A stretch of 64,000 nucleotides of DNA from Xylographa opegraphella. Taxonomy: Eukaryota. Numbering within the stretch: position 1 is the stretch's first letter; each line of letters begins with the position of its first letter. Location of the stretch: positions 496,001-560,000 of the forward strand of contig JALDZX010000005.1 in the NCBI GenBank assembly GCA_022813865.1, read 5' to 3'. This document shows positions 1-64,000 of this stretch, piece after piece. Below the pieces are notes generated by a model. The model was given only the letters and a program-made list of their open reading frames with translations, searched no databases and was not told where the DNA came from. Made by a program: the position numbers and the translations under genes.

Positions 1-587
1 TACTTGCACAAGTTCTAGTAGCTTGTCGGCGTCCTCTCCCGTACCTAATCCCTTAGTAAATTCAGCTCAGTACACACCGCTACCGCAGAGAGACTTCTCA
101 CCTTAATCAGTAGCGGGAGCTGAAACCGGGTATAATGCCTCCCTACTTCTTGGGCATACCATTCCAACAAGTCGTCTTCCTTTTTGTTCCTACGTAGCCT
201 ATGTCCTTCCGACTGCTCAGAAACAAGATAAGAAATAGAGAAGGAGACGTCAGGTGTCAGAGCCTTGAGCCACTCCCCACCTAATGATGAAGTCCTGTTC
301 CGAATGATATTTCCAACGGGTATTGGGTGGTGCGGCAGACTTAAAAAGGCGGTGGCACTGTGCCAGGACCTTTCCCATCTTATCTTCTCTGAAGCAACGT
401 CTTGGGCCGGATTGACATCAGGCAAGCTAAGGGAGCTTCCGGCAAACGTAGCAGAACCCAGTTGAGGTGTGGACGAAGGGGTAGGTATGGAAGCTTCAGA
501 CGGAGATGGAAAGACAGCGCGGAAGACACGCTTGCGTGATGCCATGCCTACACGGTGAATTGAAGGGCTGGCTGTTGCCACTTCCAT
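1..587 (-). CDS. APC2: Anaphase-promoting complex subunit 2, N-terminal part (runs off the window's left edge)
   Basis: SRKRVFRAVFP...RWERSWHSATAFL...LLEWYAQEVGRHY resembles Pezizomycotina Apc2 N-termini (from recall). Intron 101..45 (GTGAGA...CTAAG...TAG). The start could be 587 or 545. The cullin domain lies outside the window. Confidence 0.6.
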
Positions 588-1069
588 CGTCTACGAGTAT
601 AGTTCTGAGAAGACGCCAACCATAATGTTGTAGGTACCATGGACGCCTTTATGCAACTCACACCGGGGAAACAGTTGTTATCGCATCATGGTAGTGCTGG
701 CAACACGTGGAAAAAACTGGATTCAGTACGCTGTAGCGATTGACACGTTGAAGAGTAATCATGCATATCAAATTTGACCGGTGTCATAATCGTTTCTGTA
801 GCGCAGCACATGAGATACGTCGGTACGTACGAAGTAAATAGCTCCAGAGTATTGTGGTACAATGTTGAACCGCTTAGCGTGTTTCAAAATACGCCTAGAT
901 AAGGGACACATGCTGAGATCTACGTGAGAGTAGCCTTAATATCCTACACTATGCTAGACTACTTTAGGCATCTATCGATCTCCCACTCTCAAACATCTAG
1001 CATGCATATCCCAACCAGCTATTCCCCCCTTCCTCACCACAGCATACACACAACCCCCACTCCTTCTCC

Positions 1070-2217
1070 TTACTCACCCTCCTCCTCCTCCGCCGAGATG
1101 TCGACGTACTCTTCCGCTCAACGGCTCCCCCTCGCCTCCTGTACCGGCGAGCTACCACCTCCCCTACCACCACAAGAAACAAGCTCGACCCCACCTCCGC
1201 CGCCAAAATACACAGCCAAGTCATCGAGATCGAGATGCCCAGACGGACTCAGCGGCGGAGAGCGCGAGCGCGAGCTCGAGGACGGCGCGCGCGCGAAAGC
1301 GGGTCCTGCCCCGTCCCCCTCCCCGTCATCGTCAGCGCCATACAGCGACTGCGCCAACACGTCCGTGCCATCTGCGCCGTTGGTCGATGTCCAGCAGATC
1401 GGTCGGCGCGGGCTGCAAGCGGTAACATGCTTGAAAGGCGTCTTCGCTGGCGAGGTCGTGCTCTAGCTCCGACTCAGCTGCTAGATCGCAAACGCGCGTG
1501 CGTGGGCGCCGATGCGCAACGTCTTTGTTCTTGCGGGGCGTGGTATCGCCGTTGCCGTCTTCGCCGCCGTAGTCCACATGCCCCGCGTCCGGGCGGTCGT
1601 TATCAAGACAGGAGTCCCGCCATGCCGGAGCGGAGACGCCCGCTGTTGCGTGTGCAGATCGGCGACTGGGCCCGATATCGCCGTCTGCGCATGTGGCCGC
1701 TTCGAGGGCGGTGGTGAGCTCCCGCATCACGCGCCACGGATCTGCGTCCCACTCGGCGCGCGGTTTCTCCTGCGCGAGCTGCCACTCCATGGCCGCGGCG
1801 TAGTCTCGGTGGTAGCTGCTGTGCATCTCGGCGGTGATGCACGCCGGGCTGTGGGCGTCGAGCTCGAAAGACGGCTGCGTGATGGTGGTCTGTGGACGGG
1901 GGTTAGAAAAAGCGCGGTTGGGTGTGGAATGGGGTGTGGGGTACGGAATGGGCGGGGGTGGGGATGGGGTCTCTTGTCTTGGGCCGGGGTATTGGAGCCG
2001 AGGGGCCGTTTGCCGATGGGGGCGCGGTGAAGAGGGAGGTGGCTGTTTGGATTTGACTCGTTACGGCGGCTGGGTGGGCGTTTTCTGCGCAGCTGGGGCA
2101 GTTGGTTTCCTCGGTGGTGGTCTTTGGCTCGGATGATGGGCATGAGCCGGCGTCGAGGTGTGGTTCGGCGGGAATTATATCCACCACATCATGGCCGCGT
2201 GCAGAGTGCGTCACCAT
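1070..2217 (-). pseudogene. GC-rich orphan gene with an apparent frameshift and premature stop (or assembly error)
   Basis: Exon 2217..1945, then a phase-0 intron 1944..1890 (GTACCC...CTAAC...CAG), then an exon from 1889 joining ORF 1332..1826. Coding-like sequence continues in another frame from about 1381 (NGADGTDVLAQSLYGADDDGE) to TGA 1120..1118, then in frame AEEYVDISAEEEEGE* to 1070. Confidence 0.4.
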
Positions 2218-3022
2218 GGTCTTTCGGCACACAATAGCAGGCGGGAAGGACAGATTAGAGTTATCAAGAGCCAAAGACCCGAAAGCCCGTAAGAAAAGCT
2301 TCCCCACCCCAACGCGCGTAGTGCCCAAAAACTTCCAGAGCGCTCAACAAGCAAGCCGTCTGTAATATTCAAAGAAGGAGAGAGCAACGCGAGCTGCAGA
2401 AAACCTCTATCTCTTAGGCGGCCAAGCACGATATCTCTGACTCCCAATCGCGGACCGAATCAGCAAAATGACTCTGATCGTGTCGCGCAATAGATTGGGT
2501 CACTCGCCGCAGAGACGCGCTCCACAGGCTCATTTGGGAATGAGTTAATGACCGCGGGACGGAAACAGTTCGTTATGTACTCGTGACTCTCTCTCTCTCT
2601 CTCGCGGCATGAATGAATGAAAAAAAAGGGAATCGCAGACTTTCTGGAATGACGGCCATTGTCCTTTTTTTTGGATGAATGAAAGGAGTCATGGAGCACC
2701 ATGCTTCAAAAACCTTAGCTGCCATTCTTGGTCTGACGGGATTCATCTGCACGACGGCAGTGTTGCATCTGAAATCCATCTGGGCCAAATAAAACAGGTT
2801 ACCCAATTCAGAGATCATCACCATGACAATCGGTTTTGCATTCTGTCCTCGAAATGGAAAACTGAGTGTAAAAATGGGAGCAATACAGCTGTGCAAATAG
2901 AACAGTTCAATCCGTACAATCCCAAGCGTAGCCTGCCGTACACTGCTCCCTCGCCTTCGAAGCAACCAAGCTTAGACACCATGATCCAAGATCCCCAAAC
3001 ACGATACAATGATATCCCACAA

Positions 3023-4412
3023 TCAGCCAAAAGACAGCGCAATCTCCTCGAACAATCTCTCAAAAACCCCCTGCGCTGGGCCGCCGATCGTTTCGTGGGA
3101 CGAGTTCGGGACAGTCTCACTCGTGTAGGAGATTAGATCGGCGATGTCCTGATTCCGCCAGCACTGGCCGAACCACTCCTGGCCTTTCTTCCCGATCATG
3201 ATATCAGATTCGGCAAAGAAAACCGCCGTTCGCAACTTTTCTCGTGAGTCCCCGTTTGGTGATGAGCTGGCTGCTAGGGCCAGCTCTCGTTCCTGACTCA
3301 CAACCATTGAGATAGCCTCGTCGGTGTCGGCGAAAAGCCCCCACGTACACTTGTCACCCCGCTTGAGGCTGAGAAATGCCTCGTCCGCGCCGCCACTTAT
3401 GTTTTCTGGAAATGGATCAACGCGGCCCCATATAAAATGCAGAAAAATACACACCTTCCATGAAAAGCTTCGGCACCAGACGTTCCAGATCTGGAAATAT
3501 TGCCCTAAGCTCCGGATCATAATCGTTCTGGCTGAATGACTCCAACTGCGCGTCTGGGAGGGTAGATTTGGTTATACCACTGACGATCTGTCCGCTGAAC
3601 ATGAACACAGGTGCGACCTTGGTGTTCACAAACTTGGCGATTGACGGCCAGATGTTCAACACACCCTCCGGAACGAGTGAGAGAGCAGTCAGGCTTCCGG
3701 AATGGGATGGATGCACCCACGGAGCCAAGAAGGCTACAAAGGGTTTGGTGGGATGCAGGATATGGCGTGACTTGAGCAAGGTGTTCAAAGTGTAGATGGT
3801 CCCATTGCTGTGCGTGATGATGGCCACGTGCTTGACATGCAGATGTGCCAGGAGCGCGGGAACCATGTCTACATGTACGTTTAATACTTAGCCTCGTATG
3901 TCTTATTCGAAAGGTGTGCAGAGTCCACGGCAAGGGATCCATCGAAGCTGATGTCGAAATGCCAAACAAAAAACTCACCTAGCCACGCCTGAATCCTATA
4001 CTCCAGAGGAACAGCACCACTCCCACCCATCCCAAACTTATCAGGCACGACGCACCGAAGACGATGCTTCCTCGCCAGCCCGTCCCACGAGCCCATGCTC
4101 ATGTATCGCTGACCTGGGTCAACATCCTGAGCCACGCCGGTCTCGATCGCAGCAGCTTACTCCACCGAACATGCCTCCGACGACGAGCACAACAGGGCCA
4201 TCCGCTCTCCGGCTCTCGAGCCGATAATCGAGGTCGGAATACGTGATCCGGATTGGCGACGGTCGGCCGGCTTCGGCGTTCGCGGACAGAATGAACGATT
4301 GATGGAACTCGATGCGGGAAACGTACTCCCAGGCCCTTTCGAGTCTCTCAGCTGATATGTAATACTCGTAGGGGTTGTAGATCACATACCTGTCACGGCT
4401 GGATATCGCCAT
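3023..4412 (-). CDS. Fungal alpha/beta-hydrolase fold protein, 4 exons
   Basis: Exons 4412-4161, 4108-3979, 3868-3455 and 3405-3023 join in frame through canonical introns. Motifs: GGMFGGR, PDKFGMGGS, nucleophile-like THSNG, LAPWVHPSHSG, ESD and SSHE. Confidence 0.85.
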
Positions 4413-5711
4413 GGCGAATGTTCGAATGCCTGGATTAGACGTCGTCGTTGAAACCGAATCCGTCAGTCAATTGGGTGAGGCTATGCCGCCAGCTATATCA
4501 TTCCCTGCTATCGAAAGCATTGTACGTTCCAGTCCGGTCGAGCGTCGCCGTATTTATCCCCAGCTACGCCGCATGAGGGATTCCGATACGTCCGGGTGTT
4601 TTGGTCGGAGCCTGCTGGCTCCGGTACCTTACGGCAGGTTAAGCCTTGATCCTTGTCAAGCTTATCGATAAGGGCTCGCGTCCAGCTACGATGCCCTTAC
4701 TCCTTGACTATTTTACTATAATAGAATCAAACACTCTCCGACAACGACGCATTCGTCTACTCGCTAGCGATACCTCAGTAAAACACATCCCCATCCCCCT
4801 CCCCCTTCCCCCTCCCCCTCCCAGCGATCGAAACATCTACCATCTCCCCACACCGCCATCCAGGAACCGACCGCAACAGCGCTCCACGAGCTCGACATGT
4901 AAAGCCTACCAGACAGCGAGACTAGGCCCCGAAAGGGCAATCGATGGGCGAGGAATAAAACGGACGAGGAATTCGAGGAGAGGGGAGAGAGTAAGGAGAG
5001 GATTGGGATGGGAGGAGAACCTATTGGGAAGGGGGGATGTAGGCGAGGACGAGAGTCGCCAAGCGGCGCGGTAGCCAAGCCCTCTCTCTGCTACTACAGT
5101 ATAGTATAGCACAACGCAGCAAGTCTCCAACCCGGCGATTAAATCCCGCGAAAACACACACAACCAGCGAGAGCATCATCACCACGCGCGAAGCACGGAA
5201 TAGCAAGCAATTCACAGCAGGTGGTACACACGACAAGGCTGTGCGGTCTATGCAGGTAGGTGTACATCATTCATCCCTCAGCCTTCTGCCGTATCTACGT
5301 CTCATCCCCCCCCCCCCGGTACACCAAACCGCCTTATCATCCAAAGCAGGAAAGCGGTCCGTTCAGACAAGAACGACAAGTCAGCCTGTGAACCCGCCCC
5401 CCCGCGAGGCATGCAAACCCGTGCTTAGTCACCGACCAAGACGGGCTCTCTCTCACGCCCCGAGCGGGCAGTAAGAGCATGAGGAGGAGCATGAGGAGGA
5501 GAAGGAGAAGAAAAATGAGAAGAAGAGAAAGAAGAAAAAAGTCATCACGGCATCCCGAGTCGCCGGCGCCAGATCCACCAGCGTGTTCGTATTGCCCCTG
5601 GCTCTCTCCATCCAGCCAAGAACCCAGACTCATTGCCATCTATTCCCACATTTTCCCATTTCCGTGTCCAAAAAAAAAAGCCATGCGGAAGTCCCCACGC
5701 CCGGCCGCCGC

Positions 5712-7328
5712 TCAACCGGCCAGGTAGGCCTGCCCCATCTGCGACAGCTGGCCTCCGTTCACCAGCGCCCCGTCCGAGACCATGAAGTAGCTATACCGGC
5801 CCACCACGCTCGAGGACTGTTGATCCAGCCACGGCAGCACGATCTCCATAAATGCCGCATTGGTAGCTTGGTCGTCCAGCGGCAGGGCGCTGAACTCGGT
5901 GATCCACACGGGCAGGCTGAACTGCGCCTGGAAGGCGAGGACGTAGCGCTGGAACTCGGTGGCCTGCTCCTGGGCGGAGCCGCCGGCCCAGCCGTACCAG
6001 TGGCCGACGACGAAGTCGATCGTGCAGGCCTTGCAGTCCCCGTGGATGAACTGATCGAGCCAGGCGGCGCCCATGAGCGGGGAGGTGGAGTTGGCGTTGG
6101 TGACGGCCGGGCTGCCGAACTTAATGCCTTGGCCGGCGAACGGGGTTTCAATGTATTTCATCCAGTTGGTGGCGGCGTCGGAGGTGCTGAGGTCGGAGCC
6201 GCCGTAGTTGGACGACTCGTCTGGCTCGTTGAAACCGAATATGAATTTCTCCCCGGCGGGAGTGTTGGCAAGGGCAACAGTCGCGTCGCTGACGAAGGTG
6301 TCTTGCATCCCTTTCATACCCCACAGCATCGGGATGAAATTGAGCGACGAGGCCAAACCGCCCGAGGACGCGGCCCAGTTGTAGCCCCAGGAGATGGCGG
6401 TGCTCGAGGCGAAGGGCCCGCACAGCGTTGCAGTGTTGTAGACGACACCGCGCTTGGCGCCGGACACGGGTGAGGCGGGTGTCGCCACTGCGCTCGTAGT
6501 AGGAGGAGCGACAGGACGAGCGGGGGGAGGGGTTGCGACCAAGGAGACGGCGGTCGACGTGGTGAAGGTAGATGCAGGGGGAGTGTAGGCCGCAACTGGG
6601 GACGACGAGGACGGTGTTGTTATGGTAGTGGAGGAAACCGCTGAAGGAGTGTAGGCCGCCGCCGATGATGATGAGCTTACTGGTGCAGGCGGGGTGTACA
6701 CTGGTGGAGTATAGGCCACAGTGGAAGACGAGCTGCTGCTGGACGAAGCTGGAAGTGCTGCTGCGGAGGAGCTAGAGGCAGCAGGCGGGCTAACGAGCGG
6801 AGCTGTCCATTTTGGGTATGCGGTTGGACCATCACTGCCTGTGGGGCCGGTGGGGCCCGAGGCTGTCGCGTTGGCGATACTGTATGGTGGGCCTGGGATC
6901 ACGCTGACCACAGAAGAGCTTGCCGCGGCTGCAGCACTGCTGCCTGCAACTGTGACCGTCAATGTACTTGAGGCGGTGACAGTGACTGGTGGCAGTCCGC
7001 AAGGAACGACAGAGTTCGGGGCAACGGCTTTTGCTGCGACAACACTCGCAGCGACCACGCTCGATGCTGGCATTGTTGCATCGCTGGCTGGCAGCGGGCT
7101 CACGTAGACGGTCGAGAAGACGACAGGTATGGAGGGAAAGGCAGTGCCAGTGGGGCCATACCAGGTGGTGTTATTGATGCTGTACGGCGAGCCAGTACCC
7201 GTTGGGATGGGATAACCAGATCCAGTTCCGGTTCCACGATGGTGATGATGTTTATGTTTGAGCTTCGGCGCCGCTAGGGCTACTGAAGCGAGGAGCGAAA
7301 GAAGGAACGCGGTGGTGAGGCGAGCCAT
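5712..7328 (-). CDS. Secreted GH128 (Asl1-like) beta-1,3-glucanase with a long Ser/Thr/Pro/Ala-rich N-terminal region
   Basis: Signal peptide MARLTTAFLLSLLASVALA at 7328. The C-terminal domain has KRGVVY, WGYNW, FIPMLWG, catalytic GFNEPD and VWITEF, HWY and RYSYF. Confidence 0.88.
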   Translation of the reverse strand: MARLTTAFLLSLLASVALAAPKLKHKHHHHRGTGTGSGYPIPTGTGSPYSINNTTWYGPTGTAFPSIPVVFSTVYVSPLPASDATMPASSVVAASVVAAKAVAPNSVVPCGLPPVTVTASSTLTVTVAGSSAAAAASSSVVSVIPGPPYSIANATASGPTGPTGSDGPTAYPKWTAPLVSPPAASSSSAAALPASSSSSSSSTVAYTPPVYTPPAPVSSSSSAAAYTPSAVSSTTITTPSSSSPVAAYTPPASTFTTSTAVSLVATPPPARPVAPPTTSAVATPASPVSGAKRGVVYNTATLCGPFASSTAISWGYNWAASSGGLASSLNFIPMLWGMKGMQDTFVSDATVALANTPAGEKFIFGFNEPDESSNYGGSDLSTSDAATNWMKYIETPFAGQGIKFGSPAVTNANSTSPLMGAAWLDQFIHGDCKACTIDFVVGHWYGWAGGSAQEQATEFQRYVLAFQAQFSLPVWITEFSALPLDDQATNAAFMEIVLPWLDQQSSSVVGRYSYFMVSDGALVNGGQLSQMGQAYLAG

Positions 7329-9183
7329 TTCGATAACTTTCTTTCGAGTACGAGTGGAGTTTTTGTGCCGGGGTGTTTTGCAGTGAGGTTTTGAGATGAG
7401 TTGCGCTTCCGTGATCTGGACCAACCGGGGCCTGTGTTGTTGCAGTGGTAAAGGAGTGAGTGCTCGAGGAAGAAGAAGAAGCAGAAGATGTACAGGTGAG
7501 GGATCACGAAGGAACGGAACGAGCGAGTGCTCTGCTGTCAAGGAGCGAAGAATTGCACAAGTGCAACGAGGTGACCCAAGAAGAGAAAGTGACACGGTGT
7601 GGTGGTGAAGGAGAGAGAGAGAGGATTAAGAGAAGGGTGGATGTGAATTCGATATATGAGATCCGCACTGCAAAGCGTGTTGGCCGACAGCCCCTGTCGT
7701 TGTGTTTTAGCACCGGCAACCTCGCTCCCCCAACTCACCTCAGGATTGGACGGACGCTTTTGTTTCGCTCCCAGCGGCGTTTTCTTCATCACTCCCACAC
7801 CCGTACCCACTCTGCTCCCTATTCCCCCTGGGCGGGAATACCCTCATTTCAGCTGCAGTGACCGAGCCACACGAGGCCCGCAGTGTGAGTGAATGACCCA
7901 TACCGGAGACAACACCCGGTTCCGGCCATGAGATACAGGTGTCAGCCACCCGATGATACACGCTCATCACCTGCATTCACAATCGGAAAGACCAAGACAG
8001 CAATAACAGATGTTGCAACATCCAGATCAAGCTCTCTCTCTACACGTTGCAGGATCTCACACCAAGAGTTCCCTCCCAGGCGAGAAAAAGAGCGTCGTTG
8101 TTTCAAGCCCGCATCCCTCCTCGCCTATCGATCGCCCCCTTATCCGTCGGACACGCTAAAACCACGCCAGCCGCCATGACCCGCCCTGATCCCTGTTCAT
8201 CCCAAGAAAGCGAGCACAAAAGCTTGCACTAAGTCAGGGGTCTCAATTCCCGTCCACCAATCACATCCTCCAGCCCCACCGCGGACGGCTGCCACACGAG
8301 GTCCGGCAATCGAGCCTTTCATATCGATAAGCACTCGCCACATGTTTCAGGACTGGGGACCCCCCTGCTGCACGAAAAGAGGGCCGGGGCCTGCTTTCGT
8401 TGCGCTGGCGCTGTGGTGGATCACTTTATGAAATGGGACTCCACCACGAATGGATCTAGAGCAAGTTGGCTATATATTCCAAAGCACATCCCACACGCGT
8501 TGGGTCGGCGGTGGGCACGCGGGCTTACACACGATAGGTAGGCAACTGCGTAAAGCATGAAGGAACAGGTAGACGATCGGATTCTTGCTGCGCTGGAGAA
8601 GGTCGGTCCCTATATCCCCCGTCGGCACATCCACGATACTAGGTATCACGAAGCACGAATCCCTATCGACTGGCCTGCCCATGAACCCCGTCATCGCCCA
8701 TCGACAATATCCCAAAAATCACCATCATCTCCGTATCAAAAGTCGCGGGTATATAGAACAATGCATCTCCGGGAAGCCCAAGATCTGAGTACCTATCCTA
8801 AGCTACCTACCTAACCACGCGCCCCCGCCCCCACCCCTGCCCCATCACGCACGAGCTCGCGTCCCCCGTCCCCATCTCCCCTGCACCTAATCTCGCGCAC
8901 ACGAAAAAAGCGCGTGGCCAGTGACCGATCTGCCGGGCCAATCGCGCCGCAGCAGGAAAGATGGAGGGAGTGCCCGGCGCCTCTGGCATGTATATCCCCC
9001 GTCGCTCCTGTCATTGGCGGCTGCCCTCGTGGCCCCGAGTCCTGCATCCTTCCAAGCGAGCGGGATTTCGGTGGACCGGGCTTGTGGGACTACCGTAGGT
9101 AGGGACGGGAAGGGGACTGTGTTTGGATGGGGGGGCTCGGGTACGGTGTTTGCGTCGACTATGGACGGAGTGAACCTACCTGA

Positions 9184-9391
9184 CTCTCTGGATGATCACG
9201 AGTCGTGAGACGGTGAGGGGTGAGCGATGCGGTGCTTTGCGTCTACCACGTCAACCCACCCTGCGAACGATCACGAGTCACCGACGGCGCAGAGGCGAGC
9301 GATGTGGTGCTTGCATCTACCATGTAAAACCCACCTTCACTCTCTGAACGATCACGAGTCACCGACGGCGCAGAGGTGAGCGATGCGGTGC
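9184..9391. repeat. Degenerate tandem repeat, about 2.5 copies of a 75-81 nt unit
   Basis: GATCACGAGTC recurs at 9194, 9269 and 9350. Each copy is followed by GACGG...GAGCGATG(C/T)GGTGC; the first two continue with TCTACCA...ACCCACC. Confidence 0.85.
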
Positions 9392-9499
9392 CACGGATCT
9401 AAAAAGCTCGGTTCGACCGCCCCCGAGGAATAGATAGCAGATCACCCTCGTGCTACACCACACCGCACCACACCACGCGTGCCGGCCGACGAAAAGATT

Positions 9500-11259
9500 T
9501 TATTTCTTCTCGTCCTTCTGCCTAGCCATCACCTGCAGCACGTCCGTCGCACTGTTCTTGTCCCCCTTCCGCTTCTTCCCTCCCCTCTTCCTCTTCTCCT
9601 TGCCCCCGCCCCCGCTCTCGCCCTTCGCCCCATCTCCGTCGCCGCGATCGGTGCCCCACACCGACAGCTTGACCGCGCGATCCTCCCCTTCCTCCTGGTC
9701 CTCGAACCGGCTGCTGCCGAAGCCGAGGTCCATGTCCTCGGCGTCCCGGTCGTGCGCCTCCAGCATCTTCTTCCGTTTGGCGACTTTCGCCGCCTCGGCA
9801 TCGTTGGTGGGCGCTGGGGATGATGAGACCGGTTTGATTGTCGAGGCTTTCTTCAGGGCAGCGAGGATGGTAGGGTCCGTCAGGGGATTGGCTGCGGTCG
9901 CTTTGTCGGCGTCCCTGTCTGAGGTGTCGTTGAAGTAGTTGCGTGCGGAGATGGAGGCCTCAGTAGGGACTGGCGGAGGCGGCATTGCGAGTGGGGAGCG
10001 GCCCGATGATTTATCGGAGTCATCTGCAGAAACAACGTCTTCGTCAGGTGTGGTTCCTGCCCCCTCTTCGTGTGTACCCGTGCTCTCTTCGATGTCCTCC
10101 TTATCCGAATTCCCATCATCGTCTTCCTCGTCTTCCTCGCCGCCCAGTGGGTCGTAATCAATGCCAACGCCCTCGAAGATATCAATGTCCTCCTTCACCA
10201 CCGGTTCCGGAGCCTTCTTGATATGCGAAACATCCATTCCCAGCGGTTTGGCATCCTTTTCAGGCATCAACAGCCCGTTGTCGCCATTCGCACTTACATC
10301 CTCAATTTTGACCTTCTTGACCTTCCTCTTCACATTCCCTTCCTTATCCACGGTGATCAAAACCTCGCGTCCGCGCTCATCTCGCTCGATCCTCGACTTC
10401 TCCTGCTTTGCAGCAAGCTTCTTGAACCGCGGTCCCAATGTGGGCTGCTGCGCTTTCTTCTCTTCCGCGGCTTTCTGCCTTGACTCCCTGAGCTCTCGTA
10501 GGATATCGTCTCTCGTCCTCTTCTTCCCACCGGAGCTCGGCGGCGGCGGAGCCATCTCGCCCTTCTTCTGTCTCTCTTCCTTTGCCAGTGGCTGCACTTC
10601 CTTCCCCTCAAGATCATCGAAAGCTTCGTCCACGTCGACCTCGTCCTCTTTCGGTTCCGCATCATCTCTGTCCACAGCGGGCGCCTTTTCAGCCAGTACG
10701 TCTTCGCCCCGTCTCACCCTCTCCAACAACTTGTAATCCAGCCCCTTGACCAGATGCACGTCCTTCACATCTCCGCCCACGATCTCGTCCCGTAAAGCTT
10801 CAAAGGTAGCCATCTCCATCTGCCCCAACTTCACCATATCCTCCAACGCCTTGACCCTCGCCGCCTTATCATCATCCTCCGTCGAAGTCCGCAGCTGGGT
10901 ACGATCTTGATAGCCGGAGGCGAGCTTGCTGCCTTTCGGGGCGGCGGAGGAGCGGAACTTCTTCGCATTCGTAGCCGGGGCATTCTGTTCCCGAAGTTGG
11001 CGCGCAAAGTCAATACTAGCGGAGCCAGCCACCGAGCGGCTGAGAGTCGGTTAGGCTACGTGATTGAGGGTTGAGATAGTCATAGGTAGTGGGAACGTGG
11101 GGTGGGCACTCACGGTGTCATGGGGATGCTGGAGCGCATACGAGAGCCCAGAGTTGACGGAGTCGCTCCATCTTGGCGGGGCGTTGCTGCTGGCCCATCT
11201 TTGCGTGATGCTGCAGAGGGTGTGTCGAGCACGAGGCGGCGGAACTGCTGGTTGTTCAT
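9500..11259 (-). CDS. RED-like (IK/RED N-terminal domain) spliceosome-associated nuclear protein, 2 exons
   Basis: Start MNNQQFRRLVLDTP at 11259. Intron 11113..11040 (GTGAGT...CTAAC...CAG). RED_N motifs GYQDR, GGDVKDVHLVKGLDYKLLERVR and DIFEGVGIDYDP, with a basic C-terminus. Confidence 0.85.
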
Positions 11260-11939
11260 GGTGCGCGAACCAGAAGTGCGCTGCTGTAGAAGGACACTCG
11301 CCAGGCCGCCACCGGGACATTCAGAGATCGGTATTCGAGCACGATGGTATCATGACGGCTAAACGTAAGGTCACTTCGTTTTGATAAACTCTCTGTAGTG
11401 TGAGGGTTCCTCTTACGGCAACGAAAGCCGACGATCTGATTGGCTCGGAGAAATTCGGTCCGCAAATGCCGAACGACCAAGACGATGAACTTAGACCCAA
11501 TTTATGACTGCGTATCCTCAAATCATTGTCGGGCAATCTGGTTGATGCATGAACAAACGTCTGTATGATTGGACTCGGCTCTAAGGTAATGAGTGATGGG
11601 GCTATTAAGCCTGCACTCTACCAAGCTACTGTCCTACGACGAGGATAAAAAATACCCGATGCCTCCTGCGCTATATAAAAGTTGAAGCATACCTTAGTTG
11701 CACCAGAAAGCAAAGAACCAGGAGCAGTGATGTGGGGGCTGGGACTGCCAAGCTGCCTCTTCATGCTTACCGATGCATTCATTCTTACGATCAACTGTGA
11801 CTGGACACGAACAATGCTAACCTTGCTATCACAGTGGTGACCAGGGAACTGAACATCAACAGATTTATTGATCCATAACGAATCCTGTGTCTGACAGACT
11901 CATTTACTTCAGTAGTCTGATAGAACAGAATTTACCCCG

Positions 11940-12450
11940 TCAAGTCGGGTCATATCGATGGAAAGGCAGCCCACACGTGGAAACCTGTGGAGCTGACATG
12001 ATTCTCGAAAGGGGTTATCATTGAAGTCTTTTGTACGCTGCTACTGTGGCATATTTGTCAGGCAGCTGTCGCTCCCATACTGTCGGGAGTGCAGATGTGA
12101 ATTTTCGTGATGTTAACGGACGCTCACCGCTGCATCTTACAGCTTGCGATACTCACTGGGGCACAAGTGTCCCAGTGTGGAGATGAGAGATCCAGTTTCG
12201 AAAATAGAAACTTCTTAAAGACCTGTAATGATGCATCGCGGTGGAGAGCGTCGGGAGGGAGGACTACGAACAATCACTAATCTTCAAAGGACAACGACGG
12301 TTGGGCCCCTTTTCACGGGACCTGGAAATTGGGACGCCGGGACATCATTGATCAATTGTGGATCGCGGTAGTGGAGTGTGGATAACCATGCGAGAGAGAT
12401 TGGACTCCTCAAAGGATGTTGTCCTATGACGAGCAGAAACAGTGATGGCG
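11940..12450 (+). pseudogene. Degenerate ankyrin-repeat gene remnant
   Basis: Frame-broken ankyrin-like pieces: KSGHID, GADMILERGYH*SLLYAA, ADVNFRDVNGRSPLHLTA (from 12091), KDNDGWAPFHGTWKLGRRDIIDQL (from 12287) and DWTP. Confidence 0.65.
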
Positions 12451-12799
12451 ATCTCAGGAAAATAATCAAGGAGCAGTGAAATTGACGTGTGCAAATAGGG
12501 TTTTGCCACGACGCTATTATCTGCGACGACAGTATAGCCATATGTCAGACTCTTCTCATTCTCCCTCTACTTCTCTCCTTATCGTTTGCTGAGCCATAGA
12601 ATCAGATAACCCATTAAGTCCTATTTCATCGCAAAAACTTAATCGCATTGACACTGATTTCTACTCCTCATGTAGTCTCACGAAATGCCTGATGGTTGGT
12701 AAAGACCGTTTGTCTATGCAATAGCCTCAGCTAGTCTGCTACATACTTCGAAACCGGTATCTTGGGATTGACACGCCTCCATTCGTTCACATTCGTTGT

Positions 12800-13830
<1,031 letters not shown>

Positions 13831-13885
13831 TTACGATGACCTGATCTATTTGTTAGAAGGAAACAAAGGGCTCGGAAGAGGGAAA

Positions 13886-14037
13886 GCATGATTCCATTGC
13901 GCAGGTATTATCCTGATCAAGTTGTGTCCGTATAATCTCAGAACGAACCGCAAAGCTTCCGTCGTCCACCATCTCTCCTTGCAGCACAAGGAGTTGGATG
14001 ATGGAGAGGGAGGATGCGGACGAACACCGGCTCATGC
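13886..14037 (-). promoter_or_regulatory. TPP riboswitch aptamer in the THI4 5' UTR intron
   Basis: The minus strand reads GCATGAGCCGGTG...CTGAGATTATACGG...AACTTGATCAGGATAATACCTGCG...TCATGC. P1 is GCATGA/TCATGC, P5 is CAGG/CCTG with a GATAATAC loop, and P3 is long. Branch point CTAAC and 3' splice sites lie at 13848-13841, just upstream of the THI4 ATG. Confidence 0.93.
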
Positions 14038-14360
14038 ACATTTTACCTGTGTACCTTGATCATTGTAGACAATGCCCGGAGAAGAGGTGATCATGTTTTC
14101 CATCTTAAGGGTGATGTACTGTTTTGAATTGTTGGGAGTAGCAGGCTGTTCTCGATCAGTATGTAGTCAGACATTGAAAGGGGGATTTTAAACAGTACGA
14201 TATAGTTCGATTAGCTCCAGGTAGAGTATTGAGTGGATGGGCGATGTCGACGAAGGACGATGAAAAATACTGAACGTGGGCGGGCCTTCAGCGTCTTTAT
14301 TGACTTTGGCCACTGCGGGGCATCTTCTGCCCCACCACGCATCCAGAACGATCCGCTATC

Positions 14361-14418
14361 AGTCCAATTCCGCAGAGTCCGTGGCTAGCAGTCCAATTCC
14401 GCAGAGTCCGTGGCTAGC
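14361..14418. repeat. Perfect 29-nt tandem duplication upstream of THI4
   Basis: AGTCCAATTCCGCAGAGTCCGTGGCTAGC occurs twice in tandem. Confidence 0.95.
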
Positions 14419-14641
14419 TCTCGTTCAGGCAAGTGTGACAAGCATGTCAAGCTGCAAAAGCGATGAGTAAAGCAAGTTCGGTCTGATATTGCATGCTAGC
14501 TTCGGATTCCACAGCACGACTGTACCCAATAGGTACGGTATCCTACCTACCTTGAGGCCGATCCACAGCCAAAGTTAACAAATTCACCATACCCATATCC
14601 AAGGCCGTCCATCCTTACAAGAATCGCCCTTCCCTGTCAAC

Positions 14642-16450
14642 TCACTGCGTACATCCCCCTTGGTTCTGTAAGCACCACTCCATCTGCACCATGCTAGCCG
14701 CAAACCCGAGATCGACTAGTCTTTCCCGCATCTCCGCCAGCCGTCTGGTCACGCCCTCATTCACGCCGCCCGGTCCCTTGGGCCCACTCCAAAGCACTTC
14801 CGCTGCCGCTGCCGCTCGTGGCCATATTTTCCCATCGAGGTTTGCGGGATCCGTGAGCGCTCCCCAAATCTGGATCTCCCCGCCCAGTAACAACTTTTGA
14901 TCACTTGCAGAGATGTTGACTCGAGGGTCGTACGAGTAAATCTGCCGCCAGTTGTTCATCGGACTACACCAATCGAGATACGGAGGCATGATGGGGGTCT
15001 GAGGATTTGTAGGAGAGGGATCGATAAATCCGCCGTATCCGCAATCTAGATACCAGTGCGCGGAGTCGCCAAAGATAACTTGGTATCCCAGTGCGACGAT
15101 TTCGGCCACAGAGGATGTCTTCCATGTCTGAATAATAGTAGAGTTTGTGGGAAGCGAGAGGTTCCAGATCAGCAGTGTCTCCTCCCATACGATGGGGGTG
15201 AGGCTTTGTGCCCTCACGAGACAGTGAATGTGGTCGATGAAGGACTGGAAGTAGGGTTGGATGATATCGGAAGAATTAGATTTGACGCTAGGATCCAGAG
15301 AGTAGACATTTGCATTCAATTCGTCACCCCCTGTGTGGAAGTAATCCGAGTATGGCGAAACACGCGGGAGGAGATCACCGTAAAGAGTACTCATGAAGGT
15401 GGTCACAGCCGAGTCGTTCAGTTTAAGCTGGCCCGTGGGCGGTTCGTTGCCGTAAGAGACCCATGGCTGCTCATTGAAGGCAGCGATCAGGTCAGGATAG
15501 GCGTAGGCTATAGCAGCCGTGTGTCCTGGCGAATCAATCTCCAAAAAGACTTGAATGCCACGAGAAAGGCCGTGACTCTGCACTCGTTCCAGATCAGCCA
15601 CGCTCCAGATCGAGCTATTTCTATATGCTCCTTTTGCTGCAAGATCCGGTAATGCAGGGACCTCCAACGGCCATGACTGGGCGTCTGTAGCATGCAGATG
15701 TAGACGATTGAACTTGTTGAAGGACATGGCGTTGATGGTACGCATGACATGGTGGGGGGAGATATAGTTCCTTGAAATGTCGAGGTTCAGTCCTCGATGC
15801 TCATAAACAGGGCTATCTTGAATATAGACAGGTACGTATGGGGTGTAGATCGAGCCATCGGGAGTGGCGTAAAAAAGCTGGGAGAGGGTATTTAATGCGT
15901 AGATTGCTCCATTTGTCGAGGCAACGCTGATCCACACACTACCATTTGCAGATATTTTTAGTGAGTAGGACTCATCAATGCTGGTTGTTGAGTTCCTTGG
16001 CAAGCTAGGGGATGTCACCGCAATAGTGATATGCTGAATACATCGTCTAAAAAGTGTTGTAGCATTTGTGGCTGGCTGAGGTATTGGGTACTCGGTTCCT
16101 CTTGGAAAGAACTTCCAAGGCACGAAAGCACTATTCATAGCATTCCACATGAATCGATTGAAAGCAGCGGTTAGAACTTCATCGGGAACGATTGAAGACT
16201 GATTGACTTGAGGAGCATCTCGACGATAAATCAGCCTAGACGGTAGTTAAAGATCGTCCTATGCCTGAAGTGGTGAACCGTACTCAAGAAGTTTCGTAGT
16301 CTCCCATACGCTCTTCGATTTGTAGTCAGCATGAACAGCACAAGAAAGCCATAAGGTTTCAGAGCCGTGCTGGTAGTGGGTCGGCTGAGGCCATACCGCA
16401 GTAGTGAAGCCAAGCAGATACAGCAGCGCAACAAAAAATACACGATGCAT
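14642..16450 (-). CDS. Secreted GH20 beta-N-acetylhexosaminidase, 2 exons
   Basis: Signal peptide followed by VWPQP; intron 16283..16236. Motifs DESYSL, HRGLNLDISRN, HLHATDAQSWP, EIDSPGH, catalytic HTGGDE, WYLDCG and WPRAAAAAE. Confidence 0.93.
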
Positions 16451-17045
16451 TGTGGTGTATTGGAAGTTGTTCAGGAACCAGTGAGACAGCATGTCGCACA
16501 GGTGACTATGCCAAGCGTGAGGAAACAGAGAACTACGTAAAAGTGTAACATTAATGTGAAAGCAGCACAGATTCACTATTGCGTGCGACCAACGCGTGGC
16601 ATTGGACCTTGCTGTGTGATTTACTGTAAGTTAATTTCTTGGGAGTGAATGAAGGGCAAACTCTCTCCCAGGGATTCTCAACGAGAGATACCTTTGGCGC
16701 ATCGCAGTCTCCTGCCCTGACAAATCAAAGTTATCATGAATAGGAGCCTGGTCACCGAATGTGTATCAGCTAAACTTCGCAATCATAGAGAATACTCTAA
16801 GGCAAATCAAGGCTTTGCAAGACTGCTGTATATTATTTTTGAAGGCACTTCGAAATATCGATGTCCAAAGTAACGGCCTGGCAGAGCATCAACCTCACTC
16901 ATACTTGAATACAGTACCTCCCATGGCAGGCAAGGACCATAAGGAGGTTGCTTGCAATATAGTATGGTAATCTGGTAATACAATCATGATATTACACACA
17001 GCCTATACCGTAAATACCTACAGTGAGACGTGACCTTCTCAATCC

Positions 17046-17932
17046 TCATACGTCGATATCCATCTTCTCCACTACCACCACATCATCGTCGGAAGAAAGC
17101 TCGTGCACGGTGACATATTTGCTGATCTCTTCTCTGGTAATAACTTTCTCATTCAGAACGGCGGTCGTGCCCCGTTGAAACTTGTAGCTCCTTTGCTTCT
17201 GCTCTCGTTGATTTGGTGTGATGTAGTTTCTCATCAGAGTGGTCTTCTCTCCCGTGATGACACAGACGTCCACGTTTGATCCTGAACCCAGATCGTTGAA
17301 TATACCAGCTTGAATTGCATCTGAGGCCAGTTTGACAGCTTCCTCCCTGGTCATGTTCTGCTTCCATTGCGTTTCAAATACCGCCATCGCTGCCATAGAA
17401 CCACTTCCCATCGTGACATACGGGAGCTTATCTGTGCTGCCGTGGGCATGTACAGTGAAGAGGCCCACACCTGTCGGATCAACGCCAGCCACCACAAGGT
17501 AGGCTCCAATATGGCCCTGATAGCGGAAGAGATGTTGTTTGAGCATGGTCATGCAAGTGACGACTCTTGGTTTACGACCTGTCGATAAGGCATGTAATTC
17601 GAGATTTGAGGAAATGATGGCGGTTGTGAATTCCGTGTCCGCAGCTGTTCCTGCGCCGGCGCACCATATTTGAGGTGCGATATAATGAAGCTTCTCACAA
17701 TTCTGTAAAACAGAATTAGATTTTGTCGATTAGTTGCGGTATGAGTAACTCTACGTACCTTGTCAGCGACAATAGGCCCTGAGGTGGCTCTTGTATCTGC
17801 AGCGATGACCACACCTCCGTCGAAAATACATCCTACGATCGTGGTACCCGTACTCGTAGCTTTCGGCAGGGAAACGCCTTGAGCATGAAGAGCTGCATTA
17901 CGGTTATAGTTGGAAAAGTCGAAGCCAGGCAT
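17046..17932 (-). CDS. PUP1: 20S proteasome subunit beta 2 (trypsin-like)
   Basis: [12 protein letters not shown] propeptide, G|TTIVG active-site Thr, [18 protein letters not shown] across intron 17758..17703, and [13 protein letters not shown]. Confidence 0.97.
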
Positions 17933-18416
17933 GATGAAGGGTTGCCAGCAAGAAGAGAGGTATGCTTTTGTTGTCCTCAGATACTACTCACTTCGACAAC
18001 GCTATTACGTAGCAATATGAGGAGAAAGGGGCGGTCGGTTATTCGTTTCCAGAGATGTGATGTAGAACAGGTAGAGAGCGCTGTGCCAACGGTTGCGAGG
18101 TCTTCGATGCCTGGCCGGCGTTTAAGCTCAAGCTGCGGCGAGACACACGCGCGACATCAAGGCTTGGCAAAATATTGTCCGCGTTCTGACCGAACTACGA
18201 ACAAACATCCCTGAATGGAGGGATAAATTGCTCTCTAGCTTTCACAGCCCATTCCTTACCCTGGATCGTCTATTCAAACCTTTCAGCTCTGCTCGATTCT
18301 CCATTTCGCGCCGTCACTCTTTCGAATCACCGCAATCACCAGCAAATGATAGGAGCCACCGTCGTTTGCTAGGACGTGAAGTCCGCACCGTATCGCCAGC
18401 ATTTGAAAGAGCACGA

Positions 18417-21400
18417 ATGGCATTTAGCTTTGGTGGTACAGGAAACTCCGGTTTTGGATCGACTCTGGGAGGCTTGAGTAATGCGCAAACACAAACTGCT
18501 CTCGAACTTGAGGAAGTTCTGACCGAAGTGCGTAAATTGCTGTTGCCCTTCTAGAGTGCTAACTTACCTCGCGCACATAGGCACTTGGATTCCAGTCGAT
18601 CAACGGAGAATCAAAAGTACGACTGCTACCTACGCCATGGCCTCCGGAAGCTCTTCCTCCACCTACTGCCTCCTTATTGAGTATTGCTTCGACCAAAGGC
18701 TTGCTTGCAGCCGCCGGGCCTGATTCAGTCGTCATAGCAAGCACCGACTCGGTCAGAGCCGCTTTCGAGGCAGTCAGCTCCAATGCAAGCGACATCAAAC
18801 CTTTCAGCCCACAACTGACACTCCCTATCGGGACAAGAGTGTCTCAGGTCGCCTTCTCCTCCGACGAAAATTATTTAGTGATCTCTGCAGAGACCGGAGG
18901 AGGTCTAGCCGTTTATGATGTGCCGTCCATTATACAAGGCAATACCCGGTCTGCGTTTGAGCTTTCCACTGATGGAGTTTCTATACGAGCACTTACCCCT
19001 AATCCCGCTACCGAGAAGGCGGAACTGTTTGCTGTAATCTTGACGAACGGTCAACTCTTGATCGCTGACATGAAGAGCCGACAGTATCTCAGTGGACCTA
19101 CTGGCCAAATTCTGAAGGATGGAGTCAGCTGTGTTTCTTGGAGTAAGCTGGGAAAGCAACTAATAGCCGGTCTTGGCAATGGTGGAGGTTTCCAAATGAC
19201 TCCGAACGGTGAGAGCAAAGGGGATATTCCCAAACCACCAGGAATTGAAGGAGACCAACATGGTATGCATAAATATAGTACTCCGTTATGTTTATTTGCT
19301 AAATGATCAAAGTTTCCTCCATCTTATGGCTGGAATCCAAGCCGAACAATATCTTTCTCATGGCACATACACCTTCGGTTGCTGATCAAGGAATGGTATC
19401 TCCCACGACATTTACCCTGGTCACACGGCAAAATCCAACCTCGTACACCTTTCAGAAACTGCCAGACGTTTGTGGCCCATATGGACTTAATCGATCACCC
19501 TCATTCCAATTCATTCAACGTCTGAAAGATTTCCCACCAGCTCTTGAAGATATTCTTATAGTAGCTTCAACCTCCTCCGAGGATATTGGAGTCTTTGCGA
19601 AGAGCAAAACGCCGTTAACTAGTGAAATGCCAGCTGATAGGATAACGAATGTTTTCACAACCGTGAGTATGGCAAACGACTCCCGCAGAGCACAAGTTCC
19701 GATGACTGAGGATATGACCTCAAACACTTCTGCTATTGGGATGGCAATGGACATGTCGAGCAAATCTAAAGTAGTTCGACCGTTACCAGGAGAAGAAATG
19801 GACGAATCAATGAGTCCTGTTCCGGCGCTTATGATACTCAATAATGATGGCGTGCTCGTGGCGTGGTGGGTAATCTATGCCGACTCGATCAGACAAGGAA
19901 CGACGTACCCTGGATTGGTTGCAGCAGCTGGTGGACAACAACAGCAGAATCAGATGCCAGCATCCACAACTCCTATAGCGGCTGCTCATCCATCTGCAAC
20001 ACCGGCCTTTGGCCAAGCTACTTTCGGACAAAACACCTTTGGGACGTCTAGTCCGCTTGGTGCTTTAGGAGCTGCAAATCAGAAGCCTTTAACACCAGCC
20101 TTTGGCACTGGGGGTACATCAAGTACAGGCATGGGTGCTTTTGGTGCTTCTTCTGGCCTTGGCATGAAACAGTCACCATGGGGAACTCCGGGAACCGCCG
20201 GCGCAAACAGTGCTGCTTCAGCTTTTGGTAAGCCTGCTTTCGGCGCAGCAACACCAATGGGTACATCTACACAAGGAGCCTCATTTGGTGCCACAGGTGG
20301 CCTGGGTAACCGGAGTTCTCCGTGGGGTGCCCCTGTAACCGCGACTCCAACAGCTGCGCCGAGTCCTTTTAGCACACCTGGCGGACTAGGTTTGCAGAAT
20401 CCAGCGGCGTCAGGAAATGCCTCCTCAACTGGTATCTTCGGTGCGTCTAAGACCACTAACAGCAGTGGGACAGGAGGTGGATTCGCTTCTTTTGCCAATG
20501 GACCTGGCTTTGCCGCTGGTGCAGCAGCTAAAGGAAGTGGAGAAAGCGTGTTTGCTAAAACTACTACAGCCACCTCTTTCAGCTCAAATATGGACATTGG
20601 GTCGAGTTTCGGTGGCACACCTAGTAAGCCTGTAGAAAAGCTAGGAGGTATTTTCGGCACAGGTGAGGGCTTTGTACTAGGTACGGGCTGGAAGAATGAA
20701 AATTTTGCACAAGCAGACTTGAGCAAGCCTTCTGATGAACCATCTATGTCCCTCTTCGGAACCGAGTTTGGGAAGACGCTGGGTGATACGACAGCGCATT
20801 CCGCCCCACTGCAACTCAAGGAAGCTGACATGATTTCTGAAAAGAGCGATGACAATAATCGGGTCAGTTCGGAATCTACAATTCCCCCAACAACTATTAC
20901 ACCTACTAAAGTCGCCACTGCGCAGCCAATCGCTGAAGGCTGGCTTGGGACCCAAACTCAGAGCCAGGCCACTTCAGCTGCTGTCCAGACTAGTACTCCT
21001 GCAGGAGAACCAGCAACTTCCAACTTCTTCACCGTGCCACCCAAAGCAGGAGGGCTCTTCTCCACACAGGCGCAGAGTGACGAGACACTTGCCGCTGTTG
21101 GGAACAGCACACCTGCACCATCCATCTTCGCAAAAGCTACGCCACCTCTAGCAAGTCCAGCACCAAAATCGCCAATCATCAAAACAGAACCCACTGAATC
21201 ACCGCCAGGTGTGAGCAAGAGCCTCCCCCTGGCGGCTCTACCGCCAGAGTCAACAAGTAAGACAAGCTACACTCCAGGGAACTCCTCCACTTCTTCAGTA
21301 GCTGCTTCGAAAAATTCCGAGGACTCTCCTTCCCTGTCCGACGTAGTGAAAACGAGTGATACGAAATCTCCAAAAGCCAAGAATTCATATGATGATATGC

Positions 21401-23151
21401 CTCTACCGCCAGACTTTCTTCTACCTAAAGCCAAACCAGTGGCTCAGAAAGACCAAGTGCCTGAGGAGTCTGTTCTTCCAATAGACAATGGTGAGGATGG
21501 CGAGAATGACAGCGATTATGATGACGATGATGGCAACGATGGTGGTGACAGCGATGATGGCCATAATGGCTTCGATGGCGAAGGAAGCGGAGTTGATGTT
21601 GAGCAAGAAATAAGTCCAATATCCGATCCCAACCAGAGCCCGAAAGTCACTCCTGAAAGCTCATTCGGTGCTCAATCCGAGAAAAGCCCGCTTGGAGGGA
21701 TGTTTACCAAGATAGGGCGCCCAAAAACAAAGCCTTGCGATCCCTTGTTTGGAGAGCTTGGATCAACTTCTGTGCCATACTTCCCTATACCATCCAAGGC
21801 GCAGCAAAGCCCAAGGTCGCCGAGTCCAATACGTGCTGGGCTATCCGGGGACCTTCTTCGACCTGATGCTGTGCGATCGATCAGCGCTCACGCAATTCCT
21901 CCACGAGCTGGAATGAACCGCAAAGTGACCATGGGCCGGCCCCCACAGAGCAACGTGCCTTCAAGAACGTCTGCCCCTTCAAAGGACTCGTATAGAGAGG
22001 AACATGAAAAGGTTCTGTTGCGGCAAGCGCAAAAACAGGCAGAGGAGGAGCAAGATCTCAGTGACCGAGAAGATGAAAAAGTACGGGAAGAACTAGCCAC
22101 AGAAGTTGAACCCACAAGAACACTCGATCCGTTCATAGCCCATCAAGACTATGTTGGAAATATCAGAAAGCCAGGAATCCCAGGTCAGATTGAGAGGGTC
22201 TACAGGGACATCAATTCCATGATTGATACACTTGGTTTGAATGCTCGTTCCCTGAAGGCTTTCACTAAAGGGCACAGGGAGATGAACAAAGATGGCGGAA
22301 GAACGAGAGAGGACCTTGAATATGATGCTGACTGGGTGCTGATTGAAATTGCGGACCTTGCTACGGTTGAGAAATCGATCGGATCTGATCTTGAACAAGG
22401 ACTCCTACGTGATATTCCCGAAAAACTCAACAGTTGTCGAGACATGCAACGTGAGATCTCGAAAATGAGCAAAAAGAGTATCGAAATGAAGCGGACGATC
22501 AAAGCTCGGTCTGACCCTGACAAGATCGAAGCTTTGCGTTCCGCTCCCCTGTCAGCAGAGCAGTCTGTGATGCAGCATGACCTGAGAATAGACTTTGCAA
22601 ATTTTCAGAAACTACTCGCCGAGGCTGAAGAAGGGGTGTCTCTCCTTCGGGCAAAGCTGGCATCGCTCGATGGTAGCAAAAGACAGGGACCTAGGCAGAC
22701 AGTACCTACCGTTGAAGCCGTGGAGAGAACTATACTGAAAATGACGGGCATGATTGAGAAAAAGAGTGGAGATATTGATGTTCTGGAACTCCAGATGCGC
22801 AAGTTAAACATGACCGGCAACGTCAGCAGTAAGCAAGAATCGCCATTTGTGACACCCCCAACCTCTGCCAGAAAGAATGGCCTCTCACGGACACCGGCTT
22901 CCAAGTCAAGTCTTAATGGCAAGGCAGAATTCTTTACACCGAGAAGTAGTGTAGGAGGTACCTTCAGAGATTCGGTAGCCACCGACACCAATGGTATGAA
23001 CGACACTTCAAGGAAGGGCATGAACTATATTACAGACGAGGATGTAATAAAATACAGCAATAACGCCAAGCGACGGAAAGAGGTCAAGACTTCGTTGAAG
23101 GATGCCCTCAATAAGCGCGGCATCAGGGTTAGAAGCATGGACGACAATTGA
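18417..23151 (+). CDS. NUP159: FG-nucleoporin Nup159/Nup146/Nup214, 3 exons
   Basis: MAFSFG start; introns 18528-18580 and 19263-19312. N-terminal beta-propeller (LLPTPWP, SLLSIAS.KGLLAAAGP), then a PAFG/FG repeat region, an acidic segment and a C-terminal coiled coil (RDINSMIDTLGLNAR). Confidence 0.92.
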
Positions 23152-23583
23152 AGTTATGTTAAAGTAGATAATGTAAACAATGATACATCCACTAAAAGAT
23201 GTGCTGTAACCTTTGGTATTCTGGAATCTATTGTCTTTGCACGTCACCCGGTCTACGCACATTGCGGGAAAACCAACCGCCTTAGAGATATAGCACCAAC
23301 GTAGATCCTGTATATTCACACGTAAAGAGAGCCAAGATGTCGTAATGATCTCGAGATATTCCAGCTTATGTCAAAACACCGCTCTCGTTGAATCACGACA
23401 GCTCACAAAGTTGTTCACTGCTGTCTCTACATACCTGTTTCATGACGTTATAGACTTCATTTGTGATTGAGAGGCTCCGTATGCTGTAGCGCTGAAGACA
23501 ACAACGACCTACACAACCCATCCTTTCCATTATCCTTTTCGTTTACTTCACATTTCACCGCTTCTTGCTTTTGGATGCTCAAC

Positions 23584-24966
23584 ATGTCCACACTGTACGA
23601 CTCGTATCAGCACTTGATCACCCATCTCGTGCCTGGCCCCAATAGTATCAGTTACTTCATACCACTCCTTCTTCTCCCAATCGCGCTTCTCATCCCGCCG
23701 TCTGAGCTTTCCAACTCTCAACTCTCGCTCGTTTTTCTCCCCCCAATCCACGCCTGCTTCCTCCACTCCTGTCTTTTCGGGGGTGGCCTCGACGTCATAT
23801 CATCCGACGCCGTTATCTGGTGTACCGTCTTGATCGGCCTGCAAGATGTACGGGGAAGTTACAGCCGCATCCGCTTGGTCGATAATCCTGAGCTGCCTCT
23901 GGGAACCACCGCTCCTTCTACGCAAGAGGACAAATCTGCGGAAAAGGTGTCAAAAAAGCTTTCTACCTGGGAGGAGCCGTACCCGAGGGCCCTCTCCGCG
24001 CGTGTTCTATGGGTGCTCGACCTCTTGCCCTCTATCCGTCTCTCTGGGTGGAAGATTGGTGATCTGGCTCACGACTTGACCCAGCCCCCGACGCCGCTCA
24101 CCCGCCTCGCTTACCTTCGCCATGCCGTCCTCATCGCCAGCACGTCCTTTCTCCTCCTCGATACAGCAGCCTTCATTGCCCGGCAGGACCCGTACTTCAC
24201 CGACCGCTCCGTCTCCATCTCATCCCCTTATTCGTCTACCTACCTCACATCCGCCAGCGATTCTATGCTTTCCCATGCACTCACTCCCCTTTTCCTGCTT
24301 CCTCCATACGTCATCCGCCCCTTGATAATCGCCACGCACATCTACGCCGTGATGACCCTCGGCGGCGCCCTCGGCACCACACCGCTGCTGGTACTCCCCA
24401 CACCCTTTTCTCCCCATCTCTACCCCATGTTCTTCGGCCCATTCGCGTCCGTCATGGACCGAGGTCTGCGCGGGCTTTGGGGAACGTGGTGGCACCAGAC
24501 GATGCGTTATCAGAACTCTATGCCAGGGCGCGCTCTCGCTCAATACCTTGATCTGCGTCCTGGTGGAAGGGGCGACTACGCCTTGAGAATTATCAGCGCA
24601 TTCGGGCTGAGTGGGTGGATACATATGGGTTTGGTGCCCCCGGAGCCGTTGGGAGGAGTGGATGCGTGGCAGGTGAGAATGGCGGTGGGGGTATTCTTCT
24701 GGTTGCAGATCCTCGGGTTTGCGGTCGAAGTGGCGGTGAGAGATTTGGTGCGGTGGGTGCGGCCGAGAAAGAGAGAAAGCGAAGAGGGATTGACCAAAAT
24801 AGGGAGGAGGGTTGGAATGCTGGTATGGGTGCTAGGCTGGTTATGTGGAACGCTGCCGTTGCTAGGGTGGGCCGGTAAAGAGCTGGGATATTTCGGAGTG
24901 TATCCGCTCCCAGTAAGTTTGTGGATGAGGATTGTGGAGGGGAGGTGGTGGGCGTGGGGAGGGTGA
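23584..24966 (+). CDS. Membrane-bound O-acyltransferase, wax-synthase/MBOAT_2 (TRI7-like) family
   Basis: Multi-TM, intronless ORF with PMFFG...LRGLWGTWWHQ, AFGLSGWIH (MBOAT His) and FFWLQ..G..VE. Likely start is ATG 23584. Confidence 0.8.
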   Translation: MSTLYDSYQHLITHLVPGPNSISYFIPLLLLPIALLIPPSELSNSQLSLVFLPPIHACFLHSCLFGGGLDVISSDAVIWCTVLIGLQDVRGSYSRIRLVDNPELPLGTTAPSTQEDKSAEKVSKKLSTWEEPYPRALSARVLWVLDLLPSIRLSGWKIGDLAHDLTQPPTPLTRLAYLRHAVLIASTSFLLLDTAAFIARQDPYFTDRSVSISSPYSSTYLTSASDSMLSHALTPLFLLPPYVIRPLIIATHIYAVMTLGGALGTTPLLVLPTPFSPHLYPMFFGPFASVMDRGLRGLWGTWWHQTMRYQNSMPGRALAQYLDLRPGGRGDYALRIISAFGLSGWIHMGLVPPEPLGGVDAWQVRMAVGVFFWLQILGFAVEVAVRDLVRWVRPRKRESEEGLTKIGRRVGMLVWVLGWLCGTLPLLGWAGKELGYFGVYPLPVSLWMRIVEGRWWAWGG

Positions 24967-25054
24967 GTCCCAGCAAGGCATTCTGAACTGGCCATGGAGC
25001 ATGTTATTCGTGAACTATATACAGGGATCAAGACCTCCTGCCGGCGGGAAATAT

Positions 25055-25474
25055 CTACATGCAAATACAGCACCCACTATCGCCGCCATCAGCCGCAAGT
25101 CCCCTTTCTGCTTGGAAATTGTCGAACTCAAGAGAAGCGAGCTGCATCGCTTCCAAATCCTTTATCGGTATCCTTGATTTCATCGGAACTCCATCGGGAC
25201 GGGGTTCGTATCGCACCTCCTTCAACGTCTTCGCTAGGTCGAACTTTATAGGATTCGGCCCTTTATTACCCAGCATCGGATAGCCATCCCATACTGGGTA
25301 GTGCGGGTCGTTCCGGCAGATGCGGCAGGCTTTGTCGACTTTGGCCCATACACCCTGCATTCTTTTGCAGGTCTGGTTATTGTGGGCCTCAGCGCGAAGA
25401 CACTTGTGGAGCTTAAGGGTGTTGTATAAGTGAGGACAGTTGTCGCTGTAGTAGTTGATTATTTGATAGCACAT
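25055..25474 (-). CDS. Small Cys/His-patterned hypothetical protein with a C-terminal CaaX box (SGCCICM)
   Basis: 139-aa ORF: MCYQIINYYSDNCPH...HKC...C...CRIC, ending CCICM*. Confidence 0.65.
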   Translation of the reverse strand: MCYQIINYYSDNCPHLYNTLKLHKCLRAEAHNNQTCKRMQGVWAKVDKACRICRNDPHYPVWDGYPMLGNKGPNPIKFDLAKTLKEVRYEPRPDGVPMKSRIPIKDLEAMQLASLEFDNFQAERGLAADGGDSGCCICM

Positions 25475-27169
25475 GTTGGGGCTCGACTGCAATTTTTGAT
25501 GAACCGGGAACGCTGGGGCTGTTGTGTACGATGATTTGGCTGGTCGTGCTGTTGGTTTCTATGTCTGTAATGCTGTTTTCATGAATAGAGAGAGGTCGTT
25601 AAATAAGGAAAGGATAAACCTGAAGAGATACTTGCATGAAAGCGTTCAAGACCAGCTTGAAGGGGAATCCTGTTGTTTCTTGGATATCATGATACACTGA
25701 GAAAGAGAAAAGATTGCTTGGAGGATCTTATCGATCGTACTGGTATATGTGCACCATCATGACTCGGATTTGCATCAGCAAACATGAGTCAAGCCCGTTC
25801 TTATGACGAAGCTATGGATGCCTCGAATCGTGACCAACACACCTAGATGTCAAGATGCTGTCTAGTGAGCAAGATTGCTTCATGGTCTTGCTGACGTTCA
25901 ACTCCATGGGATGGTGAAGAAGACTATGAACAATAATAGAGGCTTATCTGAGGTTTCCAGTCCCCAGCGTCAACTTCTACGCTTATCCACACGAGATTCT
26001 GAGTCTATATAGACGCACATGTAATTTCAACCAAGCATCGACAAGACCATTAGCATCGAGGTTCTGCAGCGCCAAGGTTGTCCACAAATTATGATAACAT
26101 GAATAGCCTTAGAACGGAGATTCACCGTAACCGTTACCAGGCAGGTAGGTTTCCGAGAAGTTATTAGACGACTTGGACGGAGAACCCATGGCCTTTTGAC
26201 ATGACCCACCCCTATGGTCATATTTACACGGCTGCCCAATCGTTGTCTCCGATGGGTACTACCTGCGGCTCGTTTGCTCATTTTGTCTCGGATGGGCCGA
26301 AATGGGCTCGATCAAATCCGATTTGATAGTTGGCGGTTCCATACACCGGCTGATGCTAATTTCTCTTCCAGCTCTGTTTAATGCTATAAAGGTAACATCG
26401 GTGATGCCACAGTATTTGCGGTATCCTTGTCGCTACGGATCGAGTCTTGACTTCGATCAGAAAGCCGACTTGTAAAGAACCTGGAGGCCGTAGCGGCATT
26501 GAATACCCACAGTATAGCTGTTTAAGTGGAACTCTGAACTCCCAGCTACCCCGGTTCTTTCTGTAAATAAAGAGCCGGAATTGCCGAAGCATACATAGCT
26601 CGACTATGATAGAGTTGCAACACCCGTTCAGTAAGCATAACGTTAGTACCTTCGCTGTCCGCTGATACGGTCGGGCAGAGAAAGGAGTGTAGACAAAAGA
26701 TCCATCTGGCAGTCGCTGAGGTTGGAAATCACATTACTGCATAATAGGTAGCGAAAGTGCTGCGACTTAGACAAAAGGAGTAGCTATCAGCGACTTGCTT
26801 CAAGCTTCTTGTTTCTTCGCGTACTTATAGAACCCACATCTCTGAATTAATCATTCACTGGTGCTGTTGAACCAGGATACAAATACGGAGTATGTACTCC
26901 GTGGTGTGAAGCAATTGACACCACTTACCCTACTGCCGACAGAACTCGACGCTTTCATCATTTGTAACCATACTATTACATATGGTGGGTCTTCTGACCC
27001 AGTAGTGTGATGTGTAATGGACGTGTATAGGAGTATAGGATAAACGGGGCTTAGGGCGGCCGCCCGTTCCCCAATTCGCCAATGAGAAACGTCCGAACTT
27101 CATCACATTTCTAGTTTGGTCCTTTGTTACCAACCAAAGCTCTTTGAAAGGAGCTCAGATTCTCTCTGA

Positions 27170-29564
27170 ATGTCTTTGTGCCGGCATGTCACTCGGCAGT
27201 CGCTTCGTTCTTCCCCCTCTTATATCTGGATTAGTGACGAATACTTGCAAAACCTCGTCCAGGGTTTCACAGTCTCGAGGAAGTGCGTCCGACATGGCAG
27301 CTCAGTACCAGGACCATTGGAGGCCAGAAAGAGATCGGCGAAGCGGCGGATGATGAATTTGGCCTCAACGAATGGGAGTCATTCACTTGACAGTGCACTG
27401 TTCATGGGAATGGGTGAGGCCTTGTCGCAGAAGCACTTGAAATGGGAACCGCCCGTCCAAGTAGGCCAATTGAGAGAAGATTCGCAAAAGAAACAAGGTA
27501 CTTTCATTACCATCAAAATAGGTTGCTGTGTTGCTTATATAGCACGCTACAGATAACCCTTGGCCGTCATGGCTTGACAGTCCGCCGATAGCTCCCGAGG
27601 GTGAAGCGGTTGACGATGCCGAGCTCCATCATTTCAACAATGCAAAACATTCTGTAACCAAACAATCAGAGCCTTTAACCCTCAAAGCAGAGTTGAAAGC
27701 ATCTCGGGGCCTTGAAGAAATCCGTATGGCGGCAGAACACCATGCTATTGTCCTCGCCAACCACATACAACTCAGTAAAATCGCCTTTGAAAGTCTGCTC
27801 ACTGAAAACCAATCAATATTCAATCTTCTAGAGTACCTGGGAGACCACACCCTCAATGCGCCGACGGCTCAGAACCTCCGGGCACTGATGGGATGGTCAC
27901 GACTACAAAAGCATTCGCTTGAAGAGCTGGAATTGTTAGGCATATGGCTCGAGAAACAGGTTGCTTTGGGGTATTTTTCAGAGCGAGAATTACGAGAAGC
28001 GCTAGCGGGCGTCCGAAGACAGCACCAATCTGGAGAAGCCATGGATTCTTCCCGTCTGTTCACTTGGAAGATTTGCAAGAGATTATGGGCTGGTACACAG
28101 GCATCTACAGTTAACGATCTTGGAAAATTGCGCGTGGAGACACTCAAAAGCTTTCTAGAGGCTGCTTCACAAAGTCCCCTGCTTCATGAGGGTCGAGAAA
28201 TGGGAAAGCGGATCATATTGAGAACGGACCACAACAACCTGAAGAAATTGGGACCTTCGATCGTGAACCTGGTCGATCGTCTTTCCAAAACCAATTCAGC
28301 TAGCTCTAAGGTCACGTTCGAAAACAGGATGGAGATGAGATCTTTTGTGTGGTTTGCTCCAGTGCTTGAAAAGTTGCCAACGTTGGACTCTGCAAACATT
28401 GTGACTACCATCACCTCGGCATTGACGGAAAATGCGTGCCATGAGCGAGCTGGTTCTCGTACTAATCTTGAGGTTTGGCTCAGCACGCTGTCCAAAAGTC
28501 GCTTCCAGCTGGCTCGAAATGACGTTGAATGTGAGAAGACATGGTTACTGATAGAACGGAACCTGATTTCCTTGGACGTGAAGACCCTAGCGTGCTATCT
28601 TCGCTTGCTTGAAGACCGGAAGATATCTGCGTTCATACTCAATCACTGGATACCTTTACGTCTGCAGCATACTGTCACAACAATGCGTGCAAGTGCGCAG
28701 GGCAAAAGACGGAGCATCCGAACAGGAGTGAACGGTCCAAGTTGGAAAGATATCGCACTAAGAATTGATAGTTTGTCATATTATCCAGGGGCTGATTATC
28801 AAACGACCGTATATCTAGACATTGTCCGCGAATTGCGAAAAACACATCCTCAGATGTTGCGCTCGCTTATTCCAGAGCTTCTTGAGCTCCTAAGGTGTTT
28901 AGGGCGATCCGAGGCTATACTTCTGATCGTACAGTATCTCGCCAAGTGCTCCGGCGGTATCGAATCAGTGGTCGTCGCCAATGAAGTGACTAAGCATCTC
29001 AACTTAAGTCTACCAACAGCTCTGGAGATTTTCAAGGCAGACCTCAGACTTCGCGTTGAGGACTGCCCAGGCTTAGTTGAGCGGATGATAAGCGAGCCCG
29101 CCAGCGGTTATCCAGATGTCTTTGCACATCTGGAACGTGATCGAGGCCTCCTTGGGTCTGTCGGGTCTAAGGTGCACTCCCAACGCCCTCTTCACGTGAA
29201 CCCTAAAAGGGTGGCACTCTTGCATAGTATGGCTCTCGCATATGCCGAAGCGCCTCACTTGAATCCCCGACAAGCATACCGTAAAGTTCGTCGTTGTCTC
29301 GACTTCTTTAGAGATCGTCCTGAACTTTTGGGTCCTGATATGTCCCAGGCCTTGACAAAGGCTGGAATACTACGCTACTTGGAAGCTGGGATGTGGGTCA
29401 GCACCATCAGACACAACTACATTATGGGTTATGTGAAACACTTGGAGGGCGAGGAAGTTGCTAACGAGTTGGATCGTGTGGTATGGGATTGGAGAGGTAG
29501 AAATACGCGTATTGACAATGGGAATCATGGGCAAGGAAAAGATGGCGATAGCGAAGATTCTTGA
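27170..29564 (+). CDS. Conserved-looking fungal hypothetical protein, probably mitochondrial and helical, 2 exons
   Basis: Arg/Ser-rich N-terminus with RHGSSVPGPLEARKRSAKRRMM. Intron 27498-27552 joins in frame to the 623-aa ORF. Confidence 0.75.
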
Positions 29565-29699
29565 GCATGCTCAGGAAGGCACTAAATCCGACGGTTGGCT
29601 ACAATCTTTGTCACACAATTAGCAGGATTGTTGCCTTGACATTCTGTGTGAAAACTCACAAGACTGGTCTACAATGTCGACAAACACGTGCTCCCACAA

Positions 29700-30030
29700 T
29701 CATATCTCAGCTACAATTGGAGCACTTTGCATATTATCTCTATGCTCACACATCGCGGCTGCGTTCACCAATTTCGTCACTGTCCGTCGTCTTGGCCAAT
29801 CCCGCTCAATCAGAAAATACATCACCATCTGGCAGAGCGCTAACGCCCTCAGCACCACACCCATACACGCTCTCTCAAACCGGTCATAATCCATCCTACT
29901 CGTCACATGGCCTTCATGCTCATGTCCAAATACATGTAACTGTGGCATTAGTGAGGAGAGCGGAGACTAGGCAGGTGAGGGTGGAAGCAGGGGGCAGGTG
30001 CAGAATGGAGTTCACGTCATTTGTGCAATT
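29700..30030 (-). pseudogene. Calcineurin-like metallophosphoesterase C-terminal remnant
   Basis: PQLHVFGHEHEG...TKLVNAA...PIVAEI* matches the LHVFGHxH / VNAA / PIVV end of fungal MPPED-like proteins. An HLPP-like piece upstream is frame-broken, and the N-terminal DxH/GD/GNH motifs are absent. Confidence 0.55.
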
Positions 30031-30602
30031 AACCATTATGGATATCGGGTGGTGATTACAGCAGTGTGAACAGGATAGAGAGTCCGACATGATAGAGTAT
30101 AGGGGTTGTGCTTTTATGGAGGAGTTGCAGAATAGTGCCCAGACAACAACAGAAATCAAACCAGAAATAGTTGTGGAGAATAGTTCTGCAATCTATACAG
30201 TCACTACACCAGGTAGATACAACAGGATGGGACTTGCTACTTATTGAACAAGAATGCTTTATTGAATGAAAAGATGGTACTGTGGTAAACATCAAGAGGC
30301 ACGTGATAGGGCAGCCTCAGGACAATTCAGGGTCCGCGGAGTGGACGGTATGACATCACCCATTCCTGATTTGAACATCACAAGGACAAGGCCGAGGCGT
30401 TGCTTGATGCAGCTCTCAAGCACCTATATCACTTCATGCACTTCATACCCTTCCTGATATTTCGTTTGGCAAAAGAGCTCTACATTCATCGTTCTCAATT
30501 GCAGCTAGCAAAACTATAAACACTCTCCGGAAGGAACGTAACAATTGCTCTGCTTCACCTTTGTGCTTTGAGCCTCGTCACTTTGCACTTTCGCTAGCCA
30601 CA

Positions 30603-31713
30603 ATGTGAGCAATTCATCGTAATTCCAGTATCTGCTGACAAATGTACAGGAATCGTGCGCTATCAGTCCGGTCCAAAAAGGACCATGGATCCACCACTGG
30701 TAGCTCTGAGAAGAGTGCTCCCAAGCATCGCTTCAACATGGCGTCTCTTCGGGGCATGCAGCAACCCGAGCTCAGCAAGAAACTCTTTAAGCTGATTAAG
30801 AGCGAGAACCATGCTATCGCATCATATGAGACTGCTGGCCGTGAGCGTATTGCCATCGCATCGCAGCTTTCCGACTGGGGCGAGGCTACGAACGATGATT
30901 CAATTTCGGATATCTCAGACAAGCTTGGTGTTCTGCTGTCAGAGATTGGCGAGCAAGAAGATGTGTTTGCACAAAATTTGGAAGACTATCGCAGTGTTTT
31001 GAAGCAGATCAGAAACACGGAAAGCTCCGTGCAGCCGAGCAGGGATCACAAGTCGAAGATTGCCGATGAGATTGCAAAGCTCAAGCATAAAGAGCCCCAG
31101 AGTACCAAGATTGTGACGTTGGAGCAAGAACTCGTGCGAGCGGAAGCTCAAAATCTAGTTGCGGAGGCGCAACTGACCAATATAGTACGGTTACTGTCAC
31201 GAACAATCTTGAATCTTAGCTGACGGATCCTAGACTCGTCAGAAGCTCAAACAGGCTTACGATATGCAGTTTGCAGCAACTATCGAGCGTGCCGAAAAGC
31301 AAATACTTCTTGCCCGCCATGGGCGTCGGTTGTTGAACCTTCTCGATGACACTCCCATCGTCCCTGGTGATGCTCGGCCCGCCTTTGAGCATGCAGACCA
31401 AGCTCGTCAGATCCTAAATGACGCCGAAGAGGATCTCCGAGAGTGGCAACCGAACCTCGAGCCAGTTCACAGTCAAGCGACCGGCATGGGTTCCAACCTC
31501 ATGCCTACTGAAGGGAGCACCGTGGCGCCCAGTGTCACTGGCGGAGAATCCGTCATGACTCGTGATGACAGCCCTGCTCAAAGTAGAGTCGCGCCTAGCG
31601 AGGGGCAGCATTTCGAACAAGGTCAACTGGATGCCCCTCCTGTGCCACAACATGCTCGAGCTGGCGAGATTAACTTTGCCGATTCTCAGTATGCTCATAG
31701 CGAAACTGCGTAG
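30603..31713 (+). CDS. pilB: Eisosome BAR-domain protein, Pil1/Lsp1 family (PilB-like), 3 exons
   Basis: QPELSKKLFKLIKSEN, QLSDWG, DISDKLGVL, IRNTESSVQPSRD and LEQELVRAEAQNLVAEAQL. Introns 30605-30649 (splits AT|G) and 31185-31233. Confidence 0.9.
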
Positions 31714-32934
31714 TGTACAGCCCGTTTAGCAAGCGGACTTTTTAGTCCCGGGCGTGTTTCCAGTTGGTTTGCGGTTGCCGGCTACTTTCACGGAACTATA
31801 ATGTCTGTAATGATTCTGACACACAGCACGAGATATCCTAACGGTTGGTCACGACCGATGTCTGTTCTTTCGTCCTTGGCTCGCTGTACTAGCAGAAATT
31901 AAAATAGGACAATCAATTCTCTCGTTCATGACAGTGATGGCTCTGGCGACTCATGTCCTCCTTCAGATCTCGAACCTCCATCGGGGGCCTTCTTGCCCAA
32001 GCCCTTTGTCTCCTTCCACATCAGCCAGCTGTCCGTCCCTCTACCCCCTTCCCCCTCCGTTCATTCTCTTGCCCCAACACCGCCCATAATTTTCTACAAC
32101 AGGCGATTTTCGCTACATGGAGCAAGGTCACCACCTCAAGAATCTCAATTCCAGTTTTACCGTAGCAGGACCTTCTCTTGCATGCTGGTAGGATTGTCCA
32201 AGCCGTCGTCTGAAAGAAGGCTGCCCCGTGAAAGCAGCCTTCGCCGTAGCCCCGGACGTCATTGGGTACATGTTATCCGCGGTCTCAATATTGACAGCAA
32301 GCTATGTCCCTGCTCAGAACAAAGTCTTGTGAAGCCAGATACGAGAGGAAGAAGCGAAAGCTACGCGAGGACAAACTACATGTTGAGCGATTTATGCTAC
32401 AATAACAGCGAAGGTATAAGGGATTACACCAGACACCATTTATAGATGAGCACACAATATCAAAGTCGCAGGTCGTTACTTCCTTTGCTGAAAACAGAAT
32501 GCGTCGGAACGAAGCAGAGCAACTGTTGTGGCTACCTAGTTAACTGGATGGTAGAGTCGAGATCGTGGAAACGGCGAGATCGATCATGTACAGCAAGGAT
32601 GCTTTCCTTCGGCGGTTATGCAACTACAACACGACGTCTCGTTGGGAAATGGATGTGGATATTATAACAAACGTCCTGATTCGGGTCTGAATTGTTGTTG
32701 ACATGCTCTATCTCTGCTGTGCATCCCCACAGTATTACACATATACATTAGAAGCGCATACTCGCCTTGACGCCCCGGTGATCTCCCTTCTCAGGCCGAC
32801 AGCTTCCATTTGACACCATAAGTGCCACGAGACCTACCACCTAATCCTAGTTACACCATGATCATGCTATATCCCATTGTCGGAAGACCACTGCCAATAT
32901 GTGTACTGCCATGAAAACTGTTCCACTTCGGAAC

Positions 32935-35900
32935 TCATAATGTCTCCCAACCACCGTTGTTGATATCTGCTTCCAGCTTCCTTGAGATCGTGGTTGGAAT
33001 CCCATGCTGCAGCCATACGGTCCTCAACAAAGCATCATACCTCTTCTGGTTGAGGAAAAGCTGTCTGCTGCGTCTCAAGCCGGGATCGACTTCGCCATGC
33101 TTGTCAAGATATGGTGCATGAGTCCAGGATCCATTTCGAGCATGGAGGTAAAGAACCATACATTTTCGAATATTGAGATATAGCCCAACATCGTGGCCAC
33201 ATCTGCAAATTGAAGAAATTAGTAATTTGTTTGTCGGCACAAACAGAATGATGTACATACTTCTTCAGATGCTGGTTGCATCCACCCAATCCGTCCTTAG
33301 AGCAGCACACTGCTTGGCTACAGAAGATATCCCCGCAGAATAGACAAAGCGCGGGGTCAATCATATCTTTTCCAGTAGTTGGACACCGGCGCCGCATCAT
33401 TTCGTCCAGGAGAGTATCATAGTATTTTGGTAATCCAATGAGCTCGAAGATTGCTGGATGACTTGGTCGAATGTTTGCTGAGACTGCTGAGACCGGGCGT
33501 TTCAACAAGTCCATCTTCCTCGCCCAGCTCCAATGATTTATCCATCCAGCTACCATGAATTCTAAAGTAGTAAGATCACCCCTCCGCTGAGGTTTGCCAA
33601 TAGAAGCAAACATCTCCGTTAAGGTTGGCATTCGAAGTGCTTTAGTTAAGCGATCTATCTCTGGCTCATCGATGTCTGTGAAGCCAGTACTTGGGAACTC
33701 AACGCCATAGCGGACATGTAGCAAGACAACGACCTTTCGTAGAAATGGTAGGGCATAAGTCGAAACAGCACCACAAAGTTGAATTAATATCTCCGGAGTT
33801 GTTTCACCAAGATCGTTGGCCGTCCCTGTCGGGTCTCCAAAATCTCTAATTCGATGCATGAAGCCACCAAACGCCTGCAGAGTCTCCTTAGTAGGTCTTG
33901 ATGTACCAGCCGGTATCGCAGTGCTCGGCCATGAAGCAGGAATACCAGGCTTGCAGTAAATTGCAAGGGCAACTTTGACGAGTTCGAGGAGGTAGCATAC
34001 ACGTATAATATGATGAATTTCCAGATTCAAAGCTGGTACGAGATAAATTGCACACTCAACGAGCAAGATAAAAGAGTCCTGTGTCAATGCTGGGGGGACT
34101 GGAGCTGGTGTCTTGGCCCATGGAGTATCATCGTCACCATAAATTCGTGGATGCCCTGCGAACAGCTGCAACAACTGCCGGCTATGCGACTCTAAAAACT
34201 CTTGATTGGCCCGATTATTTCCAGCATTACGTAGCGCAGCAATCGCGATATACGAGGACGATGTCTCTGATAGAATTCGTAGATGAGTAAGAACGAGAGG
34301 TGATATTCTGTCCAGCAGCAACGAACCAGGCTGAGATGCAACGCCACGCTGCGCTATTTCGGTAGCAGATATCGAAAATCCAACGGCTCTCGCTAATGTA
34401 TCCGTGTACGCTAGTTCTTCCGAATGCGCCAATAGCTTCGGCGGGTATAGGTAGTTGAAACGTGTTGTGAGCTTGTTTTTCAAGACCGTCTCTTTGATAC
34501 GGTTGTATATGACAATGAGCTGATCCATCCTATGCGTTTCACTCATCGTTGAGTGCGTCGGGGATGACACAATCTCATCTCCATCGGGGAATATTCCTGG
34601 CATCCGTGTTCGAATTGAATACTGTGGCGACGTCGGGCTCATTTGGTCAGGAATCATGAGGTGTGGGATTCTGGAAGCTAGCGGAGTGATCATATCTTTC
34701 AACGAGCGGTTAACAAACAATTCTTGGTGTCGACCGTTGATAGACTTATTATCTTCGCTCATGGGATGTTTGTGGAATCGTGACACGGTAAGTGCGATAC
34801 TCGAATTCAGCCAATCCTCGAAGCTTAGCTCGAGCTGTAATACTCCTGGGTAGATCTCTTCCTTCCCTTTCCATATTATTGGCAAGAACGTATTACCGAG
34901 AGCTTTGCACAAAGGACAAACAAACTCTTTATATTCGAGTCTCTCAGGATGGTTACGGGCGATTTGATGGCTCTGTCGTCGCTGTGTCGCCGTGTAATAG
35001 AGCTCGAAACATTTGTAATGCATGATATGACCGCACCCAGTAGAAACAGGCCCTTGAAGGCAATGTGAGGGCGGAAATCCTTTGCCTAAGCCCTGCCGTT
35101 CTGTAATGACTTCACGCCCATCAGCGGCCAATTTCCGGATTTGTGTTCGATTCTGGCCTCCGACACCAAATGGTCTGATCTCTTCGGCCGATCTATCAAG
35201 ACTTGCTGGAGTGCTGATAACTTCTGAAATAAAATCAGAGTCCTCAAGATCAGTTTGTCTCAGGACATTGCTCTGTGAAAGCAGCGCGAATGTCCCAAAA
35301 AGCTTCGTGTCATTAGTCTCCTCTTGGCAAAGTATACAATTTCCCGATGGATACTTCCAGACCTGTTTATGCTCGTCCGTATACCCAGTTGCAACCGATT
35401 CGAGGTCATCACCGTCGTCCTCTCCCCAGTCAATACTGCTCTGGGTATTCAAGAAGTCTTGTTGGTGCTGCTGAAATTGCGCCATAACTCGTGCCTGTCT
35501 CGCTAACGCTTGCTGCTTCTTCGCCTCTGCATCCTCAACCGGTAATCGAAGTGGAGAGTCGGAACCAAGCCGTTCCATTGGTAACCCTTGGACCAAAACA
35601 TTTCGAGAGCACGCAAGTGGCCGTTTCTGCTGTAGACGGAGCAAAATTAAACGGATTCTCGCCTGAGACGCTTTAAATCCGTCCATCCCTGACAGCTCCT
35701 GTAGCACAGCAAAAATCGATGTTCCTTCTCGTGGATTCTTGTTTATTATATTGTCAACGAATGAGTAAACATTGGAAGATGCAGAGTCCTCTTCATTCGT
35801 CTCATCCTCCAGAATTGCACTTAGAACCAGATGAAGGACAACTTGGAGATACGCTTCAATCCTTGTTAGCGGTATATCGGGACTATGGTCGTTGGCAGTC

Positions 35901-38900
35901 GAAGCAAAGTTCAGAGCGTAGTATATAATCTGTGAGAACAACGGGGTTCTGCTGAATGTCGAAATATCCTGGAATACCCCAGATCTGATAGGGCGTAGCT
36001 TTGGCTCGAAAACAATATCCGTGGCCGGCTTGCCGACTCGCTTTGCCATCCAGGCTCGGTATAATGTCTCAGCCTCGTCTCGCTGATTCTTGGTATAGTG
36101 GGCGATATATGGATCAATCTCGGATAAGTATTCTTGTTTCAGTTCGAACGTACCAGTATCTGACAATCCTTCTGGGGCCTTATATGTCGTCATTTCCTCT
36201 AGAATATCTTGAAATTCTTCCAGGTCCTGAAACTTTTCGGCTAGTCGACCACAAAGATCAGAGAAAGAAAGTGGTTTGAAACACAAAATGTGAGCAATAT
36301 CTCTACGGATTGCAAGGACTTGTGGTTGCGGTTCGTCTTCTAATGGTATGAGTGAGATTCGATCACTGAGTAACACGATCAGAAGATGTATAAAATCTTC
36401 AGCAACATCCAAAAGCTGCAAGTCTTCGTAGCCCTTTCTGTTGATGTACTTTCCTGTCATCCAATCACTCATTCCAAATCTGTCTATCATAGAAAGTAGA
36501 ACACGGCTAGGATTGCAGGTTACCATTGCCGTCTGCAAGAGGAAGATATCCCGGTGATGAGCTAGGTCTCGTTGCGAAACTCCTCGATAGGTGCTCATTT
36601 GGTGACGGAGACTTAAACCATTGCGAACCCACATCCCAGCTTTCATTTGTGCAAGCCACGCGCAAACTCGCAATGGATAATCAAACATGGCGATGAGATA
36701 CGTCTCCGCAGACTCACCTGGAGTCATTGCGCTGTACTGCGAGGAATACTTCAATTCTTCCGCCTCGAATTGTAGCAGGCTCCGCAACTGAATACGCGTC
36801 ATACTTTTTGCTCCATCGATCAACCAAGATAGAGTATAGTGGAGGGCGTGATGAAAACTAATGGTCTCCTTCTCCACGATAAAATCAACAACGACATTTT
36901 GATTTTGCGGCTCAAATCCAGCAGCATCCGAACGGTCGTAAGGGAAGCCTGTCATGGTCTTAAAATGCATCGCAGATTTGATCTCGGCTTGATCAAACCG
37001 TATCCGCTCTGCTCCAACGGAATTGATAATAGTGGCTTTCGCAATCTCACGAATAATTTTCGAGATGCTGGTAGTATCTTGTCCTCTCCGCCACCTAAAG
37101 GCCTCCGCGAATTGACGACATAACTTATTAATCTCTCTTGTCAGTAGAGATGCGCTTATCCATGCATCGGTCTCGTATTCAATGTGGTCTCCAACGGCCC
37201 TAACATTTGGACAAATACCTTGTGGGAGCTTGATCAAATCGAGGAATTGAAGCACATAATGCGTGTCTTGGCGAAGTTTTTCTTGCACATAATCAGAAGC
37301 GAAAAGGTGTTTCAAATCCATGAAGAAGTGATACATGCGTCTATTTGTGACAGAACCAGCATCGAATGCCAATGTAGCTTTGCTTGAGACTTCCCAAGGA
37401 TGGCCCACTTGTCGCGTGGTCAGAAAAGTGTACAGGATTGCGATGAGATGGGTCAGAAAGTTGCCCTTTTCCACAATTTCTTCTGTGATTGAAGGCGTAG
37501 TTAGCATCTGTAAGGACAAGTAGATTATTGAGTGATCAGGCTCTCGATCCGCTATCAGATAAAGCTGAGCCAGGACAGTATACAATCCTGCGAAGCGTAG
37601 GCCTAAAATCCGTTTGAATTCGGGAACTGTCACGACCGTGCTGATGTAAAGATCTCGAAGGTCGACCCTGGCTTTTTTCCACAACCTAAGATCGAAAAGT
37701 ATCATCCAGTCCAGACGCACACGCTGTTGGATGTCCTCGGCGAGTGGCGGGTCACACAATTCTGAGCGCGGCCTCTGTAACCAGTACTCTGGTGATCGTG
37801 ACGGATACAACTGCCTTGCATGTGCATTGGGTGTTTTGGGTATTGCAATGATTGGCTTTGGTGTCGCGTTAGGTGACACTAGTGTGTCGCCACTATCAGA
37901 ACCAGAGGTAGCTCTATACGAAGTATAGAATACCGTAGAGTGTTGCTGAGGAGGTGGTGGCGGGGGTGGTGGATAGCCGGCGTAAGTTGCTTCTGAAACT
38001 TCTAGGGTATCTTCAGGTTCTCCAGCAGTTGGCATATCAAGATCTCCATCGGGATCAGAAATTAGTAGGTCCAGGTCAAGTTCCATCTGGTCCTCAGAAT
38101 CACCGTCGAGCATTTGACTCCCATCTTCGTCGTCGCCTTCCTCGTTCTCGTTCTCTTCAGGAGCATCGATAAGGGCGCCGAAGGCCTCCATTGTAGTGAT
38201 GAATGGCCGGTTGACAGCAATAGCCCTTACAACTCGTTGTGAATCTCTTTCCTCCGTGACCTCATCGATCTGGTGATCGTCTATGCCGTCCTTCCCCACG
38301 GCTGCGTTCGTCGCTTCACTACCTGTTCTCCAAAGCTTAAGCATTTCTTTACAGACAGTTTGCTTCAAGATATCATTATCTTGTCCAACCGTGCAGCCAG
38401 AAATGTCTAGTAGCCACTCTATTATGGTACTACACATCTGTTCACGGAATGTGTCTCTTGCAGATCGTATTGTGACGGTAATCTTGATATTCTCGATGAT
38501 GTTTGCAATCCTCAATAGCTCTTTCGGGTCGCGAGAGTAAGTGATAACACTCCGTCCAACATCGTCTGTGTCTCTGGCTTTGTTCAACCCAAAGGCTAAT
38601 TCCCTGTTACAGGCCCGAGCAACTTGAGTTTGAACCTCTGTAACCGTGTGTTTTTCGTCATTCCAAAGGATCAAAGCAAACTCCGGGTTTGCTTCGATGT
38701 CATCTCCTTCTTCATACCATTTTGATGCCAACCGCGATGCTCTCTCGTCAGCCTTGATTGTTTCTTCGGACTTAGCGAGCCGAAGCTGCTCAGGGGAACA
38801 TGATATGACATCGCATATGTAGTCGAACGCTCGACCTATAGTCATACGAATACTCTCTACCAACTCATCCGGAAGCATCGGAGCTTCCTTTGCCTTGCCT

Positions 38901-39385
38901 TTATATTGCCCGCCGGCAGTATGTATAGCACAGTTGACTGGTAATCTCCAAGCCTCCGCATCTCCACAGTCACAACAACCACTGTTGCCGGGCGATATAC
39001 TGATATATACCATGTGCCCGGTGTGATCCGAGGCTTCGAAGCATCTACTGCAGAGAACACACGTGTCGTCAGATGTACAAGTCCTGCATCGATAAGTTGC
39101 CTCTCCACTTTTGAAGATGTGGCCGCAGGGCTTGCCCCTGGCTGCTTCCGTGTATTCGGACCCATCAACGGCACCCTGCGCATCTCGTAGTAGCCACTCT
39201 TCTTGGTGACCAGGTATGTTGTTCCTGAATAGGACCGTAAGGTAGTCATCGTTTCCGTTCACTAAACCTCGGAAGAGTAAGCGCTGGAGAGCTTGACGTG
39301 CATCTTTGCCATATCGGTTGTTGAAAAATTTGGGTAGGTCCCTTAGTTCGCGGCAAAGATGCCTCTCAAGATTCGAGATGAGCAT
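32935..39385 (-). CDS. UBR1: N-end rule E3 ubiquitin ligase, 2 exons
   Basis: UBR box (CGHIFKSGEATYRC...GCCDCGD), ClpS-like LWNDEKHT, RING-H2 (CILC...CGHIMHYKC...CPLC) and C-terminal PYLDKHGE. Intron 33260..33203. Confidence 0.96.
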
Positions 39386-39897
39386 AATGGGCTGTTATCT
39401 TAAGGATGAAGCAAGCTCATGCATATCCATAAATGTACCGTGTCCCTCATTCAGAAGCGGGGTCGTATGGACCGTGTCATTTGTAGAATAAGAAGGTGAC
39501 TGATGTGGCAGACCGAAGAGTGAAGTTGAGTCATAAATCTCAGGAAGGAATACCGAGTGATGTGGTGTTTTGCAGTTGGTCTTCTGGACTGACTGATGTT
39601 GCGGATGGTCCTTGGCAAGGGTTGGCAAATGGTATGTAACTGCAAAAAGATGAGATTGACACGATCACTGGCCAGATATACCGGTCACGTCTGAAATAGA
39701 TGAGGCTTTACGATTCTATCGAAATAATATCGAGTCTATCATGCTAGTGAGTCTACTGGGCCTTGCCATTTCGCGACAAAACGCTTTTTTAACCACCCTT
39801 ATGCCTTGCCATGCCACACTTTCAATCTGTCGACCTTAATGCGCAGGAGCTCGCACCGTTTCAGCTTCTCTGGTTCTCCATCACACCACTATTGTCT

Positions 39898-40313
39898 CTA
39901 GTTGTCGCTCTCAATGTACCTGTCTCTTATGTCCTTCCACTGACGCTATTACCACGAGTCAGCATCTTCATAGTGCCACTGCAGTGCTTTTTTTGGGCCC
40001 TACCCCTTTGTTGGTCGTATCCCAAATTTTATCTATCGTTCGATCAAACCCCCTATTGGCATGACGTGTAAGCTTGTGTATCTTTGAATGAGTGTCGCAA
40101 CTTGGATGCTTACAGCTCGAATGCAAAGGCTCCTCCGAACACAACAGCAAGGAAAGCTTGGTTCCTTCGAAAGATCGTACTGTCCAATTTTTCGGTCTCT
40201 GACATCGATAAATGCGGATTGCTAGAACTCACTTGTATATGCTGGATGCGATCTGGATGTAATCTTATCAGCCTGAGACATCGATTGAGATAAATTCGAC
40301 ATACGCCCGCCAT
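39898..40313 (-). CDS. QCR9: Cytochrome bc1 complex subunit 9, 5 small exons
   Basis: The spliced product is MAG|IASSIYN|TIFRRNQAFLAVVFGGAFAFEL|GFDRTIDKIWDTTNKG|RQWKDIRDRYIESDN*, using four GT-AG introns. Confidence 0.93.
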
Positions 40314-40720
40314 TGTTCTTCAACAATCAATGCAAACACAGGTTGTTTACCGGTAATCGACCAAAGCTCTATTTGGCAGAAGATTGAAGTCGAATCTACG
40401 GAGAACGAGAGAAGAGCGAAGTTGACTTTCCTCGGTTGTGATTGGCCAAACGCGGCGGGAGCGGGAAGTGACGTTAGGCCTGTGCACTTGCAATGTTCCG
40501 TGTAAACTACCTAAATGCGAAAACCGTACGGGGGTACCACAACCTACCTCAGAATGCTCCAGATTCCTTCCCAAACGCGAGTTTTTCCATTATAGCATAT
40601 CGTCACCTTGTACTGAGATTGAGACGCTATAGCCTGGACTGGCTTAGAAGAAACCCCACTAAAGCCACCCTTGGGATCACAGGGGCACATCTCATACTTT
40701 TTCCCTGGAAACCACACATC

Positions 40721-41350
40721 ATGCCATCCGTCGTTACAGAAAGCTCTACAAAGTCTGGTATCATAACATCAGAATCAGGCGAGCGCCATATTCCATCTTC
40801 CGTCAGACCTGATGGTACGAAGCGAAAAGAAATACGCATCCGTCCAGGCTACAAACCTCCGGAAGACGTTGAAGTCTACAAAAACCGCACTGCTGAATCA
40901 TGGAAATCGCGAGGATCAGGGGGAATTCCTGGATTGGAAAAAGGTGATACAGATGGAGTCAGCAAGGCGGCTAATACCAAAAATGCCAAACGAAGGGAGG
41001 CACGGAAGAAGGCGAAGGCATCTGAGGATGACCTGATAGCAGCCGAGGATGTGGAAGAGACAGGTGACAGCTCCACCTCCAAGAAAGTTGGTGCGAGCAG
41101 CATCACCAAGGAGGACCGGCGCACGCCAACCTCGATTCGAGCATCGGAGCCTGATCTGCAAGCGGAGAAGGAGAAGCTGGCACGAAACTTGAAGAAGAAA
41201 CTGCGGCAGGCCAAGGATCTGAAGGACAAGAAAGACCAAGGAACTAGCCTGCTGCCAGAGCAATTTGAGAAGGTAATTAAGATCAATGAGCTCATCCGGC
41301 AGCTGGATGTTCTAGGATTCAATGCCGACGGTGAACCAAAAGCGGATTGA
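40721..41350 (+). CDS. PYM1: Partner of Y14-Mago (WIBG/PYM), exon-junction-complex disassembly factor
   Basis: GERHIPSSVRPDGTKRKEIRIRPGYKPPEDVEVY Mago-binding motif, and C-terminal RNLKKKLRQ...LLPEQFEKV. Confidence 0.9.
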   Translation: MPSVVTESSTKSGIITSESGERHIPSSVRPDGTKRKEIRIRPGYKPPEDVEVYKNRTAESWKSRGSGGIPGLEKGDTDGVSKAANTKNAKRREARKKAKASEDDLIAAEDVEETGDSSTSKKVGASSITKEDRRTPTSIRASEPDLQAEKEKLARNLKKKLRQAKDLKDKKDQGTSLLPEQFEKVIKINELIRQLDVLGFNADGEPKAD

Positions 41351-41538
41351 GCATTGTGCTTATTTTTAGATTTGGTTATGGAAGATCGTGATGCTCATGG
41401 ATGCTTGGTGATGCTCAGCGTTGTGAAGTGCAGCATGTATGGGGCGGTCCGTACTGCTTCAGAGAATACCCTCAACGAAATAGCGATACTATATGCAAAT
41501 CGTACTTTGCAGACTTCGGATTTTCAGCACTTCCACGT

Positions 41539-43412
41539 CTATCTATATCCCCACTCTCGAGTACCTTTTTCTCTCCTTGTCCAGGTCTCTCCGCCGGCAA
41601 CCAGATCCTCCAGTCCGGTAGCTTTGCTCTCTGCTTCCAATTTCATTGTAAGTTCTTTTGCGGCTCTAACACAATCGTTTAGGCCCACTCCGGAATAGCT
41701 ATTTCCAGCTACTCTTAGCCTGCCATGAAAATGATCCAGCAGGCTTGAGCTCGCACGTCGCATCCGCGATGCATGTCCGACCGTGTACTGTGGAATACAC
41801 TCCCTCTGTAACGCTACTCTTACTGCTTGTGGCTCTTCTATGATATTTAAATGCCGCGCAAGTATAGCTTTCGCCATATTTGCGCCTTCCTCCTCGTCGG
41901 GAAATGTACCCCATTCATTCCACCAGTGGCCGCCAAGCATCACAGTCAATTTGGTGCCAGGTATCTCATCTTGGCCAATTGTGGCGTCCGAATCAAAAAC
42001 AACACCAAGAGCCCGTTCAATATTCTGATGAAAAGGTAAGGATCGAGGGAGGAGATAGCCGAAACCGTGTACAGGAAGGAGTTCTGGATTAGAATAGTAG
42101 AGGTTGACAACCATAACGGTGACGGAGGGAGTGTCAGCTAGAGGCGACAAGCAATTCCAAGGTTGCGTTATTGAATTGAGGGTTTTGCCAGAGATGGTCG
42201 AAACAACATGCGAATAACGGTGAGTCGAAGATACAGCAGCAGATCGTTTCGTGTTCTTTGGCTTCACTTGGACCTGAGATTTAATCAGTCAACATGACAT
42301 TTTCAACAGCCGATTAGCACACTTGCCTTGGATGCATTGCCATGGGCAACCATCTCGAGTGATTCAATCGGAGTGTCCATCAATATAGTGACATTTGGCA
42401 ACTTTCTCAGAGCTGATTCAAGAGACTCAGCAAGCTGTCCAAGTCCTCTTTTGAATGTATACACGCTGGACCCCCTGACTTTAGCAAAAACCTCGGTGCC
42501 CGTCAACGGCTGGCCATTAGAAGCTACCATAAACGGTTTCAGATATCTCATCATATGGAGATCCAGTAGAGGCACCAGAGAGTCATCTCTTGTCGCTTCC
42601 AACATGTTTCCCAACATCACGCTTGCATATTGCTCTTCTGTCTTATATACTTTTCCGAGTATTGACCTCGCACTCAATTGGTATATATCACCAGCATATA
42701 TTCCATGTAGGACAGCCGAGACCAGGTTATCTGCTACAGCCGGCCCGAACTTCCTTGAAACAAATGCTCCAACAGATTCGTCGTCCAGATCGTCAGGCCT
42801 CGGCCGAAAAATTTCTGTCAAAGCACCGTATAGCAACCCTTGGAAAACAGGTTCAGAGAGCATGGACGAAAGTACACCAAGCGTTGAGCTTCCCGGTCCA
42901 GGCATACGTACCAGATGATCGGGGTAATATATAAAACGATTCCGCGCCGCGACTGATTCTTTCGATGTCATTAATATATCGTTTTGCAGACCCAATCGAT
43001 CTAACTAACATACCCATCAGCTTTACACGAAGATTGAGCATGATCGGCTTACAAGGTCAAGAGTGACCAACCCATTGGGAACGTTCGGCCTCAGAGTTCG
43101 CGGACCTTGCTCAAAGACTACTTTCCCGCTTCCCACATCAACCGAAGTTGATCTCAGCCAGCCCCCAAGGCGTGAACTGGCTTCGTAGAGCGTGACGTTC
43201 ACATCCTTGAAAGCCTCAGAAATGTAGAATGCGCTCGCCAATCCAGTGATACCTCCGCCCAGAATCGCAACTTCTTCAACCTTTTGGGTGTTCTGTTGAG
43301 AATCTGGTACTGTAGCATAAGTGCGCACTATGGACGGACATCGATGATGCGGGCGTGAGTAACACTCTCGCAGCAACCTTGTCAAGGCATTTACACAGGC
43401 CCTTGATTGCAT
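41539..43412 (-). CDS. HEM14: Protoporphyrinogen oxidase, 3 exons
   Basis: FAD motif VAILGGGITGL, RLGGW, FEQGPRTLR, HGIYAGD, GFGYL, IPQYTVGH and GVGLNDCV. Introns 43052..43005 and a GC-AG intron 42326..42274. Confidence 0.95.
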
Positions 43413-43815
43413 AGTCCCAGCAAAAGCGCAAGAATATCTACGCTGTCTCTCCGAACATACCTCGAGCTACATAAATAATTTACCTTGAATAATGTCGTTG
43501 ACGAAGGGTTGGAACTCAGAGCTACAGATAGATCTACTCTCAATGTGGCTAGGATCGGATATCCTAGCTTAGTCCTAGTGCTTGGCGACATCGAGCTTCC
43601 AGAAGAGTTTTAAACAGCGATAGAATAATAAAGAGGACAGCCTCCCTTTGGTTATCATCAAACTAATTACTACATGAAGGCAATCAGATCTCTCAGTGGC
43701 TATCTCCGTCGCTTTCACGTCTGGAACGCAAATGTATGCGAAGGACAGCCAAAATTCCATTGCTGCTACTTGGAGTATAGATGCTGATGAGTTTCAGACA
43801 TGTTACGCATTCATT

Positions 43816-45205
43816 TTATATGATATGCTGGTGATATTCTGCAGCATTCAATGTCGAAGAACTGCTTGTTTCCATTTTTGTAATCAGTCCCCCATTCCAA
43901 GATATTGCTCTTTCTCTCGTGAAATTCTGACACGACGTGCTGGACGTGCGCTTGGAATCAGGTCTTGCATTTCCATTTATACCACAATTTTTAATCTGAT
44001 CCGAATGCACTGCCGATGTCGGCAACGCCTGAGACCTCCAAATACCATACCTAACAGCCAGCTGCTTATAAAACTGAGGTAAGTAAGGTATGCAGCCACA
44101 AGTGATGGCGAGGTACTGCTCAATTCTGAATGATACAAATTAGTGTACTGCATTCTTCATACCTCGATATTCTACTCACGTCCATGCGATCACTAACGGG
44201 CTGACAGTGTCTGTCATGTGTCAGTATTTCATTTCCTGCTTAGCAGTATTTTATTGCGACTTACACAGATAATCCTCTGAAGCTGCTAACGTTCCTAGCA
44301 GTGTGGTCTTAGCAAGACACGCCCCCGCGTCTCTGAGCCAAAATTAGCCGGCAAAGTCCTGTAGCCATTGTATACACACCTACAGTATACCTATACCCAA
44401 CAGGATTGATATCCCAACTCGTTGAACCATTGAGATCTGGAGGTGGCGGAGCTTCATCATCGGCAATACCGAAAGTGTCAAAGCGGTGCAAGTGTTAACC
44501 GCTTCAATCCAATTAATTACGTACCAATCAGGGGTCACGAATGCAGCCGACGAACCTCCGTGAACATATCCGAACTTCACATGAACTTCTGGACTATTGC
44601 AACTCCCTTTAACACTAGAGTCCCACTGCCTTGCAACTGGACTACATTCGAGGCAGACCTGTAAAAAGGCGCCACAGTTGACCAAGATTTGGGCTGCCAC
44701 GTTGACCCAGAGGATGATCTTGTGATTGGTAAGTTGACGCCAAAGCCATGTTCTTGATTTCTCGACAATAGACACGGATGATTCAAAGAGGTACATCTCA
44801 TAAAAGGCTACAGATATTCTTGCCAGTGCTGCACCAACAATGCCGAAGGCTTGCGAGATAAATAGCAAACGAGCTGAGTACAGTTGGTCAATGTCGCCGT
44901 CACCAGCGTTCACGTGTCCTAACCCATGGCGTGCAGAGATAATGCACAAGCCAGTATTGACAATACATGTGGTCTACTTTCGTTAAACATAGTGCTCTAG
45001 CCTATGGCATATTCAGATTTCTTACCAGTGCCAACACCATCAGCATGGTCGAAATCTTCTCGCACACTGTTCTAGAGATTATCCGACAGCCACGAGCTCT
45101 AGATGGACGAAGATACAAAGCGAGGAGTCGCAGTGCGAGACCTATTACAGCTGGAAATGGCAGAGTCCATAGAACGGCCACCAGCGCGTCATACCGAGAT
45201 CCCAT
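43816..45205 (-). CDS. PTH11-like (fungal rhodopsin-domain) 7-TM integral membrane protein lacking CFEM, 6 exons
   Basis: Exons 45205-45026, 44973-44556, 44501-44384, 44332-44265, 44210-44180 and 44125-43816 join in frame. Motifs HGLGH, ARISVAF, CSPVARQWD...GSC, LP...L.HLQ and WTIEQYLAITCGCIP. Confidence 0.85.
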
Positions 45206-46739
45206 AACGACCGAGAGAGGAGAAGTAGTTGCTTGGAGTTCTCAACTTGATGGGAAATCATTGTGAGGTCTATCCAGCTTTCCAGACCTGCATGTGATTG
45301 CGCCACCAGGTCCCACTATATGGAAAGCATAAAGTCTGGTAAGCCTTCGCTTGCCATCCCGTGCATTACTACCCAAAGTCAAGTATTTCCTGCTTGCCAC
45401 CGAAGACAGCTCTTGCGGATTCTGTTCTGTCTTTGCTCATGCACTTTCCACCTGTGTGGACCCCTTTCCCTCTCGTGCTGCTGCTTCACATTGGCTCAGC
45501 CCTACGATAAGGCTCCGCGTTTAGCGCGTCTAATTCACGTTTCTCGACTTTTAAGAGCGATTCTGACACCCGAGAGGGGTTATGGTGTGGTGTATAAAAC
45601 CATTTGTACTATATATATATATGCTAGGGTGTGCTACCAAATTCATGCATTGCTTCTCCAGAGTTCAGGGTTCGAATCCCGTCAGTCGCTTCCACATCAG
45701 CAGTGAATTTATTCTGAATTTCCTCATCCATCTCTCTTGAATGACTTACCCCCCCCTTCCCTGATAGGGCAAGCTCCAATACTTCATTGTCATCAAGTCT
45801 CGTCTCTACCCTGTCATCAATTGGTGGAGAATGGTCGGGCAAAGCTGGGAAAGGCCGAGGCCGTTCGGTTGGATCATCACATCATCATCTTCCTTCATTC
45901 ACCCCAAACAGTTCGGGACAATATCGGGGGGGTTACACCAGGATTTAGTCTGGGACACAAGCGAGGATTCGAAGTCGCAGGACGGCAAGCAAGGATTCCG
46001 GGGAGGAAAATTCACTCAGCCGAAAGCGTAGCGCACCACATCTTCTGAACCACTTCACACGGGAACTCTGGCAATTGCGCGAACTACGAAGTGATTTAAA
46101 CAACTTTCCTAGAACATTCATTATGCCGCACAGTCGGTATTTTCTTTTTGGCTCATCGAGGCTCCTCCGTCTACCCTGTACTGATGATCGGGATTCTTTC
46201 TCTTCGATGCGGCGGTAATATGGTCCATCTTAGCATCTCAACTTCGAATGCGTCTTTACGTCAACTCTGCTCTTTTCCAAGAAGTATGGTCAAATGGCCG
46301 GTGCCGAAAGCACGGGCATACCGCAATAGTAAGTCACTTGTGACGCCGCGTTCAAGTTCTTCATATAATGTATTGGAGACCGGCGCCAGGTTTGCAAGGG
46401 AGGCATTTGGACGATGATGGATTGCAGGTTTGAAGAAGGACCACTGGCGCTCTACCAAAATCCACGCCGTCACAGTAAAATCTCTGATACCGAAGATTGT
46501 TTGTAGACGTTAGTACTTATACTCAACTTTGATCTACCAAAAGCCGACATATATGATACATTGTAGGTCATAGGCTCTAATACCCCTCGAGCCGCCGAAA
46601 CCATTAAGCATGGTCATACTCCTCAAGTGCACTAACGGGCGCCGGGACAAAATTTCGCCTCCCAAGGCAATTCATGCAAATACCAGCAGACCTCATGAAC
46701 ATACAGAATATAGCCCTTTCGTATTCAAGAGTTCTAGGG

Positions 46740-48451
46740 TTAGGTGACAACTTCCGCAGCGAGACTGGTATCGCTCCCCCCCATTACCTGATTGCCAGGG
46801 ACGATCAACTCCTCTTCTCCAGCCTCATCGTCAATAACGAACTTTCTTTCACTGACGTGCTCTCGGTCCTGGCTTCCGTCTGCCTGCCAGACCTTGTCGT
46901 CGAATTTCCCCCGCTTCTGCCCCTCTTCATGTTTGTACACGCAGCTTGGGTTCAAGCACGGGTTGAATCTGCATTTCGTCCTCACATGAGTAAATTTGCA
47001 ACCCTCTCTCGTACAATCGGCACCGTTGCGACACATCGGCATTGTAGGATGACGGAAAGGACATGCTGGATTTGTGCAATTGGGGAAAAATTTGCAGTCT
47101 TGCTCTGACTGGTGTGTGGATTTCTGCGCAGGTGATGGATGTCGCGCCACGCATTTACGGTTCTTGCAGGCAGCTCCGAAGGTACAATGGTCGTTGACGT
47201 CGATGGTTGTTCCAGGTGGTGCGGCTGGACTTTGATGAGCGAATATGCAGTCGGGCTTGGTGCATTTGAGGTTGAATTTGCAGATAGTATCTGGAGAAAG
47301 TTCGGTTGAAATATTTTGAGAGCTCTCGACTTCCATAGAAGATGTCAGGTCATTGTTGCTCATGTCCACATCTGGCTGGCTGGTAGAGTGAAATTTGTTT
47401 CCTTTCTGGGACGCCGAACCGTTGGTTTCAGGGCGCCCATGGTCGTGGAAGGCCCCATTCCGCTGCTGTGGATTTCCCTCAACTCGCTCAAACAACGATC
47501 GTCCAGGTTGCGGAGGCCTAGGACCCATTCCGTTCTGAAAGGCAGGGTTGATTGCTGGCAAGAGTATTTGCTGTTGTTGGGGGTTGAGAATTTCCGTCAT
47601 CATACGAGCTTGCTGCTCGTACATAGCGAACAATTGCATTTGTTGTTGAGGTGACATTTGCATCAGGGTAGCAGCTGGGCCGCGATTCAAAGGGTGTCCA
47701 TGTCCTGGACCAGTTGGGACTCTCACCCCATTGGTCCCCCGTATCTTGATACCATCGCTTCGCGGTCCCTTTGGAATTTGCCGGTTGTGCATATTGATGC
47801 GCTCAGTACCTTGAGGTCGAACACGATGAAGGGCTGCTTCGGTTGTTCTGTCCATGGCCTTCGAGATTTGTCCAATCAGTCGCTTGTTACCAGGTCGCAC
47901 TCCGTTTCGCATAGATTTTGGGCCTGTGGGGCTGGGGAATAGTTAGTATAGCTGTTTGGAAGAGTTTCAGAGTTATCCTTGGCCACAGTGACATACATGC
48001 TTCCATCCTGAACGCCATCCATGGCTTCAGTCATCTCAGCATCCTGACCGGCCGAGTCATCCAATTGTCTACTTCCCCCTTGCGAGAGCCTTACGTTTTC
48101 GTTGGAAGTGAAGGAAGGTATCGCCTGCGTCGGAGTCTGTTGAACTATAGGTGGCAGCTGCGAGATTATGGAGTCTATTGCCGGTCGGCTTAATACCTCA
48201 ACTTGCTCGAAAAGCCATCTCGAAAAATCAACAGCTCCGGAGTCGTCTGGACCAAGGTTAAGGAGGTCGTTAGAAAGCTCTGCCGAAATTTGCTCTTGGG
48301 TTTTCCCATTAACGAGCATCAAGATAATGTACTCTGCCAGTGCTGAATCGTCCAGGCCACCCGTAGACCATCCTACTTCAACGAGTTTCGGTTGCACGAC
48401 ATTGCTCAGCGCGTCAGCCAGCGGTGTATTGAGGGCTACCGACACGGCCAT
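46740..48451 (-). CDS. NAB2: Nuclear polyadenylated RNA-binding protein (PWI-like domain plus tandem CCCH zinc fingers), 2 exons
   Basis: ALAEYIILMLVNGK N-domain, five CCCH fingers, and HVSERKF. Intron 47996..47932. Confidence 0.92.
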
Positions 48452-48849
48452 TGTCCCTGGGAAGAGAGGTTTCGTATTATAAGGAGTATCAAGCAGTACT
48501 CCCGTGCAGCGAATGCGCAGACCTCAGGAGGCTGTGAGGCTTCTTGTACAGCCTGGAATAATAGTTTCAGGAGCTGTAACGAGTTTGGAATCGTCAGCTG
48601 GTAATATTGCGAGAGGGTCTGATGAAGGTTGCCTCAGTTCCAACAGCACCAGGGCGAATCAAATCGATGCCAAGCCTCTGTTGAGCCGGTTAGTAAGCTA
48701 ACAGCCCTACAATGCTAGGCGCGTCACCAAGAGCTACCTGATGCGAAGGGCCAGGCTCAGTAGCTTCTTAGCAATCCCAGCAACATAGTCATCACTGTTC
48801 TCACTTCTTTATCTTCTATACGCTCTTTGGGACCTCAAGATTCTCCACT

Positions 48850-49887
48850 ATGGATACTTTAGTGGCCCAGTATAGTCGGCCAGCGTTCCAAAACGAGGGA
48901 TACACTCAGTACGAGCAGCAAGAGCTCATCCAAGCAACTCCGCCACTATCACTAAAATTTGCTCTACCTCCAATAGCTAATGTAAGTACTTATCGATTAG
49001 CAGCTATTTGAAACTTTCAACTATGAATACGTTACAAGAAACTGATATGTGACCTTTAGCCTTCGGCCTTTCTTCGAGCAACCACTGATGATCATGCAAA
49101 TCCGAACTGCCCTATCAAGCTTGCTCACGGTACAACAACTCTGGCGTTTAGATTTCAGGGTGGTATCATAGTCGCAACAGACTCAAGAGCAACACAAGGA
49201 AACTGGATCGCTAGTCAGACTGTCAAAAAAGTCATCGAAATCAACAACTGCTTGCTTGGGACTATGGCTGGCGGAGCTGCGGTAAGTATTCTTCTGCCTT
49301 CCTACGTACTGGAACATACTCACGACGCTAATAGGACTGTCAATATTGGCTGGCATATCTTGGCATGCAGTGCCGACTACATGAACTGCGACATAAACGC
49401 CGGATCTCAGTGGCCGCGGCTTCGAAAATCCTGTCAAACCTAGTGTACTCGTACAAGGGGATGGGCCTTAGTATGGGAACCATGTGTGCCGGTGTAACGC
49501 CGCAAGAAGGTCCAGCTCTCTACTATATTGATTCAGACGGCACGCGATTAGCCGGAAACCTTTTTTGTGTGGGTTCCGGTCAAACCTTCGCTTATGGCGT
49601 TTTGGATGCCGAGTACAGCTATGACCTTAGTGAAGAGGATGCCTTGGAGTTAGGTCGACGAAGCATTTTGGCTGCCACACATCGAGACGCTTACTCGGGC
49701 GGCTTTATCAATGTATATCATGTGAAAGAGGATGGCTGGGTGAAACACGGTTTCAATGTAGGACTTCCTGCGGCGAGATCGGCCTGAACATACATGCTAA
49801 ACATATTTGCAGGACACAAACCCCATTTTCTGGAAGACGAAACTTGAGAAGGGAGAGTTCTCAAACGTGACTTCGGAACTAGTCTAG
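48850..49887 (+). CDS. PRE2: 20S proteasome subunit beta 5 (chymotrypsin-like), 4 exons
   Basis: [34 protein letters not shown] and HRDAYSGG. Introns 48982-49059, 49282-49334 and 49758-49812. Confidence 0.97.
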
Positions 49888-50053
49888 TACACGTATCTAG
49901 TTGGCGATACCCACTGGTTGCTGTTTGCGGCTGCATCTCTTGGCGAAGGGGATTTTGATGTATTTTCTAGACCCTGTGATACTAGCTTTGGCAGCTTGTC
50001 GTTCGAGAGACAACGAGCTTGTAACATCATCTTACATCGTCGCAAGGAAACTC

Positions 50054-50623
50054 TCATCCAAATGAAGAAATTGTTTTCAAGACTTCCCATTGTTCCACAG
50101 GTCCTTCGGTCTTCACCAGCAAAAGCTGGCCACCTTTCCATCCTAAGCCTTCCAAAGCAGTATACCCGAACATCTCTAATCTCTCTTTCACAGTGTGCGA
50201 AACAACTTCTCTGATAGTCTCATTCAAGTCCACATCGTTATATACTAAGCTCGCATGAGGATCATATTCATTCTCCACGGCTCGCTGTGCCTCATCGTCT
50301 GACATGTTGTTCAGCTTCACTCTAGCCTCCGTAGCAAGCTCAATCAATGTATGAGAACGCTCTATGCTAAAATATATCTTCTTGAAATAGGCAGCACCAA
50401 ATGACAGAGACGCGACAGAAACCGACAATTCAGGAGGGAATACGAGAAGACTGAGACGAGAGGTGCTTGCATGTGGTAATCCAGACACGACAGTTATGTG
50501 AGGGAGAAAGACTGGAGACGACTTCAGAGATGGATCAGCCTTGGGTAGTTCGGCAATGAGGTCGGAAATCTGGGCGTATATCGGAGACTTCGGCGGAGGA
50601 GTGAGCCATAGTGAAAACGCCAT
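50054..50623 (-). CDS. CPD1: 2',3'-cyclic nucleotide 3'-phosphodiesterase (2H phosphoesterase)
   Basis: SLWLTPP, two HxT/S motifs (PHITV and PHASLVY), and TEGPVEQW. Confidence 0.88.
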   Translation of the reverse strand: MAFSLWLTPPPKSPIYAQISDLIAELPKADPSLKSSPVFLPHITVVSGLPHASTSRLSLLVFPPELSVSVASLSFGAAYFKKIYFSIERSHTLIELATEARVKLNNMSDDEAQRAVENEYDPHASLVYNDVDLNETIREVVSHTVKERLEMFGYTALEGLGWKGGQLLLVKTEGPVEQWEVLKTISSFG

Positions 50624-51016
50624 TCCGCTGTAGAGGCAATTCAAAGTCTAGATATGTTTATTTCCCTTAAGAAGTCGCTTCCGCTTATATAACCAACAAT
50701 CTTTGTCACATCAGATGCTACTCATGTACAAATTTGTGCCTAGCGCAGTGGTTCTGACAGCGACGTGATGTAGATCAGTCACCACATTGCGGGGAAACTG
50801 CGGAGATAGCCGGCCAACCACTTCACTGTCGGTCTGCAGGAAACCCTGGCTTGGTGTTCCCATCACTACGGTAGTAAGCACAATGGCCGGCATAGAAAGT
50901 CATGCGCTGGTCCCTGGAGACACAGCTGATTTTCACTCTTACTTGATCTCCCCTCTTACCGTTACCATACAGAAACGTCAAAGGATTCTAGCCGAAGAGC
51001 TCGAGACTACGTCGAG

Positions 51017-52889
51017 ATGGGCTTCCTGTCAAAGTTTGAGCGCCAAGCTCCAGCAACCACTACGGACTATGTGGAGGAAGTTGTATCAAGTCCACCCTTA
51101 GATGTGGAGAAGGCACGGGGAGAGGTACAGGACGATGGCAATGCCGTAGCTCACCACCATCACATTGATCCGGAGGCAGAGAAGCGTGTCGTTCGTAAGC
51201 TAGACTGGAGGGTGACGCCGTTGGTATCAGCGTTATGTATGTCTAGAAATACTACAGCCGTCGCTCTCCGCTGACGGTACGCTGGCAGATCTCGTCTCGT
51301 TCCTGGATCGATCGAATATTGGGTATACGCAAATTCTTGATATCAACTCAAATCAGCTGACATTCAAGGAAGAAACGCCAAGATTGCTGGTATGTCGGAA
51401 GACCTTGATCTTACTGGCAATCGCTATCAGTGGCTTCTGAATATCTTTTATATCTCCTACATTCTCTTCGAGGTTCAGGTTATCATGTGGAAAATCATGC
51501 CTCCGCACATATGGGCTACCATAGTTGTGCTGGGCTGGGGTCTTATTGCAACACTCCAAGCAGCAACATTCAACTGGCCGGGAGAAATGGTGTGTCGTTT
51601 CCTATTGGGAGTCACAGAAGCTGGATTTGGACCTGGCATTCCTTACCTGCTATCGTTTTTCTATCTTCGACATGAGCTTGGACTACGGTGTGGCATTTTC
51701 CTGTCTTGCGCACCGTTAGCAACGACTTTTGCAGGTATATTTAGCTGCAGACCTATTGTAGAATCAACGTGATCTAACATAAACGAAGGAGCTCTTGCTT
51801 ATGGTATAACGAGCGGCCATGCGGGAATCGCGAACTGGAGGCTGCTCTTCCTGGTGGAAGGTATTCCCACAATCCTCCTGGCTCCGGTTGTCTTCTTTTT
51901 CCTTCCGGATTCGCCTGACAAAGCAAGATTCTTGACTGAAGATGAGAAGCTCATTGCCAAGGCGAGGGGGGTGAGACAAGTCGGGACACACGAGAGAATT
52001 GGCGGTGTGGTGTGGAAGGACATCGGTCTCTGCTTATTGGACCCCATTGCGTGGTTCACTGCTGTAAGTCATTTGCCATAAGGCATGACCAGTCTCTAAT
52101 AATCTGCAGCTCATGTACTTCAGCTGTAACGTCAGCTTCTCATCTCTTCCTGTTTTTCTTCCGGTAAGCCAATCATCTGCGCATGAAATGGTCCCAGCGG
52201 CTTGTTGCTTACGCGCTACAGACGATTGTCCAGGATATGGGCTTCACTGCGGTGAACGCGCAAGGCCTGACTGCTCCGCCATACTTCATCTCGTTCTTAG
52301 TCACCATCATTTCGACCTATATCGCGGATCGGACACAGCAGCGTGGCTATATGCTAATGTTCCTTTCATGTGTTGGCGGTATTGGCTATATTCTGCTGGC
52401 GACATGCGAGTCCATTGGGGCGCGCTATTTTGGTGTCTTCCTCGCGGCGTCTGGAATCTTCCCTTGTATCGCAAACATCTTGCCATGGGTTCTGAGTAAG
52501 TAAAAGACCCCCTATTGCGACCAAGTCCAAGATATACAAGGTTGACCACTCCCTTCACAGACAATCAAGGCTCAGACACGCGGCGTGGAACGGGGATTGC
52601 AATGCTGAATCTCATCGGCCAATGTGGACCTCTCCTAGGTACCAATGTCTTCCCCGCGAAGCAATCGCCCCGGTATGTGGAGGGAATGGCCATCTGCGCT
52701 GCCTTTACATTCTTTAACGGCTTTTTGGCGTTCGGTCTTCGCACTTTGCTGAAGTGGGAAAATTCGAAGCTTGACAAGAAATATGGATCTCAAAAGGATC
52801 TAATCGCGAGTAGAACAGATGATCCGAAAGGCCATGAGAGCGCCGTATCGGAGGAGAATTATGGGCCGATGTTTCGATATATCTTGTGA
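51017..52889 (+). CDS. MFS anion:cation symporter (Tna1/Dal5-like), 7 exons
   Basis: EKRVVRKLDWR, FLDRSNIGNAKIAG, RFLLGVTEAG, FFYLRHE, WRLLFLVEG, FLPDSP, APPY and NNQGSDTRR. Six introns reconstruct in frame. Confidence 0.92.
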
Positions 52890-53349
52890 GCTGTGGTGGC
52901 GTTTCGTAGATATTCGTAGTCATAATTGCGAATCTTAGTACCCGGTCATGTTGTATCATACCAGCAAGGTTTTGACCTTCCAAGCCGCAATGACCGGCCT
53001 TTGTTGTAAAATAGGCTAGATACTAGTAATGGTATGATTTTTGGCCTTTGGGTACCTATAGGCCGCCCATGCTTTTTCGGTTATTTCTGAACCTCGGACA
53101 TCGCTGCCTTATCGACAGAGATTTTCCGATCTCCTGATGCTGCGTGAAAATTTTAGTGCTGCGATAAAATGTGTGTTCTGTAATGTTCTTGGCGGTCCGA
53201 TTTTGTTTCTCTACTACGTCTTTACAGCTTCTTAGATTTTCCCCGCGGACGTAAAAGCATCGATCTCTGAAATTTTGCCCTCCTTGGTTGTCCTGTTTCT
53301 TGCCGTCGACGAGTGGTCCGTTTTTGGCATACGGAGTGTATCACTGGAA

Positions 53350-55162
53350 ATGGCAAACAATTGGAGGCATGGTAGCGCGTTGGAGAATGACGGACTCCCG
53401 AACTCGCATGAAGCCTCCCAAAAAGATAACAATGCAAGCCTAAGTCTTGTTGCACTTGTGGATATGGGAAGGTTGCTTCCCCTTGTTCTGCTACAAACAA
53501 ACCTATGTCTGATTACCACATAGCAATGGTATCCGCTTTTCTATTTCAGACCTTTCCCCACCCACTGCTCGTGTCATGCCCACAATCTACCAAGACCGGC
53601 TTGGCATTTCTCTTTATGACGTCCAGTATAATGATGGCGAGAAGGTTCCTATCCCACAAGAGATCGTCAGCCAAGTATGTGCCGCTCTCTTGCGTTTCAA
53701 GAATATCTGTGAAGACTTTGGCGTGCCTCACAAGAACATCCGCATTATCGCTACAGAGGCGACGAGGACTGCTATCAATTCTGTCGAATATCGAAGCACG
53801 CTTGAAAGCAGTACAAAACTGGAGGTGGAAATGCTGCCGAAAGAGAAAGAGGGTGAAATAGGTGCCATGGGAGTGGCTAGTAGCTTTAGTAACCTGAAAG
53901 GTGTTGTCATGGACCTTGGAGGTGGCAGTGTCCAACTCTCCTGGCTCGATCAAGGGACTGGTGAAACGGCCGGTGGTACTCTGCGATCGATCAGCCTCCC
54001 ATATGGAGCTGCAGCTATGAAGCGGCACATCGACGAAGCTCAAGCTTTGGGACCGACCGCCTTCAAAGATCTGCGCGAAAGGATAAAAGACGATTTCAGA
54101 CAGGCAATCGCATCATTAGCAATACCAAGTCATGTGGCTACAGTTCCAGGACAATCTGATGGTTTGAAGCTCTATCTTTCCGGTGGTGGGTTCCGTGGCT
54201 GGGGATACATGGTTATGGCTTCGCACGAAATTCATCCATACCCCATTCCCACCATCAATGGCTTCGAAGTCTCGAGAGCTCAGTTTATGCGGAGCAACCA
54301 GGACAGTGTCCAAGATAGTGAAAGTGTCTTTCAGGTTTCTTCTCGTCGTGTGTCACAATTGCCGGCGATAGCGTTCATTGTCGGAGCTCTTGTCGATGCA
54401 ATTCCTGAAGTTTCCTCCGTCTACTTCGCTCAGGGTGGTGTCCGCGAGGGACTTTTATTCAGTCAGTTATCTCCTGAACTCAGATCCGAGCACCCCCTTG
54501 TCGCAGCCACACGCCCGTTCGCACCCGTGTCGACTGAAGCTTTGCTCGGTCTGCTCAAGCACGGTGTCCCTTACCGGATGACAAATGAGAGATTCACCCT
54601 CCCCTCAGAATCGGTTGGTTCCCCAACCAACATCCCTTCTTTTCTGACATCTCAATACTTCCTCTTTGCCCTCACCCACATTATCAACTACCACGCGTCT
54701 CATCCCAAAGACATCCGCCCAGCCGCCGCACTCCGGAGCACCACGACCGGTCTTCTCGGTGGCGCGCACGGACTTGCGCACCTGGACCGTGGCCTGCTTG
54801 CTCTGGCGCTGTGCGAGCGCTGGGGCGGTGGGATCAGTCCCAGCGACGAAGCATTTTATCGGAGCTTGCAGCGACTAGTGGGTCCGCAACGAGCGTGGTG
54901 GGCGAAGTATTGTGGGATCGTAGCGCAGGGCATAGGTGATGCATATCCAGCAGGCGTGGTACGGACGGAGAGGCTTCGATTGAGTTCGATGATGCGAGAC
55001 GACGCGGATGAGATCTTTATTCAAGTTAAGATCCAACTGATTGGAAACGACGACCTGGGCACAGGCTGGGTGAAGGACCTACAGAAGCTGGGGAAAAAGA
55101 AGGGGGCGGTGGAGGGGTATAGGGTGAAGGTGAGGGTGGTGGTGGATGGTCCGGCTGCGTGA
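53350..55162 (+). CDS. RTG2: Retrograde regulation protein 2 (Ppx/GppA ASKHA fold), 2 exons
   Basis: VDMGS|NGIRFSISDL across intron 53472-53523, ATEATR.A.N, MDLGGGSVQ, YLSGGGFRGWG, QGGVREG and LCERWGG. Confidence 0.92.
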
Positions 55163-56396
55163 CGGAAGAAGGGGAAACTTCGGGGAGATGGGATATCATG
55201 CTAAGGCTTGAAAGTATGGAATGAGGCTAAGGCGTTCGAGGTGACGATGAAGTAAGGATATGGTACATTGCACCAAGGACAGAATCACGTTACCACAAAG
55301 CTCCGGAGTACACGGTAGTCGTAGGGCAGAGCATCACTTTTGTACTGGGAGGTTTCGAACAGGAGTCTGAAAGGGCGTTCCAGTCAAGATCGAACGCCTG
55401 GGCTCCCGACCACGTGCAGGGCCGTAGCTGGGCCTGCAAGCCTCGGGAGCGGACATGAACCTGTCGTCGACCAGCACGTGTATCCACGAGGATGTGAATG
55501 CTCTGTTTGCGGCAGTGAAGAGTTGCCACCTCTATCTGGAGCAGACCCGCTTGACGCTCCAGGGCCCCGGCGGTGGGGGCAGCTAATCTGGTCTCCTAAA
55601 ATGGACGGACAGGGGGGTTTGTGGGGAAGAGGAATGGCGGGTCGGCCCGCTAATTGACGCTGCTGCTTCCGAGCACGTCACCTCAGCTGTATACGGCGGA
55701 TGCATTGGTGGCCTCAGGCCGAAGCGAGCGCTAGTATGACTGACCTAAGGTACCTTATCTCTGTATAAGGTACCTACCTAGGTACACTCTGTGAGGCAGA
55801 TACCGACCAGACCTATATCGTTTGTTCACAAGACGGCGGGTGTTCAAATCGAGTGTGCGAGGCGATGAGCTGGTACAATACGATTGGACGGCTGACATGG
55901 ACGGAATTCTGTACCGCAGCGCAATCTCCGTCGAGGGCAGCGCCGCCTAGCTACAATGGGAAGAAAGCACTCCAAATTCCACCTACCTGATGCCCGGGCG
56001 GTCTCCTGCAGCTGCACACAGGCGGCGCTAAGCTGTCTGCAGCGTCTCGGCATTACCGAAGTCATTTTATACATGCTTCGTGTTCTTGGGGTTACACAGC
56101 AGCTCAGCTGGTGCGAGCCATTTATATGCAGCAAATCAATCGCTGTCTATGGTCCTGCACTGCGCAACTCACCCGCGCCCAACTTGTAATCAGTCGCCAA
56201 CCTACCTCTTGTGGCGGCCTGCAACTCAGTCGCTCGTTGATTGTATGCGACTTGCTGGCAGCCCCCACAGCTAAATGATCTGCGCTTTAAACACGCTTCC
56301 TGTCGCTTTCTCTTTGCCGCTGTTCCCTTCTCACATAGACTTCCTCAGTTTCTTCAGTTCAAGGACTTGTTTTTCTATTGTCGGATAGCTCTTTCG

Positions 56397-58199
56397 ATGC
56401 CTGTAAATAAGAAGAAACAGAACATCAAGTCGAAATCCGAACCGAGAGGAAAAAGTACCCGTGAAGTCGCTGCTAAGAGTAGCAAGAAGGTAAGCCCCAA
56501 TCCACTCCTGTCGGACTAAGGACGGTACTCAGCTTCAATGACACATCGGTGGACTGTCCAGAGTGTGAGGTCAAGAATCTGCTCTCTGACACGTCTCGTA
56601 CGACAATAGCCAAAAGCCAACCAGGCGATAGTCCTAAACTCAAGCCGTGGCACGCGGAGCGGTCTCAGATCCAAATCGACTGCTGTTTCCCTTCAGCCTT
56701 TACGAGAAGATCCGGATTCCATCCTCCGTAAATCTCGGAAGTCGCGGACAATCAGTGACCAGGCGCAAGTTGCGGCCGCAGGCGAGAGTCCAACCTACGA
56801 TCGAATAGGTGATCTCAGGACAACTTTGGCAGCCACCTTAGGCGAAATAAACCGATCTCTTGACCATAGTACTACGGAGGGGAGTCCTACCGGAGAGGGA
56901 CTCCAAACAACTGAAGAACTAGACCCAGAAGAGGCATTTAACCGCTACTGGGGCTGTTTACCACCGCTAAATGAAGAAGCCGAGGCCGTGATATCTGCAA
57001 TCATGGCACAACCAGAAAGAGCAAACGAACAACTAAGGATCGGACCTGATAGCAGAGACTTTCCCGTAGGACTTTACGACCGGAATGTTATGTGGGAGCA
57101 AAATCCCGCCCAAGATCTACAAATGGACCACATCAAAGGTCTTGTATCAAGAGCGTCCCAGTTGGAACCCGACGAGGAAAAGAAATTGCATGAGCACCTC
57201 TGGAATCGTGATCAAGATCAGTGTGATGGCGCATCTAATGAAGCCCTCTTTCAGCGGACAATCATGATGAATTTGATATCGCGCCACTCTATTATAGACT
57301 ACAGGGACGATAACAACCAGCTTTGCCTGGATTTCAGTGTTGAGGAACCCTGGACTTGTCCCCCAATGCCGACTCGAGCATATTACAAGCAAAGAAAATT
57401 CCTGACCATACCCAAACCCGACCTCGCTGTCTGTTTCCGCAGAGAAGCTATCATGCCTCATAATGTATGGCACCGGCTACCAGATGCGACACGGCTTTTG
57501 GTCTGCTACGAGAATATGGCCAACATCTGGACACCGAAAATGTTCCACTTTTTTACTATTGAGGCCAAGAAAGGAGGCGTAGTGAGTGATGATACAGTCG
57601 GAAAGCGCCAAAGTTTGAACAATGCAAGTCAGGCCTTACACAATATGTACGAGTTCTTCAGAGACGCCGGTCCACAGCACAAGAAGCTTTTCTTTGACAA
57701 AGTGAGGTTTTTCTCCGTCGGCGCCAGCACCGAAGGTCTGACGATACGCATTCATCAAGCCATCAATGATGCCGAGGAAGAATTCCCTCAAGGCTCCATC
57801 ATACCAGACTACCCGCTGCGATTTGAGTACAAAGACTTCTTCACCATCCCCAAAGCAGGATTCAGTCGAGACGCAGTCTTCCAAATTTTCGAAACCATCT
57901 TGATCCGCTACGGAGCAATCGAACTTCGCGGCTTGCTGACCAATGCGGCCGAAGACCTGATGCGGAAATTGGAGAACGATCCGAGGGAGATGTTGTTGAG
58001 GCAAAACCCCTTTTACTACCGCCATGGGCAAACGGACACACCGAAGAGCAGGAAGTACACGCCACGCGACAGTAAAGCTCAATCACGGGCCACGCATTCG
58101 AGGCGAGAGAGCGTTGGTTATGCCATGTCGGTCGATATGTACCGTAGCGGGTCGGCAACTCCGAAACCTAGCCAAAGCCGAAAGCGAAAGAGGGCATGA
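56397..58199 (+). CDS. Hypothetical protein with a PD-(D/E)XK nuclease-like domain (DUF7924-like) and basic termini, 2 exons
   Basis: Exon 56397-56489, then a phase-0 intron 56490-56609 (GTAAGC...CTGAC...TAG), then open in frame into the 457-aa ORF. Motifs PKPDLAVCF, FFTIEAK and QSLNNASQALHN; C-terminal RKRKR. Confidence 0.75.
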
Positions 58200-58915
58200 G
58201 CGTTTACGGAGCAGTAGGGATGGTCTTGGTATGACCTCCTTTTCAGACGATCAACGACCCAGATAGTCTGGACCGCGTGACATCAGGCCCGCGAAAGGAC
58301 CGTCGGCTCCCATTCTATAAACCGCAGCTGCGTGCCCTCAATTCCTTTGGCGACGATAGTACAGACAGAGGCCAATATTCCGGATCACGAGATGACGGCA
58401 GACGTCGCCCGTCCACGTCGCCATACATAATATGGCACACCTCTATTGCAGGTCGTGAGGGCATGCCAAGCCACGAGTAGGAAGCAGGCTTACAGCCCAC
58501 AACATGTACCGTTATCGTTGCTCTTGATATCGCACAATGGCCACAAAGGGCGTGAAATTCGCGACCAATAAGGCTAAGCGTCTTGGCACGGTCCAGCCTT
58601 CAATCGTGCCGTCTACGATCTCGTGCTATTACACGGTAGGCTGCGACACTGATGGATGAGGTAAAAGACTGTACAAGCCGTGGAGGGCGACTCGACGACC
58701 GGGCAAAGCAGCAGCAGCAGCAGCCAGCCGATAGGTGTCGGAAATGCTGAGCCTTATGGCCGGTAACTTTATGTTGTATGTTATATATCACGAGAATGAG
58801 ACCACGATATAGCAGTCATATACTAAGCTACGAACTATAACGCAGCTCCAACACAACATCATCCTACGCTTTCCGTGCTGCCTAAAAAGACCAGTGGCAC
58901 ACCCCCTCAAAACCC

Positions 58916-60455
58916 CTATATCTTAACCCGCCACTTCCACCTCGTCTCCCACCCCCTCGCCAACCCCAACGTCCCACTCCCCAGCACCACCACCGTCCCA
59001 CCCCACATCTGCGCCGTCAAGAACCCACCCCCATCGCGCTGCACCAGCGCGCCCGCGATCGGCGGGCCCGCCACAGTCGCAAACGCGAGGATGGAGCACA
59101 CCATACCGAAGCGAGTGCCCGCCTTGCTGAGGTCCTTGGTCAAGGACGCCAGGGCGCCGACGAAGATGCCCTGCGTGGCACCGGTGGCGAGGCCGTAGAA
59201 GACGGCGAAGACGTACAGGCCGGCGCGGGTGTGGACGGCGGCCCAGAGGTAGAGCACGAGGCCGAGGAAGAGCGCGGAGGGGATGAGGGTGTTGATGGGG
59301 CCGAGGTGGCGGTCGGCGAGGAGGCCGAGGAGGGGCCGGATGGGGATGCCGATTGCATTGGTGATGAGGAGGAGGGAGATGGATTCCTGGTCCGTGAAGC
59401 CGATGACGTCGCGGGCGAAGGTGTTGATCTGGGGGCGTGTGTGAGCGGTGGACTTTTTTGGGGAGAGGGGGAGGGATAGTTTGATGGGGAAGAGGGGGCT
59501 CACATAGAAGAAACCAAAGTACAGAGCCCAGAAGATGAGGAACATCCCAATCGCGAACAGCACGTACGACGGCTCGCGGAACGCGGCCCATTCAACGATC
59601 GGGCCTGCTTTCCGAGGCGGCAGGCGAGGGCGCAGGAGGATGTTGATGATGACGGCGAAGAAGAGCGCGACGAAGGCGGCGGAGCGGACGGCCCATGGGA
59701 AGCCTGTCGGTGGGGGACCGAGTCAGTTCCAACACCTCCAGGCAAATGGAGATAGTTCACAGCGCATCCGGAACGAAAAGCGTTTTCACGGCCCACAACT
59801 CACCGATCTGCGGCGTGAGATACTGCACCATTGCCGGAAAGACCACGCTCCCGAACCCGGACCCCGACGCCGCGATCGCCAGGGCCATCGTCTTCTTCCG
59901 CGCGAAATACGTGCCCACGACGGCGACGGCGGGCATGAAAGTCATGCCCATGCCCGCACCGGTGCAGAGGCCCTGCGCCAGGAAGATCTGCCAGTACGTG
60001 CGCGCGAGACTGGTGGCGAAGGTGCCGACGAGCAGCAGGACGGTCCCGGCCAGGACGAGATGTCGCGCGTAGCCGGCATCGGCGCCGCGGCCGGAGAAGG
60101 TGCTGATGAAGAAGATGAGGAAGACCTGCACGGAGCCGATCCAGGAGATCTGCGAGGGCGGTAGGAGGAGCGTTTCGGTGTAGTAGAGCTGGTACACGCC
60201 GAACGAGGCCGCGCAGCCCCAGGTGAGGGCGTTGATGAGGAAGCCGACGAGGAGCTGGGTCCAGGCGCGGAGACCGCCGTCGGGGGGTGGGCCAGGGTCA
60301 AAGGGCGCATTTGCAGCAACGATTGAGGTGGGAAGGAGGTCTGTAGCAGTAGATTTCTCCGCGTTCGGTGCGGGTTGTCCTGTGGTTTCTGGCAGTTCGA
60401 TGGGGACATGAGTGCAGGATTCATCAATCTTGTTATGCGCTATATTAGAGGCCAT
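58916..60455 (-). CDS. MFS monocarboxylate transporter family (Mch-like), 3 exons
   Basis: PPDGGLRAW, SFGVYQ.YY, ISWIGSVQ, YWQIFLAQG and ASGSGFG. Introns 59803..59704 and 59503..59429. Confidence 0.92.
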
Positions 60456-60902
60456 TGGCCTATACGGTAAACACTAAAAACAAATACTGTATCCAGGGAA
60501 GTTTCTGGATCGCTGATTGTTGCTTGTATGGAGTGTTACAACGACGGTCCAGGGAGTCATACATTCGTAAAATACAAGAGCAGAATACGAGAGAAATATG
60601 ACTAGCACCGGGTAAATGTTGAGCCATTAGTGACGGTCTTCTGCTTACCAAGGTACCTCCGCAATGATGCGCCAGGTACAAGCGGCGTTAGATCTGACAT
60701 TAAATCTGCATTAGGCAGGTCAAAGTGGCTGATTCCCGGGAGCGAAACCCCTGACCAGAGCGGCTTTGCCCGTCCAACGTCAAGCCGGCTGGAAGTCAAA
60801 CGATAAAGGCAACACAAGACCAAGAGATGAAACATTCTGAAATATGCAAAGCAGTTGCATAGAAGATCTGTGGTATAGGTAAACAACGGCTAACATGACA
60901 TG

Positions 60903-63018
60903 CTAGCACTTCATCCTGATACCCTGTCGCTGTTCCTCCGCCCGGGTCTCGAACATTACTTGGACACCTACGAAGAGTGCTACGCAGGCTGTAGCCAAGA
61001 AAACCAAGCCTATTGACGTTATCAGCACAAGGCAAACTGCGCAGGAAGCGATGTTACCGGAATAAGAGCCAACTATGCCGTGCACCAAGCCTTGAAGTCC
61101 GTCCAAGCCCACTGCAAAGCCGACGAGGTTCGCCGCCATCATCATCAGGATGTTACCGACCGCTCCAACCCCACAGATCCATCTATACGCAGTCTTGTGA
61201 CTTTGCCACCTCTTTTTCGGAAAGAGGAAGCCGGCAAGTACTTCCGGGAGGACAAAGAGTGAAATCAGCCAGCCCCACATCAGGACCCGGAGCTGAATGT
61301 CATGCCATAAAGCTACGAACATGAAGACCGCCAGGAAGTTCAGGCCGGCTCGGATCTTGTCCCAGTTGGAACGAGTCTGTGACCTGCCGCTACCACCCAA
61401 AGGAATGTAAAGGTACCGCACAATCCACTGATTGAAGCTTCGATGCCAGGCACGCCAAAATGCCAGTGTGGAATAGTTATCCGACATGCACCGGACCATG
61501 TTCTCGGGGGGGTCGACCCCATCCAGAAGAGCCCAAAATCTGAAGAAACGCCATGGGAGCAGTAGTTTCAGCCATATCAAGTGAAGATTGAAGTACCCTA
61601 ACATGCTGAGTTGGAATGGCGTATAAACTTCCCATGCGGGTTGGGCTTTGGATATAGCTATAGCATAAATGAAATGCAGCATCACTTCCATGGTGAGTAA
61701 ACATATTAAGAACCTTACGCCGTACATGATTGTCCGGCGAGTTGTGACACTCCTCGGTGTATAGTGAGCTTGAGAGATATAGTCATTGAAGGTAATGATA
61801 GGGCCGGCAAGATACAATGGCGAATACAGTACATATGCGAGGTAGTTTCTGAAGGAATAATCCTGGTGTTGTGCGGGAGTATCGATCCTTTCTCGATCTG
61901 AAAGATTCGCCAGGTCAAGTTGCTTCTTCTGCCATAGTTAGCCAATTCCGTAAGCATCACTTCGCAGGAGCGGTTAGCAGCAAACCTCAACAGGACTTGA
62001 TCTTTCTCGGTCGAGACTCCACGTGTAATCCAAATTGAAACTGATGAGTCGGAGAACCGTGATATTGAACAGAATCTCCCAACGAGGAACGAGGCCGCCA
62101 TACGTATCTAATGTGGACCCCCAATTGGTCCTTGATTTCCCGTCGATGTCCACATCGGGAGTGGCAGACCAAGGCAGAATAGAAGTTGCAATCGTGGAGT
62201 ATGGATAACCTTTGCCCAGTTCGTTGGCAAACAGAATACCGATGTTGAATATCCATGTAGCCGCGACTACATATTGCCTGGGTACTCGTTTCGCAACCAA
62301 GAAATTTGTGTACAAGATAAAAAGCACCTTCAAGGCCGAAAACCCATGCAACGCACACAAGAAAATAAGGGCAAAGTAAAAATCAAAAGTCACTCTCCTT
62401 TTCATGCGAGCTTGGGCCAACTCAAGAGGGAATGTTGAATTACTTTTCTGCTCCTGCATTGGTGACGCTTTTGGTGGCATATCCTTCAATGGGTATATAG
62501 CTTCGTAGAGTCTGCGCAGAAGTGGATGGACCACTACCAGGATAAACATATATGGAACATTGTCACGAAAGGTTGAATATTGATTGTCAGAGTTGTCTAC
62601 CATTCTGCCAGATATCCAGCCAGGGGAAAGGAGATCGACATAGTTCTGATAATTTGGATGAGATGCTAATAGTATCAGCGCCGTTGGCATTATAATGCAT
62701 TGTCCCTAGAGTGCTAGACATACGCTTTGATATATCGTATACGGCCTTGAACATCAACGGTACGCACACTAGGAAGATCACATAATAGCTATAGAACTCC
62801 GGCGTTCTCCATAACGCTGGCGACACCGCATCTTGCAGCGCTGTGGATTTACCACCACTTTGTTGTCTGGCATTGGTCTCCGCTTCTTTCGTTGATGACT
62901 TCGCTGGATCAAGCTGAGTGTTGTCGGTTGTCTTCGAGGGGGCTCTTGACGAGGTGGTGAACCTGGTATCAAGAGTATCAAGAGAGAACAATTTCTGAGC
63001 ATAATGTAAGAGCGACAT
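60903..63018 (-). CDS. GUP1: MBOAT O-acyltransferase Gup1 (glycerol uptake / GPI remodelling), 4 exons
   Basis: LSPGWISGRMVDNSD.QY..FR, LRLISFNLD, YLAGPIITFNDY, PPENM.RC, FWRAWHRSFN.W..RYLY and VALWHD. Introns 62723..62666, 61985..61929 and 61057..61010. Confidence 0.95.
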
Positions 63019-63328
63019 GTCGCGTGCTCATCTTGTCATACGCGTACTTATAGGCTGTACAACAGAAGCGGACTCGAAAACGTGTCCGAAAGTTGAGGGT
63101 TGACCTCGACGGAGCTTGGGCCTTCAACTTTGCGGGAGATCGGCCGCCTCTGCAGGAAGTTCTGGAAACACTTCCTAGCTTCACTCCACAGCTTGAGTCG
63201 CGCAACGTCAATTGAAACCCATCTCAAGAAAAGGACAAGTGTCTAAAGGCTTTAATATCTTCCTAGAGGCACTGAAGTAGATTGAGTCGAGCTGCACAAA
63301 ACCTCCTGCCAGACGGCGCATTGGCGCC

Positions 63329-64000
63329 ATGGCTCAGAGCTCCGCAATCCCCCCCTCCAATGCCGAGTATGGTGGAGGTACGTATCTCATCGTTCATCCT
63401 GACACCCATTCTGATTAGCCACAGATGAGATATCCGCCCTCGTTCTCGATCCAGGCTACTCGACTACCCGCGCCGGCTTTGCAGGAGAAGATGTACCCAA
63501 ATCCGTGGTGCCTTCGTTCTATGCCATTGTGCCGTCTGATGGAAGCTCGAAGTATCTCTACGGGGACAACGCGGTGCACAACCCATTACCACAAATATCT
63601 GTTGCAAACCCGATGGCAAAAGACGGAACGGTGGAGGACTGGGACACAGCGACCAATCTCTGGGAATATACGATAACATCACGACTCACGAATCCAAGAC
63701 CAGGCAATCCCTTGGTCAAGCTGGACCTCAAGGAGCCTGAGATGTACGACCAGATGGTAACAGCTGAGAATCAGGAAAAGCCGCTGGAAGAGAACCCTCT
63801 CTTAATGACAGAAACAGGCTGGAATTCAGGAAAGGGACGGGAAAAGGGCATCGAGATCGCAATGGAGAACTGGGGATGTCCAGCCTTTTGGCTGGCACGG
63901 AATGGCGTTTGTGCGGCGTAAGTTTCATTTGCTGTTCTCTACGGTCCACGGAACGATCTGACTTGGGCATTTCTCTTTAGTTTCGCAGCCGGCAAAGCCT
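63329..64000 (+). CDS. ARP4: Actin-related protein 4 (NuA4/SWR1/INO80), 5' part (runs off the right edge)
   Basis: EYGG|DEISALVLDPGYSTTRAGFAGEDVPKS, PLLMTE, EIAMENWGCPAFWL and A|FAAGK. Introns 63378-63424 and 63918-63980. Confidence 0.93.

Follow-up and report, generated by a model that had tools for sequence, protein, structure and literature searches.

A THI4-type TPP riboswitch with a long P3 and rare junction changes in the leader of a thiazole synthase gene of Xylographa opegraphella

Introduction

TPP riboswitches in front of THI4 (TPPsw-THI4) have been catalogued in many Pezizomycotina (PMC5882874), and 107 such sequences are reported in PMC11683625. In the NMT1 and THI4 riboswitches described by Li and Breaker (PMC3597705), P4-P5 nucleotides mask a 5' splice site in the absence of TPP, and the products formed at high TPP carry upstream open reading frames (uORFs), which block the main ORF. 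Mukherjee et al. (PMC5882874) call the architecture with a splice site masked by P4-P5 'Type I'. Contacts to TPP are made by the first G of CUGAGA together with a stacking G and A, by a G in the 5' strand of P2/P3 and by the CG that follows P5 (PMC8786325). These and the further statements on published systems refer to excerpts of the papers cited.

Two kinds of variation within the fungal aptamers are of importance here. Firstly, the mean fungal P3 is about 150 nt long, and the Rfam model RF00059 truncates or misses fungal aptamers with a P3 above about 60 nt (PMC11683625). Secondly, the aptamer of A. oryzae THI4 carries an extra A in the 3' strand of P4, just after the contact CG, and the aptamer of the A. 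oryzae nucleoside transporter has one additional C, located between P4 and P1. For both, molecular dynamics predicted an altered binding free energy, with modest effects (PMC8786325). Of the excerpts considered here, those of PMC8786325 deal with additional nucleotides in the P4 stem of fungal aptamers, and those of PMC3597705 and PMC11683625 do not.

In the following, we describe an aptamer of this kind in the window, i.e. the whole 64-kb stretch of X. opegraphella DNA that was analysed. In an initial annotation it had been presented as a TPP riboswitch upstream of THI4 with several non-canonical core positions.

Methods

Metagenome contigs were scanned with a loose pattern of the TPP core, which gave at least 120 loci. 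Because the pattern fixes CUGAGA, AACUUGA and UAA..C..GCG, the invariance of these motifs within the comparison set is a consequence of the scan, whereas the window's own letters are not so by construction. THI4-linked loci were picked by tblastn with the THI4 of the window, among the matches listed. The best identity of THI4 exon 1 to these loci was about 70%, or 80.5% over a partial match of 77 aa (L021); the metagenome loci did not include a close relative of the window, in both cases among the matches listed.

Ten non-redundant THI4-linked aptamers from metagenomes, with the window excluded, formed alignment A1; L021, whose aptamer measures 356 nt, was not included, nor were the near-duplicates L086 and L109. 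The covariance model R1 was built from A1 with a hand-set P1-P5 structure. Using R1, 28 fungal aptamers including the window were then aligned (alignment A2; L021, L086, L101 and L109 left out). For a census of the P4 tail, 117 metagenome sequences with a readable tail and a CUUG 5' strand were used, among the matches listed; one of them, L055, is not an aptamer, leaving 116.

Results

The aptamer is located in the leader of a thiazole synthase gene (Table 1). From its 3' end to the THI4 ATG at 13827 there are 59 nt on the same (minus) strand, and both exons match Pfam Thi4, which is the leader position that characterizes the fungal THI4-type TPP riboswitch.

Table 1. Features of the THI4 locus, in window coordinates; splice signals and the uORF are candidates.
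Feature	Position	Strand	Basis
TPP aptamer, P1 to P1, 152 nt	13886..14037	minus	R1 match, partial RF00059 match, fold
P1 GCAUGA/UCAUGC	14037-14032 / 13891-13886	minus	sequence
P2 CCG/CGG	14030-14028 / 13930-13928	minus	sequence
P2 3' strand CGG with A13927	13927..13930	minus	A13927 opposite G14031, a G.A mismatch
P3, 85 nt: base GUUCGU...UUCGUUC, then CCGCA/UGCGG and two nested distal helices	13941..14025	minus	fold and sequence
J3/2 CUGAGA, pyrimidine-binding turn	13936..13941	minus	sequence; contacts per PMC8786325
Pyrophosphate arm, canonical sequence: P4 5' strand CUUG, J4/5 AU, P5, L5 AUAAUA, J5/4 CG	13900..13921	minus	R1 and A2 alignments
P5 CAGG/CCUG	13915-13912 / 13905-13902	minus	sequence
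3' strand CGCAAUGGAA	13901-13892	minus	sequence
P4 3' strand and J4/1, CAAUGGAA; interrupted by U13896, one extra A before P1	13892..13899	minus	A2 insert columns
Anti-aptamer CCGGGCAUUGUCUACAAUGAUCAAGG, 26 nt, complementary to ACUUGAUCAGGAUAAUACCUGC of P4-L5-P5	14054..14079	minus	duplex energy
Candidate proximal 5' splice site CAAG|GU, at anti-aptamer end	GU 14054-14053	minus	sequence only
Second candidate GU	14046-14045	minus	sequence only
Candidate distal 5' splice site GUACAU; first uAUG 16 nt downstream	14114..14119	minus	sequence only; weak
Putative uORF: AUG 14103 (strong context), in-frame AUG 14094, stop UGA 14034-14032 if unspliced	14032..14103	minus	predicted
Pyrimidine tract	13885-13874	minus	sequence
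Candidate branch point CUAAC	13856-13852	minus	sequence; predicted
Candidate 3' splice site AG	13847-13846	minus	sequence; predicted
THI4 thiazole synthase gene, two exons	12800..13827	minus	ORFs and Pfam Thi4
THI4 exon 1	13827-13497	minus	Pfam Thi4 PF01946, E 5.8e-22
THI4 intron GUAUGC...CUGAC...UAG	13496-13444	minus	sequence
THI4 exon 2, including stop codon	13443-12800	minus	Pfam Thi4 PF01946, E 1.7e-78

Run on both strands of the window, R1 gave a single match over its full length (13884-14040, minus strand, 103.6 bits, E 8.7e-26). This score is just under the second-lowest of the training aptamers, which range from 87.8 to 155.5 bits, and is above those of all non-THI4 fungal aptamers (60.3-92.5 bits) and of the remaining, bacterial-type matches (20.6-58.5 bits). 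The aptamer is thus recognized as a THI4-type member by a THI4-linked model that was built without it. RF00059 found no match in the window at its gathering cut-off of 54.3 bits, which is a threshold of detection and not a structural feature. In E-value mode it aligned 13980-13876 only, ending inside P3 (35.7 bits, E 2.6e-5). The covariance search proposed in the initial annotation finds the TPP aptamer at a score below threshold. The same holds for the ten THI4-linked control aptamers, none of which reached 54.3 bits: nine had scores of 32.8-50.2 bits, and the tenth was not listed. Since all ten fall short, the low score is explained by the length of P3 and not by a defective core. In the case of short-P3 fungal aptamers, two of four passed the cut-off.

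Covariation points in the same direction. Across A2, 94.4% of the pair cells hold standard pairs and 14 of 27 pairs have changed on both sides, values that none of 500 shuffles reach and that compare with 24-43% pairing in slid controls, although the structure is somewhat favoured in this alignment because it was fitted to R1. Altogether, the element is a genuine fungal TPP riboswitch of the THI4 type, a kind that is already known. The initial annotation was right on this point, as the R1 and RF00059 matches and Pfam Thi4 agree, and each string that it quoted is found at its given place on the minus strand, reading from 14037 to 13886.

The full-length alignment to the structured model, in which every helix can form, confirms the P1-P5 three-way junction. 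The minimum free energy (MFE) fold of the aptamer reaches -59.7 kcal/mol (z -4.24; 1 of 200 shuffles as good) and recovers P1, P3, P5 and three base pairs of P4. All nested helices of P3 are part of it (CCGCA/UGCGG, UCCAUCAUC/GAUGGUGGA and CUCCUUG/CAAGGAG), and P2 and the base of P3 are replaced by a competing helix. With the canonical pairs enforced, the energy is -50.1 kcal/mol. The core motifs CUGAGA, CCGGUG, ACUUGAUC, AUAAUA and GCG match the family consensus at every letter.

Among the positions that had been considered non-canonical, two turned out to be ordinary. The first is the orientation of P5, which had been described as flipped: among the matches listed, 18 of the 28 aptamers of A2 have U-A as the second pair of P5 and 10 have A-U, the latter group having CAGG/CCUG like the window, and the same P5 is present in published transporter aptamers of Bipolaris and Pyrenophora (PMC5882874). 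This orientation is a common polymorphism. The second is the P3 of about 85 nt, which is normal for THI4 aptamers: nine of the ten A1 aptamers are 133-158 nt long and one is 110 nt, among the matches listed, compared to 152 nt in the window. The helix above the base of P3 shows changes on both sides at 6/6 pairs across the 28 aptamers. A much larger P3 of about 290 nt was observed in the THI4-linked aptamer L021:878-1233 (minus strand), to which R1 aligns only locally with 51.9 bits.

The remaining two positions, the short P2 and the longer P4 3' strand interrupted by a U, are real and rare. In P2, three pairs are present throughout the 28 aptamers of A2, either as CCG/CGG or in a covarying form. 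On the junction side, all 27 other aptamers have a fourth pair (A-U, G.U or G-C), whereas the window has G14031.A13927 there, i.e. G.A in 1/28, among the matches listed. In the case of P4, an uninterrupted NRRG follows directly after GCG in 104/117 census sequences and after one extra nucleotide in 12/117, and a strand interrupted like the CAA-U-G of the window occurs in none of the 116 aptamers (0/116), all among the matches listed. The A2 insert columns at this strand are filled by the window only. An additional nucleotide before P1 is less unusual: the window has an extra A there, and 9/28 aptamers of A2 have an extra nucleotide, among the matches listed.

In 185,579 prokaryotic species genomes, for which there is no aptamer denominator, one case of a P4 3' strand interrupted by a pyrimidine was found. 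It is the aptamer L121:120-205 of a Deinococcus MAG, with CAG-C-G opposite CCUG and the same geometry as in the window. A pattern specific for the variant had no matches in prokaryotic genome contigs, as expected for fungal DNA. For the G.A pair of P2 and the U-interrupted P4 strand with its extra A, the most likely account is variation that is tolerated; at most, these changes would tune the set-point.

To follow the aptamer into its leader, we considered the sequence upstream of P1, which reads CAAUGAUCAAG|GUACACAG|GUAAAAUGU. The duplex of the anti-aptamer with the P4-L5-P5 strand has an energy of -21.2 kcal/mol, compared to -9.9 +/- 2.3 kcal/mol for shuffles, of which 1 in 500 was as good (n=500, with mononucleotide content alone preserved). 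The complementarity is conserved: among the matches listed, an analogous pairing has p<=0.05 in eight of the ten THI4-linked loci (L020 at exactly 0.050), and is not significant in L051 (0.10) and L087 (0.40). The anti-aptamer helix is also part of the MFE fold of the whole predicted leader intron of 280 nt (-85.3 kcal/mol, z -3.19). Further elements recur in the THI4-linked loci, among the matches listed, namely GUA sites comparable to the candidate distal donor that precede uORFs, the uORFs themselves, and the order of pyrimidine tract, branch point and acceptor. If spliced at 14055|13845, the uORF of the window would cross the THI4 AUG out of frame; if unspliced, it would stop within P1.

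Several leaders also have short stretches in common with positions 14054-14119 of the window. In L040, L088, L054 and L066, the candidate distal donor is closely followed by UCACCC, and the anti-aptamer contains GGGCAUU(A/G)UC. Three of these loci (L040, L088 and L054) have the first AUG of the uORF within the candidate donor hexamer itself (GUAUGG or GUAUGU), so that use of this donor would remove the uAUG.

These elements can be arranged into a putative mechanism. At low TPP, the segment 14079-14054 would pair with the P4-L5-P5 strand and hide the proximal 5' splice site. With this donor hidden, splicing is proposed to proceed from a more distal donor (candidate at 14119), which would remove the upstream AUGs and leave a translatable THI4 mRNA. 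At high TPP, the aptamer would fold around its ligand and free the proximal donor. The resulting products would keep the strong-context uORF, which either stops in the intron or overlaps the THI4 start codon in another frame, and less THI4 would be made. The choice of splice sites, the function of the uORF, a presumed transcription start, the expected response to thiamine and the binding of TPP are all deduced from the sequence, and the best reading of them is a working TPP OFF-switch through alternative splicing.

In the predicted ligand-free state, a second helix could add to this. The canonical fold of the window aptamer is 9.6 kcal/mol above its MFE, the second-largest gap of the 28 aptamers in a nearest-neighbour calculation without tertiary or ligand energy; the others have gaps of 1.9-7.8 kcal/mol, and one sequence of poor quality has 15.1 kcal/mol, all among the matches listed. 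This large gap is due to a competitor consisting of the 8-bp helix GUGUUCGU/ACGGACAC (14027-14020 with 13931-13924) and of CCG/UGG (14030-14028 with 13896-13894). It is built from precisely those nucleotides that deviate, i.e. A13927, the ACAC of J2/4 and U13896-G13894. By this calculation, the aptamer of the window may fold less readily than its relatives. As the competitor and the anti-aptamer helix coexist in the predicted apo state, the two junction changes and the ACAC of J2/4 could jointly have created a lineage-specific competitor that acts as a second lock on the ligand-free state. We consider this an unlikely elaboration of the model; if true, the TPP threshold would be higher, or switching slower, than in canonical THI4 riboswitches.

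The initial annotation had also suggested that the changes next to the pyrophosphate-binding helix could alter affinity or ligand preference. On this view, the junction changes would markedly alter the affinity, or shift the preference to TMP or thiamine. Both changes are indeed rare (1/28 and 0/116, among the matches listed), the canonical fold is comparatively disfavoured, and molecular dynamics predicted a changed binding free energy for an extra A in P4 or an extra C between P4 and P1 (PMC8786325). However, the contact motifs are all unchanged in the window: CUGAGA in J3/2, the G of the GGUG strand, the CG of J5/4 and L5, with the J4/5-P5-L5-P5 arm, which holds the pyrophosphate, entirely of consensus sequence. 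The deviations are located at the far ends of P2 and P4, next to the junction and at a distance from the J4/5-J5/4 pocket. Variation in length is common at these spots (12/116 with an extra nucleotide after GCG and 9/28 before P1, among the matches listed). To our knowledge, there is also no precedent for a change of specificity in the TPP riboswitch class. With intact contacts and deviations at the junction ends, an altered preference finds no support and is unlikely, and we give the idea as a whole only a slim chance, while a shift in affinity, folding or set-point is possible.

A further explanation would be that the riboswitch is decaying, i.e. disabled by its junction mutations, with THI4 regulated otherwise in this lineage. 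This would fit with the presence of two destabilizing junction changes, with the strong competitor seen in the MFE fold and with the sub-threshold RF00059 score. On the other hand, the core motifs are all unchanged, the anti-aptamer has kept its complementarity, at a strength equal to that in relatives, and the candidate splice signals and putative uORF are intact as well. The low RF00059 score is common to all ten canonical THI4-linked controls, and a relative (X2, see below) has no indel in the 3' half of the aptamer despite about 11% divergence in the region. We therefore see decay as highly improbable and the riboswitch, as far as its sequence tells, as almost certainly functional.

Regarding the assembly, a Logan contig of run X1 is identical over 12700-14500 with a word depth of 162; X1 is possibly the source sample and would then not be independent support. 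Two relatives from the same study, X2 and X3, are about 11-12% diverged and cover the region. The X2 contig has only four gap letters, at 13875, 14019, 14119 and 14128, so that it has the same length as the window through 13886-13931, which is the 3' half of the aptamer. X3 also has four gap letters, which are unplaced. That the extra bases are assembly or sequencing errors, as the initial annotation had allowed for, has practically no probability given the identical X1 assembly at this depth (possibly of the same sample) and the equal length of X2, and no support for it was found in these contigs.

The surroundings of the riboswitch show some features of their own. Directly upstream of THI4, and on the same strand, there is an intron-less ORF of 502 aa with a glycoside hydrolase family 20 catalytic domain (beta-hexosaminidase-like; 14642-16150, minus strand). 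The spacer between both genes contains a 29-nt tandem unit repeated 2.2 times with 97% matches (14355-14418). X2 and X3 each have one 29-nt copy fewer at 14360, which indicates a recent duplication in the lineage of the window. Additionally, about 100 nt at 14176-14285 are swapped in both relatives for unalignable sequence of similar length between alignable flanks; this is a fast-evolving part of the presumed THI4 promoter or leader.

Discussion

Overall, we consider it very probable that the locus is explained by a long-P3 THI4-type TPP aptamer in a predicted intron of the thiazole synthase leader, which would work as a splicing OFF-switch and whose junction variation would be tolerated or at most tune the set-point. 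The designation as a riboswitch with several non-canonical core positions can be kept for the short P2 and the U-interrupted P4, and should be dropped for the orientation of P5 and the length of P3.

The interest of the element is mainly one of annotation, as THI4 riboswitches of the same type are catalogued in many fungi. It is another documented miss of RF00059 due to P3 length, and annotation by the Rfam cut-off would leave this regulator unmarked. Its three-way junction is weakened, with the fourth P2 pair absent and the P4 strand interrupted, and its pocket is untouched; as a variant that occurs in nature, it is also a possible test case for the relation between junction stability and TPP threshold in splicing riboswitches.

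Compared to known systems, the element is closest to TPPsw-THI4, e.g. A. oryzae thiA/THI4 and N. crassa THI4. Gene and leader position are the same, as are the start of P1/P2 with GCAUGA-R-CCGGUGUUCGU, the long P3, the UUCGUUCUGAGAUUAUACGG segment and the P4-P5 arm, and also the putative upstream uORF and a candidate donor of the GAUCAAG|GUA type that is complementary to P4. The window differs in the G.A of the fourth P2 pair, in one extra A before P1 and in the P4 3' strand, which is CAAUGG, interrupted by U13896, instead of (A)AAAGG.

In the case of N. crassa NMT1, the likeness concerns the mechanism proposed here: a leader intron, a proximal donor masked by P4-P5 without TPP, and uORFs that are kept when TPP is bound, giving an OFF switch (PMC3597705, PMC5882874), with the splice products of the window being predicted. 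NMT1 is a different gene, of the pyrimidine branch. Relative to the bacterial-type aptamer of RF00059, the three-way junction, the CUGAGA turn and the P4-P5 arm with its CG contact are the same, and the P3 of 85 nt is different. Finally, the A. oryzae THI4 and nucleoside-transporter aptamers, as described in PMC8786325, have extra nucleotides at the same two places. Each of them has one of the two extras and an uninterrupted paired run, whereas the window combines both and has its P4 strand split by a U.
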